DNA from: an uncultured Ruminococcus sp. | Lineage (GTDB): Bacteria > Bacillota > Clostridia > Oscillospirales > CAG-272 | Direction: 5' to 3' | Assembly: GCA_902785485.1 (NCBI GenBank) | Contig: CACZZA010000004.1 | Span: 1 to 62,322, forward strand | DNA: 62,322 bases | Translations under genes and position numbers: made by a program | Shown: positions 1-62,322 of the stretch, in pieces | How the letters are laid out: every line of letters starts with the position of its first letter | Position numbering within the stretch: the first letter of the stretch is position 1 | Notes under the pieces: model-generated | What the model was told of the DNA's origin: nothing | What the model saw: the letters and a program-made list of their open reading frames with translations, nothing else | Database searches by the model: none

Positions 1-885
1 TTTGAGCTTTTCGTAAGCGGTGACGGTCTTGTCCTTGTCCGCCATCAGGGTAACTTCGGGATAGCCTTCCGCGTTGTTCGTCGTCGCGCGGATGCCGAAG
101 CCGTAGAGGAACATTCTCGGGTTGTGGTTTTCGGAGAGGGTGCCGTACTGGTCGAACTCGGTCATGCGTCCGTCGCCGTCCATATCCTTCGATACGCTCT
201 TGACCATCTTCGCCCAGTTGTCGACCGTCCATTCGTTGTTTTCGATCAGCTCGTAGGGAGAGGTCAGACCGTAGTCCGAGACTATCTTTTTGTTGAAGAA
301 TACGACGAACCCTATCGTGTGGATATTGAGCGCGCAGTTCGTGAAGTAGAGCTTGTCGCCGATGAGCAGTTCTTTGTTCGCGTTCTGGTCCCAGTAAGGC
401 TTCGAGAGGTCGAACTGAGGCACGCTCTTGAGGTCGTAGAGCAGGTTTTCCTGAGCCATTGTCGCGAGACGCGCGCAGGACGCCAGAATAACGTCGAAGT
501 CGGTCGAGCCGGACATTATCTGAGCGCGGGCGGAAGACAGGATATCGGAGACCTTCAACTGAGTTATAATGATGTTATACTTTTCTTCGAGGATCTGATT
601 GCGTTTGGTGACCGCGACGGGGAGAGGCTCCTCCGCCTCGTCTTCTTCCGCCACGATATAATGCGTATTGTAAGAACTTCCCTCGTTCGTGATGAACGTG
701 AACTCGTACCCACCGTAGTCGACGGCTTCGATCTTGGGATCGTCCTCGCTGTTGAGGTTTATCGTCTCGGCGTCCGGGTTCGTTTTGGGTCCTTCTTCGG
801 TATCGCCTCCGCAGGCGACGAGGACCGGCAGGATCATCAATCCCGCGAGGAGTAAGGTCAAAAGCTTTTTCACAGTGTTTTTCAT
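1..885 (-). CDS. extracellular solute-binding lipoprotein (CUT1/LplA-like), paralog 1; C-terminal part cut by the window edge
   Basis: Reverse-strand ATG at 885 gives MKNTVKKLLTLLLAGLMILPVLVAC (signal peptide plus lipobox Cys). The DNA is collinear with paralog 2 at an offset of 1489 bp; positions 1-60 versus 1490-1549 differ at 1 base. Confidence 0.8.
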   Translation of the reverse strand, partial: MKNTVKKLLTLLLAGLMILPVLVACGGDTEEGPKTNPDAETINLNSEDDPKIEAVDYGGYEFTFITNEGSSYNTHYIVAEEDEAEEPLPVAVTKRNQILEEKYNIIITQLKVSDILSSARAQIMSGSTDFDVILASCARLATMAQENLLYDLKSVPQFDLSKPYWDQNANKELLIGDKLYFTNCALNIHTIGFVVFFNKKIVSDYGLTSPYELIENNEWTVDNWAKMVKSVSKDMDGDGRMTEFDQYGTLSENHNPRMFLYGFGIRATTNNAEGYPEVTLMADKDKTVTAYEKLK

Positions 886-907
886 TGATTGTACCCCATA
901 GACAGAA

Positions 908-2374
908 TCAGTTGTTTTTAAAGTTTGAATACGTTTTTTCTATGCTTGCTTTGATGGCTTTTTCGTGTCTCGCGAAGTTTCTCGAGATCTCGTTCGTCGC
1001 GATGTCCACATCAAGCACTTCGGAGCGGATGTTGCCGAAGTTATAATACATTCCGACGTCGTAAACGCAGTTGTCGCGCAGGATGTAGAGGTATTTCCTC
1101 GACTCCTCGTCGCGGGTGTAGCGGCGCGCGAGCAGGGTGTCGAACCAGGTCGGGACGGTGATGAGAGACGAATAGTAGTTCATATCCTCGATGATGCGTC
1201 CGGTACGGTCGAGGTCTTCGACGACTGACGGCAGAGCAAACAGATTGCATTGGAACTGATACATCGTCTTGAACTCTTTTTGGTTAGAGTCGTACTTCGG
1301 GAACGGGACGATACCGAATTCGCTCTCCATATCGGCGAATTGCTGGACGCTTCCCTCGCCGGTGTAGTGGAACATATAGAGATCCTGCATGAAGAGGGAG
1401 CGCAGATAATTCCATTTGTGGGTGAATCCGTGCGGATCGACCGTGCTGTTCGTCATATCGTAGCAGACCGTGTTGTCGGAGAAGACGGCTTTGAGCTTTT
1501 CGTAAGCGGTGACGGTCTTGTCCTTGTCCGCCATCAGGGTGACTTCGGGATATCCGTCTTCGTTGTTCGTCGTCGCGCGGATCCCGAACGCGTAGAGGAA
1601 CATCCTCGGGTTGTGCCGTTCGGAGAGGGTGCCGTACTGATCCCATTCGGTCATACGTCCGTCTCCGTCCATATCCTTCGATACGCTCTTGACCATCTTC
1701 GCCCAGTTGTCGACCGTCCATTCATTGTTTTCGATCAGCTCGTAGGGAGAGGTCAGTCCGTAGTCGGAGACTATCTTTTTGTTGAAGAATACGACGAACC
1801 CTATCGTGTGGATATTGAGCGCGCAGTTCGTGAAGTAGAGCTTGTCGCCGATAAGCAGTTCTTTGTTCGCGTTCTGGTCCCAGTAGGATTTCGACAGATC
1901 GAACTGAGGCACGCTCTTGAGGTCGTAGAGCAGGTTTTCCTGCGCCATCGTCGCAAGACGGTTGCAGGATGCCAGGATCACGTCGAAGTCTGTCGATCCG
2001 GACATGATCTGCGCGCGGGCGGTGGAAAGTATATCAGAGGTGTTGAGTTGCGTTATCACCACGTTGTATTTCTCTTCGATTATCTGATTGCGTTTCGTTA
2101 TCGCGACGGGGAGCGGATCGGATTCTTCTTCCTCTTCCGCCACGATATAGCCTGTGTTGTACGCGGTGCCTTCGTTCGTAAGAAATGTAAACTCGTACCC
2201 ATCGTAGTCGACAGCTTCGATCTTGGGATCTTCTTCGCTCTGTATCGCGACGGTTTCCGCGTCGGGATTGACGGACGGACCTTCGGCAGCGCCGTTCCCG
2301 CAGGCGACGAAAACGGGCAAGACGGTCAACCCCGCGAGGATAAAGGCGAAGAATTTTTTCGTACAGGTTTTCAT
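908..2374 (-). CDS. extracellular solute-binding lipoprotein (CUT1/LplA-like), paralog 2
   Basis: ORF 908..2416, trimmed to the ATG at 2374, which is preceded by GGAGGTG. N-terminus MKTCTKKFFAFILAGLTVLPVFVAC is a lipoprotein signal. About 490 aa, with the general look of sugar-ABC binding proteins. Confidence 0.8.
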   Translation of the reverse strand: MKTCTKKFFAFILAGLTVLPVFVACGNGAAEGPSVNPDAETVAIQSEEDPKIEAVDYDGYEFTFLTNEGTAYNTGYIVAEEEEESDPLPVAITKRNQIIEEKYNVVITQLNTSDILSTARAQIMSGSTDFDVILASCNRLATMAQENLLYDLKSVPQFDLSKSYWDQNANKELLIGDKLYFTNCALNIHTIGFVVFFNKKIVSDYGLTSPYELIENNEWTVDNWAKMVKSVSKDMDGDGRMTEWDQYGTLSERHNPRMFLYAFGIRATTNNEDGYPEVTLMADKDKTVTAYEKLKAVFSDNTVCYDMTNSTVDPHGFTHKWNYLRSLFMQDLYMFHYTGEGSVQQFADMESEFGIVPFPKYDSNQKEFKTMYQFQCNLFALPSVVEDLDRTGRIIEDMNYYSSLITVPTWFDTLLARRYTRDEESRKYLYILRDNCVYDVGMYYNFGNIRSEVLDVDIATNEISRNFARHEKAIKASIEKTYSNFKNN

Positions 2375-2530
2375 ATCGCACCTCCGAATCTTGATTATGT
2401 GTAAACATTTTATCATAAATGTGTTAACATTTCAAGTCTTTTTATATAAAATACACAAATATTTCCGGAAAGAAACCGGCGCCGGACCGCAAAATGCACC
2501 GAGCCGGTCTCTTTGCGTGCGGGACGGACC

Positions 2531-2566
2531 GAAAAAAGGGGTCTTCGGCGCGGAAGATCCCTTTTT
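2531..2566 (-). terminator. intrinsic terminator downstream of paralog 3
   Basis: GC hairpin GGGGTCTTC/GAAGATCCCC flanked by an A-run and a T-run, so it has a U-tract on the minus strand. Confidence 0.6.
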
Positions 2567-2584
2567 GTCACTGTTATGCGTCCG

Positions 2585-4075
2585 TCAGTTGAGTTCGAAC
2601 GATTTGTAGGTCTTGTCTATATCGGCTTTTGTGGCTTTCTCCACTCTTGCGTAACTGCGCGAAATATTCGCTGTCGTGATGTCGACGTCAAGCACGCTCG
2701 TGCGGATGCTGCCGAAGTCGTAGTAGAGACCTATGTCGTACACGCAGTTGTCGCGCAGCAGGCGCAGATACCTTTCGGATTCCTCGTCGCGGGTGTAGCG
2801 GCGGGTCAGCAGAGTCTCGAACCACGTGGGAAGCGTGATCGTCGAGGAGTAGAAGTTCATATCCTCGATGATGCGTCCGGTGCGGTCGACGTCCTCGATG
2901 ACGGACGGAAGGGCGAACAGGTTGGTGTTGACCTGGTACATCGTAAGATAGTCTTTCTGGTTGGAATCGTATTTCGGGAACGGGATGACTCCGAATTCGC
3001 TCTCCATATCGGCGAACTGCGTGATGCAGTCGTCGCTCGTGTAGTGGAACATATACAGATCCTGCGTGAACAGCGAACGCAGATAGTCCCACTTGTGGGG
3101 GAAGCCGTGCGGGTCGACTGAGCTTGAAGTCATATTGTAGCAGACGTTGGCGTCGGAGAACACCGCTTTGAGTTTTTCGTAGGCGGTGACGGTCTTGTCC
3201 TTGTCCGCCATCAGAGTAGGCTCGGGATAGCCGTTTTCGTTGTTGGTCGTCGCGCGGATGCCGAACGCGTAGAGGAACATCCTCGGGTTATGATTTTCGG
3301 TCAGCGTGCCGTACTGGTCGATCTCGGTCATACGTCCGTCGCCGTTCATATCTTTGGAAACGCTCTTTACCATTTCCGCCCATTTGTCGACGGTCCACTC
3401 GTTGTTCTCGATGAGGTCGTACGGGGATTCAAGTCCGTAATCGGAGACGATCTTTTTGTTGAAGAATACGACGAATCCGAGCGCGTGGATGTTGAGCGCG
3501 TTGTTGGTGAAATAAAGCTTGTCGCCGATCAGCAGTTCGGAATTCGCGTTCTGGTCCCAGTAGGGCTTCGAGAGGTCGAACCTCGGTACGTCGCGCAGAT
3601 TGTACAGCAGGTTTTCTTTCGCCATCGTCGCGAGAGTCGAGCACGACGCCAGTATGACGTCGAAGTCGGTCGAGCCGGACATTATCTGGGCGCGCGCGGT
3701 CGAAAGCAGGTCTGACGTGCGGAACTGCGTTATGGTTATGTTGTATTTTTCTTCGAGTATGTTGTTTCGTCTGATCAACGCCGACGGAAGAGGAGCTTCT
3801 TCCTGCCCTTCCTCCGCTACGATATAACGGGTGTTGTAGTCGTTGCCCTCTCTCGTGAGGAAGGTGAATTCGTATCCGCCGTAATCGACAGCTTCGATAT
3901 GCGGATCGTCGTCGAGCAGCGCCGGGTCGAACGCCGTTTCTCCGTCTTCGAGAGTTTCGATCCCGGTAACGCCCTTCGTCTCTTCCGCGTCCGATCCTCC
4001 GCACGAAGCGAGAGTGAACGCGAACGCTGTCAGAACGAAACAGAACGCCAGGATAAGTGACAGGGTCTTTCTCAT
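2585..4075 (-). CDS. extracellular solute-binding lipoprotein (CUT1/LplA-like), paralog 3 (more divergent)
   Basis: ORF 2585..4201, trimmed to the ATG at 4075 (RBS AAAGGAG). MRKTLSLILAFCFVLTAFAFTLASC is a lipoprotein signal. Collinear at the protein level with paralogs 1 and 2. Confidence 0.8.
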   Translation of the reverse strand: MRKTLSLILAFCFVLTAFAFTLASCGGSDAEETKGVTGIETLEDGETAFDPALLDDDPHIEAVDYGGYEFTFLTREGNDYNTRYIVAEEGQEEAPLPSALIRRNNILEEKYNITITQFRTSDLLSTARAQIMSGSTDFDVILASCSTLATMAKENLLYNLRDVPRFDLSKPYWDQNANSELLIGDKLYFTNNALNIHALGFVVFFNKKIVSDYGLESPYDLIENNEWTVDKWAEMVKSVSKDMNGDGRMTEIDQYGTLTENHNPRMFLYAFGIRATTNNENGYPEPTLMADKDKTVTAYEKLKAVFSDANVCYNMTSSSVDPHGFPHKWDYLRSLFTQDLYMFHYTSDDCITQFADMESEFGVIPFPKYDSNQKDYLTMYQVNTNLFALPSVIEDVDRTGRIIEDMNFYSSTITLPTWFETLLTRRYTRDEESERYLRLLRDNCVYDIGLYYDFGSIRTSVLDVDITTANISRSYARVEKATKADIDKTYKSFELN

Positions 4076-4348
4076 GTTTTCTCCTTTGATGCGCGTAACG
4101 CGCGGCAGGGTGTGGTCTTTCGGTATTGAAATATTACCATCAAGACGCGCTTTTGTCAAGGAAGAGAGTGCGGTTCCGTGATAAAAAAGCGGTTTTTGCA
4201 TTTTTTCAATGTAAATTGCTCCGTTTTTCTTGACAAAGCGGGAAAAATGATTTATTATTATTTTAATATGGGTTAGTATCGTTGATAATAATTCATCAAT
4301 AAGTTTTTCTCAGATATGACATCGCAATAATTGATAAGGAGGTGCTGT

Positions 4349-5890
4349 ATGGAATATTTGATTTACGTATTCTGCGCTTTGGCCGGGATCCTCATCGGCT
4401 TCTTCGTAGGTTTTCTGATCCGCAAGAAGATCGCCGAGGCTAAGATCGGAAGCGCCGAAGAAGAAGCAAAGAAACTGGTCGAAGAGGCAAAGACTCAGGC
4501 TGAGACTCAGAAAAAAGAAGTCCTGCTTGAGGCAAAAGAAGAAAGCCTTCGTCTTAAAAACGAGCTTGAACGTGAGATAAAAGACAGACGCAACGAGGTT
4601 TCGAGACTCGAGCGGCGCGCCGCGTCGAGAGAAGAAGCGCTCGAACGCAAGATGGATCAGCTTGAAAAGAAGGACGAGACCTTAAACCGCAAGATCAAAG
4701 AAAACGACGAACTGAAAGTCAAACTCGAAGAGATACGCGAGCAGGAGTTCAAAAAACTCGAAGAGATCGCCGGGATCACCGCGGCGGAAGCCAAGAAGGA
4801 GCTTGTCCAGCGCATTGAGGACGAGGTCAAACACGAAGCCGCCCAGAAGATCATGGAGATCGAGGCTCAGCTCAAGGAAGAAGCCGACGAGAAAGCGAAA
4901 AACATCATCTCGCTCGCTATCCAGCGCTGCGCCGCGGACCACGTTTTCGAGACCACCGTATCCGTTGTTCCTCTGCCTAACGACGACATGAAGGGACGCA
5001 TCATCGGCCGCGAGGGCCGCAACATCCGCGCTATTGAAACGCTGACGGGCGTCGATCTCATCATCGACGACACTCCCGAGGCGATCACCCTTTCGGGATT
5101 CGATCCCATACGCCGCGAGGTCGCCCGCATAGCGCTTGAAAAGCTCATTTCCGACGGACGCATACATCCCGCCCGCATCGAAGAAATGGTCGAAAAGGCG
5201 CGCAAGGAAGTCGACAACTCCATCAAACAGGCGGGCGAAAAGGCGATATTCGAGACCGGCGTACACGGGATCAACAACGAACTCGTCAAGCTGCTCGGAC
5301 GTCTTAAATACCGCACGAGCTACGGTCAGAACGTACTCCGTCATTCCATCGAGGTCTCTCTCCTCTCCGGCATGATCGCCGATGAGATCGGCGCCGACGC
5401 GACTCTCGCGAAGAGAGCGGGCCTGCTCCACGACATCGGTAAGGTGCTGACTCAGGAGGTCGAGGGATCGCACGTACAGATAGGCGTCGACCTTGCGAAG
5501 AAATATAAGGAGAGCAAGGACGTTATCCACGCTATCGAGGCTCACCACAACGACGTGGAGCCGAGAACGGTCGTCGCTATGATAGTCCAGGCGGCTGACG
5601 CCATTTCGGCAGCCCGTCCCGGCGCAAGGCGCGAAGATCTCGAGAACTACATCAAGCGTCTGCAGAAGCTCGAAGAGATCGCAAACTCGTTCCCAGGAGT
5701 CGAAAAATCCTATGCTATCCAGGCGGGACGCGAAGTCCGCATCATGGTCAAACCGAACGAAGTCAACGACGAGCAGATGGTGCTTATCGCCCGCGACATC
5801 GTCAAGAAGATCGAGGAAAACCTCGAATATCCCGGTCAGATCAAGATAAACGTTATACGCGAAAGCCGCGCGACCGATTACGCGAAGTGA
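4349..5890 (+). CDS. rny: ribonuclease Y
   Basis: N-terminal TM helix and a Lys/Glu-rich coiled coil. KH motif [15 protein letters not shown] domain (LLHDIGK, EAHH). AAGGAGG RBS 6 nt before the ATG at 4349. Confidence 0.95.
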
Positions 5891-5982
5891 TCGGCTGACG
5901 GTTTACATATAAATATTTATATAGAACTCTAACCGAAACAAGGACGAAACGTCTTGATATATATTTATATGAAGCAAAACCG

Positions 5983-6026
5983 CACGGTCCGTTTAAGAAA
6001 CAAAAAACGGACCGTGTATCTTTTTT
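5983..6026 (+). terminator. intrinsic terminator/attenuator between rny and ymdB
   Basis: CACGGTCCG...CGGACCGTG stem followed by TCTTTTTT. Confidence 0.6.
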
Positions 6027-6039
6027 CCGGAGGCAGAAA

Positions 6040-6816
6040 ATGAAAATACTCGCTTTGGGCGATATTGTAGGAAAGAGCGGAGTCGACGCTCTGTGCGCGA
6101 CGCTGTGGGAAATTCGCAGGGAAAACGGGATAGACTTCGTTACAGCCAACTGCGAAAACGCGGCGGAGGGCAACGGGGTCGACAAGGCGTCCGCCGAACG
6201 CCTGCTCGCGTCGGGATGCGACGTATTGACCTCGGGCAACCACGTATGGAAACGAAACGATATATATTCGTTCCTCGACGACTCTCCGTATATCGTCCGT
6301 CCGATGAACTATCCTTCCGACGCGCCCGGCAAGGGATGGACGGTGGTCGACGCGCGCGGGATACGCGTCCTTGTTATGAACGTACAGGGGACTGTGTATA
6401 TGGAAAGCCTCGACGACCCGTTCCGCGCAGTCGAGAGGACGCTCGAACGCGAAAAGGGCGGATACGACGTCGCCGTTCTCGACGTCCACGCGGAGGCTAC
6501 GTCCGAAAAAGCGGCGCTGGCTCGGTGCTTCGACGGAAAAATAACATTCGTCTTCGGCACGCATACACACGTGCAGACTGCCGACGAGCGGATACTCCCA
6601 AACGGGAGCGCGTTTATCACCGATCTCGGTATGTGCGGTCCCGACGACTCGATACTCGGAGTAAAGTGCGACAACGTGATACGCAAGCTCAGAAGCAAGC
6701 TCCCCGTGAGATTTGAACCCGCCCCGGGCAAGGTCACTCTGCACGGAGCCGTGGTGACGCTCGGGCACAAAGGCGGTGTTTACCCGGTCGAAAAGATCGA
6801 AAGATTTGTAAAATAA
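6040..6816 (+). CDS. ymdB: YmdB-like metallophosphoesterase (2',3'-cyclic-nucleotide phosphodiesterase family)
   Basis: MKILALGDIVG...NCENAAEGNG...GNH...GTHTHVQT metallophosphoesterase motifs. Conserved position directly after rny. Confidence 0.9.
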   Translation: MKILALGDIVGKSGVDALCATLWEIRRENGIDFVTANCENAAEGNGVDKASAERLLASGCDVLTSGNHVWKRNDIYSFLDDSPYIVRPMNYPSDAPGKGWTVVDARGIRVLVMNVQGTVYMESLDDPFRAVERTLEREKGGYDVAVLDVHAEATSEKAALARCFDGKITFVFGTHTHVQTADERILPNGSAFITDLGMCGPDDSILGVKCDNVIRKLRSKLPVRFEPAPGKVTLHGAVVTLGHKGGVYPVEKIERFVK

Positions 6817-6821
6817 AAAAG

Positions 6822-6871
6822 CAGACCGTTCTTCGCGTTGCATCCCGCCGCGAAAAGAACGGTCTGTTTTT
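6822..6871 (+). terminator. intrinsic terminator after ymdB
   Basis: CAGACCGTTCTTCGCG...CGCGAAAAGAACGGTCTG stem followed by TTTTT. Confidence 0.7.
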
Positions 6872-6990
6872 ATCAGTCGTTCATATCCGGTCTGACCTCG
6901 TAAAGTATGAAATAATCAGAAGATCGCAGTTTTCGATATAGTAAAAAAACACGCTTTGCAACATTTTTTTAAGAAAATCGCAAAAAAGTA

Positions 6991-7019
6991 TTGCAAAATG
7001 ATCCGGGATAGGGTATAAT
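6991..7019 (+). promoter_or_regulatory. sigma-70-type promoter upstream of spoVS
   Basis: TTGCAA, 17 nt spacer, TATAAT. Confidence 0.5.
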
Positions 7020-7081
7020 ACAAAGCGTATTGTCGGCAAAAACGCTTCGCCGACCGAATCTTCTCGGAAGGAATTACTGTT

Positions 7082-7342
7082 ATGGAAATACTCAAAGTAT
7101 CGTCAAAATCGAGTCCGAGCCTTGTCGCCGGCGCTCTTGCCGGTGTTATCACCGATAAGGGACAGGCGGAGCTTCAGGCGGTCGGAGCCGGAGCGGTCAA
7201 TCAGGCTGTCAAGGCGATAGCGATCTCGCGCGGTTTTCTCGCTCCCTCGGGAGTCGAATTGTACTGCGTCCCGTCTTTTTCCGAAGTCGAGATCGACGGA
7301 GAGACACGTACCGCGATAAAACTGCTCGTACAGACGAAATGA
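7082..7342 (+). CDS. spoVS: stage V sporulation protein S
   Basis: 86 aa. MEILKVSSKSSPSLVAGALAGV...AVGAGAVNQAVKAIAISRGF matches the highly conserved SpoVS sequence. Confidence 0.95.
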   Translation: MEILKVSSKSSPSLVAGALAGVITDKGQAELQAVGAGAVNQAVKAIAISRGFLAPSGVELYCVPSFSEVEIDGETRTAIKLLVQTK

Positions 7343-7353
7343 TAATTAAATAA

Positions 7354-7401
7354 AGACGCCGCGGGAGGGCTTTTACAAAAGTCCTCCCGCGGTCTTTTTT
7401 T
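7354..7401. terminator. bidirectional terminator between spoVS and spoIIE
   Basis: GC-rich hairpin CGCGGGAGG.../...CCTCCCGCG with an A-run on one side and a T-run on the other. It lies between convergent genes. Confidence 0.7.
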
Positions 7402-9808
7402 ATGCTTCTTTTTCCAACTCCTCCTCGCTTTTCAGTTCCGGTCTGCGTATGAGGGAGGCGCGGATGACTCCGACCGATACGTCGTCGTCGCGTCCGCTCC
7501 TTTCCTTAGCGCAGGTAAGTATGTCGTCCGCCAGAGTCTGAAGGTCGCGCGAGCGGTATGACGCCAAAATTTCACACAGCTTTGCGCTGTCGGCTTGCGT
7601 CTGGACCGCTCCGTCGCTGACCATGACTATAACGTCGCCGTCCTTTATTTCAAACTTCACCTCCTCCGCGTTTACTTTTTTTACGATGCCGAACGGGGTC
7701 GTGTTCGAGGTTATCTTGAAGATGCGGTCGCCCCTCAGAACGTAGGACGACGCGGCTCCGCCCTTGATGAACGACGCTTTGCCGTTCATGAGGTCGAACT
7801 CGAACAGGTCGACCGTCGCGAAGCATTCCGTGTTTTTGCTCCGCAAAAAGTTGTTCAGCATCTCGAGCGCGACCGGTTTTGAGTTGCCCGCCTCGAGCAT
7901 CCTGCGTAAGAACACTCCGCAGAGACGCGAGGTCAGCGCCGCCTCGCTTCCGCTCCCCATCCCGTCGCTTATCAGCGAATAAAAGTAGTTTTCTCCGGTG
8001 TCGAACATACAGATACAGTCTCCGCTGAACTTCTCGCCGTCTTTTTCTTTGTTTGCGGAGGCGTATTCCGCGCAGAAGCGCTTCGCTCTTGTCAGGGACA
8101 TACTGACTTCGTCTCCGTCGACCTCGAATTCCGGCGGATCAAGCTCGATCCCGAGCAGTTTTTCATAAGCGGAGCGCACCTCGTTCGCCGACGCTCTGAC
8201 TTTGCCGAGGTCTATCCCTCCGACGATGACCGATGTTCTTCTTTTTCCGTAGACCGATACGCTTTTAGCGTACAGACCGAGATAACGCGACGCCTCGGTC
8301 AGTTTTTTCGTTTTCGCCTCGTCTACTGTGTATTCGGAGGAGTGGCGCAGGGTCGCTTCTTTGAGCAGATGTCCCATCGCCTCGTAGTCGAGAGCGACGG
8401 TCTCCGCCTTGTTTTGTTTGATAAGGTCTTCGAGCAGCCGTCCGTGCAGCTCGTTTATCCTTTCTATCAGCTTGTCCATTTTCCGACAGCGGTTTTTCAT
8501 GTATCCCGCGACGTCGTCTAAGGACGCAGAGCCGTTTTCGACGACTCCCCGCGCGATCTTGCGGAAAACGTCCGAGGTCGACGAGTATTCTTTTTTCCAG
8601 CAGACCGAATGAAGAGCGCATTTGGGGCAGAACTCGTCGCAGACCTTGTCGCAAAGCTCGGACGCGTCGACCGAGTTCACGCGCGATTGCTTGTCGGAGA
8701 GGGTAAAAAAGGTCTTTGACAGCTCACCGAACGCCTCCGAAAGGGTTTCGAGCCGCCGTTTTGCCGCCTCTTCCCGCTTTTCGGCTACGACGTCGCGCCT
8801 CGCCTCTTCGGGATCCGCGGTCTTGAATATCTTTATCTTTTCCGGAAGTGAAGTCGCGCATATCGACGAATAGACGACGATCCCGCCGATCAGCTCGGGA
8901 AGGAATTCCCTCGCGGCGGAAACGCCTCCGACGTAGAACGAACAGACCGTTCCGAACAGCGCGGCGACCGAGAAGGCGGCGGCGTTGCCCGCTCTTTTGA
9001 AAATCGCGTAGGCTATCCCGATCAGAGCGACGGCGGGAGAATAAGCTATCCCCGACGCCATCCCGCAGACGATCCCGTAGACTCCTCCGCGCAGGACCCC
9101 GCCCTTGCCCGCCGCGAAAAGAGTTATGATCATCGCGGCAAATTTAGAAAGAGAGAAGCCGAATACCGTTATCCCGTCGAGGGCGAACACGCTGAGGAAT
9201 ATCACGCCGAGCAGCGCAAGCTCGCCCTTTTCGGTAAGCGCGTTACGCTTGTCGAAAGCGTATGAAAAAAGCAAAAGAGAAAGGGGAGCTATCATTATTT
9301 CAGCCGCCGCTCCGAGCGTGTCGTACAGCAGAAATCCCGTGACGGACGCGCGGTAAGCCGCTATGAGGAGCGCGGAGGCAAAGACCTCGATCGCCCTTAT
9401 CTTCAACGGCTCCGAGAAAAGAGCGAACGTCTTTTTTTCCATTCCGAACGTCCGGTAGACGAGGATCCTGCCTAAGAAAAGGGCGGTATAGATAAGCGTC
9501 AGCGGGAGCGCCATACCGTAAGGATCCGTCACCGCTCCGAGCAGAAGTCCCGCGAACGACCACGGCGCGAAGCTTTTCAGCGAACACATGAACGCGTACC
9601 CGAGCGGTATCGACGAGAACGCGACGTTCGAGTGTGAATATATAAAGGTCAGGAGCGCGAGAGACGCGCCTTTTGCAAAGTAAACGAGCGTTTCGCGCAG
9701 TCGCTCGTCGGGGATCGCCGCCCGTCCCTCCTCTCTGACGAAATAATTGCCTAAGTATCTGCGGAAAATATCTCCCGCTTTTTCTTTTCCCGTCTTTTTG
9801 ACGTCCAT
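7400..9808 (-). CDS. spoIIE: stage II sporulation protein E (membrane PP2C phosphatase)
   Basis: 802 aa. Polytopic hydrophobic N-terminal third. C-terminal PP2C/SpoIIE motifs (GDCICMF...SDGMGSG...DGDVIVMVSDG). Confidence 0.9.
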   Translation of the reverse strand: MDVKKTGKEKAGDIFRRYLGNYFVREEGRAAIPDERLRETLVYFAKGASLALLTFIYSHSNVAFSSIPLGYAFMCSLKSFAPWSFAGLLLGAVTDPYGMALPLTLIYTALFLGRILVYRTFGMEKKTFALFSEPLKIRAIEVFASALLIAAYRASVTGFLLYDTLGAAAEIMIAPLSLLLFSYAFDKRNALTEKGELALLGVIFLSVFALDGITVFGFSLSKFAAMIITLFAAGKGGVLRGGVYGIVCGMASGIAYSPAVALIGIAYAIFKRAGNAAAFSVAALFGTVCSFYVGGVSAAREFLPELIGGIVVYSSICATSLPEKIKIFKTADPEEARRDVVAEKREEAAKRRLETLSEAFGELSKTFFTLSDKQSRVNSVDASELCDKVCDEFCPKCALHSVCWKKEYSSTSDVFRKIARGVVENGSASLDDVAGYMKNRCRKMDKLIERINELHGRLLEDLIKQNKAETVALDYEAMGHLLKEATLRHSSEYTVDEAKTKKLTEASRYLGLYAKSVSVYGKRRTSVIVGGIDLGKVRASANEVRSAYEKLLGIELDPPEFEVDGDEVSMSLTRAKRFCAEYASANKEKDGEKFSGDCICMFDTGENYFYSLISDGMGSGSEAALTSRLCGVFLRRMLEAGNSKPVALEMLNNFLRSKNTECFATVDLFEFDLMNGKASFIKGGAASSYVLRGDRIFKITSNTTPFGIVKKVNAEEVKFEIKDGDVIVMVSDGAVQTQADSAKLCEILASYRSRDLQTLADDILTCAKERSGRDDDVSVGVIRASLIRRPELKSEEELEKEA

Positions 9809-10169
9809 TTCATTCCTTTCCGCCGGAAAACCGCGTTTCCGGCTTTTTTTGTTGAAGTGACGCCATTATACCCCGGGTGATAAAAAAACTTTGTCTGCTT
9901 TTAGGGAGAAAAAATGTTCTTTTTTTGTTTGCTTATGCCGTAAAAGAAAAAACACCCTTTTTTCGCGCGAAAAAAACGGAGATATTTTTGTTTTGCCCGG
10001 ACCTTGCGTCGGTTTTTCACGTACGGTTTTTCCGATGGCGTACGTCTTTGCCGCGGAATAAACTGAGAAAGGGAAAATTTTTTTCGTCCCGGACGTTTAA
10101 GTTCCGCCCCCGAATGACAGAATAAGAGCGGAAGACAAAATGAAAACGAGAGAAAAGGGAGTTGAAAAA

Positions 10170-10547
10170 ATGCAGATAAAACGCGGAGATATATTTTACG
10201 CCGACCTCAGTCCGGTAGTAGGGAGCGAACAGGGCGGACTTCGTCCCGTACTTATAATACAGAACGACGTCGGCAACAGATACAGTCCTACGGTCATCGC
10301 CGCCGCCATCACGTCGCGCCTCGGAAAAACGCGGATGCCGACCCATATCGAGGTACGCTCGTCGCGCGACGGACTCGCGAAGGACTCAGTCATCCTGCTC
10401 GAGCAGATACGCACGCTCGACAAAAGACGGCTTCGCGAGAGGATCGGGCGCGCAGACGACGAAACGATGTCGCGCGTGGACGGAGCGCTGTCCGTGTCTT
10501 TCGGCCTTTCCACGCGAGGCGCGGACCGACCGGAAACGGTGGGTTGA
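10170..10547 (+). CDS. mazF: MazF/PemK-family endoribonuclease toxin (EndoA-like)
   Basis: [49 protein letters not shown]...[16 protein letters not shown] is a canonical EndoA/MazF sequence. AAGGGAG RBS lies upstream of the ATG at 10170. Confidence 0.9.
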
Positions 10548-10739
10548 CGTCCGGTTTTTTACTAAAACGTTTGACAACAGACCGGGGGGAGCGGCGTTAC
10601 GCGGGCTTTCCCCGGTCTGCGCGTCCCTTTTTGCAAAGAAAAAACCGTTCCACGTGTAAAAAGTGCAATTGACTTTCGCCGTCCGTTGGATTATTATATA
10701 ATCAAGAATATAATATTCCGAATAAAGGGGACGTTTATA

Positions 10740-12692
10740 ATGCTTGACGAACTTATAAAAATGTCGCGCAAATACGGGTCAGATCCCGACTACGTGCTTG
10801 CCGGGGGCGGAAACACCTCGTTCAAGGACGGAAGCACGCTCTGGATCAAAGGCTCGGGGACCTCGCTTTCGACAATAACCGAGGACGGTTTTGTCAAAAT
10901 GGACCGCGCCATGCTTAAAGAAATGATGAAAAAGACCTATCCCGCGTCTTCGGCTGAACGCGAGGCGGAGGTCCTTTACGATATGAGCCGGGCAAGGCTC
11001 CGCGGCGAAGAGGGCAAACGTCCGAGCGTCGAGACCCTGCTCCACGATCTGTTCGGGGAGTCTCTCGTTCTCCACGTCCATCCCGCGCTCGTCAACGGAC
11101 TGACCTGCGGCAGAGAAGGAGAAGCGGCGGCGAAAAAGCTCTTCCCGAACGCCGTCTGGGTCCCTGCTTCGGATCCCGGATTTACGCTTGCCTGCCTCTG
11201 CAAAAAGAAGATGGACGAGTATGAAAAGACTCATTCAAAGAGCGCAAACGTACTCTTTCTGCAAAACCACGGCATTTTCTTCGCGGCGGATACTCTCAAA
11301 GAGATGGATCTTCTCGTTTCGTCCGTTATGGATAAGCTGAAAAAGAAGGTCAGCCTGCCCGAACTGCCCGAAGAAAAGATCGACGGTGAAAAAGCGGTCG
11401 CCGTCCTCCCCGTTCTCCGCGCGCTCGCCGGAGAGGGAAAGGAAAAATGCGGCTTCGCCGTCATATCAAGCGACGCGGTATCTCTTTCGTTCGCAAAGGA
11501 TAAGGAGGCGTTCAAGGCGGTCGAACGCCCGTTCACTCCCGACCACATCGTCTACTGCAAGGCGAGATGGCTATATCTCGAAAAGACCGACCGCGAATAC
11601 GCGGTCAAAAAATGGAACGCCTTTACCGAAAAGAACGGATACGCTCCGCGCGTCGTTCTGATAAAGGATGTCGGCGCAGTCGGCTGCGGAGATACTTATA
11701 AGATCGCCTCGACCGCGATCACCGTAGCTAAGGACGCGATGAAGATAGCCCGCGCGTCTCTCTCGTTCGGCGGTCCTCTGCCTATGGCTCCCGCAAAAGA
11801 AAAATTCATCATAAACTGGGAGGTCGAGTCCTACCGCTCGAAGGTGTCGCTCGGCTCGGGGACCGGTCTCCGTCTCGGCGGTAAAGTCGCCGTCATCACC
11901 GGCTCCGCGCAGGGCTTCGGAAAGGGCATCGCGGAGGCTCTGCTTGAAAACGGAGCGTACGTCGTCATCGCCGATATGAACTACGAGGGAGCGAGGGAAG
12001 TCGCCGACGCGTTCTGCGAAAAATACGGCAAAGGGCGCGCCGTCGCCTGCTCGGTCAACGTCGCGGACGAGGAGTCGGTCAAAGCCATGCTCGACCTGAC
12101 CGTTACGACCTACGGCGGACTCGATCTGTTCGTGTCTAACGCGGGTATCGCGAAGGCGGGCGGACTTGAAGAAATGCAGAAAAAGACGTTCGAGCTTGTC
12201 GCCTCGGTCAACTACACGGGATTTTTCCTCGGAGCGAAATACGCGTCGCGGGTAATGAAGATACAGAGAGAAGTCAAGCCCGACTACACCGCGGATATAG
12301 TTCAGGTCAACTCCAAATCCGGACTCGAAGGCTCTAAAAACAACTTCGCGTACGCGGGAAGCAAGTTCGGCGGCATCGGACTCGTTCAGTCGTTCGCGCT
12401 CGAGCTTTGCCCGTACGGGATAAAGGTCAACGCCGTCTGCCCGGGAAATTACCTCGACGGACCGCTGTGGAGCGATCCCGAAAAGGGACTGTTCGTACAG
12501 TATCTCAAGGCGGGCAAGGTCCCCGGAGCGAAAAACGTCGGGGACGTGCGCGCGTACTATATGGCCAAAGTGCCGATGAACCGCGGATGCCTGCCCTCCG
12601 ACGTCGCCCGCGCGATCTGCTACCTTGTCGAACAGCAGTACGAGACCGGACAGGCGCTCCCCGTCACCGGCGGACAGGTCATGCTGTCGTGA
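10740..12692 (+). CDS. bifunctional class II aldolase / short-chain dehydrogenase (RhaEW/YuxG-like)
   Basis: N-terminal aldolase/adducin-like half. C-terminal SDR half (VAVITGSAQGFGKGIA Rossmann motif; YAGSK catalytic Y-x3-K). Size and architecture resemble B. subtilis YuxG. Confidence 0.8.
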   Translation: MLDELIKMSRKYGSDPDYVLAGGGNTSFKDGSTLWIKGSGTSLSTITEDGFVKMDRAMLKEMMKKTYPASSAEREAEVLYDMSRARLRGEEGKRPSVETLLHDLFGESLVLHVHPALVNGLTCGREGEAAAKKLFPNAVWVPASDPGFTLACLCKKKMDEYEKTHSKSANVLFLQNHGIFFAADTLKEMDLLVSSVMDKLKKKVSLPELPEEKIDGEKAVAVLPVLRALAGEGKEKCGFAVISSDAVSLSFAKDKEAFKAVERPFTPDHIVYCKARWLYLEKTDREYAVKKWNAFTEKNGYAPRVVLIKDVGAVGCGDTYKIASTAITVAKDAMKIARASLSFGGPLPMAPAKEKFIINWEVESYRSKVSLGSGTGLRLGGKVAVITGSAQGFGKGIAEALLENGAYVVIADMNYEGAREVADAFCEKYGKGRAVACSVNVADEESVKAMLDLTVTTYGGLDLFVSNAGIAKAGGLEEMQKKTFELVASVNYTGFFLGAKYASRVMKIQREVKPDYTADIVQVNSKSGLEGSKNNFAYAGSKFGGIGLVQSFALELCPYGIKVNAVCPGNYLDGPLWSDPEKGLFVQYLKAGKVPGAKNVGDVRAYYMAKVPMNRGCLPSDVARAICYLVEQQYETGQALPVTGGQVMLS

Positions 12693-12700
12693 GGTGACTT

Positions 12701-13984
12701 ATGAACGAAAAAGAACTCATCGAAAGGCTCAACGCCGATACGAAAGAAGAACGCCTCTCCGCGCTCCGCGGTCTGATGGCGCTCCATAAGTCGGGAGTCC
12801 TCCCGGCGCCCGAAAAAACGGGTTTCGTCAACAACCACATACATACGACCTACTCTTTTTCGCCGTATTCGCCGACCAAAGCGCTCTATACCGCGTGGAA
12901 AAGCGGACTCCGCACCGCGGGGATCATGGATCACGACTCGTCGTCCGGCGCCCGTGAATTCATCGAGGCCGGAGAAATAATAGGAATGCCGGTCACCTGC
13001 GGAGTCGAGCTTCGCGTCAGGGGTTTTGACGCGCCGCTTGACGGATACCGCATCAACAATCCCGATCAGAACGGCGTCGCGTACGTCGCTCTGCACGGCA
13101 TCCCTCACCAAAATATCGAAAAGGTCGGGGAATGGATGGCGCCTTACCGCCGCGCGAGAGACGAAAGGAACGAAAAAATGTGCGGACGTCTTTCGGAGAT
13201 TTTCGCCCCGTACGGCGTGACGCTCGACTATAAAGCCGACGTTCTCCCCGAGTCGAACCGCAAAGAGGGCGGCAGCGTCACCGAGAGGCATATCCTGTTC
13301 GCGCTCGCGAAAAAACTGATAGCGAAATATCCGTCGCCGGCGGACCTTCTCGAGCTGTTGAAACAAAAGCTCGGCATCGCGGTCTCGCAAAAGGCGGAAG
13401 GACTCATCCTCGCCGGAGAGAGCGACCCTTATCTCTATCCGTACGACCTGCTCGGAGTCCTCAAATCCTCGCTTGTCGAGAAGTTCTATATCAACGCGAC
13501 GGACGAATGTCCGGACGTACGCGAATATATCGCCAAAGCGAAAGAGTTCGGCGCGATCTCGGCTTACGCATACCTCGGAGACGTCGGAGACTCGGTCACC
13601 GGCGACAAAAAGGCGCAGAAGTTCGAGGACTCGTATCTGCCTCTCCTGTTCGACACACTGAAAAAGCTCGGCTTCAACGCCGTGACCTATATGCCGTCGC
13701 GCAACACCCGCGCCCAGCTCGACAGAGTTATGGAGATGTGCCGCTCGAACGCTCTGTTCGAGATCTCCGGAGAGGATATCAACTCTCCGCGCCAGTCGTT
13801 CGTCTGCAAGGCGATGGCGGACCCCGCGTTCGCGCATCTCACCGACTCGACCTACGCTCTGATCGGACACGAGATCGCGGCGACGAAGGACGGAAACGAC
13901 GGTATGTTCACCGAAAAAACGTGCAAAGAATATCCCGACCTCGCGTCGAGGATAAGCCGTTTTGCAAAGATCGCCGGAAAGTAA
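12701..13984 (+). CDS. PHP (polymerase/histidinol-phosphatase) domain metal-dependent phosphoesterase
   Basis: NNHIHTTYSFSP...GIMDHDS PHP signature. Starts 9 nt after the upstream stop. Confidence 0.7.
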   Translation: MNEKELIERLNADTKEERLSALRGLMALHKSGVLPAPEKTGFVNNHIHTTYSFSPYSPTKALYTAWKSGLRTAGIMDHDSSSGAREFIEAGEIIGMPVTCGVELRVRGFDAPLDGYRINNPDQNGVAYVALHGIPHQNIEKVGEWMAPYRRARDERNEKMCGRLSEIFAPYGVTLDYKADVLPESNRKEGGSVTERHILFALAKKLIAKYPSPADLLELLKQKLGIAVSQKAEGLILAGESDPYLYPYDLLGVLKSSLVEKFYINATDECPDVREYIAKAKEFGAISAYAYLGDVGDSVTGDKKAQKFEDSYLPLLFDTLKKLGFNAVTYMPSRNTRAQLDRVMEMCRSNALFEISGEDINSPRQSFVCKAMADPAFAHLTDSTYALIGHEIAATKDGNDGMFTEKTCKEYPDLASRISRFAKIAGK

Positions 13985-14060
13985 CGGGCGCTAAAACGCT
14001 ATTTTTGCAATCAAATCAATGCAAAAATGCTCGATTTTTCCGGGTGAAAAAAGACCGAAT

Positions 14061-14104
14061 ACGCCCGGAAGATCAGTTAGTCAAGCTGATGTCCGGGCGT
14101 TTTT
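14061..14104 (+). terminator. intrinsic terminator after the PHP gene
   Basis: ACGCCCGGA...TCCGGGCGT stem followed by TTTT. Confidence 0.6.
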
Positions 14105-14133
14105 CACACGCTTTTCAAGCGTCGGCTGACCTA

Positions 14134-14162
14134 TTGCTTTTATGCAGAAACGGTGCTATAAT
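14134..14162 (+). promoter_or_regulatory. sigma-70-type promoter for the larA-like/pfk/HAD/gnd unit
   Basis: TTGCTT, 17 nt spacer, TATAAT. Confidence 0.5.
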
Positions 14163-14211
14163 TTATTAAAATAAAAAATAAACTCTATATTTCCCGATCT
14201 GGAGAAAAAAT

Positions 14212-15468
14212 ATGATAAAATACAGCGAAAACGGACTTTCCGACGCCGAACTGCGCGGCTCGCTCATCGAGGCGGTCAAAGGCAAAAAACCGAAAAAAGT
14301 CCTGCTCCTTCCCCCGGACGCGACGCGGCTTTACTCGGGCGCAGGGAAGATCTGCAACATCTACTATCACTACTTCAGCGAATTCTGCCAAGTCGACGTT
14401 ATGCCCGCGCTCGGCACCCACGAAAAAATGAGCGAGGCGGAATGCCGGATGTTTTTCGGAGACGTTCCGTACGACAGGATCATAGCGCACGACTGGCGGC
14501 GTGACGTCGTCAAGCTCGGCGAAGTCCCCGCAAAATACGTTTCCGAGGTTTCCGAAGGACTCGTGAACGACAAGATCGACGTCGAGGTAAATAAACGCCT
14601 TGTTTCGGGCGAATACGATCTCATTATCTCGATGGGGCAGGTCGTCCCTCACGAGGTCGTCGGGATGGCGAACTACTCGAAAAACATTTTCGTCGGATGC
14701 GGCGGCTCGTCGATGATAAATTCGTCACACATGCTCGGCGCGTTCTACGGGATGGAACGCATCATGGGGCGCGATTTTTCGCCCGTACGCAAGGTGTTCG
14801 ACTACGCCGAGACGCACTTTATACAGAATATCCCCCTTCTCTACGTTCTGACTGTCACGACCAACACCGGGGACAAAACGAATATCCACGGTCTGTTCAT
14901 AGGACGCGAACGCTCGAATTTCGAGGCGGCGGTCAAGCTCAGCCAGGAAAAGAACCTTATCTATCTCGACAGGCCTCTGCGTAAAACGGTCGTCTACCTC
15001 GATCCGCGCGAGTTCAAGTCGACGTGGCTCGGAAACAAGGCGGTCTACCGTACCCGTATGGCGATAGCCGACGGAGGCGAGCTTATCATCATCGCTCCCG
15101 AGGTCTCGAAATTCGGCGAAGATCCCGAGAACGACAGACTCATACGCAAATACGGCTACGTCGGGCGTGAAAGAGTGCTTGAACTCGTAAAAGAAAACGA
15201 CGACCTGAAAGCAAATCTCTCGGTCGCGGCGCACCTCATCCACGGCTCGTCGGACGGACGTTTTTCGATCACCTACGCGGCGGGCAAGCTGACAAAGGAA
15301 GAGGTCGAGGGCGCGGCGTTCAAATATATGCCGGTCGAAGAGGCACTCGCAAAATACGATATAAAGACGCTGAAGGACGGTTACAATACCGTCGGAGGCG
15401 AGGAAATATTCTACATCTCCAACCCGGCGCTCGGACTCTGGGCGACGAAGGACAAGATAACGAAATAA
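14212..15468 (+). CDS. LarA-like (DUF2088) nickel-pincer-type hydroxyacid racemase/epimerase family protein
   Basis: 418 aa. GQVVPHEVVGMANYSK resembles the LarA PHxxxGxxGGxK segment with the cofactor-tethering Lys. Assigned from memory of the family only. Confidence 0.55.
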   Translation: MIKYSENGLSDAELRGSLIEAVKGKKPKKVLLLPPDATRLYSGAGKICNIYYHYFSEFCQVDVMPALGTHEKMSEAECRMFFGDVPYDRIIAHDWRRDVVKLGEVPAKYVSEVSEGLVNDKIDVEVNKRLVSGEYDLIISMGQVVPHEVVGMANYSKNIFVGCGGSSMINSSHMLGAFYGMERIMGRDFSPVRKVFDYAETHFIQNIPLLYVLTVTTNTGDKTNIHGLFIGRERSNFEAAVKLSQEKNLIYLDRPLRKTVVYLDPREFKSTWLGNKAVYRTRMAIADGGELIIIAPEVSKFGEDPENDRLIRKYGYVGRERVLELVKENDDLKANLSVAAHLIHGSSDGRFSITYAAGKLTKEEVEGAAFKYMPVEEALAKYDIKTLKDGYNTVGGEEIFYISNPALGLWATKDKITK

Positions 15469-15501
15469 AACCACTTTCATTATAAAGAGGAGTGTACTTA
15501 T

Positions 15502-16794
15502 ATGTCGCAGAAAAGAAACGTAGTCGTCTGCCAGTCCGGCGGACCTACTCCCGTCATCAACAACTCGCTGCGCGGAGTCATCGAAGCGTGCCGCGACTAT
15601 CCCGACGTGTTCGGGACAGTCTACGCGGGCTTTCACGGAGTCGAGGGGATCCTGAACGAAGAACTGCTCGACCTTTCGTCGCAGGCACCTGAGGAGATCG
15701 CGCTGCTGCGCACGACTCCGTCCGCAGGCTCGATCGGCTCGTGCAGATATAAGCTCAAGGCGAACAACCCCGAAGACACCGAACGCGTTATCGAAGTCCT
15801 CAAAGCGCACGACGTAGGCTATCTGTTCTATATCGGCGGAAACGACTCGATGGATACCGCGAACAAGCTCAGCATCGTCGCGCGGGAACGCGGACTCGAG
15901 CTTGTTTCTGTCGGCGTTCCGAAGACCATCGACAACGACGTCGGCGATTCCGAATTCAAACTCATCGACCATACGCCCGGCTACGGCAGCGTCGCAAAAT
16001 ACTGGGCGACGGCCGTGCAGAACGCGAACGAGGAGAACGCGGGAAGCTGCCCGTCCGACCCGGTGCTCGTGCTTCAGGCTATGGGAAGAAAGATAGGCTA
16101 CATCCCCGCGGCGGCAAGGCTTGCCGATCCGAAGCGCGAGATGCCGCTCCGTATCTATATGGCGGAGTCGGGCTTTACTCTCGACGCGCTCGCCGAGGAC
16201 GTCAACAGCCTGCTCAAGACCGCGGGACGCGCGATCGTCGTCGTCAGCGAAGGTCTTGACGTCGGCTCGATAGGCGAGACCAAAGACAACTTCGGTCACA
16301 CTCAGTTCGGCGCAAGTCAGACGACCGTCGAGCAGACCGTCGTAAATTACTTGAATTCCAAAGGACTCGCGGCAAGAGGCTCTGCGAGAGGCAACGTCTC
16401 CGGTACGGATCAGCGCTCCTGCATCAATCTCGCCTCGGCGACCGACCTTGACGAGGCTTACGCCCTCGGGCGCAAGGCGGTCGAGATCGCGGTCAAGGAC
16501 GGCAACGGCTATATGTCGACGATCTTACGCAACGAAGGCGACACGTATTCGGTGCGTTACGACAAGGTCCCGCTCGGACGCGTCGCGAACAGCGAACGCA
16601 CGTTCCCTTCGGAATGGCTGACCAAAGACAGGAACGACGTCACGGACGATTTTCTGCGCTACGCGCGTCCTCTCATCGGCAACGACTGGGTATCCGTACC
16701 GCTTGAAGACGGTATCATGCGTTTCTGCCGTTTCAAACCTCTGTTCGCCGAAAAGAAGCTCGCGAAATACGTTCCGCAGGGTTACAGAAAATAA
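15502..16794 (+). CDS. phosphofructokinase-family protein (PPi-type-like, atypical GGNDS motif)
   Basis: CQSGGPTPVINN, IGGNDS (15835-15849), PKTIDND and MGR motifs of PFK family A. 430 aa. Confidence 0.8.
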   Translation: MSQKRNVVVCQSGGPTPVINNSLRGVIEACRDYPDVFGTVYAGFHGVEGILNEELLDLSSQAPEEIALLRTTPSAGSIGSCRYKLKANNPEDTERVIEVLKAHDVGYLFYIGGNDSMDTANKLSIVARERGLELVSVGVPKTIDNDVGDSEFKLIDHTPGYGSVAKYWATAVQNANEENAGSCPSDPVLVLQAMGRKIGYIPAAARLADPKREMPLRIYMAESGFTLDALAEDVNSLLKTAGRAIVVVSEGLDVGSIGETKDNFGHTQFGASQTTVEQTVVNYLNSKGLAARGSARGNVSGTDQRSCINLASATDLDEAYALGRKAVEIAVKDGNGYMSTILRNEGDTYSVRYDKVPLGRVANSERTFPSEWLTKDRNDVTDDFLRYARPLIGNDWVSVPLEDGIMRFCRFKPLFAEKKLAKYVPQGYRK

Positions 16795-16818
16795 AGGTCA
16801 CGAAAGGAAGAGATAACT

Positions 16819-17715
16819 ATGGCAAATCCCGCTCAGGCTCTGCTTGATATGAAAAAAGAAAAGGATTTCCTCATCTGCATCGACTCGGACGGATGCGCGT
16901 TCGACACGATGGAGATCAAGCACAAGGAGTGCTTCATACCCAACATCATCCGCTGGTGGGACCTTCAGGCGGTCTCGAAATACGCCCGCGAGGCGGCGGA
17001 GTACGTCAATCTGTATTCCAAGCACCGCGGAATCAACCGTTTTCCCGCGCTGCTCGAGGTCTTCGACCTGCTCGCCGACAGACCGGAAGCCGTACGCCGC
17101 GGCTACAAGGCTCCCGAAGTCCCGACCTTACGCAAATGGGTGGAGACCGAGACCAAGCTCTCGAACAACACTCTCAAACAGTACGTCAAGGATCATCCCG
17201 AGGATGAGGTGATGGCTCACACGCTCGTCTGGTCGGAGGCGGTCAACAACACTGTTACCGACATAGTCAAGCACGTCCCGCCGTTCCCGTTCACCGTGGA
17301 TTCTCTCAAAGCGATGCAGGACAAAGCGGACGTCATCGTCGTTTCGGCGACTCCCTGCGAAGCGCTCGAGCGCGAATGGGCGGAGCATGACATCGCGAAA
17401 TACGTCAAGGTCATCGCCGGACAGGAGATGGGATCGAAAAAAGAAGTCATCGCCCAGGCTAAGACGAAGGGCTACGACGACGACAGGATCCTGATGATCG
17501 GCGACGCCCCCGGCGACCACAAGGCGGCGAAAGCCAACGGCGCTCTGTTCTACCCGATCAACCCGGGCAAGGAAGAGGACAGCTGGGAAGCGCTCTCAAA
17601 AACTTATCTCGAGGTCTTCTTCGGCGGACGCTACAAGGGCGAATGCGAAGAAAAGCTCCTCAAAGAATTCGACACCTACCTCCCCTCCACCCCCTGGTGG
17701 AAAAACGCAAAATAA
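16819..17715 (+). CDS. HAD-superfamily hydrolase
   Basis: ICIDSDGCAFDT (DxD motif I) and MIGDAPGDHKAA (motif IV). Confidence 0.75.
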   Translation: MANPAQALLDMKKEKDFLICIDSDGCAFDTMEIKHKECFIPNIIRWWDLQAVSKYAREAAEYVNLYSKHRGINRFPALLEVFDLLADRPEAVRRGYKAPEVPTLRKWVETETKLSNNTLKQYVKDHPEDEVMAHTLVWSEAVNNTVTDIVKHVPPFPFTVDSLKAMQDKADVIVVSATPCEALEREWAEHDIAKYVKVIAGQEMGSKKEVIAQAKTKGYDDDRILMIGDAPGDHKAAKANGALFYPINPGKEEDSWEALSKTYLEVFFGGRYKGECEEKLLKEFDTYLPSTPWWKNAK

Positions 17716-17741
17716 TCAGCAGTGAAAGGATGCGCAACGAT

Positions 17742-19193
17742 ATGAAAAAAGCTGACATAGGTCTTATCGGACTCGCCGTTATGGGCGAAAACTTAGTAAT
17801 GAATATGGTCAACCACGGCTTCACCGTCGCGGTGTTCAACCGCACCTCGGAGAAGGTCACCCGTTTCGTCGAGGGACGCGCCAAGGACAAAGCGGTCATC
17901 GGCACGTACTCGCTCGAAGAGCTTGTGGCGAACCTCGAAAGACCCCGCAAGGTGATGCTGATGGTCAAAGCCGGACAGCCGGTCGACGACTACATCGAAA
18001 AGATCATCCCCCTGCTTGAAGAGGGCGACATCATCATCGACGGCGGCAACTCGCACTTCGGCGACACCGCCCGCAGATGCGCGAACGTCGAGAGCCACGG
18101 ACTGCTCTACGTCGGCACCGGAGTTTCCGGCGGCGAAGAGGGCGCTCTCAACGGTCCGAGCATGATGCCCGGCGGCTCGCCCGCCGCGTGGCAGTACGTC
18201 AAGCCTATCTTCCAGGCGATCTGCGCCAAGGTGGAGAACGGAGCCGCCTGCTGTGAATGGATCGGCGAAGGCGGAGCCGGACATTTTGTCAAGATGGTAC
18301 ACAACGGCATCGAATACGGCGATATGCAGCTCATCTGCGAAGCCTACCAGATAATGCGCGACGTCCTCGGTATGAGCGACGACGAGATGCACGAGGTCTT
18401 CACCGAGTGGAACAAGGGCGAGCTTGACAGCTATCTTATCGAGATCACCCGCGACATACTCGGATACAAAGACACGGACGGTTCTCCGATAGTCGAAAAA
18501 ATACTCGACACCGCGGGACAGAAGGGCACCGGCAAATGGACCGGCATCGCCGCGCTCGACGAGGGCATCCCGCTCACTCTTATCGGCGAAGCGGTGTTCG
18601 CGCGCTGCCTGTCCGCGATGAAAGAGGAAAGAGTCAAGGCGTCGAAGCTCCTCACCGGACCGAAGGCGCAGTTCACCGGCGACAAAAAGGCGTTCGTCGA
18701 CGACCTCGGCAAGGCGCTCCTCTGCGCTAAGATCGTTTCCTACGCGCAGGGTTATACCCTTATGCGCGCGGCTTCCGAAAAATACGGCTGGAACCTCCAC
18801 TTCGGCAACATCGCCCTTACGTGGAGAGGCGGATGCATCATCAGAAGCGTATTTCTCGGCAAGATCAAAGAGGCGTTCGACGCGGAGCCCGGACTCGTCA
18901 ACCTCATGCTCGCTCCTTACTTCAAGGAGAGGATCGAAAACAACCAGGCGGCGTGGAGACGCGTCTGCGCCGCGGCGCTCGCTAACGGCATCCCCGCTCC
19001 TTCGATGACCTCGGCTCTGTCGTACTACGACGGATACAGATGCGAAAGACTCCCCGCAAACCTGCTCCAGGCTCAGCGCGACTACTTCGGCGCTCACACC
19101 TACGAGAGGATCGACCGTCCGCGCGGCGAGTTCTTCCACACCAACTGGACCGGACACGGCGGAGACACCGCGGCGTCTGTTTATAAAGCGTAA
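17742..19193 (+). CDS. gnd: 6-phosphogluconate dehydrogenase, decarboxylating
   Basis: MKKADIGLIGLAVMGENLVMNM..., GGNSHF, GTGVSGGEEGA, HFVKMVHNGIEYGDMQLI and a conserved C-terminus. The start was chosen at the ATG 11 nt after GAAAGGA. Confidence 0.95.
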   Translation: MKKADIGLIGLAVMGENLVMNMVNHGFTVAVFNRTSEKVTRFVEGRAKDKAVIGTYSLEELVANLERPRKVMLMVKAGQPVDDYIEKIIPLLEEGDIIIDGGNSHFGDTARRCANVESHGLLYVGTGVSGGEEGALNGPSMMPGGSPAAWQYVKPIFQAICAKVENGAACCEWIGEGGAGHFVKMVHNGIEYGDMQLICEAYQIMRDVLGMSDDEMHEVFTEWNKGELDSYLIEITRDILGYKDTDGSPIVEKILDTAGQKGTGKWTGIAALDEGIPLTLIGEAVFARCLSAMKEERVKASKLLTGPKAQFTGDKKAFVDDLGKALLCAKIVSYAQGYTLMRAASEKYGWNLHFGNIALTWRGGCIIRSVFLGKIKEAFDAEPGLVNLMLAPYFKERIENNQAAWRRVCAAALANGIPAPSMTSALSYYDGYRCERLPANLLQAQRDYFGAHTYERIDRPRGEFFHTNWTGHGGDTAASVYKA

Positions 19194-19213
19194 TTTCCAA
19201 GTAGGGTTATAAT

Positions 19214-19258
19214 AACACCGGGGAGAGACCGCGTACGGCTTCTCCCCGGTGTTGTTTG
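19214..19258 (+). terminator. intrinsic terminator after gnd
   Basis: AACACCGGGGAGA...TCTCCCCGGTGTT stem followed by GTTTG. Confidence 0.7.
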
Positions 19259-19318
19259 CCGAAAAAACGGGAAGGGCTTTTCGGTCCTTCCCGTATAGTT
19301 TTGTGTTTAGTTTTGCGC

Positions 19319-19626
19319 TTAGGCAGGCGGCGCGAATTTGAACACGGTTTTGGCGGGCATAGACCCGCCCATCCGTCAGAAAACATCTCGGAAATACACA
19401 AAGTATTCCCTTCACTGTTTTCTTCGGCTGAACAGCTCTCTGCTCCGTCAAAACTCTTCGACCCGAAAGCGATGGATTCAAAACTCTTCGACCCGAAAGC
19501 GATGGATTCTCGAGTCGTTTTTGGTGCGGAGGACGCCGCCTTACAAGCGTTTGGCAAGGACGACAAGCCGAAAACAGCCGAAAAGACGCGCTTTCAGGCG
19601 TGTTCAAATTCGCGCCGCCTGCCTAA
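19319..19626. repeat. R1-family structured repeat, divergent copy C, bounded by a perfect 28-bp inverted repeat
   Basis: TTAGGCAGGCGGCGCGAATTTGAACACG (19319-19346) is the exact reverse complement of 19599-19626. The interior carries the R1 hairpin AATAC-ACAAA-GTATT (19393-19407) inside helix AGAAAACA/TGTTTTCT. It also has a perfect 30-bp tandem duplication (19449-19478 and 19479-19508). Confidence 0.8.
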
Positions 19627-19643
19627 AAGGTCCCTCTTGCGTT

Positions 19644-19724
19644 CTCCGCGTCAAATTCTTATTTGCCTTCCTTTGTAAGTTTTTGAAAGAGCGCGAGAGG
19701 ACTTTTCTCAAAAAGTCCTCTCGC
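19644..19724 (+). repeat. R2-family repeat (AAATTCTTRTTT...TTTGTAAG...GCGAG-hairpin)
   Basis: Aligns with 47106-47189 (same orientation) and 46751-46837 (reverse complement). Hairpin GCGAGAGGAC/GTCCTCTCGC at 19693-19724. Confidence 0.7.
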
Positions 19725-19790
19725 ATTATTACTCGCATTATTACATTTTACGCCGCGCCGAAATACAGCCCCTTGCGTTTTTATATCGGA

Positions 19791-20861
19791 TCATCTCTTT
19801 TCCTTCATAACTTCCCGCGTAGAGGCGAGGAGTTTTTTTACGCTTGCGGTGAGGGTCTTGCGGGTCTGGGGAGGGAGCTTTGCCGCGGCTTTGAGAATGG
19901 CGGAATAGGACTCGCGTTTACGGGAATTCAGTTCGCGGATGGTGGAGGCTCCGGAGGCTTCGATGGAGTCGAAAACGGCGCTGCACAAAACCCGAAGTTC
20001 ATCGTCCGACATTTCGGAGAGCCACTTTTCGAGCGTCTCGTCGAGAAAAACGCTCCCTTCGGCGCGATCCGCCTCGACGAAAGAATTACCGATCACTTCC
20101 CAGGTCAGCGGAAAGTGCTGATGAAATCCGGTCGCTGACGAGCGGACTATCTTCTTTTCTTTTTTGGACGACATTATGATCCCGACGACCGAGCTTTCGG
20201 GAATGATGAGCCTGACGCGGTCGATCACGGAGAGATATTCTTGCGTTTCGGTGACTCCTTTTCTGAATCCCGGCCCGTCGTTTGAATAGATCTCGCGTAT
20301 TCGCGTTTTCGTATCTTCAGAGCAGAACGCCGCGCCGTAGACTGCGAGGTTGCCGCCTTTTGAATGACCGCCGACGATGAGCTTTGCTTTCGTTTTTCCG
20401 GCGACGTCGTCAAGATATTCCGCCGCTTCTTTTTGTCCCTCGGTCGAGTCGGGGAGCGCAAGCTCAAAGTCTTCTTTCCAGCCGACTATCGTGTTGTCCG
20501 TTCCCCGGAACGCGGCGTACGCGAGGTCTTTTTTTATGTTGAACAGGGTCGCGCTGAACTGCACGCCGCGTTTCCCGTCGGTGTCGCTGACGTGGTCGGA
20601 TACGCGGACGTTGCCGAAACGGTTCGACGCCGCGCATTTTTCAAGCAGAGGGTATGGGTCGTTGTTGCGCGAGACGCTTTTGAGTCCCTTTTCGGAGTAG
20701 ACGCGGCAGACGTCGCGCATGGCGAGGGAGCTTCCTTCCGGGATGACCCGGCTAAGGTCGAGATATGCGAGGGTCGAAAAGATGAGGTTGTCGACCTCGT
20801 TGAAGGGCGAGGCGGAAAACGAAAGATCGCCGCGCCAGTCGACGTAATCAAGTATGTTCAT
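19791..20861 (-). CDS. DUF2974 (Mbeg1-like) alpha/beta-hydrolase family protein
   Basis: MNILDYVDWRGDLSF...FNEVDNLIFSTLAYLD N-terminus and a GGHSKGGNLA nucleophile elbow, both typical of DUF2974. Confidence 0.7.
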   Translation of the reverse strand: MNILDYVDWRGDLSFSASPFNEVDNLIFSTLAYLDLSRVIPEGSSLAMRDVCRVYSEKGLKSVSRNNDPYPLLEKCAASNRFGNVRVSDHVSDTDGKRGVQFSATLFNIKKDLAYAAFRGTDNTIVGWKEDFELALPDSTEGQKEAAEYLDDVAGKTKAKLIVGGHSKGGNLAVYGAAFCSEDTKTRIREIYSNDGPGFRKGVTETQEYLSVIDRVRLIIPESSVVGIIMSSKKEKKIVRSSATGFHQHFPLTWEVIGNSFVEADRAEGSVFLDETLEKWLSEMSDDELRVLCSAVFDSIEASGASTIRELNSRKRESYSAILKAAAKLPPQTRKTLTASVKKLLASTREVMKEKR

Positions 20862-20877
20862 ATCGTGTCTCCGTATT

Positions 20878-21372
20878 TTATTCGATAAGGTCTTTGCTGT
20901 ACAGCTCGAAGAGCGCTTTCAGCTCCGCGATGAACGCGCCGTCGCAGGTAAGGAGCAGGATTCCGCTCTCGTAGCCGTTGTCGAATTCTATTCTCAGCGT
21001 TTCGCGTGTGAAAAGGGCGCCGCGGTAGTCGTACCGCCGGACTTTTCCGCGCTTGCTTTTTACGTCGGTCACAAGGGAGGTTATCTCGTTTACCCCGATC
21101 AGACAGACCCTTTTCGACGTTCTGCCGCTGATCCTGTCGACGGAGAGGTCGTCGCCGTCGACGGTGTAGACGTAATAAACGGGGTATGTTCCGCCCAAAA
21201 GGAGCGATATGAGGGCCGACAAGACCGCCGTCGCCAATACTGCTTTTGAACTTATCCCGTCGAGGACGAAGTAAAACGCGAGCAGGACGGCGGAAGAAAT
21301 AAGCGCCGCGGTTATAACGAGCAGGTCTTTTCGCTTGTCCGCGACCGAGCGGGACGAAAACGCGCCGGTCAT
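20878..21372 (-). CDS. hypothetical membrane protein
   Basis: 164 aa. Two N-terminal hydrophobic helices. 4-nt overlap with the upstream gene. Coding-like codon bias. Confidence 0.6.
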   Translation of the reverse strand: MTGAFSSRSVADKRKDLLVITAALISSAVLLAFYFVLDGISSKAVLATAVLSALISLLLGGTYPVYYVYTVDGDDLSVDRISGRTSKRVCLIGVNEITSLVTDVKSKRGKVRRYDYRGALFTRETLRIEFDNGYESGILLLTCDGAFIAELKALFELYSKDLIE

Positions 21373-21911
21373 TCTTTCGCTCCGATCAGCGCGTGTGAGG
21401 TGAGGACGGAGTCGCCGCGTATCTCGATGATCCCGTAGGACGGATAGGAGGAGTCGCGCGGACGCGAGATGCTGCCCGGATTGAACAGGTACAGGCCTTT
21501 TCCGGTGTCCGCGGGCAGTTCCTCGGGCGGGATATAGCGGTCGAGTTTACAGTGTGTATGCCCGAAAAGCGCGAAGTCGCACCCCTTGCTCGCCGCCTGA
21601 TTTATTATGGGGGACAGCGGATCCCCGAGCGAGTACGACGAGAGATGGCGGTGTCCGTGGCAGAGGTAGAACTTCTTTCCCGCGAACTGAACTATCTCGT
21701 AGCGGCTCTTTTCCGCGTCAGGCGTGAAGAAGTCCTCGAAATTGCCGTTGACGGTGAATACAGCCTTGTTCGCGGTCAACTCGGGAAGGGATCGGATGTC
21801 GGCGACGCCGTCCCCGAGGTGAAAGATCACTTCGGCGTCCGGGTGGTCGGAGAGCGCTTTGATAAGGTTTCTCGTCGACGAGTGACTGTCTGAAAAGACA
21901 AGGAGCTTCAT
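21369..21911 (-). CDS. YfcE/MJ0936-family metallophosphoesterase
   Basis: MKLLVFSDSHS...HLGDG...GNFE...CHGH...GHTH motifs. Confidence 0.85.
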   Translation of the reverse strand: MKLLVFSDSHSSTRNLIKALSDHPDAEVIFHLGDGVADIRSLPELTANKAVFTVNGNFEDFFTPDAEKSRYEIVQFAGKKFYLCHGHRHLSSYSLGDPLSPIINQAASKGCDFALFGHTHCKLDRYIPPEELPADTGKGLYLFNPGSISRPRDSSYPSYGIIEIRGDSVLTSHALIGAKE

Positions 21912-21992
21912 AGGTTTTTCCTTTCTTGCGGTGGAATGAAGCGAAAGATATGCATATACTGCGTATAGATAAAGCTATCGGGAGGTAGAGAA

Positions 21993-22235
21993 ATGGAAAT
22001 AGACAAGGGCAAAATACTCGAAAAGCTGAACGCGATGTCCGACGACGAGCTTCGCAATATAATAAAGACGATCGCGACGTCGGCGGGAGTAAGCGAAAGA
22101 AAGGCGGACGCGGTGCTGAAGGACGTCACCCGTCTGCGCCGCGGATTTGATAAAATGAGCGAAAAACAGATCTCTCACGCGCTCGACAAACTCGATCCCG
22201 GCACGGTCGAAAAGATCCGTTCCGCGCTCGATTAG
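21993..22235 (+). CDS. hypothetical small protein (80 aa)
   Basis: ORF with a GGGAGG-type RBS. Charged and helical. No family recognised. Confidence 0.5.
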   Translation: MEIDKGKILEKLNAMSDDELRNIIKTIATSAGVSERKADAVLKDVTRLRRGFDKMSEKQISHALDKLDPGTVEKIRSALD

Positions 22236-22246
22236 AGGGAAAAACG

Positions 22247-22582
22247 ATGGAAAACGCCGATTTCAATACGATACTGAACAGTTTGGCGCAAAACCCGGAG
22301 ACCCTGCGAAAGCTGGTGTCCGCGGTGAGCGATACGCCGTCCGCTCCCGCGTTTTCCACTCAGAGCGCGTCGCAGGAGCTTCGGACGGAGTCCGACAGTC
22401 TTGATAAACCCGCTTTGCCGGGGCAGAACCGCGATATTGAAAACCTGATAAGACTGCTTTCGGCGCTCAAACCCTATCTTGACGCCGATAAGAGGGGCAA
22501 GATAGACGGCGCGATACGGATACTGCGGATAGTCAGTCTCGCGTCGGGCGCGGGTCTTATGGGAAACGAAAGGAGGGGTTGA
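22247..22582 (+). CDS. hypothetical protein (111 aa)
   Basis: ORF 11 nt after the previous stop. No family recognised. Confidence 0.5.
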   Translation: MENADFNTILNSLAQNPETLRKLVSAVSDTPSAPAFSTQSASQELRTESDSLDKPALPGQNRDIENLIRLLSALKPYLDADKRGKIDGAIRILRIVSLASGAGLMGNERRG

Positions 22583-22802
22583 TCTGTACAGCAGAAATCT
22601 TTACGGCAGGGGGAGCGCGGATCGCTCCGTCATACCGCCGCCCAACTACGGAGGGACCGCCTGGACGGAAAAAGAGGATACCGAGCCGCCGCGCGCCGAA
22701 AAAGACGCCGCCGCGACTGAAAATAAACGCGGGGAACGCGCGGAAGTTCGCGCGGACTCGCGCGACGCGGCTTCTCTTACTACGGACTCGCGCGACGCTG
22801 GT

Positions 22803-23072
22803 ATGCTTACAACGGACGCCGCCCGTCCCGTGATGGGAGAAATGGCGGAAAACGACGGTTTTACGCGTGTCTTCGGCTCCGGAGACGGAGAGTCCGTCCG
22901 GCGCGGAAAGCGGCCGGAAGACGAAAACACGGGAGTAAAGGGGATAGCCGAGGGGTTGGGCAAACGGAAGTTCGACGCGGAGGATCTGATCCTCGTGTCC
23001 CTGCTGATGGCTTTGCTCGGCGAAGACGGGGACGGGATGACTCCGCTGCTTCTGGCTCTGCTCCTCGCGTAA
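22803..23072 (+). CDS. hypothetical protein with hydrophobic C-terminus; true start probably upstream (frame open from 22533)
   Basis: Minimal ATG ORF. The same frame upstream reads DLYSRNLYGRGSADRSVIPPPNYGGTAW..., which is coding-like. GGAGG at 22572-22576 is followed by CTG at 22584. There is no ATG/GTG/TTG in that stretch. Confidence 0.4.
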   Translation: MLTTDAARPVMGEMAENDGFTRVFGSGDGESVRRGKRPEDENTGVKGIAEGLGKRKFDAEDLILVSLLMALLGEDGDGMTPLLLALLLA

Positions 23073-23578
23073 AGCTTTCGTTTTGCCGCCTGCCTGCCAC
23101 TTTGATTTTACCACAAACGCGGTAAAAATACAATAGCGTATTGCGCGCCGGCGCGCCGAAACAAAATGTTACATACGAAAGAAAATCACATAAATCACTA
23201 AATGTTTACAAAAATATAATAAAAAATTCATAAAAACCGCGCCGAAAACAGATTTTGTGCATTTTGTACAGGTGTAGAAAAAACGGGGCGGTTTTTGTGT
23301 GTTTACCACAAAAATTGTTATATTTTTTTAACGATTTTCACAAAAGAGCGCTTTGTTTGAAAAACGCGGAAATTATCATTTTGAGACGAAAACCCGTCTT
23401 TTTTAAGCAAAATCAGCGCGATCTTGCCGCAAAAAAGCCGAAAAAAACGCAAAAAAAACCGCAAGTTTCTTTTTTCGGTCAGCCTGAGGCGTTTTTCCGG
23501 CTTGTGAAATTGTAAATTTTATCTTCATATCAGGCGCCGCGCGCCGCTTTGCGCCCGTTTTGATCCGGTCAAAATTTC

Positions 23579-23607
23579 TTGACTTTTTTAAGGTCATATT
23601 GTATAAT
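23579..23607 (+). promoter_or_regulatory. sigma-70-type promoter of the ABC locus
   Basis: TTGACT, 17 nt spacer, TATAAT. Confidence 0.6.
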
Positions 23608-23723
23608 ATTAAAGCACTTATTCTGTGGCTAATTATGTAAATACTCGAAAATGCGGCGTCCCGCCGCGAGTCTGTCAGGGCGTATCCGACGTCCGGCGGA
23701 TCCGTGCCGGGTCTGACGCTCCG

Positions 23724-23750
23724 GACCGTGAAAAACGGTCTCGTGTTTTT
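23724..23750 (+). terminator. terminator-like hairpin inside the roughly 200-nt leader of the ABC locus (possible attenuator)
   Basis: GACCGTG-AAAAA-CGGTC followed by TCGTGTTTTT, 59 nt before the ATG at 23809. Confidence 0.45.
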
Positions 23751-23808
23751 CCGTACCGCCCGGATCGAGTGGTGTTAAGTTTTCCAATTTCACAAGGGAG
23801 GAAAGACC

Positions 23809-26796
23809 ATGAGAAAAGACCTTTTCAGAAGACTTCTCAGCGGACTTCTCGCTTTTGTCATGATCTTCGGCACGTTCTCCGTCACCGTATTCGCGGATGA
23901 CGGCGATACCGCGTCTCAGACGACGGGAGTCAAAGAAGTGTCGAAGCTCGACGAGATCAAGGAGCTTCTGAATACCGCTTCTTACGCGGACTACCGAGCA
24001 GGCTTGTCCGATAAGAAGAACGCGCCCGGTGAGTTCACCGTCAATATGGCGGACGCGTACGCGCCGGACGATCCCGATTCCACAGCGAAGGGAGTCGAGA
24101 TAAAGACGAATTACGAGGGAAGGGACGGTAAGTCGGTATATCTTCCCGAGGAAGGCCGCGTCGCTTTCAAGATCAACGTTCCCGCCGACGGATTTTACGC
24201 TCTCGAGATAGAGTATTATTCCGAGAAGGCGAAGGCGACTTCGATAGAGCGTATGCTGTATCTCGACGGCGCGATCCCGTTCTCCGAGGCAAGATACGTC
24301 AAAATGACGAAGACCTGGATCGACAACGTTCAGGAGGACGGCACCTTCAAGGTCGACATCACCGGCAATGAGATCCGTCCTACAAAGTCGCAGCAGCCCG
24401 TATGGAACACCTATACGGTCTACGATTCGTCCGGACTCGTGCTTGAACCTCTGCAGTTCTACCTTACCAAGGGCGAACACGTCATCGCGCTCGACGCGGT
24501 GAGAGAGCCGTTCACGCTCGGTTCTTTCAGATTTTTCCCGTACGAGGCGCCTAAGAGCTACGAGGATCAGCTCGCCGAGTGGAGGAACAACGGATACAGG
24601 AACATCGAAGGTGACGTCAGGCTCTATACCGCCGCCGAAAAACCGGTAGCGACCTCCGACCAGACGATATATCCTCTCAACGACAGATCATCCCCGATCT
24701 CCGAACCGCAGGACGCGAATCTCGTAAAACTTAACACTATCGGAAGCGATAAATGGGAAAACGCGGGACAGTGGATAAAATACGAAGTCCAAGCCGAAAA
24801 GGCGGGACTCTACGAGCTGGTGTTGCGCTATAAGCAGGACACGCTCGAGGGTATGTATTCCACGCGCCGTATATATATAAATGGAAAGGTTCCTTTTGAA
24901 GAGGCGGACCACGTAGAGTTCACCTACTCCGACAAATGGAACGTTTCGGCTATCGGCACCAAAGTAGGAAGCGAGGACAACAAGCCCTACCTGTTCTACC
25001 TCAACGAAGGAAAGAACGAGGTGACGTTCGAGGTCGCGCTCGGAACGATGAGCGAGGTCCTGACGAGAGTCAACGAGTGCCTGACCAAGATGAACAATTC
25101 CTACCTTAAAATACTGATGATAACGGGATCCACTCCCGACTCTTACAGAGACTATCAGTTCGACCGTCTGATCCCGCAGGAGATAAGAGACCTCAAGACG
25201 GCGGCGTCCGAACTGACGGCGGTCTCCGATCTGCTCACCCGCATCACGGGCAACAAGGGCGCGCACGTCGCAACCCTCGACAAGGTGGTCGTCCTTCTCG
25301 AAAGGATGACGAGCAGCGAGGACGAGATCGCAAAGAACCTCACGAACCTCAAGAGCTACATAGGCACGCTCGGTACGTGGGTGCTTGAATCGAGAGCGCA
25401 GCCGCTCGAACTCGACTACTTCACGTTCCAGGCGCAGGGACTCGAGCTTCCCGAAGCCGACGCGGGATTTTTCAAATCCTTCGCGTTCGAGTTCCGTTCG
25501 TTCTTACTCAGCTTCTTCACCGACTACTCGACGCTCGGCGCGACGAGAGAACTCGACACGGACAAGACCGTTTCGATCTGGACCTCGACCGGACGTGAGA
25601 AGTCGAACATACTCCGTCAGCTCATAGATACCGAGTTCATGCCGACCAGTGATTTCGCGGTCGAGCTCAAGCTCGTATCCGGCGGCGTGCTCCAGTCGAC
25701 GCTCGCGGGCATAGGCCCCGACATCTCGTCGCTGGCAAGCCAGGACTGCATGAACTACGCCATCCGTGACGCGGTCCTTCCGATAACCGATATGGAAGGC
25801 TTCGACGAAGTCATCAAGCGCTTCCCGTCGTCCGCGCTGACTCCTCTGACGCTCGAGATCAACGGCAAGGAAGAGACGTTCGCTCTGCCGAACACGATGA
25901 CCTTCCTGATGATGTTCTACCGTATGGACATCCTCTCCCAGCTCGGAGTTGAAGTGCCGAAGACCTGGGACGAACTCAAGCGCATAATCCCGACCTTGCA
26001 GAACAACAATATGACGCTGGGCTTCCCGTCCAAGCTGAACGGACTCAAGCTGTTCCTCTACCAGATGGGCGGCGAGATGTACGCCGAGAACGGCAAGCGC
26101 AGCAACCTCAGCTCCAACGTGGCGCTGTCGGCGTTCACCGAGCTTACGGACCTCTTCCAGTCCTACCGTTTCCCGCTGACCTACGACGCGGCGAACCGCT
26201 TCAGGACCGGCGAGATGCCGATAATCATTGCGGATTACATTTCGCTTTACAACCAGCTCACCGTTTTCGCTCCCGAGATCGAGGGAATGTGGGAATTCTC
26301 CCCGCTGCCCGGCTTTGAGGACTCGAACGGAAACATCAACAACTGCGCGGTCGTCACCGTGACCGGACTTGCTCTGCTGCGCGGGGCGATGGACAACAAG
26401 GACGACGCGTGGACCTTCCTTAAATGGTACACCTCCGGCGAGACCCAGTCGAGCTACTCCAACGAGCTCGTTGCGATCGTCGGTCAGTCCTCCAAGAACG
26501 CCACCGCGAACAGAGACGCTCTGATGCAGCTCCCGTGGACGGCGCGCGAGCTCGGGAACCTCACTTCTCAGTTTGAAAAGACCGTTGGCATCACCGAATA
26601 TCCCGGCGGATACATCATCGCCCGTTATGTTGACTTCGCGTTTATGAACGTGTACAAGAACAACGCGTCGCCTGTCGAATCGCTGCTCGATTACGTGACG
26701 GAGATAAACAAAGAGATCACCCGTAAACGCAAAGAATTCGGCTTTGACTACATCGAGATCTCGTATTCCGAACAGTTTATCGAGGAAGTCGACTGA
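23809..26796 (+). CDS. giant extracellular solute-binding protein (995 aa) with N-terminal duplicated CBM-like modules
   Basis: Signal peptide. Two internally similar segments (...GFYALEIEYYSE...RMLYLDGAIPFSEARYV... and ...GLYELVLRYKQD...RRIYINGKVPFEEADHV...). The C-terminal half resembles family-1 SBPs. Confidence 0.75.
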   Translation: MRKDLFRRLLSGLLAFVMIFGTFSVTVFADDGDTASQTTGVKEVSKLDEIKELLNTASYADYRAGLSDKKNAPGEFTVNMADAYAPDDPDSTAKGVEIKTNYEGRDGKSVYLPEEGRVAFKINVPADGFYALEIEYYSEKAKATSIERMLYLDGAIPFSEARYVKMTKTWIDNVQEDGTFKVDITGNEIRPTKSQQPVWNTYTVYDSSGLVLEPLQFYLTKGEHVIALDAVREPFTLGSFRFFPYEAPKSYEDQLAEWRNNGYRNIEGDVRLYTAAEKPVATSDQTIYPLNDRSSPISEPQDANLVKLNTIGSDKWENAGQWIKYEVQAEKAGLYELVLRYKQDTLEGMYSTRRIYINGKVPFEEADHVEFTYSDKWNVSAIGTKVGSEDNKPYLFYLNEGKNEVTFEVALGTMSEVLTRVNECLTKMNNSYLKILMITGSTPDSYRDYQFDRLIPQEIRDLKTAASELTAVSDLLTRITGNKGAHVATLDKVVVLLERMTSSEDEIAKNLTNLKSYIGTLGTWVLESRAQPLELDYFTFQAQGLELPEADAGFFKSFAFEFRSFLLSFFTDYSTLGATRELDTDKTVSIWTSTGREKSNILRQLIDTEFMPTSDFAVELKLVSGGVLQSTLAGIGPDISSLASQDCMNYAIRDAVLPITDMEGFDEVIKRFPSSALTPLTLEINGKEETFALPNTMTFLMMFYRMDILSQLGVEVPKTWDELKRIIPTLQNNNMTLGFPSKLNGLKLFLYQMGGEMYAENGKRSNLSSNVALSAFTELTDLFQSYRFPLTYDAANRFRTGEMPIIIADYISLYNQLTVFAPEIEGMWEFSPLPGFEDSNGNINNCAVVTVTGLALLRGAMDNKDDAWTFLKWYTSGETQSSYSNELVAIVGQSSKNATANRDALMQLPWTARELGNLTSQFEKTVGITEYPGGYIIARYVDFAFMNVYKNNASPVESLLDYVTEINKEITRKRKEFGFDYIEISYSEQFIEEVD

Positions 26797-26816
26797 TCCG
26801 TCGCTCCCGACGGATC
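26795..26816 (+). promoter_or_regulatory. intra-operon stem-loop straddling the SBP stop codon (no U-tract)
   Basis: GATCCGTCG-CTCC-CGACGGATC, a 9-bp perfect stem whose first two bases are the last two bases of the TGA stop at 26794-26796. Its position is typical of mRNA-stabilising hairpins after binding-protein genes. Confidence 0.4.
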
Positions 26817-26887
26817 CCGACCGTTCAACAAGCGCTGCTCACAAAACGCAGATGCTCAACACATTCTGAAAAAGGAGTTGATAACAA

Positions 26888-27844
26888 ATGTCCGCAAATT
26901 CGGCTGCTGCTAAACCGAAAAAAGCCGTATCCCGACATGAAATGTCGAAATTCAAGTGGACTTTGAAGGAGATAAAGCGCAATCGCGCGGCGTACGCGAT
27001 GATCGCGCCCTTCGTGCTGATCTTCTTTATATTTACAGTCTTACCCGTTATCGTCTCGATCGTATTGAGCTTTACCGACTTCAATATGCTCCAGACGCCT
27101 CACATAGTCGGAGTCGACAACTACATTACCCTGTTCCTCGACGACGACGTGTTCCTTATCGCGGTCAAAAACACGTTCATCTTCGCGGCGATCGTCGGAC
27201 CCGCTTCCTACCTTATATCTTTTATAAGCGCGTGGTTCATCAACGAGCTGCCGCCTAAGATCAGAGCGCTCGTAACGCTGATCTTCTACTCGCCCTCCAT
27301 TTCGGGCGGCGCGTACCTTATGTGGAAGATAGTCTTCTCGGGCGACTCCTACGGCTACGCCAACGCGATACTGATCGACCTCGGGATAATCTCGATGCCG
27401 ATCCAGTGGTTCGAGAACGCCGACTACGTCATGCCTCTGTGTATCGTGGTCGCCCTCTGGACCTCGCTCGGCACCGCGTTCCTGTCCTTCATCGCAGGCT
27501 TCCAGGGCGTTGACCACAGCCTGTACGAAGCGGGCGCCGTCGACGGCATCAAGAACCGCTGGCAGGAGCTTTGGTACGTCACTCTGCCGACGATGCGTCC
27601 TCAGCTGATGTTCGGCGCTATCATGTCGATAACCCAGTCCTTCGGTTTCGGCGCGGTCGTTACCGCGCTCGCGGGATTTCCGTCCGTCGACTACGCGGCG
27701 CATACGATAATGCACCACCTGGACGACTACGGCTCGACGCGCTGGGAGGTCGGTTACGCCTCAGCCATCGCGACGGTGCTGTTCGTCATAATGTACGGAG
27801 CGAACGCGCTGGTCAAGAAGTTCCTCTCGAAGGTAGGTAGTTGA
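26888..27844 (+). CDS. ABC transporter permease (MalF/CUT1 type)
   Basis: Six-TM profile. EAGAVDGIKNRWQELWYVTLP EAA-loop motif. Confidence 0.9.
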   Translation: MSANSAAAKPKKAVSRHEMSKFKWTLKEIKRNRAAYAMIAPFVLIFFIFTVLPVIVSIVLSFTDFNMLQTPHIVGVDNYITLFLDDDVFLIAVKNTFIFAAIVGPASYLISFISAWFINELPPKIRALVTLIFYSPSISGGAYLMWKIVFSGDSYGYANAILIDLGIISMPIQWFENADYVMPLCIVVALWTSLGTAFLSFIAGFQGVDHSLYEAGAVDGIKNRWQELWYVTLPTMRPQLMFGAIMSITQSFGFGAVVTALAGFPSVDYAAHTIMHHLDDYGSTRWEVGYASAIATVLFVIMYGANALVKKFLSKVGS

Positions 27845-27845
27845 T

Positions 27846-28721
27846 ATGGCAAGAAAGTTAAGAACAAGAAAGCATCGCGTCGTTCTCAACCGCTCGCGCG
27901 GAGGAGACGTCGGGATAGCGATATTCCTTATCCTCATGGGAGCGTTCCTGTTCCTGCCTATGCTTTACACTATCCTTCAGTCACTGAAGCCTCTTGACGA
28001 GCTATGGATGTTCCCGCCCCGGTTCTACGTTATCAGCCCCACGCTCAAAAACTTCAAAGACCTCTATATGCTGATGAGCGACTCGTGGGTCCCGTTCTCG
28101 AGATACATCTTCAACACGGTGTTCATCTCGGTCGCGGGCACCGTCGGAAACCTGCTCTTCTCGTCCATGTGCGCGTACGCTCTGGCGAAGATCAAGTTCC
28201 CCGGCTCGAAAGGCATATTCAAGCTCATAGTCGCGTCCCTTATGTTCCATACCACGGTCTCGGCTATCGCTAACTACATAACGCTTTCGACTCTGCGCTG
28301 GATCGACACTTATCTCGCGATAATCATTCCCGCGTGGGGGTCGACCCTCGGACTCTACCTGATGAAACAGTTCATGGAGAGCAGCGTCAACAACGCGGTC
28401 CTCGAATCCGCGAGAATAGACGGCGCGGGCGAGTGGAGAACGTTCTGGACGATAGCGATGCCCATGGTCAAGCCGGCGTGGCTGACCCTGATCGTTTACT
28501 CGTTCCAGCACCTGTGGAACGCAGGAACGTCGATCTACATCCAATCCGAACAGCTCAAGAGTTTCAACTACGCGGTCACACAGCTCGTCAACGACGGTAT
28601 CTCCCGTCAGGGAGCGTCCGCGGCATCGACGGTCATCATGATGATGGTCCCGATCCTCGTATTCGTGATCACGCAGAGCAACATCATCGAAACGATGGGC
28701 TCCTCCGGTATGAAAGACTGA
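27846..28721 (+). CDS. ABC transporter permease (MalG/CUT1 type)
   Basis: ESARIDGAGEWRTFWTIAMPMVKP EAA-loop motif. Starts 2 nt after the previous stop. Confidence 0.9.
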   Translation: MARKLRTRKHRVVLNRSRGGDVGIAIFLILMGAFLFLPMLYTILQSLKPLDELWMFPPRFYVISPTLKNFKDLYMLMSDSWVPFSRYIFNTVFISVAGTVGNLLFSSMCAYALAKIKFPGSKGIFKLIVASLMFHTTVSAIANYITLSTLRWIDTYLAIIIPAWGSTLGLYLMKQFMESSVNNAVLESARIDGAGEWRTFWTIAMPMVKPAWLTLIVYSFQHLWNAGTSIYIQSEQLKSFNYAVTQLVNDGISRQGASAASTVIMMMVPILVFVITQSNIIETMGSSGMKD

Positions 28722-28731
28722 GGAGGGCGGC

Positions 28732-30864
28732 ATGAAAAACAAATTTATCAGAATAACGGCGATCGCCTTTATCCTTATGATGCTGCTCGGAGCAACTCCG
28801 GTATTTGCGGCAAACTCTTACAAGACTTACACTTATTCAAAAGACGCGTTTCCGATGGATTCGCCCGACGCCTATACCCCGGTCCGCATAGTCGACTATA
28901 AGGCGATGGGCATCAGCAAGGCGATAAAGGATCCCGCGGACATCGAGACCGACGAAGACGGCAACGTCTACATCGCGGACGCGGGCAACAACCGAATCCT
29001 CGTGCTCGACAGATATTATAAATATAAAAGAAGTCTTTCGAGCTTCACGAACGGAAACGGCATCCCGGACAGTCTTACCAACCCGAACGGCGTGTTCGTC
29101 AACTCAAAATACATCTACGTTGCGGACACCGACAACAAACGTATCGTCATCTTCAACAGAGAGACCGGCAAGTTCGATCACCTCATCGAAGAGCCTCAGG
29201 CGGACGTCTTCCCGGCTGACTCGGTATACAGACCGATAGCGGTGGCGGCGGACGAAGCGGGCACGATGTACGTCGTCTCGTCCTCGACCTACATGGGCGT
29301 CATCGCTCTCAAGCCCGACGGCAACTTCCAGTCGTTCATCGGCGCTCAGAAGGTCACGATCAGCGCTTGGGACAGGATCTGGAGATTCTTCCAGACCGAT
29401 GAACAGCGCGCGCAGAGCGATCAGTACATCAGTACCGAATTCAACAACATCACGATAGACTCGCGCGGATTTATATACGTCACGACGTCGTCTATCGACC
29501 CCAACAGCCAGCAGGCGGCGGTCACGAGCCGCGGCTCCGATTACTCCCCCGTCAAGAAGCTCAACGTACAGGGCGACGACATCATGAAGCGCACCGGCTT
29601 CTTCGGATTCGGTGAAGTCAACGTGCAGAAGTTCAGCACAGACGCCGCTGTTCCCGTCGGGGCTTCCAAGATCGTCGACGTAGCGCTCGGACCGGAGAAC
29701 ACCTGGTCGATCATCGACGAGAAGCGTTCAAAGATCTACACCTACGACGAATACGGCAACCTGCTGTTCATCTTCGGCGACAAGGGCATCCAGCTCGGCA
29801 ATATCACGACCGCGAAAGCGATCGCCTACCAGGGCGACGATATGCTCGTACTCGACTCGGCAAAGGCGGCGTTCACCGTTTACAGCCGCACCGAATACGG
29901 CGACATCCTGATAGGAGCGCTCAAAAACCAGAACGACCGTAAGTACGACAAGGCGAAGGAAGACTGGGAGAACATCCTCCAGAGAAACAACAACTTCGAC
30001 TCCGCCTACGTCGGCATCGGTAAAGCGCTCTACCGCGAAGGCAAGTGGAGCGAGTCGCTGACCTACTTCAAGGCGGCGTACAACACCGAGGATTACTCCG
30101 CCGCGTTCAAGATGGAACGCAAGGAATGGGTCAGCAAGTACATCTACGTCATCCCGATCGTCATAATCGTCGTTGTTATCGCGGTGGTCAAGTTCTTCTC
30201 TTACGCCGCCAAGGTCAACAAGAAGGTCGCGGTCAGTACCGAAAAGCGCACGCTGTGGCAGGAGATACTGTTCGCGTTCCACCTGATCTTCCATCCGTTC
30301 GACGGTTTCTGGGACCTCAAGCACGAAAAGCGCGGCTCACTGCGCGCGGCGCTTATAATCGACGCGGCGGTGATACTGACGTTCACCTATCAGTCGGCGG
30401 GTACCGCGTACGTGTTCAACCCGTCGCAGACATATCCGAGCATCCTCGCGCAGATCATTTCGGTCGTCGTTCCGCTGATGCTCTGGGTCACCTCGAACTG
30501 GTGCTTCACGACGCTGTTTGAAGGCGAGGGCGGATATAAGGACATCTTCATAGCGACGTCCTACTGCCTCGTCCCGATCATCCTGCTGTTCATCCCCGCG
30601 ACCCTGCTCACCCACGTTCTGACCTCCACAGAGGGCGCCGTGGTGTCGCTGCTCCAGTCGTTCGCGTGGATCTGGGCGGCTCTGCTGCTCTTCGTCGCTA
30701 CGATGGTCACACACGACTACTCGCTCGGCAAGAACCTGCTGACGATCATCGTTACGGTAGCCGGTATGGCGATCATAATGTTCATCATGCTGCTCTTCAC
30801 GCACATGCTGACCAACGTTATCAGCTTCATCACGCAGCTCGTTACCGAGATATCTTACAGATAG
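28732..30864 (+). CDS. secreted NHL-repeat / TPR-like / C-terminal Yip1-domain polytopic membrane fusion protein
   Basis: Signal peptide. NHL-like repeats (GNVYIADAGNNRILVLD, YIYVADTDNKRIVIFN). TPR-like segment (KYDKAKEDWENILQ...GKALYREGKWSESLTYFKAA). Then 5-6 TM helices typical of Yip1 proteins. Confidence 0.7.
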   Translation: MKNKFIRITAIAFILMMLLGATPVFAANSYKTYTYSKDAFPMDSPDAYTPVRIVDYKAMGISKAIKDPADIETDEDGNVYIADAGNNRILVLDRYYKYKRSLSSFTNGNGIPDSLTNPNGVFVNSKYIYVADTDNKRIVIFNRETGKFDHLIEEPQADVFPADSVYRPIAVAADEAGTMYVVSSSTYMGVIALKPDGNFQSFIGAQKVTISAWDRIWRFFQTDEQRAQSDQYISTEFNNITIDSRGFIYVTTSSIDPNSQQAAVTSRGSDYSPVKKLNVQGDDIMKRTGFFGFGEVNVQKFSTDAAVPVGASKIVDVALGPENTWSIIDEKRSKIYTYDEYGNLLFIFGDKGIQLGNITTAKAIAYQGDDMLVLDSAKAAFTVYSRTEYGDILIGALKNQNDRKYDKAKEDWENILQRNNNFDSAYVGIGKALYREGKWSESLTYFKAAYNTEDYSAAFKMERKEWVSKYIYVIPIVIIVVVIAVVKFFSYAAKVNKKVAVSTEKRTLWQEILFAFHLIFHPFDGFWDLKHEKRGSLRAALIIDAAVILTFTYQSAGTAYVFNPSQTYPSILAQIISVVVPLMLWVTSNWCFTTLFEGEGGYKDIFIATSYCLVPIILLFIPATLLTHVLTSTEGAVVSLLQSFAWIWAALLLFVATMVTHDYSLGKNLLTIIVTVAGMAIIMFIMLLFTHMLTNVISFITQLVTEISYR

Positions 30865-30880
30865 AAAGGAGAGATTTGAT

Positions 30881-33874
30881 ATGAAAAGAATTTTTTCCGC
30901 GATCCTTGCGCTCATCCTGACGCTCGGACTTTTTGCAAATCTCTCTCTCGGCGCCTCCGCCACTACGACGGCGAGCGACTTTGACTATCTGACGTCCTCC
31001 TTCCGCAACGCGGACGCGAAGATCGCCACGATGGAAAAGTACATAGAAAACGACAAATACGAATTCTACGTAGAGAATACCTCCGGCGAGTTTGCGGTCA
31101 AAAACAAACTCACGGGACAAACGTTCTTATCCAACCCCTACGACGTCGCCAAATCCGGCGCGAGCGACGAGATGAAGCAGGAGCTTCTTTCTCAGGTCCT
31201 CATCAAATACACCGATTCCGGCGTGGATAAGGCGTACAACAGCTTCAAAGACTGTGTCAAACTCAATCAGATAAAGGTCAAACACCTGAAGAACGGCGTT
31301 CGCGTCGAGTATACGATAGGCAACGAGGAAACGAGAAAGCTCGTCCCGATGCAGATCTCGCAGGAGCGTTTCGAGTCCGTTATTTACCAATACGTCGAAG
31401 AGGGAAGCACCTTTGCGGCGGACCGACTCAAAGTTCTGTACGACCTTAAAGACATCAACGACCCGACCCTCACGGTCAAGGGCAAGCAGGAGCTTGTAAA
31501 CAAGTATCCGATAGTCGAACAGTTCCCGATCTACGTCTTCGCGACCGACGCGAAGGATCAGGAGATCATCCGCGCGGAGACCTGGATCAAGACCTACTGT
31601 CCGCAGTACTCCTTCGAGGACCTCGAATACGACTACGAGATCGTCGGCTACGAGGCTCAGAACAAAGCTCCCGCGGTATTCAAGCTCGCTCTTGAATACA
31701 CCCTCGACGAGAACGGATTTTCGATGAGATTCGGCGCGAACGGTCTCCGTTTCGACGAATCGAACTTCACCCTCAAAGAGATCGCGGTCCTGCCGTACGC
31801 GGGCGCCGGCACCTCGTCCAACTCCGGCTACCTCTTCGTTCCGGACGGCTCCGGTACGATAATGAGATTTGAAGACATCACGTCTTCGGTCGTCGTCAGC
31901 GGCAAGATGTACGGTCAGGATTACGCGTATCACAAGATCACCGGTACGACCGAAAAACAGGTGACGATGCCCGTTTACGGTCTTGCTCAGGCGATCAACG
32001 AGACCACGATGGATCCCGAGACCGGAAACGTCGTGTCTAAACCGGTATGGGGCGGCTACTTCGCGATAATCGAGGAAGGCGACACGCTCGTCAACGTGCG
32101 CGCGGAGACCGGCGGCACCGTACACCCGTACAACACCATTTACACGGTATTCAATCCGAGACCGAGCGACACTTACAGCATCAACGACGCCGTTTCATCC
32201 GGCACCGCGGAGTGGACGGTCGTTTCGGACAGAAAATACACCGGCAATTTCAAGCTGAAATACTATCTGCTCGAAGACAGTGAAAAAGCGGCGAACGGCG
32301 GAAGCGAAAAGACCTACGAAGCGTCTTACGTCGGAATGGCGAAAGCCTACCGCGACTACCTCACCGAAAAAGGCGTCCTCACTCCCCTCGCGAACGTAAA
32401 GGACGACGTTCCGCTCTACCTCGAGTCCTTCGGCACGGTAGACACTCAGGAAAAGGTCCTGTCCTTCCCGGTCACCGAGGAAACCCCGCTTACGACCTTT
32501 GAAGATCTGAAAACGATGACGGGCGAGCTTCGCGAAGGCGGCGTACGCAACATCAACCTCAGACTCACGGGATTCGTGAACGGCGGACTTTACTCCCTGC
32601 CTCCCACCAAAGCCGATTTCCAGAGCGAGGTCGGCGGCGACTCGGGCTTCAAGGAATTCACTCAGTACGCCAAGGACAACAATATCGGCGTTTACACCGA
32701 TTTCGATTTCGTGTTCCTGCACAACACCGGATGGTTCGACGGATTCAGCTATTCAAATAACGCCGTCAAGACCATCGACGGACGTTACACGCAGAGACAG
32801 CAGTATTATTCCGACATCCAGTCGCTCGGCGCGAACGGCGAAGTCGTAATGTCGGTATCTTCTCTCAAAGATTTTTACCTGAAGGTCAAAGAAGACCTTG
32901 AAGAACTCGGAGCCACCGGCATCTCGGCGGCAACGCTCGGCAAGTACCTCAACTCCGACTTCAATACCGACGCCCCGTACAACCGCGAAGACGCGAGATA
33001 CGAGACGGCGAAGGTACTCGGACTTATGAAACAGGACTTCGGCGGAGTCATGACGGACGCGGGCAACGCGTACACCTGGCAGTACGCCGACCACATCCTG
33101 AACGTAGCGCTCGATTCGAGCCGCTTCATCAACACGAGCCAGGCGATCCCGTTCGTGGGAATGGTCCTCCACGGCTCGGTAGAATTCGCGGGCGAGCCGC
33201 TCAACACCGCGGGCGACATCGACTACGAGATCCTCAAGATGATCGAAAACGGCGCGTCGCCGTACTTCAAGCTCTCCTACCGCAACGCGGAGAAGCTGAA
33301 GGAGGATATGGCGCTCTCGCAGTATTACTCGGTAAGATACGACATCTGGAAGGAAGACCTTATCAAGTATTACAATGAGATCAACGAAGCGCTGAAGGAC
33401 GTACAGACCGCCACGATCGAAAACCACGAATTCGTCGAAGCGTCGCGTATCCCCGGCGAACTGGAAAAGAAAGAAGACGAGGAAGCGCTCGCCGAAGCGA
33501 CCGAAAAGAACGAGACCGAGAAGCGCCGCACCGAAGAAAAGGAACGCCGCGCGGCTCTGCTCGAAGAAAAACTCGCCGCAAGGGAACTCCTGAACAATCC
33601 TCCGGAAACGAACGCGGACGGAGAGGAGACCACCCAAGCGACCGAGACCACTCAAACGACTGAAACCACAGAAACGGCAGAAGAACCCACCGAGGAAACT
33701 CCCGCCGAGGAGGAAGAGCTGATCGACCTCACCACAAAGTATCTCACCCAGACCGGAACGGTCGTCAAGGTGACCTACTCGAACGGTAAGACCTTCATCC
33801 TCAACTACAACAACTTCGACATAACTTGCGACGGAGTTGAAGTTCCCTCACTCGGGTTCAAGGTCGTAAAGTAA
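30881..33874 (+). CDS. large secreted protein (997 aa), DUF5696-like, with an acidic low-complexity region near the C-terminus
   Basis: Signal peptide MKRIFSAILALILTLGLFANLSLGASA. Long globular body. Glu/Lys- then Thr/Glu-rich stretch (...EETTQATETTQTTETTETAEEPTEETPAEEEE...). The DUF5696 assignment is from memory of similar loci and was not verified. Confidence 0.6.
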   Translation: MKRIFSAILALILTLGLFANLSLGASATTTASDFDYLTSSFRNADAKIATMEKYIENDKYEFYVENTSGEFAVKNKLTGQTFLSNPYDVAKSGASDEMKQELLSQVLIKYTDSGVDKAYNSFKDCVKLNQIKVKHLKNGVRVEYTIGNEETRKLVPMQISQERFESVIYQYVEEGSTFAADRLKVLYDLKDINDPTLTVKGKQELVNKYPIVEQFPIYVFATDAKDQEIIRAETWIKTYCPQYSFEDLEYDYEIVGYEAQNKAPAVFKLALEYTLDENGFSMRFGANGLRFDESNFTLKEIAVLPYAGAGTSSNSGYLFVPDGSGTIMRFEDITSSVVVSGKMYGQDYAYHKITGTTEKQVTMPVYGLAQAINETTMDPETGNVVSKPVWGGYFAIIEEGDTLVNVRAETGGTVHPYNTIYTVFNPRPSDTYSINDAVSSGTAEWTVVSDRKYTGNFKLKYYLLEDSEKAANGGSEKTYEASYVGMAKAYRDYLTEKGVLTPLANVKDDVPLYLESFGTVDTQEKVLSFPVTEETPLTTFEDLKTMTGELREGGVRNINLRLTGFVNGGLYSLPPTKADFQSEVGGDSGFKEFTQYAKDNNIGVYTDFDFVFLHNTGWFDGFSYSNNAVKTIDGRYTQRQQYYSDIQSLGANGEVVMSVSSLKDFYLKVKEDLEELGATGISAATLGKYLNSDFNTDAPYNREDARYETAKVLGLMKQDFGGVMTDAGNAYTWQYADHILNVALDSSRFINTSQAIPFVGMVLHGSVEFAGEPLNTAGDIDYEILKMIENGASPYFKLSYRNAEKLKEDMALSQYYSVRYDIWKEDLIKYYNEINEALKDVQTATIENHEFVEASRIPGELEKKEDEEALAEATEKNETEKRRTEEKERRAALLEEKLAARELLNNPPETNADGEETTQATETTQTTETTETAEEPTEETPAEEEELIDLTTKYLTQTGTVVKVTYSNGKTFILNYNNFDITCDGVEVPSLGFKVVK

Positions 33875-33886
33875 GGAGGGCGTGAA

Positions 33887-34858
33887 ATGAATAGACAGGC
33901 GCAACTCAGCCCTAACCTTTCAAAGAGAAGAGGCGGAGCCTCCCTCGACAAAAGAAAAGCGCGCGCGGGATGGTGGTTCATCATGCCTTTCCTGCTCGTG
34001 TTCCTGCTGGTCTATCTCCCCATCGTCATCGACTCGATCTGGGTCAGCCTTTGCGAACTCAAGATTCTGCAGGGCGGCGGCTTCAAGACCAACTTTGTGG
34101 GACTCCAGAATTACAGGGATGCGCTTTTCAGCGACGCCAACTTCGTCAAGACGTTGACGACGGGCTTGAAACAGCTCGTGCTTGACATCCCCGCCATTGT
34201 AATATTCTCGCTGTTCATGGCGGTACTCCTCAATCAGAAGATGATGGGGCGCGCCGTGTTCCGCGCGATATTCTTCATCCCGGTCATAATCAGCACCGGT
34301 ATCGTCGCGTACGTTGACCAGTCGAACGCGATGCTCAGCCACATGGTCGACAGCAGCTCGGGTATCGACACCGGTACCGGAGCGGAGTCGGCGTCGGAGG
34401 CGATGGCAAACGCCGCAAGCCTCGACTGGCTGTTCGGAAATATGAAGATCGGTTCCGAACTGACCGAGTACGTTATGGGTATCATCAGGGACGTTTACAG
34501 CATCATCAGCCGTTCCGGCGTTCAGATGCTTATATTCCTCGCGGGTCTGCAGTCCATCTCTCCCGCCATCTACGAGTCCTGCTCGATAGACGGCGCGGCG
34601 GCGTGGGAGACCTTCTGGAAGATCACCTTCCCGATGATCAGCCCGATGATACTCGTCAACACGGTCTACACGGTCATTGACAGCTTTACGTCATCCACAA
34701 ACTCGGTAATGAGGTATATAGACACGATCTATGAAAAAGTCGGCGGCAACGTCACTTCATCGGCGATGAGCTGGCTGTACTTCCTTATCGTACTTGCATT
34801 GATAGGAATTGTCGGAGGCATAGTTTCTTCCTTCATCTTCTATCAACGCAGAGATTGA
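33887..34858 (+). CDS. ABC transporter permease (second pair, MalF type)
   Basis: Polytopic membrane protein. ESCSIDGAAAWETFWKITFPMISP EAA-loop motif. Confidence 0.85.
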   Translation: MNRQAQLSPNLSKRRGGASLDKRKARAGWWFIMPFLLVFLLVYLPIVIDSIWVSLCELKILQGGGFKTNFVGLQNYRDALFSDANFVKTLTTGLKQLVLDIPAIVIFSLFMAVLLNQKMMGRAVFRAIFFIPVIISTGIVAYVDQSNAMLSHMVDSSSGIDTGTGAESASEAMANAASLDWLFGNMKIGSELTEYVMGIIRDVYSIISRSGVQMLIFLAGLQSISPAIYESCSIDGAAAWETFWKITFPMISPMILVNTVYTVIDSFTSSTNSVMRYIDTIYEKVGGNVTSSAMSWLYFLIVLALIGIVGGIVSSFIFYQRRD

Positions 34859-34874
34859 GAAGGGAGGCTCGGAT

Positions 34875-35957
34875 ATGAACAATCAGGCAACCAATCCCAA
34901 TGCTCCCAAGATCACAAAAGAGACCAAGAACAAGATCAGAGTCGAATTTGAACGCACGGACGCGTGGACGCGCTTCAAGCTCAAATATCTGACGACGAAG
35001 TTCTTAAAGCAGGTACTGTGGGTAATATTCCGTCTGGTACTGCTCGTAGGTATCTCGTTCGTGATACTCTCGCCTCTGCTCTCGAAGATCTTCAGCTCGT
35101 TCATGGGCAAGGAAGACTTCGTCGACGTAACGGTCAAGTACATAGCGAAATATCCCACCCTCGAGATGTACAGGGCGCTCATCACCGAGAACCACTACGC
35201 CCAGGCGGTACTGAATACGGCGCTTCTGTCCGTCTTCTGCGCTCTGGTGCAGACGTTCATCTGTACGCTCGTCGGTTACGGATTTGCTAAGTTCAAATTC
35301 AAATTCAACAAGCTGCTCTTCTTCCTCGTCATCTTCACGATGGTCATTCCGCAGAGAACTCTCAAGCTCTCGATGTTCCTCAACTTCAAGAACTTCGACT
35401 TCTTCGCGCTCATAACCGCTTTCCTGAAGATGTTCGGTTACGAAGGCAACCTTACGCAGAGCATCTTCGGCATAAACGCGAACACGCTCAACCTGCTCAA
35501 TACGTTCTGGCCCGTCGCGATCCTTTCGCTCGGCGGTCTGGCGTTTAAGAACGGTCTGTACATCTTTATGATGCGTCAGTACTTCAAGGGCGTCCCGGAT
35601 GAGCTGGAAGAGTCCGCCTACCTCGACGGCTCGGGCGTGTTCAGAACGTTCATGACCATCATCATCCCGCTCTCCGTGCCGATGATGATAACGATCTTCC
35701 TCTTCGCGTTCTCGTGGCAGTGGACGGATATGTTCTATACGGAACTGTTCTTCACGAAGTCCTCGATAACGATGATGCCGGATATCGTCAAGGTCATACC
35801 GAAGTCTCTCATCGATCCCTACCCCGGACAGAGTATGCGTGAAGCGGCGATCAAAAACACCGGTACGCTGCTGATAATCGCGCCTCTGGTCGTGATCTAC
35901 CTCTTCTGTCAGAGATATTTGATAGCAGGAATAGAGCGCTCCGGTATCGTGGGTTAA
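34875..35957 (+). CDS. ABC transporter permease (second pair, MalG type, extended)
   Basis: ESAYLDGSGVFRTFMTIIIPLSVP EAA-loop motif. 360 aa. Confidence 0.85.
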   Translation: MNNQATNPNAPKITKETKNKIRVEFERTDAWTRFKLKYLTTKFLKQVLWVIFRLVLLVGISFVILSPLLSKIFSSFMGKEDFVDVTVKYIAKYPTLEMYRALITENHYAQAVLNTALLSVFCALVQTFICTLVGYGFAKFKFKFNKLLFFLVIFTMVIPQRTLKLSMFLNFKNFDFFALITAFLKMFGYEGNLTQSIFGINANTLNLLNTFWPVAILSLGGLAFKNGLYIFMMRQYFKGVPDELEESAYLDGSGVFRTFMTIIIPLSVPMMITIFLFAFSWQWTDMFYTELFFTKSSITMMPDIVKVIPKSLIDPYPGQSMREAAIKNTGTLLIIAPLVVIYLFCQRYLIAGIERSGIVG

Positions 35958-35965
35958 TAAGCGAG

Positions 35966-36000
35966 AAAAATGGCTGTGTGGTGACACACAGCCATTTTTG
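35966..36000 (+). terminator. intrinsic terminator of the ABC locus
   Basis: AAAAATGGCTGTGTG-GTGA-CACACAGCCATTTTT perfect hairpin with a T-run. Confidence 0.85.
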
Positions 36001-36012
36001 GGTTTGGCGCTT

Positions 36013-36200
36013 GGTCTCGCGGCGATGACCACTGGAGAGAGGAAGAACAAAGTTCAGTTGCAATTTGCGCTTCGTCCGACTGCAAACGCTCGACGTACAC
36101 AAAGTACGCCTTCGGTTTGCACTCGAACGATCCTCATCCACGATACCGAAGCGCGTGGCGATCCTTCGCGGGTCGGGTTACCCGCCGTTGGTGAACGAAA
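36013..36200. repeat. R1-family structured intergenic repeat, copy A (candidate ncRNA or structured DNA element)
   Basis: Shares conserved blocks with 62036-62230: GGTCTCGCGGCGATGACC; GTTCAGTNGCAATTTGCGCTTCGTCCG; CTCGACGTACA-AAAGTACGCCTTCGG; CGAACGATCCTCATCCACGATACC; GGCGATCC. Two helices differ in sequence between the copies but stay complementary. Confidence 0.8.
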
Positions 36201-36314
36201 GTTTTCTTACAAAAACAAGGCGTATACTTTTATGCCGTGTTATTGCTGCAAAGGAGTGAAACAATTATTAGCGTGTATTTGAAACCTATGCGAGAGATAT
36301 TTAACTCACGATGA

Positions 36315-37070
36315 TTATTTCAGAACCGTATCCTTATACGGATTTTGTGCAAAGCCAAAATCAGTCATATTTAGCGGGATATTTTTATACTTGAAAAAGG
36401 CGTCAAAGAATATGGTCAGTTGCTGAGCAAAGTTACAAGCGTCTTTACAATGCTCATCCAAGAAAAAACTTATACTCTTTCCAGTGTCGGAATAATTAGA
36501 GTAACTGAAAGAAGATGTTGAATACAGGTTTTTTGTGTTAAAGGTTCCATATACCTTATGAGTGGCCGGAGCAAGGTAATTAGTATAAATGTAAACGTAT
36601 GAATAGTTATTAAGTATTACTCCGTCTTCTACTGAAAATCCGAAACTTTTTGTTGCTCCATCGACGGTGTGAATGACAAGAAAGGCGATCGTTCCGCTTG
36701 TCGAAGTGAAAGTTGGACAGATACTCCACTCTCCGTTTTTTACAGAATCCTTATAACTATACAAAAATTCATCGGGAGGCAGATGACAGCTTTCTATAAA
36801 ATCCTTAACATTATATGTTGCCGAATATACGCCGCTTTCATAATAATCTGCGTTTTTTCTGATTTCTTCAGCAAATGCGATCAGTTTTGCAGGAATGGGT
36901 TGAGTTTCGGTTTCACCGCAGGAGCATTTTCTTATTGAGCTTCCCCCTTCCGTAAGCGTGGGTTCTTTTTGAGTTTTCCATTCGGAAAAACTGTGTACGT
37001 GTTCCGATCCGCAAGCTGAAAAAGAAAGCAGCAAGCTTAATAGAATAATAATTGAGACAAAACGTTTCAT
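36315..37070 (-). CDS. hypothetical lipoprotein (AT-rich islet)
   Basis: MKRFVSIIILLSLLLSFSAC lipoprotein signal. Codon usage is much more AT-rich than in the flanking genes. Confidence 0.65.
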   Translation of the reverse strand: MKRFVSIIILLSLLLSFSACGSEHVHSFSEWKTQKEPTLTEGGSSIRKCSCGETETQPIPAKLIAFAEEIRKNADYYESGVYSATYNVKDFIESCHLPPDEFLYSYKDSVKNGEWSICPTFTSTSGTIAFLVIHTVDGATKSFGFSVEDGVILNNYSYVYIYTNYLAPATHKVYGTFNTKNLYSTSSFSYSNYSDTGKSISFFLDEHCKDACNFAQQLTIFFDAFFKYKNIPLNMTDFGFAQNPYKDTVLK

Positions 37071-37120
37071 TGGATATTTCTCCTTTTTGTTTTTGTGCTT
37101 CTTGAAAGAACCAATAGTTG

Positions 37121-37447
37121 TTATTGAGTAGTAACAAAACTGCTTGTCAAAGAAACGGCGGCTGATACAAGCGGAACAACGATTTGATTTATTTTGTTGT
37201 AAAAGTCGCCTCTACTCCATTCTTCGAACTTGACAACATCTATTATGATGTATTCGTCTGTCGGCTTATCTTTTTTAACGTCATCGCCGACGATACCGCA
37301 GCTCATAAGAGCTGAAATAAGACAAATGTATCTGTTTTTGTCGATCTTATAGTTCGTCCAATCGGTTTTACATCTGTTATTGATGTTTTTAATTATAGCA
37401 CGAATATTGTTGGTATCGGTGTTCTTTCTCGGAATACAAGGTTTCAT
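37121..37447 (-). CDS. hypothetical small protein with C-terminal TM helix (AT-rich islet)
   Basis: ORF 37121..37621, trimmed to the ATG at 37447, which follows GGGAGGG. No family recognised. Confidence 0.45.
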   Translation of the reverse strand: MKPCIPRKNTDTNNIRAIIKNINNRCKTDWTNYKIDKNRYICLISALMSCGIVGDDVKKDKPTDEYIIIDVVKFEEWSRGDFYNKINQIVVPLVSAAVSLTSSFVTTQ

Positions 37448-37783
37448 TAACATCCCTCCCTTCCCGAAAAATAAAAAAGTGCGCCAACCGAAGTCAACGC
37501 ACCGAAAAACGCAAACCCCGATTGTCGCCAAACAAATTTCAAGCAATAGACGTGGGATGTCCACACTAAAACCAGCGGAATTTGCGTTTTTACCGTATTC
37601 AACTGATTTCAGCGTGCGCAAAAAAGGGCAAAAATATCCCTTAAAGACAAAAATACCCCACTCTACGCTCTATGAAATTTGTTTGGCATAGTTAGAATAA
37701 CATATTTTATTGTTTTTGTCAACTGAACATAGAATAAAGATTTTTTTTATTGTTTTTTTAATCGTAAAACGGAAGAAAAAATA

Positions 37784-37813
37784 TTGACACGGGGGTTATT
37801 GTTGTGTTATAAT
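37784..37813 (+). promoter_or_regulatory. promoter of the pyr operon
   Basis: TTGACA, 18 nt spacer, TATAAT, with a TG at the extended -10 position. Confidence 0.65.
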
Positions 37814-37820
37814 CATAAAA

Positions 37821-37880
37821 ATAGATCGAGAGAGCTTTTGCCGACATTCTGACCTTGTTTGAAACAAGGTCGGTTTTTTG
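37821..37880 (+). promoter_or_regulatory. PyrR-type transcription attenuator (binding-loop-like motif plus terminator)
   Basis: GAUCGAGAGAGCUU resembles the PyrR binding-loop consensus ARUCCAGAGAGGCU. It is followed by the GACCTTGTTT-G-AAACAAGGTC hairpin (37851-37871) and a T6 run, 38 nt before the pyrC ATG. Confidence 0.6.
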
Positions 37881-37917
37881 AGAGGGCAAAGGTTTTATCC
37901 TGCGGAAAGGTAAACAG

Positions 37918-39183
37918 ATGAAAAGTTCGTTCACTCTGAAAAACGGATACGTATTCGACGCCGGAAAGGTCAAAAAGGGCGACGTATTTATCGACGGCGA
38001 GGTGTTCGCCGCGGGTGATATTTCCCCCGAGTTTTCCTCCGCCGATCATTCCGATATTTCCGGTCTTTATATATTACCCGGTTTTACTGACGTGCACGTC
38101 CACTTCAGAGAGCCGGGTTTTTCTTATAAAGAGACGATAAAAACGGGGAGCATGGCGGCGGCGCGCGGCGGATACCGGCGCGTCTGCACGATGCCGAACC
38201 TGGATCCCGTGCCTGACACGCTCGGGCATCTAAAAACGCAGCTCGACATAATAGAGCGCGACGGCGCGATAGAGGTCGTCCCGTTCGGCTCGATCACTCG
38301 GGGCGAAAAGGGAGACGCGCTCTCCGATATGGAGGCTATGGCTCCCTTCGTCGCGGGATTTTCGGACGACGGACGCGGAGTGCAGTCGCGCGATATGATG
38401 CGCGAAGCGATGCTCAAAGCCAAAGAGCTGGGCAAAGTGATCTCGGCGCACTGCGAGGTCAATTCACTGCTGAACGGCGGATACATCCACGACGGGATCT
38501 ACGCGAAAGAACACGGACACAGAGGAATACCGTCGGAGAGCGAGTGGCGCGAGATCGAACGGGATATAGAGCTCGCTTATGAAACGGGCGTGAAGTATCA
38601 CGTCTGCCACGTCTCGACAAAAGAGAGCATCAGCCTCATCCGCGACGCGAAGAAAAGCGGAGTCGACGTCACCTGCGAGACGGGACCTCACTATCTGCTG
38701 CTCGACGAAACGCATCTGCGCGAGGACGGGCGGTTCAAGATGAATCCGCCTTTACGCGGAGTACGCGACCGCGAGGCGATGATCGAGGCGATGATCGACG
38801 GCACGCTCGACATGATAGCGACCGACCACGCGCCCCACTCGGCGGAGGAAAAGTCGCGCGGGCTTGAAAAGAGCGCGATGGGCGTCGTCGGCATCGAAAC
38901 GGCGTTCCCTCTGATGTACACGGGTTTTGTAAAAAGCGGGATCATAACGCTCGGACGGCTGATGGAGCTTATGTGTTTCGCTCCCTGCCGCCGCTTCGGA
39001 TTTGAATGCGGGATCGGCGCGGGCAAGGACGCGAGCTTCTCGGTCTGGGATCTTGAAAGGGAATATACGGTCGACCCCGGCGAGTTCCTCTCGATGGGCA
39101 AAAGCACTCCTTTTGCGGGCGAGCGGGTCTTTGGTCGGTGCGTCGCAACGTATCATAAAGGCAAAAAAATCTATTCGGATTAA
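37918..39183 (+). CDS. pyrC: dihydroorotase
   Basis: PGFTDVHVHFREPG, ...HCE..., HVCHVST and ATDHAPH motifs. 421 aa. Confidence 0.95.
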   Translation: MKSSFTLKNGYVFDAGKVKKGDVFIDGEVFAAGDISPEFSSADHSDISGLYILPGFTDVHVHFREPGFSYKETIKTGSMAAARGGYRRVCTMPNLDPVPDTLGHLKTQLDIIERDGAIEVVPFGSITRGEKGDALSDMEAMAPFVAGFSDDGRGVQSRDMMREAMLKAKELGKVISAHCEVNSLLNGGYIHDGIYAKEHGHRGIPSESEWREIERDIELAYETGVKYHVCHVSTKESISLIRDAKKSGVDVTCETGPHYLLLDETHLREDGRFKMNPPLRGVRDREAMIEAMIDGTLDMIATDHAPHSAEEKSRGLEKSAMGVVGIETAFPLMYTGFVKSGIITLGRLMELMCFAPCRRFGFECGIGAGKDASFSVWDLEREYTVDPGEFLSMGKSTPFAGERVFGRCVATYHKGKKIYSD

Positions 39184-39200
39184 AAGTTAGGGTGATCAAA

Positions 39201-42200
39201 ATGGCAAAAAGAACGGATCTCAAAAAAATAATGATAATAGGCTCGGGTCCTATCGTCATCGGACAGGCGGCGGAGTTCGACTACGCCGGCACACAGGCGT
39301 GTCTCGCGCTCAAGGAGGAGGGATACGAGGTCCTGCTCGTAAACTCCAACCCCGCGACGATAATGACCGACACCTCGATCGCGGACAAGGTCTATATGGA
39401 GCCTCTGACGCTCGAATACGTGGCGAGGATACTCCGCAAGGAGCGTCCCGACGCGATCATCCCCGGCATCGGCGGACAGACGGGACTCAACCTCGCGATG
39501 CAGCTTGAAAAGAAGGGCATACTCCGCGAGTGCGGAGTCGAACTGCTCGGCACGAGCAGCAAGAGCATAGAAAAAGCCGAGGACAGAGAGCTGTTCAAGG
39601 AGCTTTGCCAGGAGATCGGCGAGCCGGTCATCGCCTCCCGCATCACCTACTCGGTCGACGAGGCGAAGGCGGCGGCGAAAGAGATAGGCTACCCGGTGGT
39701 CCTGCGCCCCGCGTTCACGCTCGGCGGCACGGGCGGCGGCTTTGCCGACGACGAGGAGGAGCTTGTTGAAGTTGCGGTCAACGCGTTCAGGCTTTCCCCC
39801 GTACATCAGGTGCTTATTGAGAAGAGCGTCCGCGGCTACAAGGAGATCGAATTTGAAGTAATGCGCGACGGCAACGACAAGGCAATCACGATCTGCGGTA
39901 TGGAAAACGTCGACCCCGTCGGCGTACACACCGGAGACTCCATCGTTGTCGCTCCGATAATGTCGCTGAACGATCACGACCTCAAAATGCTCAACGACAG
40001 CGCGATCAAGATCATCCGCGCGCTCGGCATCGAGGGCGGCTGCAACGTCCAGTTCGCGCTCCATCCCAAGACCTCGGAATACTACCTTATAGAAGTCAAT
40101 CCCCGAGTGTCACGCAGTTCGGCGCTCGCGTCCAAGGCGTCGGGCTATCCGATCGCCCGAGTCACCGCCAAGATAGCGGTCGGAATGGCGCTCGAGGACA
40201 TAAAGATCGCCAACACGAACGCGGCGTTCGAGCCGTCGCTCGACTACGTCGTCGCGAAGTTCCCGCGTTTCCCGTTCGATAAGTTCGCCGCCGCGAGCAA
40301 CAAGCTCGGTACGCAGATGAAAGCGACCGGCGAAGTCATGGCGATAGGAAGCACGCTTGAAGAATGTATGCTCAAAGCGGTCAGGAGCCTCGAGACCGGA
40401 GTCTGCCATCTGTTCAGTCCCAAGTTCGAGAGCTATACGGAAGACGAGCTTCTCTCCTACGTTTCGGAGTTCAAGGACGACGCAATTTACGCTGTCGCAC
40501 GTCTGCTCCGCCTCGGAACGCCGATAGATAAGATCTACGAAAAGACGCTCATCACCCCTCTGTTCCTTGAAAGCATAAAGAAGATAACCGACTGCGAAAA
40601 AGTCCTCTCGGCGCATAAGGGCGACGTCGAAACGCTCAAAAACGCCAAGAAGCTCGGCTTCTGCGACAAATATATCGCGAAGCTCTGGGATACGAAGGAG
40701 GAGGACGTCGCCGCTCTGCGTATCGAAAACAAGATCTTCCCGGTCTACCGTATGGTCGACACCTGCCACACCGGAGCGTATATACCGTACTTCTACTCGT
40801 CCTACTCGGGAGAGAACAAGTCGGTCGTCACCGACCGCAAGAAGATAATCGTCCTCGGCGCGGGACCCATCCGCATCGGACAGGGAGTCGAGTTCGACTA
40901 CTCGACCGTCCACGCCGTCACGACGATCAAAAAGAGCGGCTACGAAGCCATCATCATCAACAACAACCCCGAGACCGTCTCGACCGATTACACGACGGCG
41001 GATAAGCTCTATTTCGAGCCGCTGACTCCCGAGGACGTGATGAACATCGCGATCTTCGAGGGCGCGTACGACGCGATAGCCTCCCTCGGCGGACAGACCG
41101 CCATCAACCTCGCGGAGCCTCTGCTCCGCCGCGGAATGAACATCATCGGCACGGGAGTCGAGGCGATTGACCGCGCGGAGAACCGCGACCTGTTTGAAAA
41201 GATACTGCTCGAACTCAACATCCCTCAACCCGAGGGCAGAGCCGTCACCGACATTGAGGAAGGCGTGCGCGCGGCGGCGAAGATAGGCTACCCAGTGCTC
41301 GTCCGTCCCTCGTTCGTGCTGGGCGGACGCGCGATGCAGATAGTGACGTCGGAGACTCAGCTCCGCCACTACCTCAAGGACGCCGTCGAGATCGACGAGG
41401 ACAAGCCCGTGCTGGTAGATAAATACATCCGCGGCAAAGAGGTCGAGGTCGACGCGATCTGCGACGGCAAGGACGTTTTCGTTCCCGGAATAATGGAGCT
41501 TGTCGAACGCACCGGTATCCACTCCGGCGACAGTATGAGCGTATATCCTCCGTTCAGTATTTCCGACAAGGTCAAGGGAGTCATCCTCGACTACTCGAAG
41601 CGTCTCGGACTCGGACTCGGCATCGTCGGACTTTACAACATCCAGTTCATCGTCGACGAAAACGACTCCGTTTATATAATCGAAGTCAACCCGCGCTCCT
41701 CGCGTACCGTCCCGTTCCTGTCGAAATCGACCGGCTATTCGCTCGCGGACATCGCGACGAACGTCATCCTCGGCAAGTCGCTGAAGGAGCAGGGCATATT
41801 CGGGATCTATCCCGAGGAAAAGAAGCGCTGGTACGTCAAGGTCCCGGTGTTCAGCTTCTCGAAGATCCGCGGACTCGACACCTACCTCTCGCCCGAGATG
41901 AAGTCGACCGGCGAGGCGATAGGCTACGACGACCGCTTCGACCGCGCCATGTACAAGGCGCTCCAGGCGTCCGGTATGCAGCTCCAGAACTACGGCACCA
42001 TCCTCGTCACCGTCGCCGACGACGACAAGGAGGAGGCGCTCCCGCTCGTCAAACGCTTCTATGACATCGGCTTCAACATCGAGGCGACGCGCGGAACGGC
42101 GGAGTTCCTCAAAAAGAACGGCATACGCACCTCCGTACGCAAGAAGATAAGCGAGGACGAGAACGACATCCCCGACGCTCTGCGGCAGGGACACATCGCC

Positions 42201-42374
42201 TACGTCATCAACACGCGCGATATGAACACCGACTTCCACAACCGCGACGGCTTCCTGATACGCCGTATCTCGGTCGAGAACAACGTGACGGTCTTCACGT
42301 CCCTCGATACGGTCAAAATAGTTCTCGACGTGCTTGAACAGTCCACTATCGGCGTGTCGACGATAGATTCATAA
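39201..42374 (+). CDS. carB: carbamoyl-phosphate synthase large subunit
   Basis: MAKRTDLKKIMIIGSGPIVIGQAAEFDYAGTQA... Duplicated ATP-grasp halves and an MGS-like C-terminus. 1057 aa. Confidence 0.97.
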   Translation: MAKRTDLKKIMIIGSGPIVIGQAAEFDYAGTQACLALKEEGYEVLLVNSNPATIMTDTSIADKVYMEPLTLEYVARILRKERPDAIIPGIGGQTGLNLAMQLEKKGILRECGVELLGTSSKSIEKAEDRELFKELCQEIGEPVIASRITYSVDEAKAAAKEIGYPVVLRPAFTLGGTGGGFADDEEELVEVAVNAFRLSPVHQVLIEKSVRGYKEIEFEVMRDGNDKAITICGMENVDPVGVHTGDSIVVAPIMSLNDHDLKMLNDSAIKIIRALGIEGGCNVQFALHPKTSEYYLIEVNPRVSRSSALASKASGYPIARVTAKIAVGMALEDIKIANTNAAFEPSLDYVVAKFPRFPFDKFAAASNKLGTQMKATGEVMAIGSTLEECMLKAVRSLETGVCHLFSPKFESYTEDELLSYVSEFKDDAIYAVARLLRLGTPIDKIYEKTLITPLFLESIKKITDCEKVLSAHKGDVETLKNAKKLGFCDKYIAKLWDTKEEDVAALRIENKIFPVYRMVDTCHTGAYIPYFYSSYSGENKSVVTDRKKIIVLGAGPIRIGQGVEFDYSTVHAVTTIKKSGYEAIIINNNPETVSTDYTTADKLYFEPLTPEDVMNIAIFEGAYDAIASLGGQTAINLAEPLLRRGMNIIGTGVEAIDRAENRDLFEKILLELNIPQPEGRAVTDIEEGVRAAAKIGYPVLVRPSFVLGGRAMQIVTSETQLRHYLKDAVEIDEDKPVLVDKYIRGKEVEVDAICDGKDVFVPGIMELVERTGIHSGDSMSVYPPFSISDKVKGVILDYSKRLGLGLGIVGLYNIQFIVDENDSVYIIEVNPRSSRTVPFLSKSTGYSLADIATNVILGKSLKEQGIFGIYPEEKKRWYVKVPVFSFSKIRGLDTYLSPEMKSTGEAIGYDDRFDRAMYKALQASGMQLQNYGTILVTVADDDKEEALPLVKRFYDIGFNIEATRGTAEFLKKNGIRTSVRKKISEDENDIPDALRQGHIAYVINTRDMNTDFHNRDGFLIRRISVENNVTVFTSLDTVKIVLDVLEQSTIGVSTIDS

Positions 42375-42384
42375 GTGAGAAAAA

Positions 42385-43113
42385 ATGAAAAACACAACTT
42401 TTGAGATACTGACGAACGAGCCTCTGACAAAGGACGTTTACCGTATGACGCTTTCGGGCGACACGGAAGGGATCCGTCCCGGTCAGTTCGTCGATATTCG
42501 GCTTGACGTCGGGTATCTGCGCCGCCCGATCTCGGTCTGCGACGCGGAAGGGGACGTCCTCACGCTGATATACAAAACGGTCGGCAGGGGGACGGAGGAG
42601 ATGGCGTCCTATAAGGCGGGGAAACGGCTCGACCTGCTTACCTGCCTCGGCAACGGTTACGACCCTTCTCAAAGCGGAGACAGACCTCTGCTCATAGGCG
42701 GGGGAGTCGGCGTACCGCCGCTCTATATGCTCGCAAAAGCGCTGATAAAGCAGGGAAAGGACGTCGGTGTCATCCTCGGCTTCAATACGTCCGACGAGAT
42801 TTTTTACGAAAAAGAGTTCGCGTCCCTCGGCGCCCGTGTCGCTATAACGACCGTCGACGGTTCGCGCGGGACAAAGGGTTTCGTCACCGACGCGCTCGGA
42901 CTTTTCGACTATACCTACGTTTACTCCTGCGGACCCAAACCGATGCTGAAAGCGGTCTGCGATAAGATCCCGACGGGCGGACAGTTCAGCCTCGAAGAGC
43001 GTATGGGATGCGGCTTCGGCGCGTGTATGGGGTGTTCGGTCAAAACGGCGAACGGATATAAACGGCTGTGCAAGGACGGTCCCGTCCTGAATAAGGAGGA
43101 GATCCTATGGTGA
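42385..43113 (+). CDS. pyrK: dihydroorotate dehydrogenase B electron-transfer subunit
   Basis: FAD/NAD-binding fold. C-terminal CGFGACMGCSV...C 2Fe-2S motif. Confidence 0.9.
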   Translation: MKNTTFEILTNEPLTKDVYRMTLSGDTEGIRPGQFVDIRLDVGYLRRPISVCDAEGDVLTLIYKTVGRGTEEMASYKAGKRLDLLTCLGNGYDPSQSGDRPLLIGGGVGVPPLYMLAKALIKQGKDVGVILGFNTSDEIFYEKEFASLGARVAITTVDGSRGTKGFVTDALGLFDYTYVYSCGPKPMLKAVCDKIPTGGQFSLEERMGCGFGACMGCSVKTANGYKRLCKDGPVLNKEEILW

Positions 43114-44018
43114 ACACTGCGGTAGAGCTTTGCGGGATCGCGCTCGACAACCCGGTCATCCCCGCGTCGGGCACCTTCGGCTACGGAAAGGAATTCGCGG
43201 AGATCTACGATATAAATATCCTCGGCTCTTTCAGCTTCAAGGGGACGACGGGAGAGGAGCGTTTCGGCAATCCGACTCCCCGTATCGCGGAAACGCCGGG
43301 CGGTATGCTCAACGCGGTCGGACTCCAGAATCCGGGAGTCGAACACGTGATAAAAACGATACTCCCCGAAATGAAGTCGTATTTTCACAAAAAAGTGATG
43401 GCGAACGTCAGCGGCTTTTCGGTCGACGAGTACGTCAGAGTCTCGTCCCTTCTCGGCAAAGAGGAGCAGGTCGGCTGGATAGAGCTGAATATCAGCTGTC
43501 CCAACGTCCACGGCGGCGGGATGAGCTTCGGCACGGACGAGCGCTCGGCTTACGAAGTGACGAAAGCGGTCAAGGGCGCGACGGACAAACCGGTCATAGT
43601 CAAGCTCTCGCCCAACGTGACGGATATATGCTCGATAGCAAAAGCGTGCGAAAAGGGCGGCGCCGACGGCATCAGCCTTATAAATACGCTGATGGGTATG
43701 AGGATAGACCTCAAAAGAAAAAGACCCGTCCTCGCGAACGTGACGGGAGGCTATTCCGGCCCCGGGGTGTTCCCGGTGGCTCTGCGGATGGTCTATCAGG
43801 TGTATGAGGCGGTCAATATCCCGATAGTCGGGATGGGCGGCGTTTCTTCGGCGGAGGACGTTATCGAAATGATGCTCGCCGGAGCGACGGCTGTCGAAGT
43901 AGGGGCGGCGAACCTTATCGATCCATACGCCTCGAAAAAGATCGTCGAGGGACTCCCCCGGGCGATGGAAAAATACGGTATAACCACACTCAAAGATATT
44001 ATAGGAGGCGCTCACTGA
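43107..44018 (+). CDS. pyrD: dihydroorotate dehydrogenase B catalytic subunit
   Basis: [23 protein letters not shown] and GMGGV motifs. 303 aa. Confidence 0.95.
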
Positions 44019-44716
44019 TGGGAAAAGACGTCATAATAGCCTGCGACTTTCCGAGCAGAGAGGAAACGCTCGGATTTCTCGCAAAATTCAAGGATAACAA
44101 GCCGTTCGTCAAGATCGGTATGGAGCTGTTCTACGCGGAGGGACCGTCGATCGTGCGCGAGATAAAGGAGAGGGGACATAAGATCTTCCTCGATCTCAAG
44201 CTCCACGACATCCCGAACACCGTCAAAAAGGCGATGAACGTGCTTTCGCGACTTGACGTTGATATGACCAACCTTCACGCCGCGGGCGCGTCGGAAATGA
44301 TGAAATACGCGCTCGAGGGGCTTACCCGTCCCGACGGCACGAGACCTCTGCTCATCGCCGTGACTCAGCTCACGTCCACCGGAGAGGAACGGATGCGCGA
44401 CGAGCTGCTCATCTCTGCGTCGCTCCCCGAAACGGTGCTTTCCTACGCGAAAAACGCGCAGAGGAGCGGTCTTGACGGCGTCGTCTGCTCACCGCTCGAG
44501 TCGCCCGTCATCCACGAAAACTGCGGAAAGGACTTCATCACCGTCACTCCGGGCGTGCGCTTCGCCGACTCGGAAAAGGGGGACCAGGTCCGCGTTACGA
44601 CTCCCGAACGCGCGAAGGAACTCGGCTCCGACTATATCGTCGTCGGACGTCCGATAACCGCCGCCGAAGACCCCGTCGCGGCGTACGAAAAAGCAATGAA
44701 AGCCTTTGTCGGCTGA
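44018..44716 (+). CDS. pyrF: orotidine-5'-phosphate decarboxylase
   Basis: IIACDF..., [23 protein letters not shown] and IVVGRPIT motifs. Confidence 0.95.
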
Positions 44717-44735
44717 TAATAAAGGAGAAAAACCG

Positions 44736-45374
44736 ATGAAAAGACTTATAGCGAAAGACTTACTCAAGATCAAAGCGGTGTTCTTCAGACCCGACGAGCC
44801 GTTTATCTGGGCGAGCGGGATCAAAAGTCCGGTTTACTGCGACAACCGCCTTACGCTGACCGACGTCGACGTTCGTAACGACGTTGAAAACGGACTCGCC
44901 GAAAATATCAAAAAATACTACCCCGACGTCGAAGTGCTGATGGGCACGTCGACCGCGGGCATCGCGCACGCCGCGATCACGGGACATCTGCTCTCCCTGC
45001 CGATGGGATACGTCCGCTCGGGCGCGAAGGACCACGGACGCAAGAACGCGATAGAGGGCAAGCTCCTTCCCGGACAGAAGGTCGTCGTCGTCGAGGACCT
45101 TATCTCGACCGGCGGCTCGGTCATCGAAGTCGTCAATATTCTGCGCGAAGCGGGAGCGGACGTCCTCGGGATCGTTTCGATCTTCACATACGGAATGAAA
45201 AAAGGACTTGACCGCCTTGCGGAAGCAAAGGTACAAAACGTCAGCCTGACCGACTTCGACACTATCGCCGACGTCGCGGCGGAAGAGGGATATATCGCGA
45301 AGGAAGACGTCGAAAGACTGATCAAATTCCGCAACGATCCGTCCGACGAGAGCTGGATAGGAGCGGGCAAATGA
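44736..45374 (+). CDS. pyrE: orotate phosphoribosyltransferase
   Basis: [29 protein letters not shown]-binding motif. AAAGGAG RBS before the ATG at 44736. Confidence 0.93.
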
Positions 45375-46282
45375 GAAGCGTCATCGACATAATGGATCTG
45401 TCCGTAGGCGAGATAGACAGTCTCATAGAAACGGCAGAGTCCATAATAAAAGATCCCGCGGCGTACTCGGAGAAATGCCGCGGAAAGAAGCTCGCCACGC
45501 TGTTTTACGAGCCGTCGACCCGGACCCGTCTGTCTTTCGAGGCGGCGATGTACGAGCTTGGCGGACAGGTACTCGGCTTTTCCGAGGCGAGCAGCAGCTC
45601 GGTCTCGAAGGGCGAGAGCGTAGCCGACACCGTTCGCGTGGTCGGGTGCTACGCCGATATAATCGCGATGCGCCACCCCAAAGAGGGCGCGCCGCTCGTC
45701 GCGTCGAGATATTCTTCCGTTCCCGTCATCAACGCGGGCGACGGCGGACACAACCATCCCACGCAGACGCTCGCCGACCTGCTCACGATCAAACGCGAAA
45801 AGGGAAGGTTTGACGGACTGACCGTAGGTCTCTGCGGAGACCTTAAATTCGGGCGGACGGTACATTCGCTTATTTCCGCTATGTCGAGATACGAAAACGT
45901 CCGCTTCGTTATGATCTCGCCCGTGGAGCTTCGTATCCCCGACTACGTCAAGATCAATACTCTCGACAAAAACAAGATCCCGTACATCGAGGTCACCGAC
46001 CTCGAAAGCGTGATAGGCGAGCTTGACGTCCTCTATATGACAAGAGTGCAGAAAGAAAGATTTTTCAACGAGGCGGACTATATAAGGCTCAAGGACTCTT
46101 ATATCCTGACCTCTGAAAAGCTCGCGGGAGCCAAGGCTGATCTTTCGGTCATGCATCCGCTGCCGAGGGTAAACGAGATCTCGACCGACGTCGACTCCGA
46201 TCCCCGCGCGTGCTACTTCAAACAGGTGCTTTACGGCAAATATATGCGTATGGCGCTTATCCTGATGCTTCTGGGGGTGTGA
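45371..46282 (+). CDS. pyrB: aspartate carbamoyltransferase catalytic subunit
   Basis: [17 protein letters not shown], and HPLPRVNEI motifs. Confidence 0.95.
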
Positions 46283-46284
46283 AT

Positions 46285-46716
46285 ATGATAATAGGACAGA
46301 TAATCAACGGCATCGTGCTTGACCACATCACCGCCGGACGCGGAGTCGACATATACGAAACGCTCCGCCTCGGAGAGCTTGACTGCACCGTCGCGATGAT
46401 ATTCAACGCCGACTCGGTCAAGATGGGCAAAAAGGACATCATCAAGATCGGAACTCCGATAGATATAGACCTCGACGTGCTCGGTATCATCGATCCCGGC
46501 ATCACCGTAAACTATATCCGCAACGGAGAGGTCGCGAAACGCGAACGTATCTCGCTCCCGGCGACGATACGCGGCATCCTCAAATGCAAAAATCCGCGCT
46601 GCATCACGACGACCGAACAGGGACTTACGCAGGAGTTCCGCCTCTGCGACGAGGAAAACAAGGTCTACCGCTGCGTTTACTGCGAGACGAAAGCGGATAC
46701 GTCAAGTCTGAAATAA
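46285..46716 (+). CDS. pyrI: aspartate carbamoyltransferase regulatory subunit
   Basis: NGIVLDHI...IIKI...CKNPRCIT...YRCVYCE with a zinc-binding Cys4. The ATG lies 2 nt after the pyrB stop. Confidence 0.9.
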   Translation: MIIGQIINGIVLDHITAGRGVDIYETLRLGELDCTVAMIFNADSVKMGKKDIIKIGTPIDIDLDVLGIIDPGITVNYIRNGEVAKRERISLPATIRGILKCKNPRCITTTEQGLTQEFRLCDEENKVYRCVYCETKADTSSLK

Positions 46717-46753
46717 GAAACGCTAAGAAACGCTAAGAAACGCTAAGAAACGC
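46714..46753 (+). repeat. 4 x 10-bp perfect tandem repeat TAAGAAACGC starting at the pyrI stop codon
   Basis: Read directly: 46714-23, 46724-33, 46734-43 and 46744-53 are identical. Confidence 0.95.
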
Positions 46754-46837
46754 GAGGGGGACCTTTTAAGGAAAGGTCCCCCTCGCGCTCCCCTCTAAAC
46801 CTTACAAAGGGAAGGGAGATAAACAAGAATTTAGCGG
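46751..46837 (-). repeat. R2-family repeat, left inverted arm of the pyrI-downstream element
   Basis: Its reverse complement aligns with 47106-47189 and 19644-19724. Hairpin GCGAGGGGGACC/GGTCCCCCTCGC. Confidence 0.75.
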
Positions 46838-47105
46838 CGTATTTGAAAGACGAATGATAGTCGAAAACTTCACCTTAAATCGGTGAGTGAGCGGTTTTGT
46901 CAATAGCTCACCCCTATGGGGGAGCTGTCGACGAAGTCGACTGAGAGGGCACGCCTGCGGTTGGTTACTATTCGTAATACCCTCTCCGTCACGGCGGGAC
47001 GGACACCGCCGCGCCACCTCTCCCATGGTGAGAGGTACCCGTTAGTGTTCGCTCGCCGCCTCGAGGTGAAGTATGTGCCTATCGTTTGTAACGGCAATAG
47101 TTGCT
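46838..47105. other. 268-bp GC-rich, hairpin-dense core enclosed by the R2 inverted arms (unclassified structured element)
   Basis: Closing helix ACTTCACC/GGTGAAGT plus GATAG/CTATC. Internal perfect hairpins GTGAGC..GCTCAC, CCCC-TAT-GGGG, GTCGAC-GAA-GTCGAC, GAGAGGG..CCCTCTC, GGCGG..CCGCC and CCTCTC..GAGAGG. No credible ORF. Confidence 0.6.
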
Positions 47106-47189
47106 CCGCTAAATTCTTGTTTATATTTCTGTCCCTCTGAAAGGTTTAGAAAAGGGTGCGGGAAAAACCTTTCCTTAAAAGGTTTTTCC
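47106..47189 (+). repeat. R2-family repeat, right arm
   Basis: CCGCTAAATTCTTGTTTAT...GGTTTAGA...GCGGGAAAAACC/GGTTTTTCCTGC hairpin. A partial third copy (TATTCTTGTTTATATTTCT) lies at 47209-47232. Confidence 0.75.
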
Positions 47190-47236
47190 TGCGCTCCCGT
47201 TCTCTCCTATATTCTTGTTTATATTTCTATCCCGAT

Positions 47237-47276
47237 CAAAAAACGTGGGACCTTTGTTAGTAAGGTCCCACGTTTT
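47237..47276 (-). terminator. intrinsic terminator of the yitT-like gene
   Basis: AAAACGTGGGACC...GGTCCCACGTTTT stem, with a U-tract on the minus strand. Confidence 0.8.
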
Positions 47277-47281
47277 ATGTT

Positions 47282-48160
47282 TTATTTCAACACTTCCCGC
47301 TCTTCGGTAAAGCCTCTGCCTCTGACCTCTTTTATCTGCGTTACGGTGATGAACGCGTGCGGATCGGCGCCTTTGATGAGTTCGGTCGCGTCGTAGAGCT
47401 TACGCGGAGGGATGACGCAGATGATGCCCTTTTGATTTTCTCCGAGCTTTCCGGTCTCTATCATCGCCATCGTGACTCCGGCTTCAAGCGTGTTGAGCAG
47501 AAGCTCTCGGAGTTTTTCGTATTCCTTGGAGATTATGAACAGCTGTATCTGACTCTTGCCGACGAGCATAACGCGGTCGAGCAGGAGCGTTTCGAGGACG
47601 ACGACGATTATCGCGTAGAGGGTCGATTCGGCGGGAGCGAATATCGCCTGTCCGCCGACGACGATTATATCGCAGAGCCACACAAATATGGACACGGGCA
47701 GATGGAACACCTTTGCGAGAACGAGGTTGATTATATCCGAGCCGCCCGTAGACGAGCCTACTCTCATCACGAGTCCGAGCGAGATGCCGAGCAGACACCC
47801 GGCGAAGATCGACGCGGTGAGCGGGTCGGAGGTCATATTTCCGATCCCCGGGATGCGCTGGAACAGTTCGAGAAACAGAGGATATATGACCGACGACACG
47901 ATTGTCGTCATAACGAACGCTTTGCCGAGGACGATCAGTCCGAGTATGAGCATAAGGATATTCAGTATAAGGACGAACATGGGCACGTCGATCTGCGGTA
48001 TCAGCTTGCTCATGACTATACCGATACCGGTCGTACCGCCCATTATTATATCGTGCGGTATGACGAACGCCGCAACGAGAAACGCGAGCAGGGCGTTTCC
48101 GGCGACGATCGAAGCCGTCGTCAGAGCGGCGTTTTTCGCTTTCTTTTTTGTGATGGACAA
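47282..48160 (-). CDS. YitT-family membrane protein (DUF2179 C-terminal domain)
   Basis: Polytopic N-terminal part with GGTTGIG motifs. The soluble C-terminal segment is typical of YitT/DUF2179. Confidence 0.8.
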   Translation of the reverse strand: MSITKKKAKNAALTTASIVAGNALLAFLVAAFVIPHDIIMGGTTGIGIVMSKLIPQIDVPMFVLILNILMLILGLIVLGKAFVMTTIVSSVIYPLFLELFQRIPGIGNMTSDPLTASIFAGCLLGISLGLVMRVGSSTGGSDIINLVLAKVFHLPVSIFVWLCDIIVVGGQAIFAPAESTLYAIIVVVLETLLLDRVMLVGKSQIQLFIISKEYEKLRELLLNTLEAGVTMAMIETGKLGENQKGIICVIPPRKLYDATELIKGADPHAFITVTQIKEVRGRGFTEEREVLK

Positions 48161-48355
48161 GATGACACACCCCCCGATTTATCACTGTCTTATAAAGTCT
48201 ATATTAAAGTATATCCGCGAAAAAGTAAAAAGTCAACACCGCCCGACAAAAAAGGCGCGTAAATTTCCGGACTGACTTTCACCCAAAATCCTACTGTGGA
48301 ATTTACTTTGGGAATTTACTTAAAAAACGCCTCTCCTGTTTTTTGAAAAAAACTC

Positions 48356-48384
48356 TTGACAAATCACGATAGCTGTGATACAAT
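48356..48384 (+). promoter_or_regulatory. promoter of the tRNA pair
   Basis: TTGACA, 17 nt spacer, TACAAT, 15 nt before tRNA position 1. Confidence 0.7.
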
Positions 48385-48399
48385 TCAAAAGTGCCTTAT

Positions 48400-48476
48400 G
48401 GCGGAATAGCTCAGCTGGCTAGAGCATTCGGTTCATACCCGACAGGTCGTTGGTTCAAATCCGACTTCCGCTACCA
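48400..48476 (+). tRNA. tRNA with CAU anticodon (elongator Met, or Ile2 if lysidine-modified)
   Basis: The cloverleaf folds by hand: acceptor GGCGGAA/TTCCGCT, D arm GCTC..GAGC, anticodon loop TTCATAC, T arm GTTGG-TTCAAAT-CCGAC, encoded CCA. Confidence 0.9.
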
Positions 48477-48478
48477 AA

Positions 48479-48553
48479 GGCCCGGTGGTCAAGCGGTTAA
48501 GACACCGCCCTTTCACGGCAGTAACAGGGGTTCGATTCCCCTCCGGGTCACCA
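48479..48553 (+). tRNA. tRNA-Glu (UUC)
   Basis: GGCCCGGTGGTCAAGCGGTTAAGACACCGCCCTTTCACGGC... is nearly identical to canonical Firmicute tRNA-Glu. Anticodon loop CTTTCAC. Encoded CCA. Confidence 0.92.
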
Positions 48554-48562
48554 ACAAAAAAG

Positions 48563-48594
48563 CGCCTTTTGTCTACCGACAAAAGGTGTTTTTT
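48563..48594 (+). terminator. intrinsic terminator after the tRNA pair
   Basis: CCTTTTGTC-TACC-GACAAAAGG stem followed by TGTTTTTT. Confidence 0.8.
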
Positions 48595-48606
48595 GTTGAA
48601 CGACGT

Positions 48607-48778
48607 GTTCCGCTTGCGCGGAACGTGATGTTTCCTTCGGAAGTGATGTACGCTGACGCGAGTGATGTGTGCCTGCGGCACGTGAGCGGAACGCATCACA
48701 TCACTTTGCGGCATAGCCGCAATACATCACTGTTTGCGGAGCAAACTGCATCACTTGCGCCGACGGCGCATACATCAC
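48607..48778. repeat. array of GTGATGT / ACATCAC heptamers alternating with short GC hairpins
   Basis: GTGATGT at 48625, 48643 and 48662, plus GTGAGC at 48682. The complementary (A/G)CATCAC is at 48698, 48724, 48748 and 48772. Each gap holds a different self-complementary hairpin, for example GTTCCGC-TTGC-GCGGAAC, GTGCC-TGC-GGCAC, TTGCGGC-ATA-GCCGCAA, GTTTGC-GGA-GCAAAC and TGCGCC-GAC-GGCGCA. Confidence 0.8.
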
Positions 48779-48947
48779 TTTACGATCCCGATCTCATTTG
48801 GTATTATAAACAAGAAGGGGACGGTACCATGTCTGTATAGAACTGAGTATATCGACGAAATTGCCTATAAATCGTTAAGTGATCAATGCACGACGATCCG
48901 TGTAATGCTTATTGCTTCTTGCCGGACGGCGAAAGGAGCCGACACAA

Positions 48948-49064
48948 ATGAAGAATGACGTCATCAACCATTACGACGCGTTGATCGATGAAGGAAATGA
49001 TCCGTTTCGCGATCCGAAACCTTTAAAAGAATACATGGATCGTTGGGACGGAAAACAGTTGTAA
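48948..49064 (+). pseudogene. 38-codon remnant of a class I SAM-dependent methyltransferase N-terminus
   Basis: MKNDVINHYDALIDEGNDPFRDPKPLKEYMDRWDGKQL-stop resembles the N-terminal leader of about 250-aa methyltransferases. The SAM-binding body is absent. GAAAGGAG RBS is retained. Confidence 0.55.
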
Positions 49065-49078
49065 ACCGGACCGCTTCG

Positions 49079-49107
49079 TTGAATTGTTCACAATTATATG
49101 GTACAAT
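49079..49107 (+). promoter_or_regulatory. promoter upstream of the zinc-ribbon membrane protein gene
   Basis: TTGAAT, 17 nt spacer, TACAAT. Confidence 0.55.
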
Positions 49108-49208
49108 ATCCTAAAACAGTCGGCTGAAAGAGCCGATGAGGCGCGTTCGCGCCGTTGAAAAAAACTGCGTTTTCAGTTTATTTCACTGATTTTTCGGGAG
49201 GGACCGTT

Positions 49209-49982
49209 ATGATCTGCAGATCCTGCGGTATGGAATACGACGACTCTCTGTCGGTTTGTCCGACGTGCGGAGAAAAGGCGGGAGACGCCGAAAATACGCG
49301 CAAAGACAGACTGACTTGGGACGGAGCGGCGCGCGAGAGCGCTTCCGACGCGTTTTCCGAACAGAACGACGCGCGCTCTTTTGACTCGGAGGAAAATAAT
49401 TCCGGCTACCGCGAGGCTCCGCCGTACACAGAGGGACAGAGATACGTTTTCGGTCGACCGGCGTTCACGTCTGTCCTGCCTATGAAATGGCATATTTTTC
49501 TCGTTTATTTCGGTATCTGGGCGGTCTCGTTCGGCTCTTTTTCCGACGGACTTCTCAGCCTTGCCGGCTCGCTCGGCAATTTCACCTCCGACGTGTTCAG
49601 CGCGGCGTCGGCTCAACAGTTTCTGAACAACGGAGAACTCCTTTCTGCGGACGCATTCTACGCGCTCTATCCCGTGATGAAGACGTTTGACGCGGTCTAC
49701 GGGGCGCTTCTCATAGCGCTCGGTATATTCGGAACCGTTACGGGGTTCGCCCTGCTGAAAATGAAAAAGACTGCTCCCAAAATTTTCGTCGCCTTCTGCG
49801 GATGCTATTTCGGGATAAAAATGCTTTACACAGTCGTCGTAACGTACGTCATCCGTGACTCCGGCTCGCGTTTCGGCGCGGACACCGTCCTGTCTCTGGC
49901 TTTTTCCGCCCTTGCTTCGGCGGCTCTGGTCTACGCTAACTACGTTTATTACAAAAAGAGGAAGCATCTGTTCGTCAACTGA
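49209..49982 (+). CDS. zinc-ribbon domain membrane protein (hypothetical)
   Basis: MICRSCGMEYDDSLSVCPTCG (CxxC...CxxC), followed by a disordered linker and four hydrophobic helices. GGGAGGG RBS. Confidence 0.6.
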   Translation: MICRSCGMEYDDSLSVCPTCGEKAGDAENTRKDRLTWDGAARESASDAFSEQNDARSFDSEENNSGYREAPPYTEGQRYVFGRPAFTSVLPMKWHIFLVYFGIWAVSFGSFSDGLLSLAGSLGNFTSDVFSAASAQQFLNNGELLSADAFYALYPVMKTFDAVYGALLIALGIFGTVTGFALLKMKKTAPKIFVAFCGCYFGIKMLYTVVVTYVIRDSGSRFGADTVLSLAFSALASAALVYANYVYYKKRKHLFVN

Positions 49983-49986
49983 GCAT

Positions 49987-50040
49987 AAAAAACCGATCCG
50001 GGATAAAAGGGCTTTCGACTCCTTTATCCCGGATTTTTTT
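49987..50040. terminator. bidirectional terminator between convergent genes
   Basis: ATCCGGGATAAAAGG...CCTTTATCCCGGAT stem flanked by an A-run and a T-run. Confidence 0.8.
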
Positions 50041-50048
50041 GAGAATCT

Positions 50049-51110
50049 TTACAACAACGCGCATTCCGGTTGGAGTGTGCGGGAGGAAAAACCGTTATCT
50101 TCGGTCTTTCCGGGGAACGCGACTGAGTAGAGCGTCGTTCCGAAGCTGATGCTTTTCAGTTTGTCATATATGGGAAAAGCAAAATGGTTCGTCGGGAGTC
50201 CCGCCACGAGCATCCCGTATTTTTTCCCTGCCTCGCGTATCATATTTGCCAGAAAGACGCGGTAGATCTCCTCCGAATCGTCACGGCTGAGCATAAACGA
50301 CAGCATGGGGAACGAAAGCGGGACGTTTTCCTTCGGGAGCTTCACGTATCCGAGCGCTGACAGAAGGGGGTTGAAAACCCTTACCGCCTTCATCGGAGCG
50401 CTGTATCTTTTGACGACGTACTGTTTGTATCCGCTCTGATCCCAGAGCGCACCGGCCGCGGCTATACCGCTTTCGTCGGTGAGGAGCCTGAAATCGTCGA
50501 TTTTTAGCCCGGTGAACCCGTCGAGAGAGTCGATCGCGGGGAACAGATCCTTTTTTCTTCCCTCGGAATTCAGAAAATTCAGGAGCGCCGGCAGGTCTTC
50601 TTCTGTCGCGCCGCGGAATACAAGGCCGGACACAGGAGCCTTTAGCCTGACCTTGGGCGAGATTATGAAAGTCCTGTATTCCGCAAACGGCTTCATCGTC
50701 AGGACGCGGTCGATCCTGTCGAATATCCTTCTCGCCTGCGCGTTTTCCGACACGACCGAGCAGTAATAGAGATCGGCTCCCTCCTGCTTCAGCTCTCTGA
50801 TAAATCCGAGTCCGAGCCCGGAAAGTCCGGAATGCGACGCGTCTTTTTTGAGTCCGCAGATGTAGCAGGTCTTTCGCCGTTCTCCGCCGATATACGCGTC
50901 CCTTATCAGCTCAGCGCAGGTGCCGACGACCCTGCCGTCCGCCCTTGATACGAATACCTTCGCTTCCCCCGGCTCTTTCATATAGGATGCGTAAGCGTCG
51001 GGGCGCCGCGTATACAGGAGCTCGATCTTTCCCTTTGCCGCGGAGCTTTCCAATACTTCAAGGATCGCTTTGCCGTCGTCGGGCGAGGCGACGAATGAAA
51101 GCTCGCTCAT
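50049..51110 (-). CDS. tandem GNAT-fold-like acyl/acetyltransferase (hypothetical, 353 aa)
   Basis: The two halves each have GNAT-like beta-alpha patterning (...CYICGLKKDASHSGLSGLGLGFIRELKQ...). ATGA overlap with the upstream radical SAM gene. Family assignment is tentative. Confidence 0.45.
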   Translation of the reverse strand: MSELSFVASPDDGKAILEVLESSAAKGKIELLYTRRPDAYASYMKEPGEAKVFVSRADGRVVGTCAELIRDAYIGGERRKTCYICGLKKDASHSGLSGLGLGFIRELKQEGADLYYCSVVSENAQARRIFDRIDRVLTMKPFAEYRTFIISPKVRLKAPVSGLVFRGATEEDLPALLNFLNSEGRKKDLFPAIDSLDGFTGLKIDDFRLLTDESGIAAAGALWDQSGYKQYVVKRYSAPMKAVRVFNPLLSALGYVKLPKENVPLSFPMLSFMLSRDDSEEIYRVFLANMIREAGKKYGMLVAGLPTNHFAFPIYDKLKSISFGTTLYSVAFPGKTEDNGFSSRTLQPECALL

Positions 51111-52447
51111 TTCTTGATCTCCTCCAGATTTTCGCCGACGGGGATGCCCGAGCGCCGGTCGACCTCGAAGTGAAAGACGACGTTGACGAACCAGTAGGCA
51201 AAATTGATCAGCGGTCTGTGCGTGCGGCGGAGCAGGGTAAAGCCTCGCCGAAAGATCGAACCGAAGCTGAAATAGTATTTCCGGTACTTTTTGCAGTAGG
51301 CTCTGAGCTCTTCCGGAGTCATTTTTTTAGGCTCGAAGGTGATCTTTCCGAAGGTGTAGCCGTCTTCAAGCCACCATTTTTCGGATATCAGGCGATCCTG
51401 CGCCTTGAATGACGCGTAGGTCTCGGTCCCGGGGAAAATCAGCAGATGATTGAACGCCACGACGAAGAATTTATGCTTTTTGCAGAAATCGAGAGTCGTT
51501 TTGAAGGTCTCCTCGCTGTCGGAGTCAAAGCCGAACACGAAGCTCGCGTAGATGCTGATACCCGCTTTGTGGATCTTTTCTATGAGCTCGTCGCGCTCGC
51601 CGAGCCTTTCCGTCCAGCTCTTGTTCATCTGACGCAGATTGTCGCTTTCGACCGACTCGAAGCCGATCAGCACCATCTCACATCCGCTTTCCTTCATAAG
51701 CTTCAGCATTCTTTCGTCCTTCGCCACGTCGAGGGTGATCTGGGTGGTCCAGATTATGCGCAGTTTTTTCAGCTCGGTGAAAAGCTCTTCCGCGAAACGC
51801 CTGTCGGAAAAAATACTGTCGTCAACGAAGAAAAATATCTTGTGCTCGCAGGTCTTTATCTCGTCGATGATATCCGTGACATCTCTGTGCAGGTAATGCG
51901 AGTGATAGTAGCCCGCGATGGAGCAGAATTCGCAGTTGTGATAGCATCCGCGTCCCGTCTCTACGAGAGATACGGGCAGATATTTTTTCATTTTGCTTTT
52001 GTAGATGCTCCGGTCGGGTCTCTTATAGGCGATGCACGCGCCGCCGTCGTACCTCTTGCGCAGAGTCCCGTTTTCGAGGTCGGAGAGAACGTCTCCCATT
52101 ATCGCGTCCGCGTTGCCCACCATAACGGAGTCGGCGTGTTCTGTTGCCTCGTCGGGACAGAGGGTGACGTGATATCCGCCGAGGATGACCTTTTTACCGC
52201 TGAGCCTAAACCGCTCTGCGATCGCGTAAGCGCGTTTCGCGGTGTATGTTTCGACCGTGATGAACACGGCGTCCGAGTCGGTCCCGTAGTCGATCGGTTC
52301 GATCCTGTCGTCGAAAAATTCACGCTCGATGCTTCCGGGAAGCAGGGAATTAAGCACAGCCACGGTCAACGGCTCCATAAGCCAGGTCTTCAGATATTTC
52401 TGACCGGGCTTTTTCCCGATCGCTGGGAGTATGAACGTGATCTTCAT
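51107..52447 (-). CDS. B12-binding-domain radical SAM protein, paralog C
   Basis: N-terminal B12-binding-like Rossmann region. GRGCYHNCEFC (CxxxCxxC). C-terminal extension similar to DUF4070-type class B radical SAM enzymes. Confidence 0.8.
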   Translation of the reverse strand: MKITFILPAIGKKPGQKYLKTWLMEPLTVAVLNSLLPGSIEREFFDDRIEPIDYGTDSDAVFITVETYTAKRAYAIAERFRLSGKKVILGGYHVTLCPDEATEHADSVMVGNADAIMGDVLSDLENGTLRKRYDGGACIAYKRPDRSIYKSKMKKYLPVSLVETGRGCYHNCEFCSIAGYYHSHYLHRDVTDIIDEIKTCEHKIFFFVDDSIFSDRRFAEELFTELKKLRIIWTTQITLDVAKDERMLKLMKESGCEMVLIGFESVESDNLRQMNKSWTERLGERDELIEKIHKAGISIYASFVFGFDSDSEETFKTTLDFCKKHKFFVVAFNHLLIFPGTETYASFKAQDRLISEKWWLEDGYTFGKITFEPKKMTPEELRAYCKKYRKYYFSFGSIFRRGFTLLRRTHRPLINFAYWFVNVVFHFEVDRRSGIPVGENLEEIKK

Positions 52448-53766
52448 CGCTTTTTCGTACGCTCCTTTCGAAGTGTCTTTTCCGTCTTTTTGTTGTAGAT
52501 CCTGAAGCCTATGTTCACGGCGAGCTTGAGAATACCTCCGCGCCTGTTGCCGACAGTCCTTTTGAAAATGCGTTTAAGCGTGTAGCACTCGTTCGAAACT
52601 TGCGCGAGCAGGTCTTCAAGCTCCGTCCTGCCCATGTTTTTCGGCTCGAAAACTGCGTGAATACTGTCGTAGTCGTTCCAGTCCGTCGAGAATATGCGAC
52701 CTTCGGACTTCAGTTTTTCGAACACCGGGGTATTGGGATACGGCGTCAGTATCGCGAACCGCGGTATATCGACGCCGATCTCCTCTATCAGGTCCGGCAT
52801 CCCGAGGATGCTCTCCCTCGTATCTCCGTCAAAGCCGAGCATAAAGGTGCCGAGGACCGAGACCCCGTTCCCGTGGAATTTTTCCACGGCTTTTTTATAT
52901 TCTTCGACTTTGTTCTTTTTACTGCTTTCCCGCAGGCTTTCCTCGCTGAAGGTCTCGAATCCCATAAGGATCCCGATGCATCCGCTTTCTATCATCAGAC
53001 CGAACAGTTCTGCGTCCTCGCAGACGTCCGTCGTGCAGAGTCCCGCCCATTTTATCCCGAGCGGGATCAGGGCTTTATAGAATTCCGCGGCGTAGGCGCG
53101 GTTCGAGGTGGGCGAGGGATCGAGGAAGAGGATATGCTTCCTTTTCAGCGACTTTATCTCGTTTATAACGTCTTCGATCCTCCGCGCGGTGTGCCTTCCT
53201 CCGCCCCAGAAGGAGTTGATGACGCAGAACGAGCAGTTGTTCGTACATCCGAAGTTTGCGATCACGGTGGGAAAAGGGAGGTATTTGCGCTTTTGCATTA
53301 TCTCCCGCTTCGGTATGACGGGAAAACAGCCGATATCGCAGGGCTTCCCGTCGTATCGCGCCTTCGGCTCGCCTTTTGCGTAGTCGTCGATGAACTGTCG
53401 CCAGACGCGGTCGGCGGGACCCGTCAGCACGGTGTCCGCGTGCAGGGCGGCCTCGTCGGGCAAAAGTGTGACGTGGTGCCCTCCCATCACGGTATAGCTG
53501 CCTCTTTTGCGGAAAAAGTCGACGATCTCGTATCCGCGTTTGACGGATGAGGTGACCGAGGTCACGGCGACGACGTCGTAATGCTCAAAAGACTCATAGT
53601 CGGCTTCCGTAACGCCCTCGTCGACCGCTTTGAACTCCGCGCCGTATCTTTCGGGAGTCAAAGCGGCAAGATAGGGCATCGTGAGCGGCATATAACTCAG
53701 AGATCTCGTGAACGCGCTTCTGCACCGGTAATTGTTATCGTACGGAGTCACGAACAGTATCTTCAT
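52444..53766 (-). CDS. B12-binding-domain radical SAM protein, paralog B
   Basis: FGCTNNCSFC cluster motif. Same architecture as paralogs A and C. GGAGG RBS lies inside the 3' end of the upstream gene. Confidence 0.8.
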   Translation of the reverse strand: MKILFVTPYDNNYRCRSAFTRSLSYMPLTMPYLAALTPERYGAEFKAVDEGVTEADYESFEHYDVVAVTSVTSSVKRGYEIVDFFRKRGSYTVMGGHHVTLLPDEAALHADTVLTGPADRVWRQFIDDYAKGEPKARYDGKPCDIGCFPVIPKREIMQKRKYLPFPTVIANFGCTNNCSFCVINSFWGGGRHTARRIEDVINEIKSLKRKHILFLDPSPTSNRAYAAEFYKALIPLGIKWAGLCTTDVCEDAELFGLMIESGCIGILMGFETFSEESLRESSKKNKVEEYKKAVEKFHGNGVSVLGTFMLGFDGDTRESILGMPDLIEEIGVDIPRFAILTPYPNTPVFEKLKSEGRIFSTDWNDYDSIHAVFEPKNMGRTELEDLLAQVSNECYTLKRIFKRTVGNRRGGILKLAVNIGFRIYNKKTEKTLRKERTKKR

Positions 53767-55105
53767 TTTTGACCTCCGGGATGTCGGAGTTGTCGGACAT
53801 CACGTCGCTTCCGTATATTTCAAACGATCTCGCGTATTTTCTGTAGCCCGCGTTTACAAGCGCGTACACGCTTTTCAGCGTCCTGACCCTTTTAAGGTCG
53901 AGCCTCTTGAAGATGTTCTTTACCGTGTACGCTTCCTTCCACGCCCACGCGGTACCCTTTTCAAGCTCCTCCTTCGTCATCTGCTTCGGCTTGAACACGC
54001 AGTGCTCCACGTCGTACATCGCGAAATCTCTTTCGATTATTCGCCCTTCGCTCTCGAGCTCCCGGTAGAAGTCGGTGTTCGGGAAGGGAGTTATGATCGA
54101 AAAGCGCGGGAGGTCGATCTTCGCTTTTACGCATAGCTCGACGGTACGCCGGAAAACGTCCGGTCCGTCCCCGTCCGCGCCGAAGGCGAAGCATCCCATC
54201 ACCATTATCCCCTGCCTGTGGAGCTTGTCCATCAGAGCGACGTATGTGTCGACGCGGTTCACTCCTTTACGGATATCCTTTTGAGTTTCCTGATTCACCG
54301 ACTCGAAGCCTATCAGCAGACCCTTGCACCCGCTTTTTCTGAACAGCTCAAGCAGCTCGTCGCTTTTGCCGATCGCGGTGGTGGTAAGTCCGAACCACCA
54401 TTTTTTCAGCGGGATCATGGCGGTGAACAGTTCTTTCGCGTAATTCACGTCCGCGATGAGGTTCACGTCGGGGAAAATGACCTCCTTGCCCTTGAAGCTC
54501 TTTATCTCGGCAATAACGTCGCCGACGGGTCGCGTGATGACGCGCTTTCCGAACGCGGCGGGATAGGCGCAGAACGTGCAGGAATGGTTGCACCCGCGCA
54601 CTGCCTCGACGGTATTGAGCGTTATGTATTTCTTTTTGTTCAGCAGATCCTTCCTGGGCAGGGGTCTGTTGGCTATGTCGGCGCAACCGCCGCCGTCGTA
54701 CCTCTTTTTGAGACACCCGTCTCTTACGTCGAGAAGCGCCTGCGGAAAGCTCTTCTCTCCGAGCCCGGTCAGAACGGCGTCAGCGTGGGCGGCGGCTTCC
54801 TCCGGCATAAGCGAGGGATGTACCCCTCCGAGGAGTACGGTCTTTCCCTTTGAACGGAAGTAGTCCGCATAGCGGTAGCATCTCGACGAAGTTCCCGTGA
54901 TGCAGGTGATCGCGATGACGTCCGCGTCGCAGTCGAGCGGGATCGCCTCCGCGGTCTCGTCATAGATGACGACCTCGGCGTTCAGCTCCTTCGGAACGAG
55001 AGCGGCGAGCAGGGCGAGGGTTATCGGGGCGTAGTGAAGTCCCTTGTGGAACATACCGTTGTATCTGTGCATCGCGCCCGCCGGTGAGATCAGAGCTATT
55101 TTCAT
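53735..55105 (-). CDS. B12-binding-domain radical SAM protein, paralog A
   Basis: RGCNHSCTFC cluster motif. N-terminal B12-binding-like domain. 456 aa. Confidence 0.8.
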   Translation of the reverse strand: MKIALISPAGAMHRYNGMFHKGLHYAPITLALLAALVPKELNAEVVIYDETAEAIPLDCDADVIAITCITGTSSRCYRYADYFRSKGKTVLLGGVHPSLMPEEAAAHADAVLTGLGEKSFPQALLDVRDGCLKKRYDGGGCADIANRPLPRKDLLNKKKYITLNTVEAVRGCNHSCTFCAYPAAFGKRVITRPVGDVIAEIKSFKGKEVIFPDVNLIADVNYAKELFTAMIPLKKWWFGLTTTAIGKSDELLELFRKSGCKGLLIGFESVNQETQKDIRKGVNRVDTYVALMDKLHRQGIMVMGCFAFGADGDGPDVFRRTVELCVKAKIDLPRFSIITPFPNTDFYRELESEGRIIERDFAMYDVEHCVFKPKQMTKEELEKGTAWAWKEAYTVKNIFKRLDLKRVRTLKSVYALVNAGYRKYARSFEIYGSDVMSDNSDIPEVKNEDTVRDSVR

Positions 55106-55122
55106 CGGTTTTTCCCTTTCAT

Positions 55123-56271
55123 TCAGTCGATCGGTATAAATGAAGATACCGCCATAAGGATCATCCCAATTCCGACGGACAGCGCGATATAACGGGGTGT
55201 ATTACCCCTGCCCGTCAGCAGTTTTTCGGACGGGGAACGCGCGGCGTCGAGAAAGGCGGGAAGTACGGCGGACATCAGTATAAGAGACAGGACTCCCGCG
55301 CCGATCTGGAGCAGATCGGTGACGGATACAGGCAGGAACGCGGCGCAGACGACCGCCGGCAGAGTCGAGGCTAACCACGCGGCGTATCCCTTTACACGGA
55401 CGGTTTTGCGAATGACGTCCGAAAACGCGAACCCGCTTGAGAGGAAAGACGAAAACATCGCCGCGAGCACGAGAACGGTGCAGACGAGCTCCACCGCGCG
55501 GCTTCCCACCGAGAGGGCGAGCCCCGTAGTCGCTACCGGCGTCACGTTTTCGGAGCCTTTCAGAGCCGATAAAATGAAAACGACCGTCAGAACGGCGTTG
55601 AGACTCAGACCTCCCGCCACGGCTTTTCCGGTCTTTTCCCGGTCTTTGATATACACGCAGACCTGCATGACCGAAAAGATCGCGGAGAACGCGAACATGA
55701 ACAGCCCGTAAACGGCGAACACTTTTCCGGGATCACCGAACGAGAAAGATACGGCGCCTTTCGGACGGAAAAGCGACAGGACCGTAAGAAAGACTACCGC
55801 CGCTCCGATCAAAGAGACGGACAGCGTTTCTCCCGTCCCGAGTCCTCTTACGCCGAACGCGGCGGCAAGCGAACAGACGGTGAAGAAAACGGCGCACGCG
55901 AATGGGATCCCGACCGAAAACGTATCGGAGATCACCTGCGCGGCGCAGAGGGTGTATACGGCTAAATTTTCGACAAGGAGCAGACACATCAGAACGTAAA
56001 AAACGGTCCTCAGGACCCTCCTCTTTCCGGATTTGAAAAGGTGCTCGTCAAGTATCGCGGAGAGATCCTCGGATGATTCGGAGTTCCTGCACAGATCCGC
56101 TATGACGAAATACAGCCCGAGGCTCACGGTGTAAGCGAGCCCGAGAGCAACGAGCGTTCCGAACAATCCGATCTTCGACACGGCATAGGGCAGCGTGAGG
56201 AGTCCGGTCCCCATACCCGCTCCGGCGACAAGCAGGACGGATTCTGTCAAACTCAGTTTTTTGTTTTTCAT
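55123..56271 (-). CDS. amino-acid permease, hydroxy/aromatic amino acid permease (HAAAP, Trp/Tyr/Ser-type)-like
   Basis: The N-terminus SLTESVLLVAGAGMGTGLLTLPYAVSKIG matches the AGxxIGAGMLxxP pattern of TyrP/Mtr/TnaB/SdaC-type carriers. About 11 TM helices. Confidence 0.6.
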   Translation of the reverse strand: MKNKKLSLTESVLLVAGAGMGTGLLTLPYAVSKIGLFGTLVALGLAYTVSLGLYFVIADLCRNSESSEDLSAILDEHLFKSGKRRVLRTVFYVLMCLLLVENLAVYTLCAAQVISDTFSVGIPFACAVFFTVCSLAAAFGVRGLGTGETLSVSLIGAAVVFLTVLSLFRPKGAVSFSFGDPGKVFAVYGLFMFAFSAIFSVMQVCVYIKDREKTGKAVAGGLSLNAVLTVVFILSALKGSENVTPVATTGLALSVGSRAVELVCTVLVLAAMFSSFLSSGFAFSDVIRKTVRVKGYAAWLASTLPAVVCAAFLPVSVTDLLQIGAGVLSLILMSAVLPAFLDAARSPSEKLLTGRGNTPRYIALSVGIGMILMAVSSFIPID

Positions 56272-56340
56272 TGTTTTTTTAGATTTGTTTGCGTTTGTGA
56301 AGCTGCACGCGTAAAGGGACGGCGAAACGTATGATAAAAA

Positions 56341-56369
56341 ATTATATCATTAAAATATGAATAAATCAA
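56341..56369 (-). promoter_or_regulatory. promoter of the permease/radical SAM/GNAT operon
   Basis: Minus strand reads TTGATT, 17 nt spacer, TATAAT. The -10 lies within the palindrome ATGATA-N8-TATCAT (56331-56350), a possible operator. Confidence 0.55.
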
Positions 56370-56417
56370 GTCGGGTCAAAGCAGGAGGATTCTTCCGCTT
56401 TTTTAACAAAATACCAC

Positions 56418-56446
56418 TTGTTTTTTGCCGAGATATATTATATAAT
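56418..56446 (+). promoter_or_regulatory. promoter of the rnf operon
   Basis: TTGTTT, 17 nt spacer, TATAAT. Divergent from the radical SAM operon promoter. Confidence 0.5.
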
Positions 56447-56488
56447 ATGTTTAATTAGTTTGAAATTAACACGAAGGGAAAACCGGAA

Positions 56489-57889
56489 GTGAAAAGATAC
56501 TCGTTCAAAGGCGGCGTTCATCCGCCGCAAAACAAGAACACGGCGGGACTGCCGGTCGTGGACATGCCCCTTCCTGAGAAGGTCTATATACCGCTTTCGA
56601 TGCACATAGGCGCGCCCTGCGAGCCTCTTGTCAAGGTCGGGGACTCCGTTTTCAAAGGTCAGATCATCGGCGATGTCAAGTCGGGACTCGGAGCGCCGGT
56701 ACACGCGACGGTGTCGGGTAAAGTCGAGGCGATAAAAGTCTCGACCAACGCGGCGGGACAGAACACCGGATATATAGTTATACAGAACGACTTTGAGGAA
56801 AGGCTCTCGCCCGATATAACGCCTTCGGACAAGGCGCCCGAAGAATACACGATCGACGACGTCGTTTCCGCGGTCCGCAAAGCAGGCATCGCCGGAATGG
56901 GAGGCGCGACCTTCCCGACCTACGCGAAGCTGCAGTCGGCGTACGGAAAGATCAAATATCTGATAGTCAACTGCGCGGAATGTGAGCCGTATATCACGGT
57001 CAACCACCGGCTCATGCTCGAGCATCCGGAGCGCATAGTCAACGGACTTATGCTGCTTATGAAGGTCTTCGGTCTGTCTCGCGGATACATCGCCGTCGAG
57101 GACAACAAGCTCGACGCCGCCGAAGCGCTCGAGAGCGCGATAGAGGACCCGGACCTTATCGACGTCTGTGTTATGGAGACCAAATATCCGCAGGGGGACG
57201 AAAGACAGATCATATACGCGCTCACGGGACGCGAGCTGACGAGCGGACATCTGCCGTTCGAGGTCAAGTGTCTGGTCCTCAACGCGGAGACCGTCGCGGC
57301 GATCTATAACGCCGTTATTTACGGTATGCCCCTGATCGAACGCTACGTCACGGTCGACGGCGACTGCGTCGCGGAGCCGAAAAACCTCAACGTCCGCCTC
57401 GGGACTCCCATTTCCGAACTCATCGACTATTGCGGAGGACTCACCAGCGAGCCGCACAAGATAATATGCGGCGGTCCTATGATGGGCATAGCCCAGTGGG
57501 ACATCAACGCTCCCGTCATCAAGGGGACTTCCTCAGTCATCGTATTTTCAAAGAACAAGAGAAAAAGATTTTCGTTCAATCCGTCCTGCATCCACTGCGG
57601 ACGCTGTGTGGGACACTGCCCGATGCACCTTATGCCGAACTACCTCTACGCGTTCGCCAAGGACGGTCAGCTCGACCGCTGTGTGGAGTTCGACATCATG
57701 GGATGTGTCGAGTGCGGAAGCTGTTCCTACGACTGCCCGGCTGACGTGCCGATAGTACAGACCATCCGCGCGGCAAAGGGAAAGATAAACGAGGAGCAGA
57801 GGGCGCGCAAAGCGGCGCTCAACAAGACGTTCGTCGTTCCCGAAAAAGAGGACGAAAGCAAGAAGGAGGGCAGGAGAGTTGAACACTAA
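56489..57889 (+). CDS. rnfC: Rnf electron transport complex subunit C
   Basis: MKRYSFKGGVHPP... N-terminus. NAD/FMN-binding region. Two CxxCxxCxxxCP ferredoxin motifs. GTG start. Confidence 0.93.
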   Translation: MKRYSFKGGVHPPQNKNTAGLPVVDMPLPEKVYIPLSMHIGAPCEPLVKVGDSVFKGQIIGDVKSGLGAPVHATVSGKVEAIKVSTNAAGQNTGYIVIQNDFEERLSPDITPSDKAPEEYTIDDVVSAVRKAGIAGMGGATFPTYAKLQSAYGKIKYLIVNCAECEPYITVNHRLMLEHPERIVNGLMLLMKVFGLSRGYIAVEDNKLDAAEALESAIEDPDLIDVCVMETKYPQGDERQIIYALTGRELTSGHLPFEVKCLVLNAETVAAIYNAVIYGMPLIERYVTVDGDCVAEPKNLNVRLGTPISELIDYCGGLTSEPHKIICGGPMMGIAQWDINAPVIKGTSSVIVFSKNKRKRFSFNPSCIHCGRCVGHCPMHLMPNYLYAFAKDGQLDRCVEFDIMGCVECGSCSYDCPADVPIVQTIRAAKGKINEEQRARKAALNKTFVVPEKEDESKKEGRRVEH

Positions 57890-58880
57890 AGAATTCAACA
57901 AGGCGCTCACGGTGACCTCCCCTCCGCACCTTAAAAACCCCGAAACGACCCATACACTGATGTTCGACGTGCTTATCGCGCTCATACCCGCCTCGGCGTG
58001 GGGCGTGTACACGTTCGGCTTCCGCGCGCTCGTGCTGATACTGCTTTCGATGGCGGCGTCGGTCGCGTTCGAGGCGGCATATCAGTTCTTCATGAATATC
58101 CCCGTTACCGTCAAGGACGGGAGCGCGCTCGTCACGGGACTTCTGCTCGCGCTCTGCCTGCCGGTCTCCGTGCCGCTCTGGCTCCCCGTCGTAGGAGACT
58201 TTTTCGCGATAATCGTGGTAAAACAGATCTTCGGCGGAATAGGCAAAAACATCGTCAATCCCGCCATCGCGGCGAGGGTGTTCCTGTTCCTCGCCTGGCC
58301 GGATCATCTTTCGCGCTTTACTTCTCCCGGCGCGTCTCTGCCCCTGTTCGCCAACGTTCCGTTCCCGGACACCGTAGCGTCAGCGACCCCGCTCGCCGCT
58401 CTCAAAACGGGAGATATGCCGGCTGACGATCTGTTCGATATAGTCCTCGGAAACGTGGGAGGCACTATCGGCGAGGTCTCGTCGGTGATGCTGATAATAG
58501 GCGGTATATACCTGCTCGTCCGCAAGACCGTGCGCTGGCAGATACCGGTCTCGTATATAGGTACCGTGGCTCTGCTTTCGTTCGTTTTTCCGCGGATGGA
58601 ATACACGTTCAACTTCGTCGCGCTTGAATTGTTCTCGGGCGGGCTGCTGCTCGGCGCGATATTTATGGCGACGGACTACGTCACGTCCCCTGTCACCCGT
58701 TCCGGACGCCTGATATACGGCGCGGGATGCGGTATCATCACCGTCGTGATACGCTTTTTCGGCAACTATCCCGAGGGCGTTTCGTTCGCTATCATGATAA
58801 TGAACCTGCTCGTGTGGTATATCGATATGTTTACAAGACCGAAGAGATTCGGAGGTGTTGAGAAAAATGCCGGAAAATAA
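57879..58880 (+). CDS. rnfD: Rnf complex subunit D
   Basis: SPPH... motif and polytopic NqrB/RnfD profile. TDYVTSP includes the flavinylation-site threonine. Confidence 0.93.
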   Translation: MNTKEFNKALTVTSPPHLKNPETTHTLMFDVLIALIPASAWGVYTFGFRALVLILLSMAASVAFEAAYQFFMNIPVTVKDGSALVTGLLLALCLPVSVPLWLPVVGDFFAIIVVKQIFGGIGKNIVNPAIAARVFLFLAWPDHLSRFTSPGASLPLFANVPFPDTVASATPLAALKTGDMPADDLFDIVLGNVGGTIGEVSSVMLIIGGIYLLVRKTVRWQIPVSYIGTVALLSFVFPRMEYTFNFVALELFSGGLLLGAIFMATDYVTSPVTRSGRLIYGAGCGIITVVIRFFGNYPEGVSFAIMIMNLLVWYIDMFTRPKRFGGVEKNAGK

Positions 58881-59838
58881 GAAAAACCCCGGATATTTCC
58901 TCAAGACCGGGATAATACTCCTGCTGATCGCCTCGGTGATGGCGACGCTGATAGCCGTCGTCAACGCGCTTACCAAAGACAGGATCAGCGAAAACGAGTT
59001 CTCCGTCCTGCGTTCCGCGGTCGACCGTATATACGGCAAAGACTCCGAACTCGACGAGATAAGCGTATCCGGAAGCGCCGTAGATACGGTGTATGAAGTC
59101 ACGAATGCCGGAGAGATCGTCGGATATTGCGTCCGCGTGACCGAGAACGGCTTCAAGGACGAGATCAAGCTCGTCGTACTGACCGACAGAACGGGAAAAT
59201 GCCTCGCGGTAGAGATAACGTCGATCTCCGATACTCCCGGAGTCGGCACCAAAGTCACCGATCAGGGGTATCTGTCCGGATTTGCAGGCAGGACCAAGTC
59301 GAACATCGGAGATTACGATACGATAACCGGGGCAACGATCTCCTCGTCGGCGGTCAAACGCGCCGTCGCGGAGGCGCTGTCGCTCGGTATCTATTACCCC
59401 GACGATTATTTCGACGATCCGGTCGAGACGGATCCCGCGCCCGAGACCGAGCCGATAGATCCTACTATGGTAACGTCCGGCGAGACCGAGCCTCAGACCG
59501 AACCCGTGTTCGAGACCGACGAGAAGGGCGAGACCAAGGCGCTTTCCTATATCCGCGTCCTGGGCGAAGTCACCGTGACTATGCGCGAGACCACCGCTCC
59601 CGCGACGCCCGGCGAAAGCACGACCGCGGATCCGAACGCGACAACCGCGCCCGAGACTCCCGCTCCCGCGTCCGAGCCGGTAGACCCGACGACTTCGGAG
59701 CCGGAGAATACCGATACTCCGGACGGCACGACCGCTCCGCCCGAAACGAACTCGCCTGCGGAAAGTCAATCCGAGTCGGAAAGCGCGACCGAAAGCGCTC
59801 AGGGATCAAATAACGAAGGAGGAAACGGCAATGACTGA
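58867..59838 (+). CDS. rnfG: Rnf complex subunit G with a roughly 145-aa Thr/Glu/Pro-rich C-terminal extension
   Basis: N-terminal TM anchor. FMN_bind domain with the TGATISS flavinylation motif. The extension runs from about 59395. Confidence 0.88.
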   Translation: MPENKKNPGYFLKTGIILLLIASVMATLIAVVNALTKDRISENEFSVLRSAVDRIYGKDSELDEISVSGSAVDTVYEVTNAGEIVGYCVRVTENGFKDEIKLVVLTDRTGKCLAVEITSISDTPGVGTKVTDQGYLSGFAGRTKSNIGDYDTITGATISSSAVKRAVAEALSLGIYYPDDYFDDPVETDPAPETEPIDPTMVTSGETEPQTEPVFETDEKGETKALSYIRVLGEVTVTMRETTAPATPGESTTADPNATTAPETPAPASEPVDPTTSEPENTDTPDGTTAPPETNSPAESQSESESATESAQGSNNEGGNGND

Positions 59839-60493
59839 AAAACCGACCGTTAAAGAACAATTCCGTTCGGGTATAATCACGAACAACCCGACCTTCGTTC
59901 AGCTTCTCGGCACCTGCCCGGCGCTCGCCACGACGACGTCCGCTCAGAACGCCTTCGGAATGGGCATCTCGGTCACGTTGATACTGATTTTTTCAAACCT
60001 GTTTATTTCGCTTCTGCGTAAGCTGATCCCGAATCAGATACGCATAGCGTCGTATATCGTGATAATCTCCGGATTTGTCACGATGCTCGAAATGGCGATA
60101 AAGGCGTTCCTGCCGTCCCTGTCCAACTCGCTCGGACTGTTCATCCCGCTCATAGTCGTCAACTGTATCATACTCGCGCGCGCAGAGGCGTTCGCGTCGA
60201 AAAACAAACCGATCCCTTCCGTCATCGACGGACTGACGATGGGACTCGGATTTACAGTCGCGCTCGTCATCCTCGGATCGGTGCGCGAGATCATAGGCAA
60301 CGGCACGATCTTCGGCCTTTCGCTGTTCGGCTCGTGGTACGAGCCTGCCGTTCTGTTCATTCTGCCGCCCGGAGCATTCCTCACGCTCGGATTTATCATC
60401 GCCCTCGTGCAGAAGCTCCGCGCAAGGCGCGACGAGTATAAACGACAGCGCGAGATCGAAACGCGCAGACGCAAAAGGGAGGCGGGAATATGA
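59831..60493 (+). CDS. rnfE: Rnf complex subunit E
   Basis: NNPTFVQLLGTCPALATT and LIVVNCIILARAEAFA are typical RnfE/NqrD sequences. Confidence 0.93.
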   Translation: MTEKPTVKEQFRSGIITNNPTFVQLLGTCPALATTTSAQNAFGMGISVTLILIFSNLFISLLRKLIPNQIRIASYIVIISGFVTMLEMAIKAFLPSLSNSLGLFIPLIVVNCIILARAEAFASKNKPIPSVIDGLTMGLGFTVALVILGSVREIIGNGTIFGLSLFGSWYEPAVLFILPPGAFLTLGFIIALVQKLRARRDEYKRQREIETRRRKREAGI

Positions 60494-61074
60494 CTCTTTC
60501 CGGTATCCTTATGCTTTTCATCTCGGCGGTATTCATCGACAACTTCGTTTTGACGAAGTTCCTCGGCTGCTGTCCTTTTCTCGGCGTGTCGTCAAAACCA
60601 GACACCGCGCTCGGTATGGGCTGCGCCGTCACGTTCGTCATGACTCTGTCGTCCGCCGCGACGAACCTGCTTTACAACTATATCTTAGTCCCCGCGGAGC
60701 TTGAATATCTCAAGACCGTCGCGTTCATCCTCGTCATAGCGTCGCTCGTTCAGATGATCGAATTCTTCCTGAAGAACAAGCTCCCCGCGCTCTACGAGTC
60801 ACTCGGGATCTACCTGCCGCTCATCACGACGAACTGCGCCGTTCTCGGAGCCGCTCTGCTGAATATACAGGAGGGGTACAACTTCATTCAGTCGGTAGTG
60901 TTCGGTTTCGGCTCCGGAGTCGGATTTACGATGGCGATACTCATTCTCGCGGGAGTACGCTCGCGTCTCCATTTCTCGAACCCGCCGAGATCCTTCCGCG
61001 GGATCCCGATAGTCCTCATCACAGCCGGACTTATTTCGATGGCGTTCATGGGATTTTCCGGGATGAAGTTTTAA
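60490..61074 (+). CDS. rnfA: Rnf complex subunit A
   Basis: NFVLTKFLGCCPFLGVS...LPLITTNCAVLG are typical RnfA/NqrE sequences. Confidence 0.93.
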   Translation: MTLSGILMLFISAVFIDNFVLTKFLGCCPFLGVSSKPDTALGMGCAVTFVMTLSSAATNLLYNYILVPAELEYLKTVAFILVIASLVQMIEFFLKNKLPALYESLGIYLPLITTNCAVLGAALLNIQEGYNFIQSVVFGFGSGVGFTMAILILAGVRSRLHFSNPPRSFRGIPIVLITAGLISMAFMGFSGMKF

Positions 61075-61089
61075 GGAGGCGGAGGACTG

Positions 61090-61944
61090 ATGAGCAACAT
61101 TCTATACGCCTTTATTCTGTTTGCGTCGCTCGGACTCGTTCTCGGAGTCGTGCTCGCGGTCGTTTCAAAGGTGTTCGCCGTCAAGACTAACCCGAAGGTA
61201 GAAAAGATAGCGGAGCTTCTTCCGGGCGCGAACTGCTCCGGATGCGGATATACGAGCTGTCACGCGCTCGCCGAGGCGATCGAAAAGGGAGTCGCCAAGA
61301 CCAACGCCTGCCGCGTCTGCGACGCCGAAACGATCTCAGAGATAAGCGAGCTGATGGGCGTCGCTCCCGAAAAGACCGTACGTATGCGCGCACAGGTCAT
61401 GTGTACGGGAACGTTCGATAAGGCGAGATCAAAATACGTTTACGAAGGGCCGCGCGACTGCGCCGCCGCCGCTAAACTCGGGGGAGGAAACAAAGCCTGC
61501 CTCAACGGCTGTATCGGCTTCGGTACCTGCGTTTCAAAGTGCAATTTCGGCGCGATAAGCGTCATCGACGGCGTCGCGCAGATAGATTACGCCAAGTGTA
61601 TGGGCTGCGGTACCTGCGTCGCCGCCTGCCCAAAGCATATAATCAAACTCATACCCTACGACGCCGCGTACTGGGTCGGATGTATGTCCGTCGATAACGG
61701 ACGGACTACGATGCGTAACTGCGACGCGGGATGTATAGGCTGCCGTATCTGCGAAAAGAACTGTAAGACCGGCGCCATCACCATCCACGACGGAGTCGCC
61801 GCAATCGACTACGGTAAGTGCGTGGGGTGCGGAGTCTGCGTCATCAATTGCCCGCGTAAGATCATCCATACCGGAAACCTGCACCACCACGTAAGGGTGT
61901 TGACCGATATGGCGCTCGACGAACGCGAAAACGCAAAAAGATAA
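61090..61944 (+). CDS. rnfB: Rnf complex subunit B (polyferredoxin)
   Basis: N-terminal TM helix. CSGCGYTSC cluster. Several CxxCxxCxxxCP 4Fe-4S motifs. Confidence 0.92.
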   Translation: MSNILYAFILFASLGLVLGVVLAVVSKVFAVKTNPKVEKIAELLPGANCSGCGYTSCHALAEAIEKGVAKTNACRVCDAETISEISELMGVAPEKTVRMRAQVMCTGTFDKARSKYVYEGPRDCAAAAKLGGGNKACLNGCIGFGTCVSKCNFGAISVIDGVAQIDYAKCMGCGTCVAACPKHIIKLIPYDAAYWVGCMSVDNGRTTMRNCDAGCIGCRICEKNCKTGAITIHDGVAAIDYGKCVGCGVCVINCPRKIIHTGNLHHHVRVLTDMALDERENAKR

Positions 61945-61980
61945 CGAAAAAAGAAAAAACGCAAGAAGATAACTAACCAA

Positions 61981-62010
61981 GGGACTGAACAAAAACAGTC
62001 CCTTATTTTT
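61981..62010 (+). terminator. intrinsic terminator of the rnf operon
   Basis: GGGACTG-N8-CAGTCCC stem followed by TTATTTTT. Confidence 0.75.
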
Positions 62011-62035
62011 ATTAACAGGAAAATTTATCGCACTC

Positions 62036-62260
62036 GGTCTCGCGGCGATGACCGCTGACTAACTATAAAGCCTTGTTCAGTGGCAATTTGCGCTTCGTCC
62101 GTTCTCTCCCACTCGACGTACAGAAAGTACGCCTTCGGGGAGAGAACGAACGATCCTCATCCACGATACCTTCGCGCAGGGCGATCCATCGAAGGAAAAG
62201 TAACTTTCCGAAGGAAAGGAAACGCACAAACCCCACCTACGAAGCCGAGCCATTTGGCAG
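62036..62260. repeat. R1-family structured intergenic repeat, copy B
   Basis: Contains the same conserved blocks as copy A. Helix GTTCTCTCCC (62101-10) pairs with GGGAGAGAAC (62138-47). Inner hairpin CGTAC-AGAAA-GTACG (62117-31). Helix CCTTCG (62169-74) pairs with CGAAGG (62190-95). Confidence 0.8.
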
Positions 62261-62322
62261 TTATGTAAACGATTATTGCTGAATGGGCGATAGTGTTCCA
62301 AATGGCGATGCGAACGATAATT

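Follow-up and report, generated by a model that had tools for sequence, protein, structure and literature searches.

The Correia elements of Neisseria (CREE/NEMIS) are intergenic units that duplicate TA upon insertion, carry terminal inverted repeats of about 26 bp and give rise to a folded transcript; to our knowledge, no resident transposase is known for them. REPINs are inverted REP doublets moved by RAYT tyrosine transposases and combine two strand-specific palindromic modules within a larger hairpin. The RUP element has been linked to IS630-Spn1 through similarity of the ends, and RNase III cleavage of Correia elements is mentioned in the same source (PMC3049150). Transposition of IS630 family members is directed to TA and duplicates it, with about 24–30 bp of each end being sufficient in the case of ISY100; TA-only insertion with TA duplication is considered the signature of IS630/Tc1-mariner transposases (PMC2170065).

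The unit described here lies in the window, by which we mean the whole stretch of 62,322 nt that was analyzed, corresponding to contig C4 of a 2.34-Mb MAG in 210 contigs. A first-pass annotation had reported a perfect 28-bp inverted repeat enclosing 252 bp of non-coding sequence, and both statements proved accurate: the arms at 19319–19346 and 19599–19626 are 100% complementary over 28 nt with 252 nt in between, and, with up to three mismatches allowed, the 28-mer occurs at two places in the window, namely the two arms (0 expected from shuffles). The inner part of the 28-mer is a 25-nt terminal inverted repeat, the outer part consists of T plus TA. The left repeat (GGCAGGCGGCGCGAATTTGAACACG; 19322–19346, plus strand) also bounds the copies on contigs C18, C44 and C162 of the same genome, and the right one (19599–19623, minus strand) is its complement; the flanking TA copies at 19320–19321 and 19624–19625 were recognized as target sequence by comparison with the empty allele described below. 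Between the arms follow rod A, an imperfect hairpin of ~108 nt (19347–19454, minus strand) defined by a covariance model, covariation and strand folding, and rod B, an imperfect hairpin of ~107 nt (19492–19598, plus strand) defined by covariation and strand folding, with a perfect 2 × 30-bp tandem duplication (19448–19507) at the three-way junction. The element thus delimited is 302 bp long in the window, compared with a normal length of 272 bp. It sits between the converging 3’ ends of gnd (17643–19193, plus strand) and an Mbeg1-like/DUF2974 gene (19791–20861, minus strand). Two hairpins (19211–19293, plus strand) located downstream of gnd and upstream of the insertion are, judged from their sequence, likely terminators. 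ORFs that overlap the unit were rejected as genes, because the indels that distinguish copies and relatives have lengths not divisible by three and break the frame, leaving no credible ORF between the arms, and no ORF in the unit bears a Pfam domain. Likewise, Rfam 15 gave no match at gathering score in the window or in eight related loci, and a permissive search (E up to 10) over 19200–19800 returned nothing relevant.

The genome contains three full copies of the element and one 73-bp end fragment. Besides the window copy (C4, 19319–19626), the only one with the 30-bp duplication, these are a full copy on the opposite strand of C18 (9372–9649), a copy on C44 (1–217) that is cut by the contig end and complete in another assembly (L052), and the end fragment on C162 (1344–1417). 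The copies are 96–99% identical, the 30-bp indel left out, and their 25-nt arms match perfectly in the window and at the C44 locus, the C18 copy having a single arm mismatch. All six ends visible in the genome are flanked by TA, in the form TA-GGCAGG... or ...CCTGCC-TA. At the C44 locus (L052, 3085–3110), the TAG stop codon of a gene for a 200-aa membrane protein is made up of the duplicated TA and the first G of the element; thus, the insertion abuts the coding sequence and leaves the protein unchanged.

The first-pass annotation had offered a MITE-like insertion as one explanation and proposed to look for an empty site in related strains. This search was rewarding, as contig L046, from another assembly of the species, carries a clean single TA at the C18 locus (between rplS and a GH10 gene), reading ...GCGCCTCTTTTCT-TA-AAAAGGGCGCG..., around TCT-TA-AAAAGG, or, in another extract, ...CTCTTTTCT-TA-AAAAGGGCG.... 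The occupied C18 allele reads ...CTCTTTCCT-TA-[GGCAGG...CTGCC]-TA-AAAAGGGCG..., so that the two alleles differ by exactly the element plus one TA, which identifies the TA as a target-site duplication. A third allele (L043, L044) lacks the element together with 37 bp of flank; in it, an 11-nt stretch of the flank, GCCGACTGCCT, is fused to its identical counterpart at the right end of the element, an arrangement that looks like the outcome of a deletion between direct repeats. The flanking sequence 40 nt from the C18 insertion site (C18:9650–9700) carries an 11-nt copy of the element’s right end, GCCGCCTGCCT; this copy is present even in the empty allele, and in the window genome it shares a C-to-A change with the right arm. 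Taken together, the unit is small and non-coding, has terminal inverted repeats, shows a target-site duplication relative to an empty site and occurs in copies at unrelated sites. With high confidence, we therefore view it as a non-autonomous, TA-duplicating MITE with 25-nt ends and a conserved three-way core, which would, somewhat more likely than not, be moved in trans by a transposase of the IS630/Tc1-mariner type. The family is apparently uncatalogued, having neither an Rfam match nor a counterpart in the literature searched.

Regarding the choice of target, the C18 copy uses a TA within the apical loop of the terminator of rplS, and the right flank of the window copy starts where a loop TA and the 3’ half of an R2-type hairpin would be. 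Hairpin loops as a general target were nevertheless rejected: the rebuilt empty sites of 34 related insertions folded no better than controls with mismatched flanks (mean −4.4 vs. −5.1 kcal/mol, p = 0.91).

In whole-genome searches, 26 of 401 same-order genomes proved to carry related units of ~270–295 bp, which are scattered in a patchy manner over about 12 families; within the window’s own family, one other genome harbors a related unit. The outer arm sequences differ completely between lineages yet stay complementary, and some relatives have TG/CA or other dinucleotides instead of TA beside the arms, so that TA duplication may not extend to every lineage. Vescimonas fastidiosa MM35, a cultured gut bacterium, carries a unit of 277 bp that is flanked by TA at either end and has perfect 25-nt arms (NZ_AP023416.1:189629–189905, on an 861-kb replicon), placed after a terminator and between converging genes (an S1-domain gene and a carbonic-anhydrase gene); it is of the same type as units in several genomes of the order, which points to Oscillospirales as the order concerned. 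Scanning metagenome contigs for this arm type (CCATCGRTTGACAAGRGCA) gave more than 120 contigs, mostly from human gut, with 38 units of 260–300 bp, five of 328 bp (L070, L113, L142, L146, L174) and 28 mini forms, mostly of 46 bp. TA was found on both sides of 36 of the 43 full gut units, the flanks being unrelated, and this sister subfamily occupies 34 distinct TA-flanked sites. The minis (among gut contigs L077–L179) range from 38 to 72 bp and consist of the two arms only; those of 46 bp are found at several TA-flanked sites. At least four distinct internal deletions can be told apart by their junctions, one of which, AAACACG-CCTG-CCCTTG, recurs at three or more different loci. The latter observation suggests that the arms alone may be able to transpose, which would fit the requirement for ~24–30 bp of end sequence reported for ISY100.

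Several further forms were noted among the relatives. The longer variant L058 (MT837146.1) has an extra stretch of ~50–65 nt in the apical loop of rod B, suggestive of a nested insertion. In genome G039 (L002, L007, L011), stand-alone rod-B-like hairpins of ~100 nt occur (AAAGCG..TTTTCGG..GTCGTCC..GGACGAC..CCGAAAA..CGCTTT; about nine matches in this one genome), and rods may thus also exist as independent repeat modules. The arms of L013, L017 and L019 (genomes G321, G129 and G271) resemble the 3’ part of a tRNA, with a T-arm-like GCGGG-TTCGACT-CCCGC followed by an acceptor-like 7-mer, and several other lineages likewise have the inner arm motif GTTCRAA. Phages were rejected as vehicles, with 0 matches in IMG/VR and a single match in a phage collection, an ‘UNVERIFIED’ gut contig labeled as bacteriophage.

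As to the enzyme that mobilizes the unit, insertion into TA with TA duplication, as seen for the window family, is the behavior expected of an IS630/Tc1-mariner transposase. A DDE_3 transposase was detected in one of 27 carrier genomes, G049. The IS630-family element of this genome (L056, G049:C15) is 1161 bp long, flanked by TA and encodes a product matching Pfam DDE_3 with an E-value of 1.6e-26; its terminal 16 nt agree at 12–13 of 16 positions with the arm of G049’s own unit, at the same distance from the TA. Ends resembling those of a resident IS630 element were thus found in G049, and neither in the window genome nor in the 25 other carriers. The L056 transposase is encoded in two overlapping frames around an A-run, TTCAAAAAAAACG, an arrangement that, from the reading frames, suggests programmed frameshifting. 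In the window genome, an IS630-type transposase was found neither by the DDE_3 search nor by tblastn with the G049 transposase. A search for mariner-type Transposase_1 was without matches in the carriers, with control genomes being equally silent. An autonomous partner with the same ends was sought in arm censuses, metagenome contigs and species genomes, and this candidate had to be dropped: the arm 21-mer of the window copy had 0 matches in the metagenome contigs and one chance-level match among 185,579 species genomes, in a Pirellulales MAG, without a longer element; arm pairs more than 400 bp apart were absent from G055, from the finished Vescimonas replicon and from more than 120 gut contigs; and unpaired arms in the censuses adjoin host genes (e.g., a DegV gene) and no transposases.

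These findings invite the main alternative, namely that the element is mobile by means of another enzyme, either of the IS5 group, which generates short TA-containing duplications, or an unrecognized host- or structure-specific enzyme acting on the fold. It draws on the lack of DDE_3 in 26 of 27 carrier genomes, on the missing autonomous partner with matching ends in G055, the Vescimonas replicon and the more than 120 metagenome contigs, and on outer arms that are entirely different from lineage to lineage, the fold being retained. Yet MAGs often lose IS copies, which makes the absence of a transposase weak evidence; moreover, the TA-only duplication is the textbook signature mentioned above, the sole resident IS630 element found has ends resembling the arms of the local unit, and the arms-only minis look transposition-competent, pointing to the ends, and not the fold, as what is recognized. 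On balance, another enzyme appears unlikely to us, though it is the alternative we take most seriously, and we lean, with no great margin of certainty, towards assigning the mobilizing activity to IS630. Under the preferred reading, the unit would be moved in trans by a DDE transposase of the IS630/Tc1-mariner type, whose source would either have escaped the MAG or have been lost since, and the parent would be an element of ~1–1.5 kb ending in GGCAGGCGGCGCG.

The 30-bp duplication, which the first-pass annotation had placed at 19449–19508 and interpreted as either recent or actively maintained, is exact. Since the repeated tract comprises 2 × 30 + 2 nt, this register is as valid as ours (19448–19477 and 19478–19507). 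The duplication extends from the 3’ base of rod A across the linker to the 5’ base of rod B, and a 2-nt TC microhomology is found at its borders, the repeated unit and the sequence following it both starting with TC. Other assemblies of the same species (from cattle rumen and other samples) were retrieved by exact-protein look-ups of the flanking genes; two of these, L039 and L040, cover the locus with a single copy of the 30-mer. The duplication is also absent from the C18 and C44 copies and from all relatives. In the predicted folds with and without the duplication, all three helices are kept, so that it would lengthen the junction linker and leave the helices intact. An assembly artefact without a corresponding allele would account for its occurrence in this MAG alone, when two independent assemblies of the locus have one copy; however, an exact tandem of 60 bp fits within a single read and is not the kind of error that de Bruijn graphs typically produce, and apart from the duplication the window allele agrees with L040 at every base, down to the TC after the unit. 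We hence judge an artefact improbable and read the duplication, from the compared alleles, as what appears to be a private, strain-level event of the slippage type. Of the two earlier interpretations, recency is retained; maintenance is not, given the single copy in other assemblies of the locus.

Folded as a single strand, the whole unit reaches a z of about −8 relative to shuffles on both strands. An alignment of 17 full units of different lineages yielded a three-way junction in which the arms form the closing helix and rods A and B the two others, with tips GAAATAC-ACAAAG-GTATTCC (rod A) and GC-UGAC-GC (rod B). Paired cells amount to 90.8% in this fold vs. 70.4% in shuffles, changes on both sides were found in 60 of 82 pairs vs. 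40.6 expected, and the covariation score of 0.549 was reached by none of 500 shuffles (0.187), with slid controls at 0.09–0.14. The covariance model derived for rod A scores rod A of the window at 99.5 bits. Among the four copies in genome G055, divergence is 6.5% in the core, 13% in the outer arms and 29% in the inner arms, and the arm changes are one-sided and uncompensated. In ordinary MITEs, the pattern is the reverse of a core more conserved than the arms, and the lower divergence of the G055 core hence implies constraint on the core. We conclude that the 220-nt interior of the element is a conserved three-way fold rather than filler, kept by compensatory changes across the order.

The two rods behave oppositely with respect to strand. 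We compared the minimum free energy of each rod on both strands, a test that is free of pair-selection bias. Under RNA parameters, the reverse strand was favored for rod A, by ~10 kcal/mol, in every unit of the order-level set (17 of 17) and of the gut set (29 of 29), and the forward strand for rod B, by ~10–11 kcal/mol, in 16 of 17 and 29 of 29 units, respectively; as the sequences are related, p-values would overstate their independence, although the preference held across lineages of about 70% identity. DNA parameters gave the same strand preferences with few exceptions. As a consequence, the element has a two-fold pseudo-symmetry: read 5’ to 3’, either strand presents arm, weak rod, strong rod and arm. 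Based on these computed stabilities, the symmetry would fit a module working single-stranded in either orientation.

Could the unit primarily be a structured non-coding RNA gene, with the 28-bp repeat as closing helix and the copies as paralogues? The very strong covariation in all helices, the conservation of the core across about 12 families and the one-strand preference of ~10 kcal/mol (46 of 46 units for rod A, 45 of 46 for rod B) speak for this possibility. Nonetheless, an empty site with TA duplication exists, dozens of unrelated TA-flanked insertion sites are occupied, the distribution is patchy, Rfam gave no match, and no conserved promoter was identified. The opposite strand preferences of the rods argue against a single conventional RNA gene, as no single transcript would contain both in their best form. 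A G–U excess as indication of a one-strand RNA gene was looked for and rejected: in pairs predicted on both strands, Watson–Crick pairs dominate and G–U (38) is no commoner than A–C (36). We thus consider an RNA gene very unlikely. The first-pass idea of a very long closing helix of a structured RNA was right insofar as the repeat closes a strongly covarying three-way fold, and missed that the arms behave as transposon ends.

The preferred reading of a TA-duplicating MITE leaves room for the question of what its core might do. Our best guess is that the core might allow the element to be tolerated, or might make it useful, whichever way it lies between converging genes, acting, for instance, as a folded 3’-end structure. 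A bolder version, which is possible and which we put forward tentatively, holds that the conserved core is the real payload, a two-sided structured module with each rod selected on a different strand, and that the terminal repeats are interchangeable handles. If so, the module would act single-stranded, as RNA from either of the converging genes or as ssDNA, whichever way it is inserted; conceivable roles would be those of a bidirectional 3’-end, of an insulator, of a stability element or of a host-factor site, and the terminal repeats would be mobilization handles that were swapped or drifted between lineages.

The weakest proposal, an inverton whose arms would be recombination sites allowing the 252-bp segment to flip, can cite the perfect 28-bp inverted repeat and a contig (L050) with the unit in the other orientation beside rplS, but has next to no probability, considering that no recombinase gene lies within about 5 kb, that three assemblies of the locus show one and the same orientation, that a multi-copy, TA-flanked unit fully explains the repeat, and that L050 differs in both flanks, the far one belonging to the C44 locus, and is thus a different insertion or a chimeric contig.

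The first-pass annotation also related the unit to two repeat families of the genome, termed R1 and R2. An R1-type hairpin is indeed present inside rod A at 19390–19409 (GGAAATAC-ACAAAG-GTATTCC), this tip being a motif common to the R1 repeats. The genome contains its 11-nt core, TACACAAAGTA, 27 times where ~1.1 occurrences would be expected. R1 copies account for 24 of these and copies of the element for three, the frame always being TCCG..CTCG-stem-tip-stem-CCTTC..GAAC; rod A itself folds best on the strand opposite to that reading TACACAAAGTA. The term ‘divergent R1 core’ is therefore adequate for the tip hairpin only: genome-wide, the matches of the rod A covariance model are the element’s own copies, the R1 loci of the window score 10.7 and 14.2 bits (E 0.3–3), and homology of the whole rod to R1 was rejected on these grounds and in view of differing unit ends. 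In the window, R1 is found at 36013–36200 and 62075–62322, two of 24 copies genome-wide. Many R1 copies are located at contig ends, the window itself ending inside one, and a longer collapsed repeat may lie behind them.

The repeat said to adjoin the unit is real as well. At 19626–19731, outside the element, the sequence comprises the 3’ half of a terminator-like hairpin, the conserved motif TTCTCC..AAATTCTT and a complete hairpin at 19693–19724. Such R2-type repeats, terminator-like hairpins combined with the motif AAATTCTTGTTTA, are present at no fewer than 28 loci in the genome. The R2 motif is the reverse complement of the R1 start, TAAACAAGAATTT, implying that R1 and R2 share a boundary module. 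Elsewhere in the window, positions 1–3466 contain stretches of ~300 nt at 1, 1490 and 3167 that share 85–93% identity, as well as another set at 908 and 2585 with 72%; by their sequence, these look like tandem paralogous genes.

A striking sequence feature is thus accounted for as a member of an ordinary class, the TA-duplicating MITEs, and the seemingly fresh duplication within it as strain-level noise. The family is spread through Oscillospirales-type Clostridia of the rumen and the human gut, where such repeats break assemblies and confuse annotation. A core more conserved than the ends, together with rods preferring opposite strands, suggests a function beyond mobility. With Vescimonas fastidiosa MM35, a cultured and fully sequenced carrier, the function of the core is directly testable.

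How does the unit compare with the known systems? Within the same genome, the R1 repeats share with it the tip hairpin TACACAAAGTA and the frame of motifs around it, but are at least 320 nt long, start differently and lack both 25-nt terminal inverted repeats and TA flanks. REPINs resemble it in architecture only, as two strand-specific modules are inverted within one hairpin-forming mobile unit; they leave the target unduplicated and are linked to a RAYT gene present in single copy, whereas here TA is duplicated and the arms appear sufficient. The Correia elements come closer, sharing the TA duplication, terminal repeats of ~26 bp, the intergenic position and the want of a known resident transposase. 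They belong to a different phylum, however, with no sequence similarity seen, and are single hairpins of 100–155 bp without a two-rod junction and without rods of opposite strand asymmetry. RUP, the IS630-Spn1-associated MITE of Streptococcus pneumoniae, is likewise a small non-coding unit whose terminal repeats pair in a tight fold; it was assigned to an IS630-family parent by end similarity and is enriched downstream of genes (PMC3049150). In contrast to RUP, a simple hairpin of 107 bp, the present unit comprises ~272 bp with a three-way fold, and its family spans a whole order, with arms that vary by lineage and most carriers being without a resident parent IS. The unit is distinguished from known MITEs by its core, which combines conservation and covariation with a division between the two strands.

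Follow-up and report, generated by a model that had tools for sequence, protein, structure and literature searches.

Rod-shaped hairpin elements in a rumen clostridial contig: probable members of a large uncatalogued superfamily

The analyzed stretch of DNA (contig CACZZA010000004.1 of an uncultured Ruminococcus sp., 62,322 nucleotides; the window in what follows) carries three structured elements, A, B and C. They are best read as belonging to a large superfamily, as yet in no catalogue, of dispersed non-coding hairpin rods from gut and rumen Clostridia. The data show that such a family exists and is large, with a fold conserved through abundant double-sided changes; selection on pairing acts on just one strand, the minus strand of the window, on which G.U pairs are tolerated. 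The elements are multi-copy, patchy among lineages and sometimes tandem, and they lie in spacers beside terminators or within translation operons. If this reading is true, a structured element common in gut and rumen Clostridia, and present even at the rpmH-rnpA junction and between genes of ribosomal-protein operons, has been missed by RNA-family and repeat catalogues. The family would then provide a test case of a portable, near-invariant hairpin tip on freely varying helices, of strand-specific fold selection antisense to essential operons, and of repeat-caused assembly breaks and annotation gaps in MAGs, while a tip-reading factor, if found, would tell a new mobile-element system from an RNA-protein regulatory module, or show it to be both.

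Elements A, B and C in the window

The three elements have the following extents:

36008-36257, minus as the foldable strand: element A, the full span homologous to B (A/B pairwise alignment, nhmmer and covariance model R1)
62031-62290, minus as the foldable strand: element B, 3' of rnfB (alignment to A, nhmmer and R1)
19319-19626, minus: element C, 308 bp long and distinct from A/B, its two ends forming a perfect 28-bp inverted repeat

A first-pass annotation of the same DNA had presented A, B and C as three copies of one repeat, in which the helices are replaced while remaining complementary. Its coordinates and strings were all exact, including the outer helices of A (TGCAAAC, 36081-87, with GTTTGCA, 36115-21), B (GTTCTCTCCC, 62101-10, with GGGAGAGAAC, 62138-47) and C (AGAAAACA, 19378-85, with TGTTTTCT, 19416-23), as well as the second helix of A (CCGAAG, 36146-51, with CTTCG, 36164-68), the stems of which differ between A and B around kept loops. 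The core of the elements was also located exactly, but A and B reach approximately 60 nt further to the right than had been proposed, up to the motif TTATTGCTG.

Elements A and B have identical blocks of 18, 19 and 24 nt in common, each with exactly two matches in the window against an expectation of 0-0.13, and over their whole length identical blocks of 18-27 bases alternate with wholly different but still complementary helices. The nhmmer profile of A and B (E ~1e-63) recovered both elements, together with their counterparts in further assemblies of the population, while RNAalifold applied to A versus B alone gave 11-15 pairs with both sides changed. The clearest case is the 9-bp helix adjoining the tip, paired at 8 of 9 positions in A and at 9 of 9 in B, where the two copies differ at 7 of the 9 positions; helix replacement with retained complementarity is thus seen directly in this pair and again as covariation in 87 distinct relatives. 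The structure of A and B outside the tip and this one helix was read from two sequences, namely A and B themselves. The parts of the two elements and their adjacent terminators are as follows:

35966-35999, both strands: intrinsic bidirectional terminator (A5-stem-loop-T5) of the ABC-transporter operon, 8 nt off the foldable 3' end of A
36013-36030, minus: A/B-identical block, GGTCTCGCGGCGATGACC, predicted 3' arm of the long-range helix closing the rod
36031-36078, minus: asymmetric internal part of the rod, 3' side, a variable 21 nt and then a conserved 27 nt
36079-36087, minus: arm one of the variable 9-bp helix of A, ACTGCAAAC, with its partner at 36115-36123
36089-36114, minus: apical module of A, CGAAGG-CGUAC-UUUGU-GUACG-UCGAG
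36115-36123, minus: arm two of the variable 9-bp helix of A, GTTTGCACT
36124-36147, minus: A/B-identical block, CGAACGATCCTCATCCACGATACC, with exactly two matches in the window
36146-36236, minus: 5' domain of the minus-strand element A, three small hairpins with loops kept and stems differing between A and B
36240-36248, minus: conserved right-edge motif, TTATTGCTG, reading CAGCAAUAA on the minus strand
61979-62004, terminator-like score on both strands: terminator hairpin 3' of rnfB
62102-62146, minus: variable 9-bp helix of B around the tip, TTCTCTCCC / GGGAGAGAA, 9/9 paired
62112-62137, minus: apical module of B, with the loop UUUCU on the minus strand

The apical module of A consists of a 7-bp stem with G.U at pair two, a UUUGU loop and a CGAA/GAG internal loop. 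On its 3' side the rod continues into a 21-nt segment (36031-36051) that is wholly different in A and B, followed by the conserved 27-nt block GTTCAGTKGCAATTTGCGCTTCGTCCG. The hairpins of the 5' domain of A are CGAAG/CUUCG around GAUCGCC, CGGG-UAA-CCCG and GGCAUA/UACGCC. On the minus strand, the block at 36124-36147 provides CGUUCG, which pairs with CGGACG through U.G, while the plus-strand counterpart CGTCCG/CGAACG has a C.A mismatch. The block is also predicted to pair, as the 5' arm, with 36013-36030 in a long-range helix. This helix between the outermost A/B-identical blocks would span 19 positions, and several of its G.U pairs become A.C on the plus strand; since it is invariant in both copies, it stands as a prediction.

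The right edge of the A/B homology carries conserved TTATTGCTG at 36240-48 and 62273-81, which could be a -10-like box or else the plus-strand partner of the block at 36020-28, with 3 G.U in the pairing. Neither convincing terminal inverted repeats nor target duplications were found in A or B, and their edges carry only a 9-nt wobble-complementary motif pair. A terminator-like hairpin of a plus-strand gene precedes A and B by 5-26 nt and C by ~25 nt, all in one orientation, and both forward and reverse terminators were detected on the 3' side of A. The genes around A encode ABC-transporter components and two orphan ORFs without a Pfam match, and a homologue search with the orphan gene beside A returned only itself. 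Element B is surrounded by rnf genes, and no transposase was present among the called genes of the window.

The window is an entire contig of cattle-rumen metagenome origin, and loci identical to it occurred in ENA and Logan assemblies (L001-L010). The RnfC identity to the nearest named genomes, uncultured Eubacteriales/Clostridia MAGs, did not exceed 74%. An exact 20-mer from the most conserved A/B block matched nothing in the species genomes of GTDB or in metagenome contigs, so that the A/B version is so far private to this rumen population. Several short-read contigs break off within A or B, and all assemblies stop within 485 nt past B. Such contig ends within or near A and B hint at additional copies.

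Element C turned out to be something other than the divergent copy it had been taken for. It is bounded by its terminal inverted repeat (19319-19346 / 19599-19626, ends TTA...TAA) and comprises a single rod unit, which bears the apical module, and a 31-bp tandem duplication (~19449-19510); its minus strand folds at -152 kcal/mol (z -8.5). Its tip (19387-19413) is, last base excepted, the tip variant of the metagenome loci L192, L200 and L212. No homology of C to A/B was detected by sequence, either with patterns or with the nhmmer profile, and the apical hairpin module and the helix stacked under the tip are all that C and A/B have in common.

The wider family and the strand of its fold

The family became visible through the tip. 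A blastn search of A against plasmids matched only the enclosed hairpin, in the 306-nt rpsN-rpsH gap of Vescimonas fastidiosa. The tip pattern with the inner stem left free (CTCG-N3-4-TACASAAAGTA-N2-3-CCTTCG), scanned over public gut and rumen metagenomes, gave 99 metagenome stretches, in every one of which the matched hairpin capped a longer, imperfect one whose junctions are conserved and whose stems vary by copy. The family consensus of the tip on the foldable strand, 5'-CGAAGG-NNUAC-UUUGU-GUANN-UCGAG-3', is nearly invariant over its 26 nt and is kept in organisms ranging from ~32% to 60% GC and with several different outer frames. The same tip pattern had 0 matches in IMG/VR viral contigs, A/B block patterns run over viral sequences gave chance matches only, and family members compared by blastn to plasmids and phages yielded nothing but the tip match in the Vescimonas chromid.

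The covariance model R1 was trained on 37 metagenome elements with no window sequence included. Run unfiltered on the window, it returned exactly three sites, all on the minus strand, while the runner-up (16.7 bits) was the other half of C:

19342-19459, minus: rod unit of C, an end-to-end R1 match, 37.4 bits, E 4.7e-7
36055-36153, minus: R1 match in A, 36.1 bits, E 1e-6
62078-62176, minus: R1 match in B, 33.1 bits

The 26-nt tip makes up most of these scores, as a tip-only match already attains 32.7 bits and A and B, at 33-36 bits, score barely higher. Recovery of all three sites by R1 therefore defines the shared part as the apical module and its nested-helix setting, and not the whole element or its outer frame; of the claim of three copies of one repeat, the grouping of A, B and C holds, but C shares only the apical module and the helix beneath it.

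R1 gave 114 matches in 100 metagenome loci, representing 87 distinct sequences. In these, 93.7% of the cells were paired, compared to 68.6% after shuffling and 41-51% after sliding by 1-3 columns; the covariation score was 0.615, as against 0.18 shuffled and 0.07-0.12 slid, and 26 of the 30 model pairs were changed on both sides. The R1 alignment is fitted to the model and thus favours the modelled structure, while RNAalifold on a plain MAFFT alignment found compensatory changes in 23 of 30 pairs. The two covarying pairs that had been noticed in the enclosed hairpin extend to the whole family, with counts of AU:59/CG:24 and AU:67/GC:20 in the tip stem.

The strand on which the fold had been described had to be reversed: the strand equivalent to the window minus folds better in 75 of 79 elements, with mean energies of -91 versus -73 kcal/mol. 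The difference is large in the metagenome locus L189 (-113 kcal/mol minus versus -88.5 plus, the latter with z -9), and it is present in A (z -4.0 minus versus -1.8 plus) and B (-4.75 versus -4.0). Among the paired cells, G.U outnumbered A.C by 253 to 29, which indicates that the fold is selected on the window minus strand, either as RNA or as single-stranded DNA; the unbiased minimum-energy folds contained 570 G.U on the minus strand versus 408 on the plus, and with DNA folding parameters the same strand was again more stable. The tip internal loop co-varies at non-canonical positions as well, GAAG/CGAG changing to GCAG/CAAG. These co-varying non-canonical positions, together with the ~10% of pairs that wobble, make RNA the likelier single-stranded form. 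With minus as the selected strand, the 'operon terminator' of the first-pass annotation sits at the 3' end of the foldable strand, pointing towards it.

Genomic behaviour and comparison with known systems

Several contigs of no more than 15 kb carried two or three elements, and multi-copy or tandem loci were L231, L273, L255, L249, L207, L209, L244 and L281. Some of the tandem arrays have a 106-nt period with near-identical units, and the number of units at one locus varies by sample or strain (1 in L223/L252, 3 in L209), while copies dispersed on one contig have ~50% stem identity with loops and junctions kept, as between A and B. The distribution is patchy: neither nhmmer nor R1 found an element in 1.2 Mb around the rnf operons (rnfC loci) of 80 related Clostridia, and in a relative with 71% RnfC identity the orthologous site downstream of rnfB is empty, the rnfB terminator being followed directly by a convergent gene.

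The contexts, as read from translations, with orientation taken from L34/S14 motif recognition and terminator geometry, included the order rpmH, terminator, element and rnpA start, the rpsN-rpsH spacer in three unrelated lineages, the rpsJ-rplC and rplE-rpsN spacers, and one copy between tRNAs and 23S rRNA. Near rpmH (10 of 10 elements) and near rpsN (5 of 5) the foldable strand is antisense to the operon; in the rRNA-spacer copy it is sense. On the 3' side of the foldable strand, a reverse-oriented terminator was present in 20 of 67 elements and a forward one in 4. The claim that the repeat always follows a terminator in the same orientation accordingly applies to A, B and C, but in the family it is only a tendency (20/67), with many members in ribosomal-protein spacers. 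At rpmH-rnpA, ten distinct orthologous copies keep their pairing, with G.U at 27 versus A.C at 5. In L281, from the spc operon of an AT-rich organism, two ~88%-alike units have 14-nt terminal inverted repeats and are TA-flanked; TA flanks C and both L281 units, but, being self-complementary, it is indistinguishable from an extension of the inverted repeat.

The family was called unclassified, and Rfam agrees. Rfam 15 at the gathering score found two tRNAs only in the window, gave noise only for element A and for L189 at E<=10, rRNA and tRNA only in 17 metagenome loci, and nothing in the rpmH and rpsN loci at E<=0.01; across all 4227 Rfam 15 families there was no match to the family at any threshold tried. 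No report was found in the full-text literature for the tip sequence or its genomic contexts. Orphan structured-RNA motifs from the Weinberg/Breaker collections and from Fremin and Bhatt (2021) are similar in being supported by covariation and coming mainly from gut and rumen metagenomes. Palindromic candidates are mentioned in Fremin and Bhatt (2021; PMC8040213), in the main text of which there is no match to the rnpA/rpmH contexts.

Several catalogued classes were compared, and the attC, group II intron, retron and IS200/IS605 RNA readings were rejected on their defining features. As for REP/REPIN, the conserved blocks have no 5' GTAG start and the units measure 110-300 nt. For integron attC sites, neither B nor the family consensus contains the R'' RYYYAAC and R' GTTRRRY cores, and the GCAAAC/GTTTGC of A is a copy-specific helix rather than an attC core. 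A group IIC intron or its fragment is contradicted by the lack of an Rfam intron match and by an element start of GCRCTYGG instead of GUGYG, while the neighbours of A and B include neither a reverse transcriptase nor TnpA/TnpB, as a retron ncRNA or an IS200/IS605 omega/right-end RNA would demand. Of the traits of a MITE, numerous near-identical copies in one genome were not encountered, only the tandem units and the two L281 units being alike, and the called genes of the window included no transposase of a related autonomous IS. By inspection, the tip internal loop presumably does not fit the K-turn consensus.

By description, the closest resemblance is to ERIC/IRU, Correia (CREE/NEMIS), BOX, bcr1 and MITE-like repeats, which likewise are non-coding imperfect palindromes of 100-300 bp in many copies. 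Those of the ERIC/Correia/BOX type also reside in intergenic spacers, in operons and beside terminators, form long hairpins when single-stranded, and include tandem or composite forms and some with TA-flanked terminal inverted repeats, like C and the L281 units. Unlike them, the present family has a near-invariant 26-nt tip across diverse Clostridia and unrelated outer frames, unrelated stems within a genome, pairing selection on one strand and operon copies that are consistently antisense; no sequence similarity between the two groups and no cognate transposase is known. REP/REPIN sequences with RAYT are also extragenic hairpin repeats near terminators or between convergent genes; they too last for long periods while keeping their pairing, and are presumed to be recognised in single-stranded form. 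REPs, however, are short units of 20-40 nt that start with GTAG, resemble one another closely in a given genome, occur mostly in proteobacteria and are linked to a RAYT gene. None of these traits was observed in the present elements, which are rods of 110-300 nt whose internal junctions and tip are conserved. The attC sites of integrons are similar in placing structure above sequence, in having one active strand and variable stems, and in lying at the 3' end of genes; unlike attC, the family has no R''/L''-L'/R' cores, cassette arrays or integrase, and its tip loop is conserved where the attC centre is variable. To our knowledge, integrons are essentially absent from Firmicutes.

By analogy with these systems, there is about an even chance that the elements are non-autonomous structured repeats of the ERIC/Correia/REPIN kind, whose tip and junctions would be recognised by a factor encoded elsewhere. 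A repeat is preferred because the elements are non-coding, multi-copy, patchy, tandem and spacer-dwelling, with some TIR-bounded ends. In the mechanism that would follow, any sequence is allowed in the stacked helices provided that it pairs, while the loops, the junctions and the 26-nt tip are held constant. A trans-acting protein with its gene elsewhere would recognise the invariant tip and junctions, and the elements would spread, or would formerly have spread, via a single-stranded intermediate; as none of the copies had a transposase, RAYT or reverse transcriptase nearby, mobility is something we infer. Surviving copies would occupy harmless sites only, oriented such that the neighbouring mRNA receives the weaker of the two hairpins. 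In the window itself, where any effect of the elements is putative, they place a very stable antisense-strand hairpin immediately behind three terminators.

Alternative explanations

A further reading, which we hold as a real though minor possibility, is a new class of functional structured RNA. The tip, with its tandem non-canonical pairs and UUUGU loop, would be a putative portable protein-binding site, and the RNA would be maintained antisense in ribosomal-protein, rnpA and other operons and would act on expression or processing, its spread being a side effect or followed by domestication. Three observations pull in this direction: unrelated stems combined with identical loops, the pairing at rpmH-rnpA, and a tip kept across the GC range and the frames. 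Unrelated stems with conserved loops in one genome are unlike a recent MITE burst and more like old paralogous functional RNAs, and the ten rpmH-rnpA orthologues that keep pairing (G.U 27:5) point to selection in place and not just during spread.

Rather unlikely, in our judgement, is an element acting in cis in the service of the host, in which the antisense rod stops or processes incoming transcripts (e.g., through RNase III or a tip-bound factor) and the sense hairpin protects the upstream mRNA 3' end. REP and ERIC hairpins protect the 3' ends of upstream mRNAs. Such a role would be consistent with the fixed geometry, in which a gene transcribed towards the rod ends, with its terminator or stop codon, directly at the foldable 3' end, with the enrichment in rpmH-rnpA, rpsN-rpsH, rpsJ-rplC and spc spacers, with pairing kept in place in the ten orthologous copies, and with a sense strand that is strongly structured too, as the plus-strand values of L189 illustrate. 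However, close relatives manage without the element, the tandem amplification and multi-frame modularity appear selfish, and a simple roadblock hairpin needs no invariant tip.

We consider it unlikely that the elements constitute a family of trans-acting sRNAs transcribed from the minus strand, each with its own promoter, a 5' hairpin domain, a protein-binding tip, a copy-specific seed and an end at the shared bidirectional terminator. A and B both have a minus-direction terminator 8-26 nt past the rod, but a forward terminator on the 3' side occurs in only 4 of 67 relatives. A conserved CAGCAATAA box lies ~230 nt upstream and at B falls within a promoter-like site, TTGGAA-18-AATAAT on the minus strand; A has no such promoter match, and the box can instead pair with block 1 on the plus strand. 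The copy-specific unpaired segment of 21 nt, in A CU-rich and anti-Shine-Dalgarno-like, could serve as a seed, and divergent stems with conserved loops recall paralogous RNA genes, but many relatives leave no room for a promoter, being squeezed in between a stop codon and the following gene or flanked by a terminator on either side.

Quite unlikely is a single-stranded DNA site, i.e., a one-strand hairpin that would be used by a recombinase, an HUH nuclease or a priming system. Bottom strands of integron attC sites, IS200/IS605 end hairpins and single-strand origins of plasmids are DNA hairpins of this sort. The greater stability of the same strand with DNA parameters would suit such a site, its strand specificity and conserved loop on a variable stem follow the attC/sso logic, and its orientation is fixed relative to the neighbouring genes, which are probably co-oriented with replication. 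However, G.T at ~10% of pairs and the apparently isosteric co-variation of the internal loop are both more typical of RNA, the R''/R' attC cores are missing, no integrase, Y1 transposase or Rep gene lies near any copy, and there were 0 matches in viral contigs and, but for one chromid, 0 in plasmids.

The first-pass annotation had further held that the repeat is selected for its fold and not for a protein, all frames being full of stops. The latter does not apply throughout, as several frames are open across the conserved core in A and B, and one minus frame shares its stop in both; the non-coding conclusion holds nevertheless, since a concatenated six-frame query had zero relatives among 5.8 billion proteins and the variation falls into complementary 9-nt blocks, which a protein-coding gene would not give. 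A small protein gene or a chance resemblance is thus extremely improbable: the differences between copies are complementary blocks, the block matches go far past chance, and the pairs covary in 87 relatives.

Internal loop of the tip

In the alignment of family members covering the 26-nt apical module (the tip) of the rod-shaped elements, the copies deviating from the search pattern CTCG-N3-4-TACASAAAGTA-N2-3-CCTTCG had both sides of the tip internal loop changed jointly, from GAAG/CGAG to GCAG/CAAG. Loop variants were UUUGU, UUUUU and UUCCU. This variation hints at the tip being a defined non-canonical RNA motif.

Assembly ends and surroundings of elements A and B

All assemblies carrying rnfB stopped 125–485 nt past this gene, shortly after element B (window 62290-62322; L005, from the same rumen population, 11140-11340), and the ends of three short-read contigs (L003, L004 and L010) fell within A or B, which suggests a repeat or a branching point at the site just past element B.

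On the foldable strand, that on which the fold is selected, element A had immediately upstream a low-GC island (36250-37900; approximately 33–40% GC versus 50–60% in the surroundings) with two ORFs:
36315-37070, minus strand, ORF in the low-GC island
37121-37621, minus strand, ORF in the low-GC island
Neither ORF had a homologue among 5.8 billion proteins or a Pfam match.

Family members in other assemblies

The following loci from other assemblies contained single or tandemly arranged family members:
L209 10768-11094, tandem array of the 106-nt rod unit
L244 7700-8009, tandem array of the same unit
L200 2203-2623, tandem array of the same unit
L263 159-400, tandem array of the same unit
L208 588-705, family member with tRNA genes on one side and the 23S rRNA gene on the other
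L186 2973-3278 (= pMM35_01 487340-487645), gap with an element between rpsN and rpsH of Vescimonas fastidiosa, without annotation

The number of rod units at the same locus differed between samples, with a single unit in L223/L252, and the second unit of the L263 array repeated the final bases of rpsN. The member next to the 23S rRNA gene was in the sole context seen with the foldable strand sense to the surrounding transcript. The cultured, completely sequenced V. fastidiosa had one element, in a gap of 306 nt, followed by approximately 190 nt more of unexplained sequence, in which a promoter-like TTCTCA-18-TATTAT was read by eye on the antisense strand. In an AT-rich organism (L281 3920-5400), three successive spacers of the spc ribosomal-protein operon were enlarged (223, 387 and 239 nt): two of the three included hairpin-family units with TA flanks, and a second, unrelated repeat, aaaattttattcaaacatcctcatgtacc..., was likewise present in two of the three.

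Other repeats in the window

Further repeats were located at 46716-47230 and 19627-19647, including four tandem occurrences of the 10-nt unit AAGAAACGCT, the palindrome GCGAGGGGGACC...GGTCCCCCTCGC and a long inverted repeat:
46761-46812 and 47132-47183, arms of a 52-nt inverted repeat
The AAGGTCCCNCTYGCG motif was seen again directly after element C. At the left end (1-4200), three paralogous genes in tandem had common 300-nt repeats with 72–93% identity, and the contig start fell within one of them.

Follow-up and report, generated by a model that had tools for sequence, protein, structure and literature searches.

REP, BIME, and REPIN elements of Enterobacteria and Pseudomonas are the described repeats closest to the structure reported here. 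A REP is one hairpin, 20-40 nt long, with GTAG on its 5' side, and REPs typically flank a linked gene for RAYT, a Y1 HUH transposase. As a group, these elements are short, GC-rich, imperfect palindromes in multiple copies. They lie mainly outside coding sequence, frequently at gene 3' ends or in the gap between converging genes, and are found alone, in inverted pairs of both orientations, and in clusters; they form co-transcribed 3' UTR structures able to stabilize the upstream mRNA, and differ in presence among close strains (see also PMC2817692). The BOX elements of Streptococcus pneumoniae are modular intergenic repeats of Firmicutes with repeatable sub-boxes in the fixed order boxA-boxB(n)-boxC; they form stable stem-loops and are non-coding, without a transposase of their own. 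ERIC/IRU and Correia elements are imperfect intergenic palindromes of 100-150 bp or more that are co-transcribed as long hairpins, show insertion polymorphism, and have defined ends, with TA target duplications in the case of Correia (for a general review, see PMC3184786). Intrinsic terminators, finally, lie just downstream of stop codons and are oriented with the gene.

The locus analyzed here lies between pyrI and yitT in a 62,322-nt stretch of DNA from an uncultured Ruminococcus sp. (hereafter the window), and its inner part contains two copies of a double-hairpin module. Like the REP group, this module is a short, GC-rich, imperfect palindrome, with many copies among the selected loci and apparently mostly extragenic, often at gene 3' ends or between convergent genes, found singly, in inverted pairs of both orientations, and in clusters, and differing in presence among close strains; a co-transcribed, mRNA-stabilizing role would be a likeness by analogy. 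In contrast to a REP, it combines two hairpins within ~54 nt, one with a conserved and one with a variable stem, and adds a conserved CUGAGAGGG tail, and the 5' GTAG tetranucleotide is absent from it. Its hosts are also different, namely Oscillospirales-type Clostridia together with genuine phage genomes, and no RAYT gene has so far been linked to it. The module is modular, intergenic, rich in stable stem-loops, non-coding, and devoid of its own transposase in the manner of BOX; however, the two show no sequence similarity, and the module occurs in either orientation and in arrays. The long palindrome at this locus resembles ERIC/IRU and Correia elements as an imperfect intergenic palindrome with insertion polymorphism and, by analogy, co-transcription as a long hairpin; however, it is a ~450-bp composite of two unrelated repeat families, and neither defined ends nor target duplications were seen here. 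The outer hairpins, termed R2, share the position and orientation of intrinsic terminators, and that at 47237-47279 is a textbook bidirectional terminator, whereas the left and right R2 hairpins have no proper U-tract and are followed by conserved boxes, a feature absent from ordinary terminators.

Composition of the pyrI-yitT intergenic region

Two convergent units, the pyr operon, which ends with pyrI (+), and yitT (-), have positions 46745-47280 in common as their 3' intergenic region. PyrI and YitT were identified by Pfam as the products of the flanking genes, in agreement with the position given in an earlier sequence-only reading, which had described the segment as inverted arms of ~85 bp around a hairpin-dense core. 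The region and the second R2 locus comprise the following features:

46714..46753, + strand: tandem decamer TAAGAAACGC in 4 copies (family D1), from the pyrI stop codon to the foot of the left hairpin
46751..46837, - strand: left R2 unit, with hairpin 46751-46787, middle box 46794-46811, and 5' box 46819-46837 (nhmmer E=9.8e-30)
46838..46899, no strand: left half of the long closing stems P1-P3, pairing with 47042-47105 (I2, 41 nt, 71% complementarity; from the fold and the palindrome alignment)
46900..46953, + strand: double-hairpin module, B type, reading AGCUCACCCC-UAU-GGGGGAGCU, then GUCGAC-GAA-GUCGAC, then UGAGAGGGC
46954..46975, no strand: central spacer between both module matches, the loop of the palindrome
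46976..47041, - strand: inverted module copy, A type, reading on the + strand CCCUCUCCGUCA, hairpin, GCCACCUCUCCC-AUGG-UGAGAGG
47042..47105, no strand: right half of the closing stems, P3'-P1', where strain variation is concentrated
47106..47192, + strand: right R2 unit, with 5' box 47106-47124, middle box 47133-47150, and hairpin 47158-47192 (I9; nhmmer E=1.3e-27)
47202..47279, + strand: third R2-type unit of the locus, with partial box 47204-47232 and the bidirectional yitT terminator hairpin 47237-47279 (I5)
19640..19732, + strand: R2 copy between a second pair of convergent genes (nhmmer E=3.7e-21; neighboring genes by Pfam)

The reverse complement of 46745-46965 aligned end to end with 46966-47200 at 75% identity (153/204 positions), with a score of 126 compared with 14 +/- 5 for shuffles. 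The palindrome of ~450 bp, centered at ~46965, folded as a single nested stem both as RNA (-237 kcal/mol, z=-14.5) and as DNA (-123 kcal/mol, z=-13.1). Because the complementarity extends past the arms, the "core" is the inner part of one nested palindrome, and the "arms plus core" are one imperfect ~450-bp palindrome made of two kinds of repeated hairpin elements. The earlier observation was real but incomplete: the core is itself an inverted repeat, and its center consists of two copies of a widespread family. Its proposed closure through ACTTCACC/GGTGAAGT and GATAG/CTATC was present in the minimum-energy fold of the + strand (-120 kcal/mol). The earlier reading saw no plausible ORF in the core; open frames there reach 74 aa, and the one tested (46916-47137, +, 74 aa) had no homologue among 5.8 billion proteins. 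Scanning of 46500-47500 gave no promoter-like site, and the stem half at 46838-46899 had no relative elsewhere in the window.

Each R2 unit consists of a GC-rich hairpin followed by two conserved boxes. The inverted arms were confirmed, with 80% identity over 80 nt between 46761-46837 and 47106-47183 (E=1.3e-9) and the 19-mer CCGCTAAATTCTTGTTTAT exact on both sides (46819-46837, -, and 47106-47124, +). A third copy of this 19-mer, with 3 mismatches, was located at 47204-47222 (3 matches compared with 0.03 expected), and the middle box likewise gave 3 matches compared with 0.13 expected, 19669-19686 among them. The partial fourth arm also proved real, with 47202-47240 being 82% identical to 47104-47142 over 39 nt at a spacing of 98 nt (D2), and the hairpin core GGGACC..GGTCCC (D3/I4) is common to the third R2-type unit and the left hairpin. 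The distant copy previously placed near 19644-19724 was recovered by nhmmer within the second locus listed above, 67 nt downstream of an Mbeg1-like gene (19794-20861, -) and in terminator orientation. At this second locus, another inverted-repeat-bounded element adjoins R2. The 62-kb window thus holds R2 at two loci, in three full copies and one terminator-linked copy, and the three R2 hairpins differ by compensated changes, as the sequence-only reading had noted.

Every R2 copy in the window is oriented with its adjacent gene, as a terminator would be. On the + strand, the left unit reads as hairpin then boxes, the terminator orientation for pyrI, of which the stop codon ends at 46716; its hairpin (I6) is a 16-bp perfect stem with no canonical U-tract after it. 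On the - strand, the right unit likewise reads as hairpin then boxes and forms the second tandem terminator-type unit behind yitT. The hairpin 47237-47279 has the GC-rich stem, U-tract, gene orientation, and proximity to a stop codon that define an intrinsic terminator, and a terminator scan matched 47240-47276 within it; the hairpins 46751-46787, 47158-47192, and 19693-19724 have a terminator-like place and orientation, but only weak U-rich tails. These results supported the conclusion that the arms are terminator-type repeat units of this lineage, oriented with their adjacent genes, with the yitT terminator itself being one of them; the R2 units resemble inverted arms because pyrI and yitT converge. 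In this respect the arms come close to the ordinary, species-specific terminator repeats that the sequence-only reading had named as its own refutation.

The double-hairpin module and its family

The module comprises two hairpins, one conserved (GCUCYCCC/GGGRGAGC) and one variable in sequence, and a conserved tail; among its unpaired positions, the CUG that separates the hairpins and the 3'-terminal CUGAGAGGG are invariant. A 21-mer pattern of the module was found at 70 IMG/VR loci. In the 62 kb, model R1 detected only the two copies listed above, which form a tails-in pair at one locus. The B-type copy scored 53.4 bits and was in the R1 seed; it is independently supported by its fit to the family pattern of the 70 loci and by blastn matches of virome scaffolds that cover the stretch. 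The A-type copy, absent from the seed, scored 22.1 bits (E=3.1e-5), and 29 nt of it (47007-47035) are identical in an Oscillospiraceae MAG locus (L013).

Beyond the window, R1 gave 278 matches in 601 kb of IMG/VR loci that were chosen for carrying the pattern. The module was present in 45 virome scaffolds of a phage collection and in 0 plasmids, two diverged module pairs were found in the Oscillospiraceae MAG, and a genome scan with a 26-mer matched one locus. The module occurs singly, in both kinds of inverted pair, as solo halves, and in tandem arrays with a period of 66-67 nt; unique instances included 16 tails-out pairs, 9 tails-in pairs (as in the window), and 16 tandem neighbors, and the helix CCCUCUC/GAGAGGG forms in both pair arrangements. 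Both hairpins showed compensated changes, with 94.1% of cells paired compared with 83.8% in shuffles and <=59% when the partner was slid, and double changes were seen in 103 cells compared with 30 expected. With respect to genes, 9 modules were same-sense and 15 antisense, a rough count from greedy ORF calls in which 50 of 108 modules fell in spurious ORFs of GC-rich contigs.

Presence of the module differed even among close phages. Among phage contigs of ~95% identity, which encode portal and major head proteins, we observed four indels, each spanning a module-bearing element in a gene junction; three were measurable from alignment boundaries (~136, 170, and 256 nt). The borders of these indels were diverged and yielded neither a clean target-site duplication nor an exact empty site. 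Taken together, the inner module represents a widespread, seemingly mobile family of gut and rumen Clostridia and their phages.

No Rfam 15 family matched the module, nor did any match in 11 module-bearing loci, and a limited literature search by repeat strings and topic returned no description of the family. A 20-mer from the core gave nine matches in metagenomes, all of chance length (20-23 nt); the A-type hairpin 19-mer had no match in the viral sequences of IMG/VR, and the core had none in plasmids. An approximate IS200 TnpA probe gave no tblastn match in the window or in 80-odd module loci.

The pyrI-yitT locus itself is kept but rapidly restructured in related strains and species. A same-species contig spanning the whole element (L001) was identical across the region and in the same orientation, except that it carried 3 copies of the decamer compared with 4 in the window. 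A second contig (L002) was collinear with the window over 7.2 kb, with all 30 differences within 47040-47131, which sit 55-146 nt from the contig end and could partly be an assembly artifact; its orientation agreed with the window over the right arm and right half, where the contig ends. The L002 variant has GAGCCGG in common with L144 (94% YitT identity), in which the right R2 unit (47106-47192) is missing, the post-terminator box joins directly to P1', and a ~57-nt palindromic insertion occupies the loop of module hairpin 1. At 92% YitT identity (L147), the arrangement of terminator, box, and second hairpin was kept; the right R2 unit is thus present there, and its stem covaries.

Proposed origin of the palindrome

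We consider it probable that the region is a mosaic of palindromic repeats, similar to BIMEs or REPINs, in a convergent 3' region. This explanation builds on the repeat composition, whole-length palindromy, compensated hairpin changes, family abundance, gain and loss of modules, and locus restructuring that we observed. Under this explanation, repeated palindromic elements would have filled the pyrI-yitT intergenic region and produced one nested imperfect palindrome. The outer layer is composed of R2 units; a single one follows pyrI and a tandem pair follows yitT, with the unit reached first from yitT serving as its real terminator. The inner layer is the inverted pair of ~54-nt modules. The modules may have spread as non-autonomous elements that depend on an enzyme supplied in trans, most plausibly a putative HUH-type enzyme acting on single-stranded DNA hairpins, by analogy with REP and RAYT; recombination between module copies would be an alternative to mobilization in trans. 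The history of nested insertion is itself only inferred, because the middle stems (46838-46899/47042-47105) are without a relative outside the locus, and the decay of an inverted duplication formed in situ would leave a similar pattern.

As for its function, transcription of the pyr operon probably continues past the weak left hairpin. The read-through mRNA would then extend to the bidirectional terminator (47240-47276), with the ~450-nt structure as its 3' UTR; this structure would block 3' exonucleases and insulate the convergent transcripts in the way suggested by REP/BIME clusters. The roles in termination and mRNA stabilization are thus assigned by analogy, and the palindrome would yield no gene product in its own right.

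A more far-reaching proposal, which we advance only tentatively, is that the A and B subtypes of the module together make up a mobile family, REP/REPIN-like but so far undescribed, which belongs to Oscillospirales-type Clostridia and has also entered the gene junctions of their phages, and that it either moves as single-stranded DNA via a putative HUH-type enzyme or persists as a functional RNA junction. If so, the window and the MAG would carry circular permutations of one RNA junction, which could be a processing or stability signal common to hosts and phages, and the pyrI-yitT palindrome would be a site where the module and terminator-repeat families nested into each other.

Alternative explanations for the segment

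It seems unlikely that the whole segment is one MITE, that is, a unit of 306-440 bp moved by a transposase encoded elsewhere, with either the ~85-bp arms or 19-bp ends (ATAAACAAGAATTTAGCGG / CCGCTAAATTCTTGTTTAT) as its terminal inverted repeats. In favor of this view, the terminal identity is 19/19 inside arms that are otherwise 80% identical, the second locus carries a solo R2 copy with a further inverted-repeat-bounded element adjoining it, and contig breaks in relatives fall in or close to this region. However, we estimated that a perfect 19-nt run within 80%-identical arms would arise by chance in about 1 of 6 cases. The flanks (GAAAC/GCGAGG and CCTGC/GCTCCC, with the slash at the border) contain no direct repeat, and the inverted symmetry carries on outward. 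Neither the core nor the whole unit has a second copy in the 62 kb, and the whole unit has none in IMG/VR, where the 18-base R2 box pattern CYAAATTCTTGTTTATMT matched 55 loci, all at chance length. In addition, R2 units are oriented with genes and one is the yitT terminator, which fits terminator repeats better than transposon ends, and the loss of an R2 unit from L144 with the inner part kept indicates that the parts vary independently. Of the non-autonomous mobile element proposed in the sequence-only reading, the repeat and mobile character was retained, as seen in the inner family and its presence/absence polymorphism, but not the form of a single MITE with unique cargo.

We regard a functional + strand RNA, whether an sRNA or a cis-acting 3' UTR element, as quite improbable; in this view, the core or the entire palindrome would contain a multi-helix junction under selection, and the module pairs elsewhere would be circular permutations of it. 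The + strand core fold is very stable (-120 kcal/mol, z=-7.7, compared with -101.8, z=-4.4, on the - strand), and the middle stems on the + strand have 8 G.U pairs compared with 3 A.C mismatches; the ~18 kcal/mol advantage of the + fold and these G.U pairs leave room for selection on a + transcript. Moreover, the junction topology survives permutation, since the CCCUCUC/GAGAGGG helix is present in both pair arrangements, both module hairpins show compensated changes, and relatives with 92-94% YitT identity still carry the locus behind yitT. However, palindromes covary whether their structure matters in DNA or in RNA, and the excess of G.U over A.C was not significant (14 vs. 11 in the palindrome; 13 vs. 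7 in the module, p=0.26). The two halves of the palindrome are inverted copies of one another, and the module exists also as solo halves and tandem arrays, shows no strong orientation bias relative to genes by rough calls, and is gained or lost among near-identical phages. Sequence and architecture also shift sharply among close relatives.

There was, in addition, no promoter and no Rfam match for the segment. The Rfam 15 search of the window returned only two tRNAs above the gathering score, and the best sub-threshold match was a ylbH leader (24.2 bits compared with a gathering score of 50) spanning the yitT terminator. The suggestion of a stand-alone structured RNA gene was not supported, given the lack of an Rfam match, the inverted halves, the occurrence in both orientations, and the absence of a significant G.U excess. 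Several known systems were rejected on specific grounds: a retron ncRNA, as no reverse transcriptase is nearby; an integron attC site, as the R/L box pattern is absent; a CRISPR-like array, as the 66-67 nt array units are near-identical throughout and without unique spacers; an IS200/IS605 guide RNA or bridge RNA, as there is no nearby transposase or recombinase and no Rfam match; and permutations of self-cleaving ribozymes, which had no Rfam match even at a loose E-value.

The invertible segment of the sequence-only reading, in which the arms would be recombination sites and a site-specific recombinase would invert the enclosed DNA for phase variation, is scarcely credible: inverted arms of ~85 bp do flank a segment of ~270 bp, but the ~6 kb to either side contain no recombinase or invertase gene (gene calls there comprise the pyr operon, yitT, radical SAM proteins, and ORFs without a Pfam match, with tRNA genes nearby), the segment contains no promoter-like site and its tested interior ORF has no homologue, inversion would change little because the interior is itself palindromic, and only a single orientation was observed, in the window, in L001 over the whole element, and in L002 over the right arm and right half.

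For annotation, the segment is thus better described as a repeat-built 3' intergenic structure than as an sRNA gene, riboswitch, or invertible switch. The mosaic of palindromic repeats that we favor also places at its center a repeat that is abundant in gut and rumen Clostridia, absent from Rfam 15, common to bacterial chromosomes and true phages, and prone to yield false "structured RNA" candidates. If a mobilizing enzyme exists, REP/RAYT-type biology would extend to Clostridia and phages. The module varies between otherwise identical strains and could therefore serve as a strain marker. It also breaks assemblies; at the pyrI-yitT locus, the contigs of relatives break at, near, or inside the region.

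Palindromic structure and arms of the pyrI-yitT region

The segment flanked by the genes for PyrI and YitT is a single nested imperfect palindrome of ~450 bp, centred near 46965, because its self-complementarity extends over the whole length. The reverse complement of 46745-46965 aligned end to end with 46966-47200, with 153 of the 204 aligned positions identical and a score of 126, compared with 14 +/- 5 for shuffles. The palindrome folded at -237 kcal/mol as RNA (z=-14.5) and at -123 kcal/mol as DNA (z=-13.1). The sequence-only reading had described arms around a distinct core; the arms stand, but the core is not unique sequence, being the inner palindrome with repeat-family modules at its centre.

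The arms (46761-46837 and 47106-47183) paired at 80% identity over 80 nt (E=1.3e-9). The 19-mer CCGCTAAATTCTTGTTTAT was exact in both and had a third copy with 3 mismatches at 47204-47222, giving 3 matches in the window against 0.03 expected. These arms belong to R2 units, each a GC-rich hairpin with a middle box and a 5' box, and the stem differences between copies were compensated changes; the proposed inverted ~85-bp arms with covarying hairpins were thus confirmed. The middle box occurred again at 19669-19686, and a profile built from three copies recovered exactly those three (E 1e-21 or better), with an additional weak match to a partial copy plus the yitT terminator. Both the copy suspected near 19644 and the partial fourth arm, the latter also marked by the 3-mismatch 19-mer, were therefore borne out. 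Read from hairpin to boxes, all R2 units point the same way as the adjoining gene:

46751-46837, + reading: R2 unit on the pyrI side, downstream of pyrI
47192-47106 and 47279-47204, - reading: R2 units on the yitT side, downstream of yitT
19732-19640, - reading: R2 unit at a second locus, downstream of an Mbeg1-like gene

The two yitT-side units form a 98-nt tandem repeat. The real terminator of yitT lies within the nearest of them, which shares the hairpin core GGGACC..GGTCCC with the left arm hairpin. As pyrI and yitT are convergent, the R2 units look like inverted arms; judged by their placement and orientation, the arms are terminator-type repeat units. One proper bidirectional terminator was found, at 47240-47276. 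R2 looks lineage-specific, because its box gave nothing beyond chance matches in IMG/VR. Short tandem repeats adjoin the outer foot of R2 hairpins at 46714-46753 (TAAGAAACGC, four copies in the window and three in the same-species contig L001) and at 19721-19744 (TCGCATTATTAC twice, after the hairpin at 19693-19724); since both start within the stem's final bases, slippage there, at the foot of the hairpin, is suggested.

Rfam 15 at gathering score reported only two tRNAs in the window, in agreement with the earlier by-eye check, in which none of eight known RNA signatures fitted. With a loose E-value, nothing meaningful was found in 46600-47400; the best sub-threshold match was a ylbH leader over the yitT terminator (24 bits, well short of the gathering score, 50). 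The tRNA genes are neighbours upstream of yitT (48400-48473 and 48479-48550; 62.9 and 59.1 bits).

The double-hairpin module

A 26-mer from the core matched one genome in GTDB, an Oscillospiraceae MAG (L013), in two diverged copies 827 bp apart, where the hairpins follow an order altered from that of the window (CCCUCUC, hairpin, CCUCUCCCAUGGUGAGAGG, linker, GCUCCCCCUUUGGGGGAGC, hairpin, UGAGAGGG). Searching a phage collection with the core by blastn returned human-faecal virome scaffolds with the same motifs, some with the 3' half only. Of the two halves, the 5' one is the reverse complement of the 3' one, in diverged form. The module (~54 nt) comprises a conserved hairpin, GCUC(C/U)CCC-UUU-GGG(G/A)GAGC, then CUG, a variable-sequence hairpin and CUGAGAGGGC. 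Its 21-mer pattern matched 70 IMG/VR loci. In an alignment of 69 distinct copies both hairpins were supported by covariation, with 94.1% of cells paired compared with 83.8% when shuffled and at most 59% with the partner slid; one pair of hairpin 1 alternates between C-G (41 copies) and U-A (25 copies), and three of the five pairs of hairpin 2 changed on both sides. A covariance model built from the copies gave 278 matches in 601 kb of loci that had been fetched because they carry the module pattern, and only two in the window:

46900-46953, + strand: module copy, B type (53.4 bits; seed member)
46976-47041, - strand: module copy, A type (22.1 bits, E=3e-5; outside the seed)

The weak model match (10.7 bits, E=0.17) of a terminator-like hairpin followed by UGAGAGGGCAAA, at 37852-37890, is probably fortuitous.

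Unique arrangements comprised 16 tails-out pairs, 9 tails-in pairs like that of the window and 16 direct neighbours; solo modules also occurred, as did arrays with a period of 66-67 nt. Tandem arrays of this period lie at 1691-2068, 4547-4678 and 6448-6647 of the IMG/VR contig L037 (up to 5.7 copies, 92-97% matches). In L013, two direct repeats of ~210 nt (5888-6098 and 6716-6925) lie either side of a 168-aa gene, which from its translation may encode a CDP-alcohol phosphatidyltransferase. Each of these repeats contains a pair of modules together with a terminator-like hairpin and a sequence resembling an extended -10.

Palindromic extragenic repeat mosaics are a well-known kind of element. 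No Rfam family matched 11 module-bearing loci, and limited literature searches did not find the repeat sequence; the double-hairpin family is thus absent from Rfam 15 and from the literature so searched. The same goes for the pairing of A with B modules in either permutation, and for the sharing of the family by chromosomes of Clostridia and head-gene junctions of phages.

Turnover in relatives and phages

L001 is identical to the window save for its TAAGAAACGC count. A second related contig, L002, is collinear over 7.2 kb, and all 30 of its differences are confined to the right-hand side (47040-47131) of the middle stems that close the core; searches for relatives of these stems elsewhere found none. 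Loci of YitT homologues at 94% (L144-146) and 92% (L147) identity retain an element of this kind beyond the terminator. L144 lacks the 98-nt R2 unit, its post-terminator box running directly into the middle stems, and a canonical B-type hairpin 1 is split by a ~57-nt palindromic insertion in its loop; this insertion (~1215-1290) consists of CCCCAACGGAAAACCGTATATTTCCGTCGGGG and flanks, one palindrome nested inside another. L147 has the terminator and the box, plus a second hairpin whose stem covaries. Homologues at 75% identity had a contig break or scaffold gap directly after yitT, and those at 68% had no module and a different neighbourhood. This comparison indicated that a narrow clade has kept the site, with independent replacement, duplication and interruption of its parts.

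The viral contig L021 and eleven related contigs (~94-98% identical) are genuine phage, because PHROGs identified portal, peptidase, major head and internal virion protein genes on L021. Four indels among them each correspond to a module-bearing element in a short gene-gene junction, three being measurable from alignment boundaries (~136, 170 and 256 nt). In empty alleles the genes lie 1-19 nt apart or their stop and start codons overlap; filled alleles include their own ribosome-binding site. No clean target duplications were recovered at the indel borders, which have diverged. The module family is thus gained and lost. At 5540-5675, 6119-6288 and 8124-8312 of L021, junction elements carry, beyond the module, another conserved stretch of ~110 nt (GGCAGGCCGG...GCGTAAAATG.AGTGCCCTGCGACAGAGGGCAGA, then a ribosome-binding site); the resulting ~165-nt unit, absent from the window, may be a separate phage-specific element.

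Nature of the segment and neighbouring repeats

The best-supported reading is that the segment is a BIME/REPIN-like mosaic of palindromic repeats that has built up in the 3' region common to two convergent transcription units. The suggestion of a non-autonomous mobile element survives in part: the modules at the centre are members of a widespread family that is gained and lost in phages, but a single MITE is unlikely, given that the segment has no target duplication, that no second copy of the unit was found in the window or in IMG/VR, and that its parts vary independently. An IS200 TnpA probe identified no transposase in the window or the module loci. The stand-alone structured RNA gene also suggested is not supported. 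The + strand of the core does fold better (-120 kcal/mol, z=-7.7) than the - strand (-101.8 kcal/mol, z=-4.4); however, promoter-like sites (46500-47500) and Rfam matches are absent, the two halves are inverted copies of one another, and the architecture turns over fast among relatives. Moreover, G.U pairs showed no significant excess over A.C mismatches (14 vs 11 in the palindrome; 13 vs 7 in the module, p=0.26), and module orientation bias was not clear with rough gene calls. An invertible switch, the remaining suggestion, is highly improbable, with no recombinase among the called genes nearby, no internal promoter, a palindromic interior and a single orientation, shared by the window, L001 and, as far as it extends, L002.

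Under the repeat-mosaic reading, modules would have spread in trans or by copies recombining with one another. Transcripts of the pyr operon probably pass the weak left hairpin and would carry the entire structure to the bidirectional terminator. In enterobacteria, REP/BIME clusters act as 3' exonuclease barriers and insulate against convergent read-through; the pyrI-yitT structure may, by analogy, be a putative barrier and insulator of this kind, and all functional statements on the segment rest on analogy.

A second inverted-repeat-bounded element (19319-19626) is separated by 17 nt from the 19644 copy of R2, within the convergent intergenic region between 6PGD (+) and the Mbeg1-like gene (-). 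Its perfect 28-bp arms (TTAGGCAGGCGGCGCGAATTTGAACACG and complement) enclose 252 nt, including a perfect 30-nt tandem duplication (TCAAAACTCTTCGACCCGAAAGCGATGGAT twice, 19448-19507), and together with R2 it folded at -182.5 kcal/mol (z=-10.8); it was not similar to the pyrI-yitT core, nor did the module model match it. At the start of the window, three direct copies of at least 300 nt (1-300, 1490-1789 and 3167-3466; 85-93% identity) and a further pair (908-1207 and 2585-2884) are probably tandem paralogous genes.

Follow-up and report, generated by a model that had tools for sequence, protein, structure and literature searches.

A decayed gene cassette behind tRNA-Glu of an uncultured Ruminococcus sp., headed by a Gut-1-related hairpin ladder that is associated with PF05635 four-helix-bundle genes

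The REP, BIME and REPIN repeats of Enterobacteria and Pseudomonas are high-copy intergenic palindromes, which lie at the 3' ends of transcription units and form mosaics of modules in alternating orientation. BOX, Correia and MITE-like repeats are modular as well: their internal units vary in number, they fold stably and they are present in many copies. Integron cassettes are small, mostly carry one or two genes and are arranged serially, and their attC site is conserved in fold rather than sequence and probably acts as folded single-stranded DNA. We know of no catalytic activity for the PF05635 protein family; its structures have been solved, and to our knowledge it has no known role outside diversity-generating retroelements (DGR). 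Avd, the DGR accessory protein, is a homologue of the family (PMC10053308). Gut-1 is a candidate non-coding RNA from human gut metagenomes only, and its Rfam entry (RF01706) is a 77-nt sRNA of unknown function found in metagenomes only (PMC2864571).

The element described here is a 187-nt ladder (48599-48785, plus strand) behind a tRNA-Glu gene in a 62,322-nt stretch of DNA from an uncultured Ruminococcus sp. (contig CACZZA010000004.1 of assembly GCA_902785485.1), which is called the window below; the genome (G000) is assembled into 210 contigs of 2.34 Mb in total, of which the window is contig C4. The ladder is like Gut-1 RNA in having three or four different small hairpins, a constant 7-nt linker that starts with GUGA and gut organisms as hosts, but the Gut-1 linker is GTGAAAT and that of the window is GTGATGT. 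Gut-1 stands in Rfam as a lone motif, whereas here it is half of a two-armed DNA repeat that sits behind tRNA terminators and is linked to a protein gene, and the structural biases of this repeat favour the strand opposite to the Rfam orientation. The ladders share with REP, BIME and REPIN the high copy number, the palindromes at transcription-unit 3' ends, the alternating orientation and the modular mosaic, but they keep the linker constant while the hairpin sequences differ by unit, which is the reverse of REPs, and unlike REPs they are specific to tRNA and tmRNA flanks and linked to PF05635. Integron cassettes are also small, serial and bounded by a fold-conserved site; the ladder cassettes, however, are docked behind tRNA genes and not at attI, carry their own promoter and terminator, and have a branched multi-hairpin ladder as their site, whose words GTGATGT and ACATCAC do not fit the attC core RYYYAAC/GTTRRRY. 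As in BOX, Correia and MITE-like repeats, the ladders are modular and occur in many copies, and in one half element (C17:6151-6254) 15 nt of leader and anchor arm form a perfect terminal inverted repeat, but the copies are not near-identical as in MITE-like repeats, their units shuffle, and there is a dedicated non-transposase protein. The 23S rRNA intervening sequences that encode PF05635 proteins (PMC10053308) have the same protein family and an inverted-repeat structured element at a stable-RNA gene, but they lie inside the 23S rRNA, whereas the ladder element lies behind tRNA or tmRNA genes.

The features of the locus are as follows.

48400 to 48553, plus strand: tRNA-Met(CAT) and tRNA-Glu(TTC), the docking site (ARAGORN; Rfam tRNA scores of 62.9 and 59.1 bits)
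48556 to 48598, plus strand: terminator of A-tract, hairpin and T-tract, GCGCCTTTTGTC-tacc-GACAAAAGGTG (terminator scan; terminator-like on both strands)
48599 to 48624, plus strand: leader word AACGACGT and anchor hairpin GTTCCGC-ttgc-GCGGAAC; the 5' arm and leader are repeated as complement at the centre
48625 to 48681, plus strand: left array, three units of GTGATGT and a short hairpin; Gut-1-type motif on the plus strand
48682 to 48704, plus strand: centre, GTGA-GCGGAAC-GCATC-ACATCAC; complement of leader and anchor arm; left and right halves assort here
48698 to 48778, plus strand: right array, four (A/G)CATCAC words and three longer T/A-framed hairpins; Gut-1-type motif on the minus strand
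48779 to 48807, plus strand: cassette promoter TTTACG-17-TATTAT (with TG), which abuts the last heptamer and is conserved in L074 and L093
48829 to 48958, plus strand: PF05635 four-helix-bundle pseudogene (tblastn against the L074 protein; DNA alignment to L093 and L074)
48948 to 49064, plus strand: class I SAM methyltransferase stub of 38 codons, which overlaps the four-helix-bundle stop by 11 nt, as on C7

The left word GTGATGT is found in exact copies at 48625, 48643 and 48662, and a GTGAGC variant lies at 48682 within GTGAGCGGAAC. Then GCATCAC at 48693 overlaps ACATCAC at 48698, and the further right words are ACATCAC at 48724, GCATCAC at 48748 and ACATCAC at 48772. The words are spaced 18-19 nt apart on the left and 24-26 nt on the right, and a hairpin fills every gap between them. 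After the anchor hairpin, which precedes the first heptamer, the left-array hairpins are ttcc-ttc-ggaa (full string ttccttcggaa), cgc-tgac-gcg (acgctgacgcga) and gtgcc-tgc-ggcac (gtgcctgcggcac), and the right-array hairpins are ttgcggc-ata-gccgcaa, gtttgc-gga-gcaaac and tgcgcc-gac-ggcgca. All words and hairpins listed in an initial annotation of this DNA were present where it had placed them, and the anatomy it gave was right, but the element starts 8 nt earlier, with AACGACGT at 48599, and the terminator at 48556-48598 belongs to it.

In the window the heptamer has 12 copies on both strands, against 3.8 ± 1.9 in shuffled sequence, and six of the 12 fall inside 154 nt of ladder. The ladder was confirmed as real and far from chance. 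A background frequency throughout the genome had been named as one observation that would speak against the element, and the genome-wide count is indeed unremarkable (294 copies, the 64th percentile of heptamers, with no over-representation), yet these copies are clustered in 11 arrays. The locus is not a CRISPR array, as the initial annotation had also said: the repeats have 7 nt (at least 23 nt in CRISPR) and the spacers are palindromes of 11-19 nt. A coding reading was rejected too, in line with the earlier judgement that no ORF here is credible, since the crossing ORFs (149 aa on the plus strand, 93 aa on the minus strand) traverse tRNA genes and are spurious.

Past the ladder's right arm, the window holds both a promoter and a PF05635 gene, the latter as a deleted pseudogene. 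The same promoter drives an intact four-helix-bundle gene in L074 and L093, whose 119-aa protein matches PF05635 (23S_rRNA_IVP) at 2.3e-27 and TIGR02436 ('four helix bundle protein') at 4.3e-30. The pseudogene starts at 48829 with ATG TCT GTA TAG, in which the fourth codon is a stop, where the intact genes have ATG TCT GAA TCA AAA. Around 76 codons (about 230 bp) are deleted, and the last ~34 codons (..EYIDEIAYKSLSDQCTTIRVMLIASCRTAK) are left at 48833-48934 in another frame, which ends with a stop at 48956-48958; this remnant matches aa 80-113 of the L074 protein with 65% identity (tblastn, E 1.5e-9). The initial annotation had overlooked this pseudogene between the ladder and the methyltransferase stub. 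The stub aligns over 35 aa, with 71% identity, to the N-terminus of a 198-aa class I SAM methyltransferase on contig C7 (35456-34860), and the homology stops at 49051. On the minus strand of C7, tRNA-Arg is followed by a terminator, a ladder with the word ATGATAT, an intact four-helix-bundle gene (120 aa, 35808-35446), the methyltransferase gene, which overlaps it, and then the terminator and left half again. The comparison showed that one copy of a small gene cassette, now decayed, is docked at window positions 48556-49064, right behind the CCA end of tRNA-Glu, and that the ladder is the conserved non-coding head of this cassette, between its own terminator and its promoter. The truncated methyltransferase is the remnant of the variable cargo gene. 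No other GATGT-type protein gene was found in this genome, so the GTGATGT ladders here are without a cognate gene; the window's copy is probably inert.

The tRNA pair has its own promoter (TTGACA-17-TACAAT, 48356-48384), tRNA-Glu ends at 48553, and the cassette begins directly past the CCA end. Family copies behind different tRNAs have a terminator of this type in front of them (CTTTTGTC-nnnn-GACAAAAG). Such copies agree in terminator, ladder and some 45 nt of right-hand flank, and their homology starts past the CCA, which means that the terminator is part of the repeated unit. Every family copy abuts an upstream hairpin without a spacer, usually the A-tract/T-tract terminator that follows a tRNA. 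In this genome, between 9 (strict scan) and 13 of the 28 ends of tRNA transcription units carry an array, and arrays are enriched at tRNA/tmRNA ends ~25-fold over other operon ends, with the number of operons being an estimate. The copy on contig C71 is preceded by tmRNA, and so is one copy in the relative G030.

What the initial annotation had missed is that the ladder is one copy of a large Gut-1-related family. By a permissive Rfam scan, 48598-48673 matched Gut-1 over model positions 1-77 with 28.8 bits (E 0.0025), which falls short of the gathering score of 50 bits; in its layout the window copy is of the Gut-1 kind, with at least three different hairpins and a constant GUGAnnU linker. The whole genome has 46 Gut-1 matches, and the eight above the cut-off (53.7-70 bits) form convergent plus/minus pairs, so both halves of the two-armed element match the model on opposite strands. 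Each half is a Gut-1-type motif, and the window copy is a diverged one. The modular repeat is present in more than 100 MAGs of rumen and gut Clostridia and at about 25-30 loci of this genome, each with a terminator-proximal array of GTGAnnn and short hairpins and then an inverted array of nnnTCAC and longer hairpins. Paralogues with GTGATGT and the same layout are on C5, C71 and C101, together with five partial copies at contig ends. Sister subfamilies have the words GTGAAGT, GTTATGA, GTGAAAT, ATGAAAT, ATGATAT, GTTATAT/GTGATAT and GTGAATT, always with the complementary word in the right arm, and all heptamers of an element change in concert. In the family copies, the centre is complementary to the distant anchor hairpin and partners with it, and in C17:6151-6254 the two bound the half element. 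Left hairpins reuse a small vocabulary at various positions (TTGCTTCGCAA, GCCCTTCGGGC, GCACTTCGTGC, TTGGCTTCGCCAA and others), and tandem two-unit duplications at C51, C62 and C72 indicate that arrays grow by slippage on the word. Other hairpin repeat families are also abundant in this genome.

Outside this genome, the signature GTTCCGC-N3-6-GCGGAACGTGATGT was found in more than 114 stretches of public genomes. Nearly all of them belong to MAGs of Clostridia from rumen or gut (Ruminococcaceae, Oscillospiraceae, Acutalibacteraceae and others), whose hosts are cattle, goat, buffalo, deer, yak and horse; 4 or 5 matches, in unrelated phyla, are due to chance. A phage origin was rejected, as there was no meaningful match in 50,697 phage records (one 49-nt match, E 4e-4).

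Comparison of family copies showed that their halves have been exchanged. The two ladders on C7 have 147 nt in common at 98% (terminator, left half and centre), and their right halves are unrelated; the direct repeat ends at the centre. Between the window and L093, the centre and right half are 98% identical and the flank 87%, and all three left hairpins are replaced. The right half of the window is 99% identical to that of the C5 paralogue, which lies behind tRNA-Met, and the two differ in the terminator, the anchor loop, one left hairpin and the flank. The 43 complete family copies include 42 pairs whose left halves are at least 90% identical, and in 16 of these the right halves were below 75%. 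Left and right halves would have separate histories, and modular exchange is shown by these copies. Paralogy and mosaicism are what suggests that the cassettes are mobile. In exact-protein look-ups for an empty and an occupied orthologous site, only identical loci came up, a metagenome scan with the 257-aa neighbour protein found nothing, none of the yitT homologues in the family (at most 63% identity) adjoin tRNAs, and no target-site duplication was evident at any junction read.

The link between the ladder and the four-helix-bundle gene was then seen at three levels. Physically, a ladder stands directly upstream of 23 of the 29 PF05635 genes from 31 relatives (19 canonical and 4 variant ladders). 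Seen from the repeat, 12 of the 79 family copies with enough downstream sequence have a four-helix-bundle gene 150-600 nt downstream on the same strand, and ~85% have none adjacent. Phyletically, the gene is present in all 20 of the 31 relatives that have at least two Gut-1 matches, and among the nine without any match, eight lack the gene and one has a copy with an in-frame stop. At the level of the order (151 genomes), 57 have both, 10 only Gut-1, 14 only PF05635 and 70 neither, which gives an odds ratio of 28.5 (p 8e-18, Spearman 0.80) that is not corrected for shared ancestry; with four or more Gut-1 matches, 43 of 45 genomes have a PF05635 gene. By lineage, the 13 word classes on a maximum-likelihood tree of 40 proteins need 12 changes, the minimum possible, while shuffled word classes needed 20.4 on average and none of 200 shuffles was as low as 12. 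One clade holds all 19 xTGATGT cassettes, from many genomes, and single genomes (G008, G010, G012 and G018) hold several protein clades. Heptamer word and protein clade are fully congruent, a result that mere linkage between neighbours would also produce. Against about eight word types, this genome has only three intact four-helix-bundle genes. The solved structure closest to the four-helix-bundle protein is 2RLD, deposited with five chains. The Gut-1 half of the ladder is already in Rfam; its link with PF05635 is new to the literature searched, in which we also found no description of a tRNA-docked cassette of hairpin array and four-helix-bundle gene.

Taken together, we favour with moderate confidence a reading of the locus as a decayed cassette whose ladder would be a cis site, bound by the cognate protein, for cassette insertion or exchange; this role is the most likely one for the ladder. 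The cassette's own four-helix-bundle protein would recognise the heptamers as its words, with one word type per protein clade, and the perfectly paired mini-hairpins would display them on single-stranded DNA that is folded or extruded. Cassettes could insert or exchange at the protein-bound ladder, with the crossover at the centre (GCGGAAC and the leader complement), and arrays may grow or shuffle one unit at a time via the repeated heptamer. An iteron-like protein-binding array in two orientations had been one of two suggestions of the initial annotation, and it is now the mechanism with the best support, as the word tracks the clade of the adjacent protein.

The other suggestion was outside-in pairing of the heptamers, and it agrees with the predicted single-strand fold: the minimum-free-energy structure of 48599-48785 with DNA parameters is the outside-in ladder with all hairpins (-54.3 kcal/mol), in which 48625 pairs with 48772, 48643 with 48748 and 48662 with 48724. 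The ladder as specified has -43.5 with DNA parameters, against -35.8 for the hairpins alone, and with RNA parameters the values are -71.2 and -48.6. In the 24 copies with three left and four right words, a C variant is mostly at the second left word (8 of 24) and a G variant mostly at the third right word (12 of 24); these two words are outside-in partners, which weakly supports this register. The words within one element are all alike, and covariation across copies cannot separate the ladder registers. Pairing does not account for the conservation of the words, however: arrays without a complementary half (C51 with 8 units, C62, C42 and C17) also keep the heptamer constant, so left-right pairing is not what conserves it.

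Whether such a fold belongs to RNA or to DNA bears directly on the first alternative, in which the ladder would be a structured non-coding RNA, an sRNA as Rfam files Gut-1, made by tRNA read-through or by transcription of the opposite strand. It might act, for example, as a protein sponge, or as an element for 3'-end protection or processing; we consider this origin, and either of these roles, unlikely. It has in its favour the similarity to Rfam Gut-1, the strongly negative folding z-scores on both strands (-5.4 on the plus and -4.4 on the minus strand against shuffled sequence), the pairing that is kept while hairpin sequences vary, the strand bias of the wobble pairs and the bidirectional flanking terminator. 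But a strong terminator precedes the element and the cassette promoter follows it, so that neither neighbouring transcript should include it, and the composition of the stems does not look like that of RNA helices. The stem pairs were counted in three data sets:

Own genome, GTGA-strand reading: Watson-Crick 570, G.T 0, A.C 4 (570/574 Watson-Crick)
Relatives, GTGA-strand reading: Watson-Crick 1067, G.T 0, A.C 9 (1067/1076 Watson-Crick)
Family copies, left arm, sense strand: Watson-Crick 478, G.T 0, A.C 1, other 0
Family copies, right arm, sense strand: Watson-Crick 583, G.T 9, A.C 1, other 7

With both arms of the family copies taken together (1061/1079), the stems are ~99% Watson-Crick in all three data sets, and a near absence of G.U is unusual for selected RNA helices. 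The wobbles are G.T almost exclusively on the nnnTCAC strand, 23 to 1, with some of these cases being copies by descent. On the GTGA strand about two thirds of the loops are T-N-C or T-N-N-C, which are C-GNA-G or C-GNNA-G on the opposite strand, and loops of the C-GNA-G type are typical of exceptionally stable DNA mini-hairpins such as d(GCGAAGC). Loop and wobble biases mirror each other between the two arms, so no single transcript has the favoured strand of both. The purity of the pairing, these biases and the position between terminator and promoter favour a DNA-level structure, extruded or single-stranded, over an RNA gene.

The ladder could also be a passive palindromic repeat of the REP/BIME kind with no functional tie to the four-helix-bundle gene, which we regard as improbable. 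Slippage and template switching would let such repeats build up and be reshuffled in the dead space that separates terminators from promoters, and we doubt that this is what happened here. At most they would serve the highly transcribed stable-RNA genes in front of them as back-up terminators, insulators or supercoil sinks, a role to which we give little credence. The gene is missing next to most copies, the position is terminator-proximal in all cases, there are arrays without a complementary half and tandem unit duplications, and the richness of the genome in other hairpin repeat families fits as well. Template-switch repair can maintain perfect palindromes without selection, which counts for this explanation too. 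However, it leaves aside the strong phyletic link with PF05635 and the ladders in front of most PF05635 genes, the perfect congruence of word and protein, and the enrichment at tRNA/tmRNA ends on the estimated operon number. A REP/RAYT model in particular was rejected: RAYT/Y1 transposase (PF01797) had no match in G000, nor in G002, G015, G018, G021 and G030, which hold 25-64 Gut-1 matches, and there is no correlation with copy number.

A double-stranded operator array, by which the protein would auto-regulate the abutting promoter, with incidental hairpins and no movement of DNA, is in our view very unlikely. The last heptamer touches the -35 box, the promoter is always on the side of the right array, and the congruence of word and clade would be expected of an operator as well, but the near-perfect palindromic spacers with strand-biased G-N-A loops, the dozens of ladder copies without a gene, and the terminator and left half duplicated at cassette ends are all left unexplained.

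It is highly improbable that the ladder is an att-type site or remnant of a tyrosine integrase, or an integron-like attC, served by a classical integrase encoded elsewhere. In favour of such a site, integration classically takes place at the 3' flanks of tRNA and tmRNA genes, two other loci of this genome (C32 and C130) have a tRNA 3' end directly repeated over 19 nt, and cassettes with structured, sequence-variable sites resemble attC. But the cassette begins past the CCA and not within the tRNA, the cassettes read have no IntI or other integrase gene inside or adjoining them, GTTRRRY is not matched by the words, and with up to 3 mismatches allowed the window has a single occurrence of the last 19 nt of tRNA-Glu. 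The recombination or integration hotspot that the initial annotation suspected from the tRNA flank and the truncated methyltransferase stands as a decayed inserted cassette, but not as an integrase-type att signature, given the unduplicated 3' end of tRNA-Glu. A retroelement of the DGR type (Avd with reverse transcriptase and TR/VR) was ruled out as well, because reverse transcriptase (PF00078, RVT_1) had no match in G000 and is absent from many ladder-rich genomes (G013, G014, G015, G018, G021 and G030).

The cis site bound by the cognate protein is the reading we carry forward, and we know of no recombinase for it. In a stronger form, which is possible but doubtful, this would be an undescribed cassette system, in which a pentameric Avd-like protein reads a 7-nt word on folded single-stranded DNA without integrase, transposase or reverse transcriptase. 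The same form holds, as tentatively, that under the direction of this protein promoter-bearing gene cassettes would be inserted or exchanged behind tRNA and tmRNA genes.

Gut-1 has been in Rfam without a function since 2010, and the present analysis ties it to PF05635 physically, phyletically and by lineage, which means that two orphans become one testable protein-site pair. If the stronger form were true, which we put forward as a speculation, it would explain both the orphan Gut-1 motif and the PF05635 '23S rRNA intervening-sequence' proteins. For annotation, the family accounts for many assembly breaks behind tRNAs in MAGs of gut and rumen Clostridia, and likewise for many 'truncated' genes and spurious ORFs there; the findings also point to a possible route for moving small gene cassettes without a recognised recombinase.

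The tRNA-Met/tRNA-Glu locus of the window (48150-48800) was compared with positions 1900-2640 of a contig assembled from another sample (L004; ENA ERZ27280357 contig k141_323182), and the tRNA pair, the ladder of words and hairpins behind it and the downstream genes were found to be identical in the two assemblies. Upstream of the tRNA pair, where yitT stands in the window, the contig had a different promoter together with two genes, one for an abhydrolase and one of 211 aa. Either two tRNA-Met/Glu copies have genuinely rearranged with each other, or a repeat caused a misjoin in the assembly. Downstream in the window, a separate promoter began 15 nt past the methyltransferase stub and marks the right boundary of the cassette remnant.

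Window 49079-49107: promoter TTGAAT-17-TACAAT, serving the zinc-ribbon membrane protein gene

Two further ladders in the window's own genome were separated from their tRNA genes by an insert.

C32:23062-23340 (L227:113-390): locus with insert, behind tRNA-Cys
C130:2535-2810 (L228:86-365): locus with insert, behind tRNA-Thr

The order at both loci was tRNA, first terminator, a stretch of about 110 nt holding the conserved core CCGGKTCGTACCCCCGACYGAGC..AGCGARGGGCGA, a 19-nt direct repeat copying the 3' end of the locus's own tRNA, second terminator and ladder. A small insertion between tRNA and ladder has thus left an att-like footprint at each locus; an Rfam scan of the insert gave no matches. 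Elsewhere, a foreign module of about 45 nt (..GGGGTCCCC....GGGGATTGGG..) lay within a hairpin loop of two ladders and appears to be a different small repeat that has inserted itself, nested, into the ladder hairpins.

L171 (fam1 copy): module in third left hairpin
L097: module in first right hairpin

Three ladders with different word types in the window's genome were followed by the same module of about 70 nt, consisting of a TTGATAATTTCACATTTTTATGTTATAAT promoter and the leader GAAAAGAACTCAACAAATCGGGATTT.

C5:~400-480, minus strand: promoter/leader module
C26:~6490-6580: promoter/leader module
C17:~22250-22330: promoter/leader module

The genes behind it differed among the three sites, so the module is a portable promoter/leader without a four-helix-bundle gene. 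As for that gene (PF05635), G004 was the sole relative with a match but no Gut-1 match, and its copy (C89:3687-3917) carried an in-frame TGA, a hint that the gene decays along with the ladders. Some PF05635 genes stood behind bare tandem words rather than hairpin ladders (L201, L202 and L203, and L185 and L206; genomes G003, G007, G016 and G002). The words were either TTTTCAC x4, accompanied by GTGAATA/GTGAAGA in inverted orientation, or repeats of AATGCAG, and the ladder site may here take a form that lacks hairpins.

One-directional arrays of GTGATGT plus hairpin in the window's genome were part of a second repeat family distinct from the ladders, to which arrays with ATGAAGA/ACGAAGA/GTGAAGA linkers also belong.

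C6:38220-38517, C51:11586-11883, C118:6135-6432 and C78:986-1281: second-family arrays
C66, C141 and C171: further second-family arrays
Window 61978-62322: second-family array

This family was far commoner than the ladders, and most contigs of the assembly ended in one of its copies. Since word-plus-hairpin arrays are built into it, the word-plus-hairpin unit is common to different repeat families.
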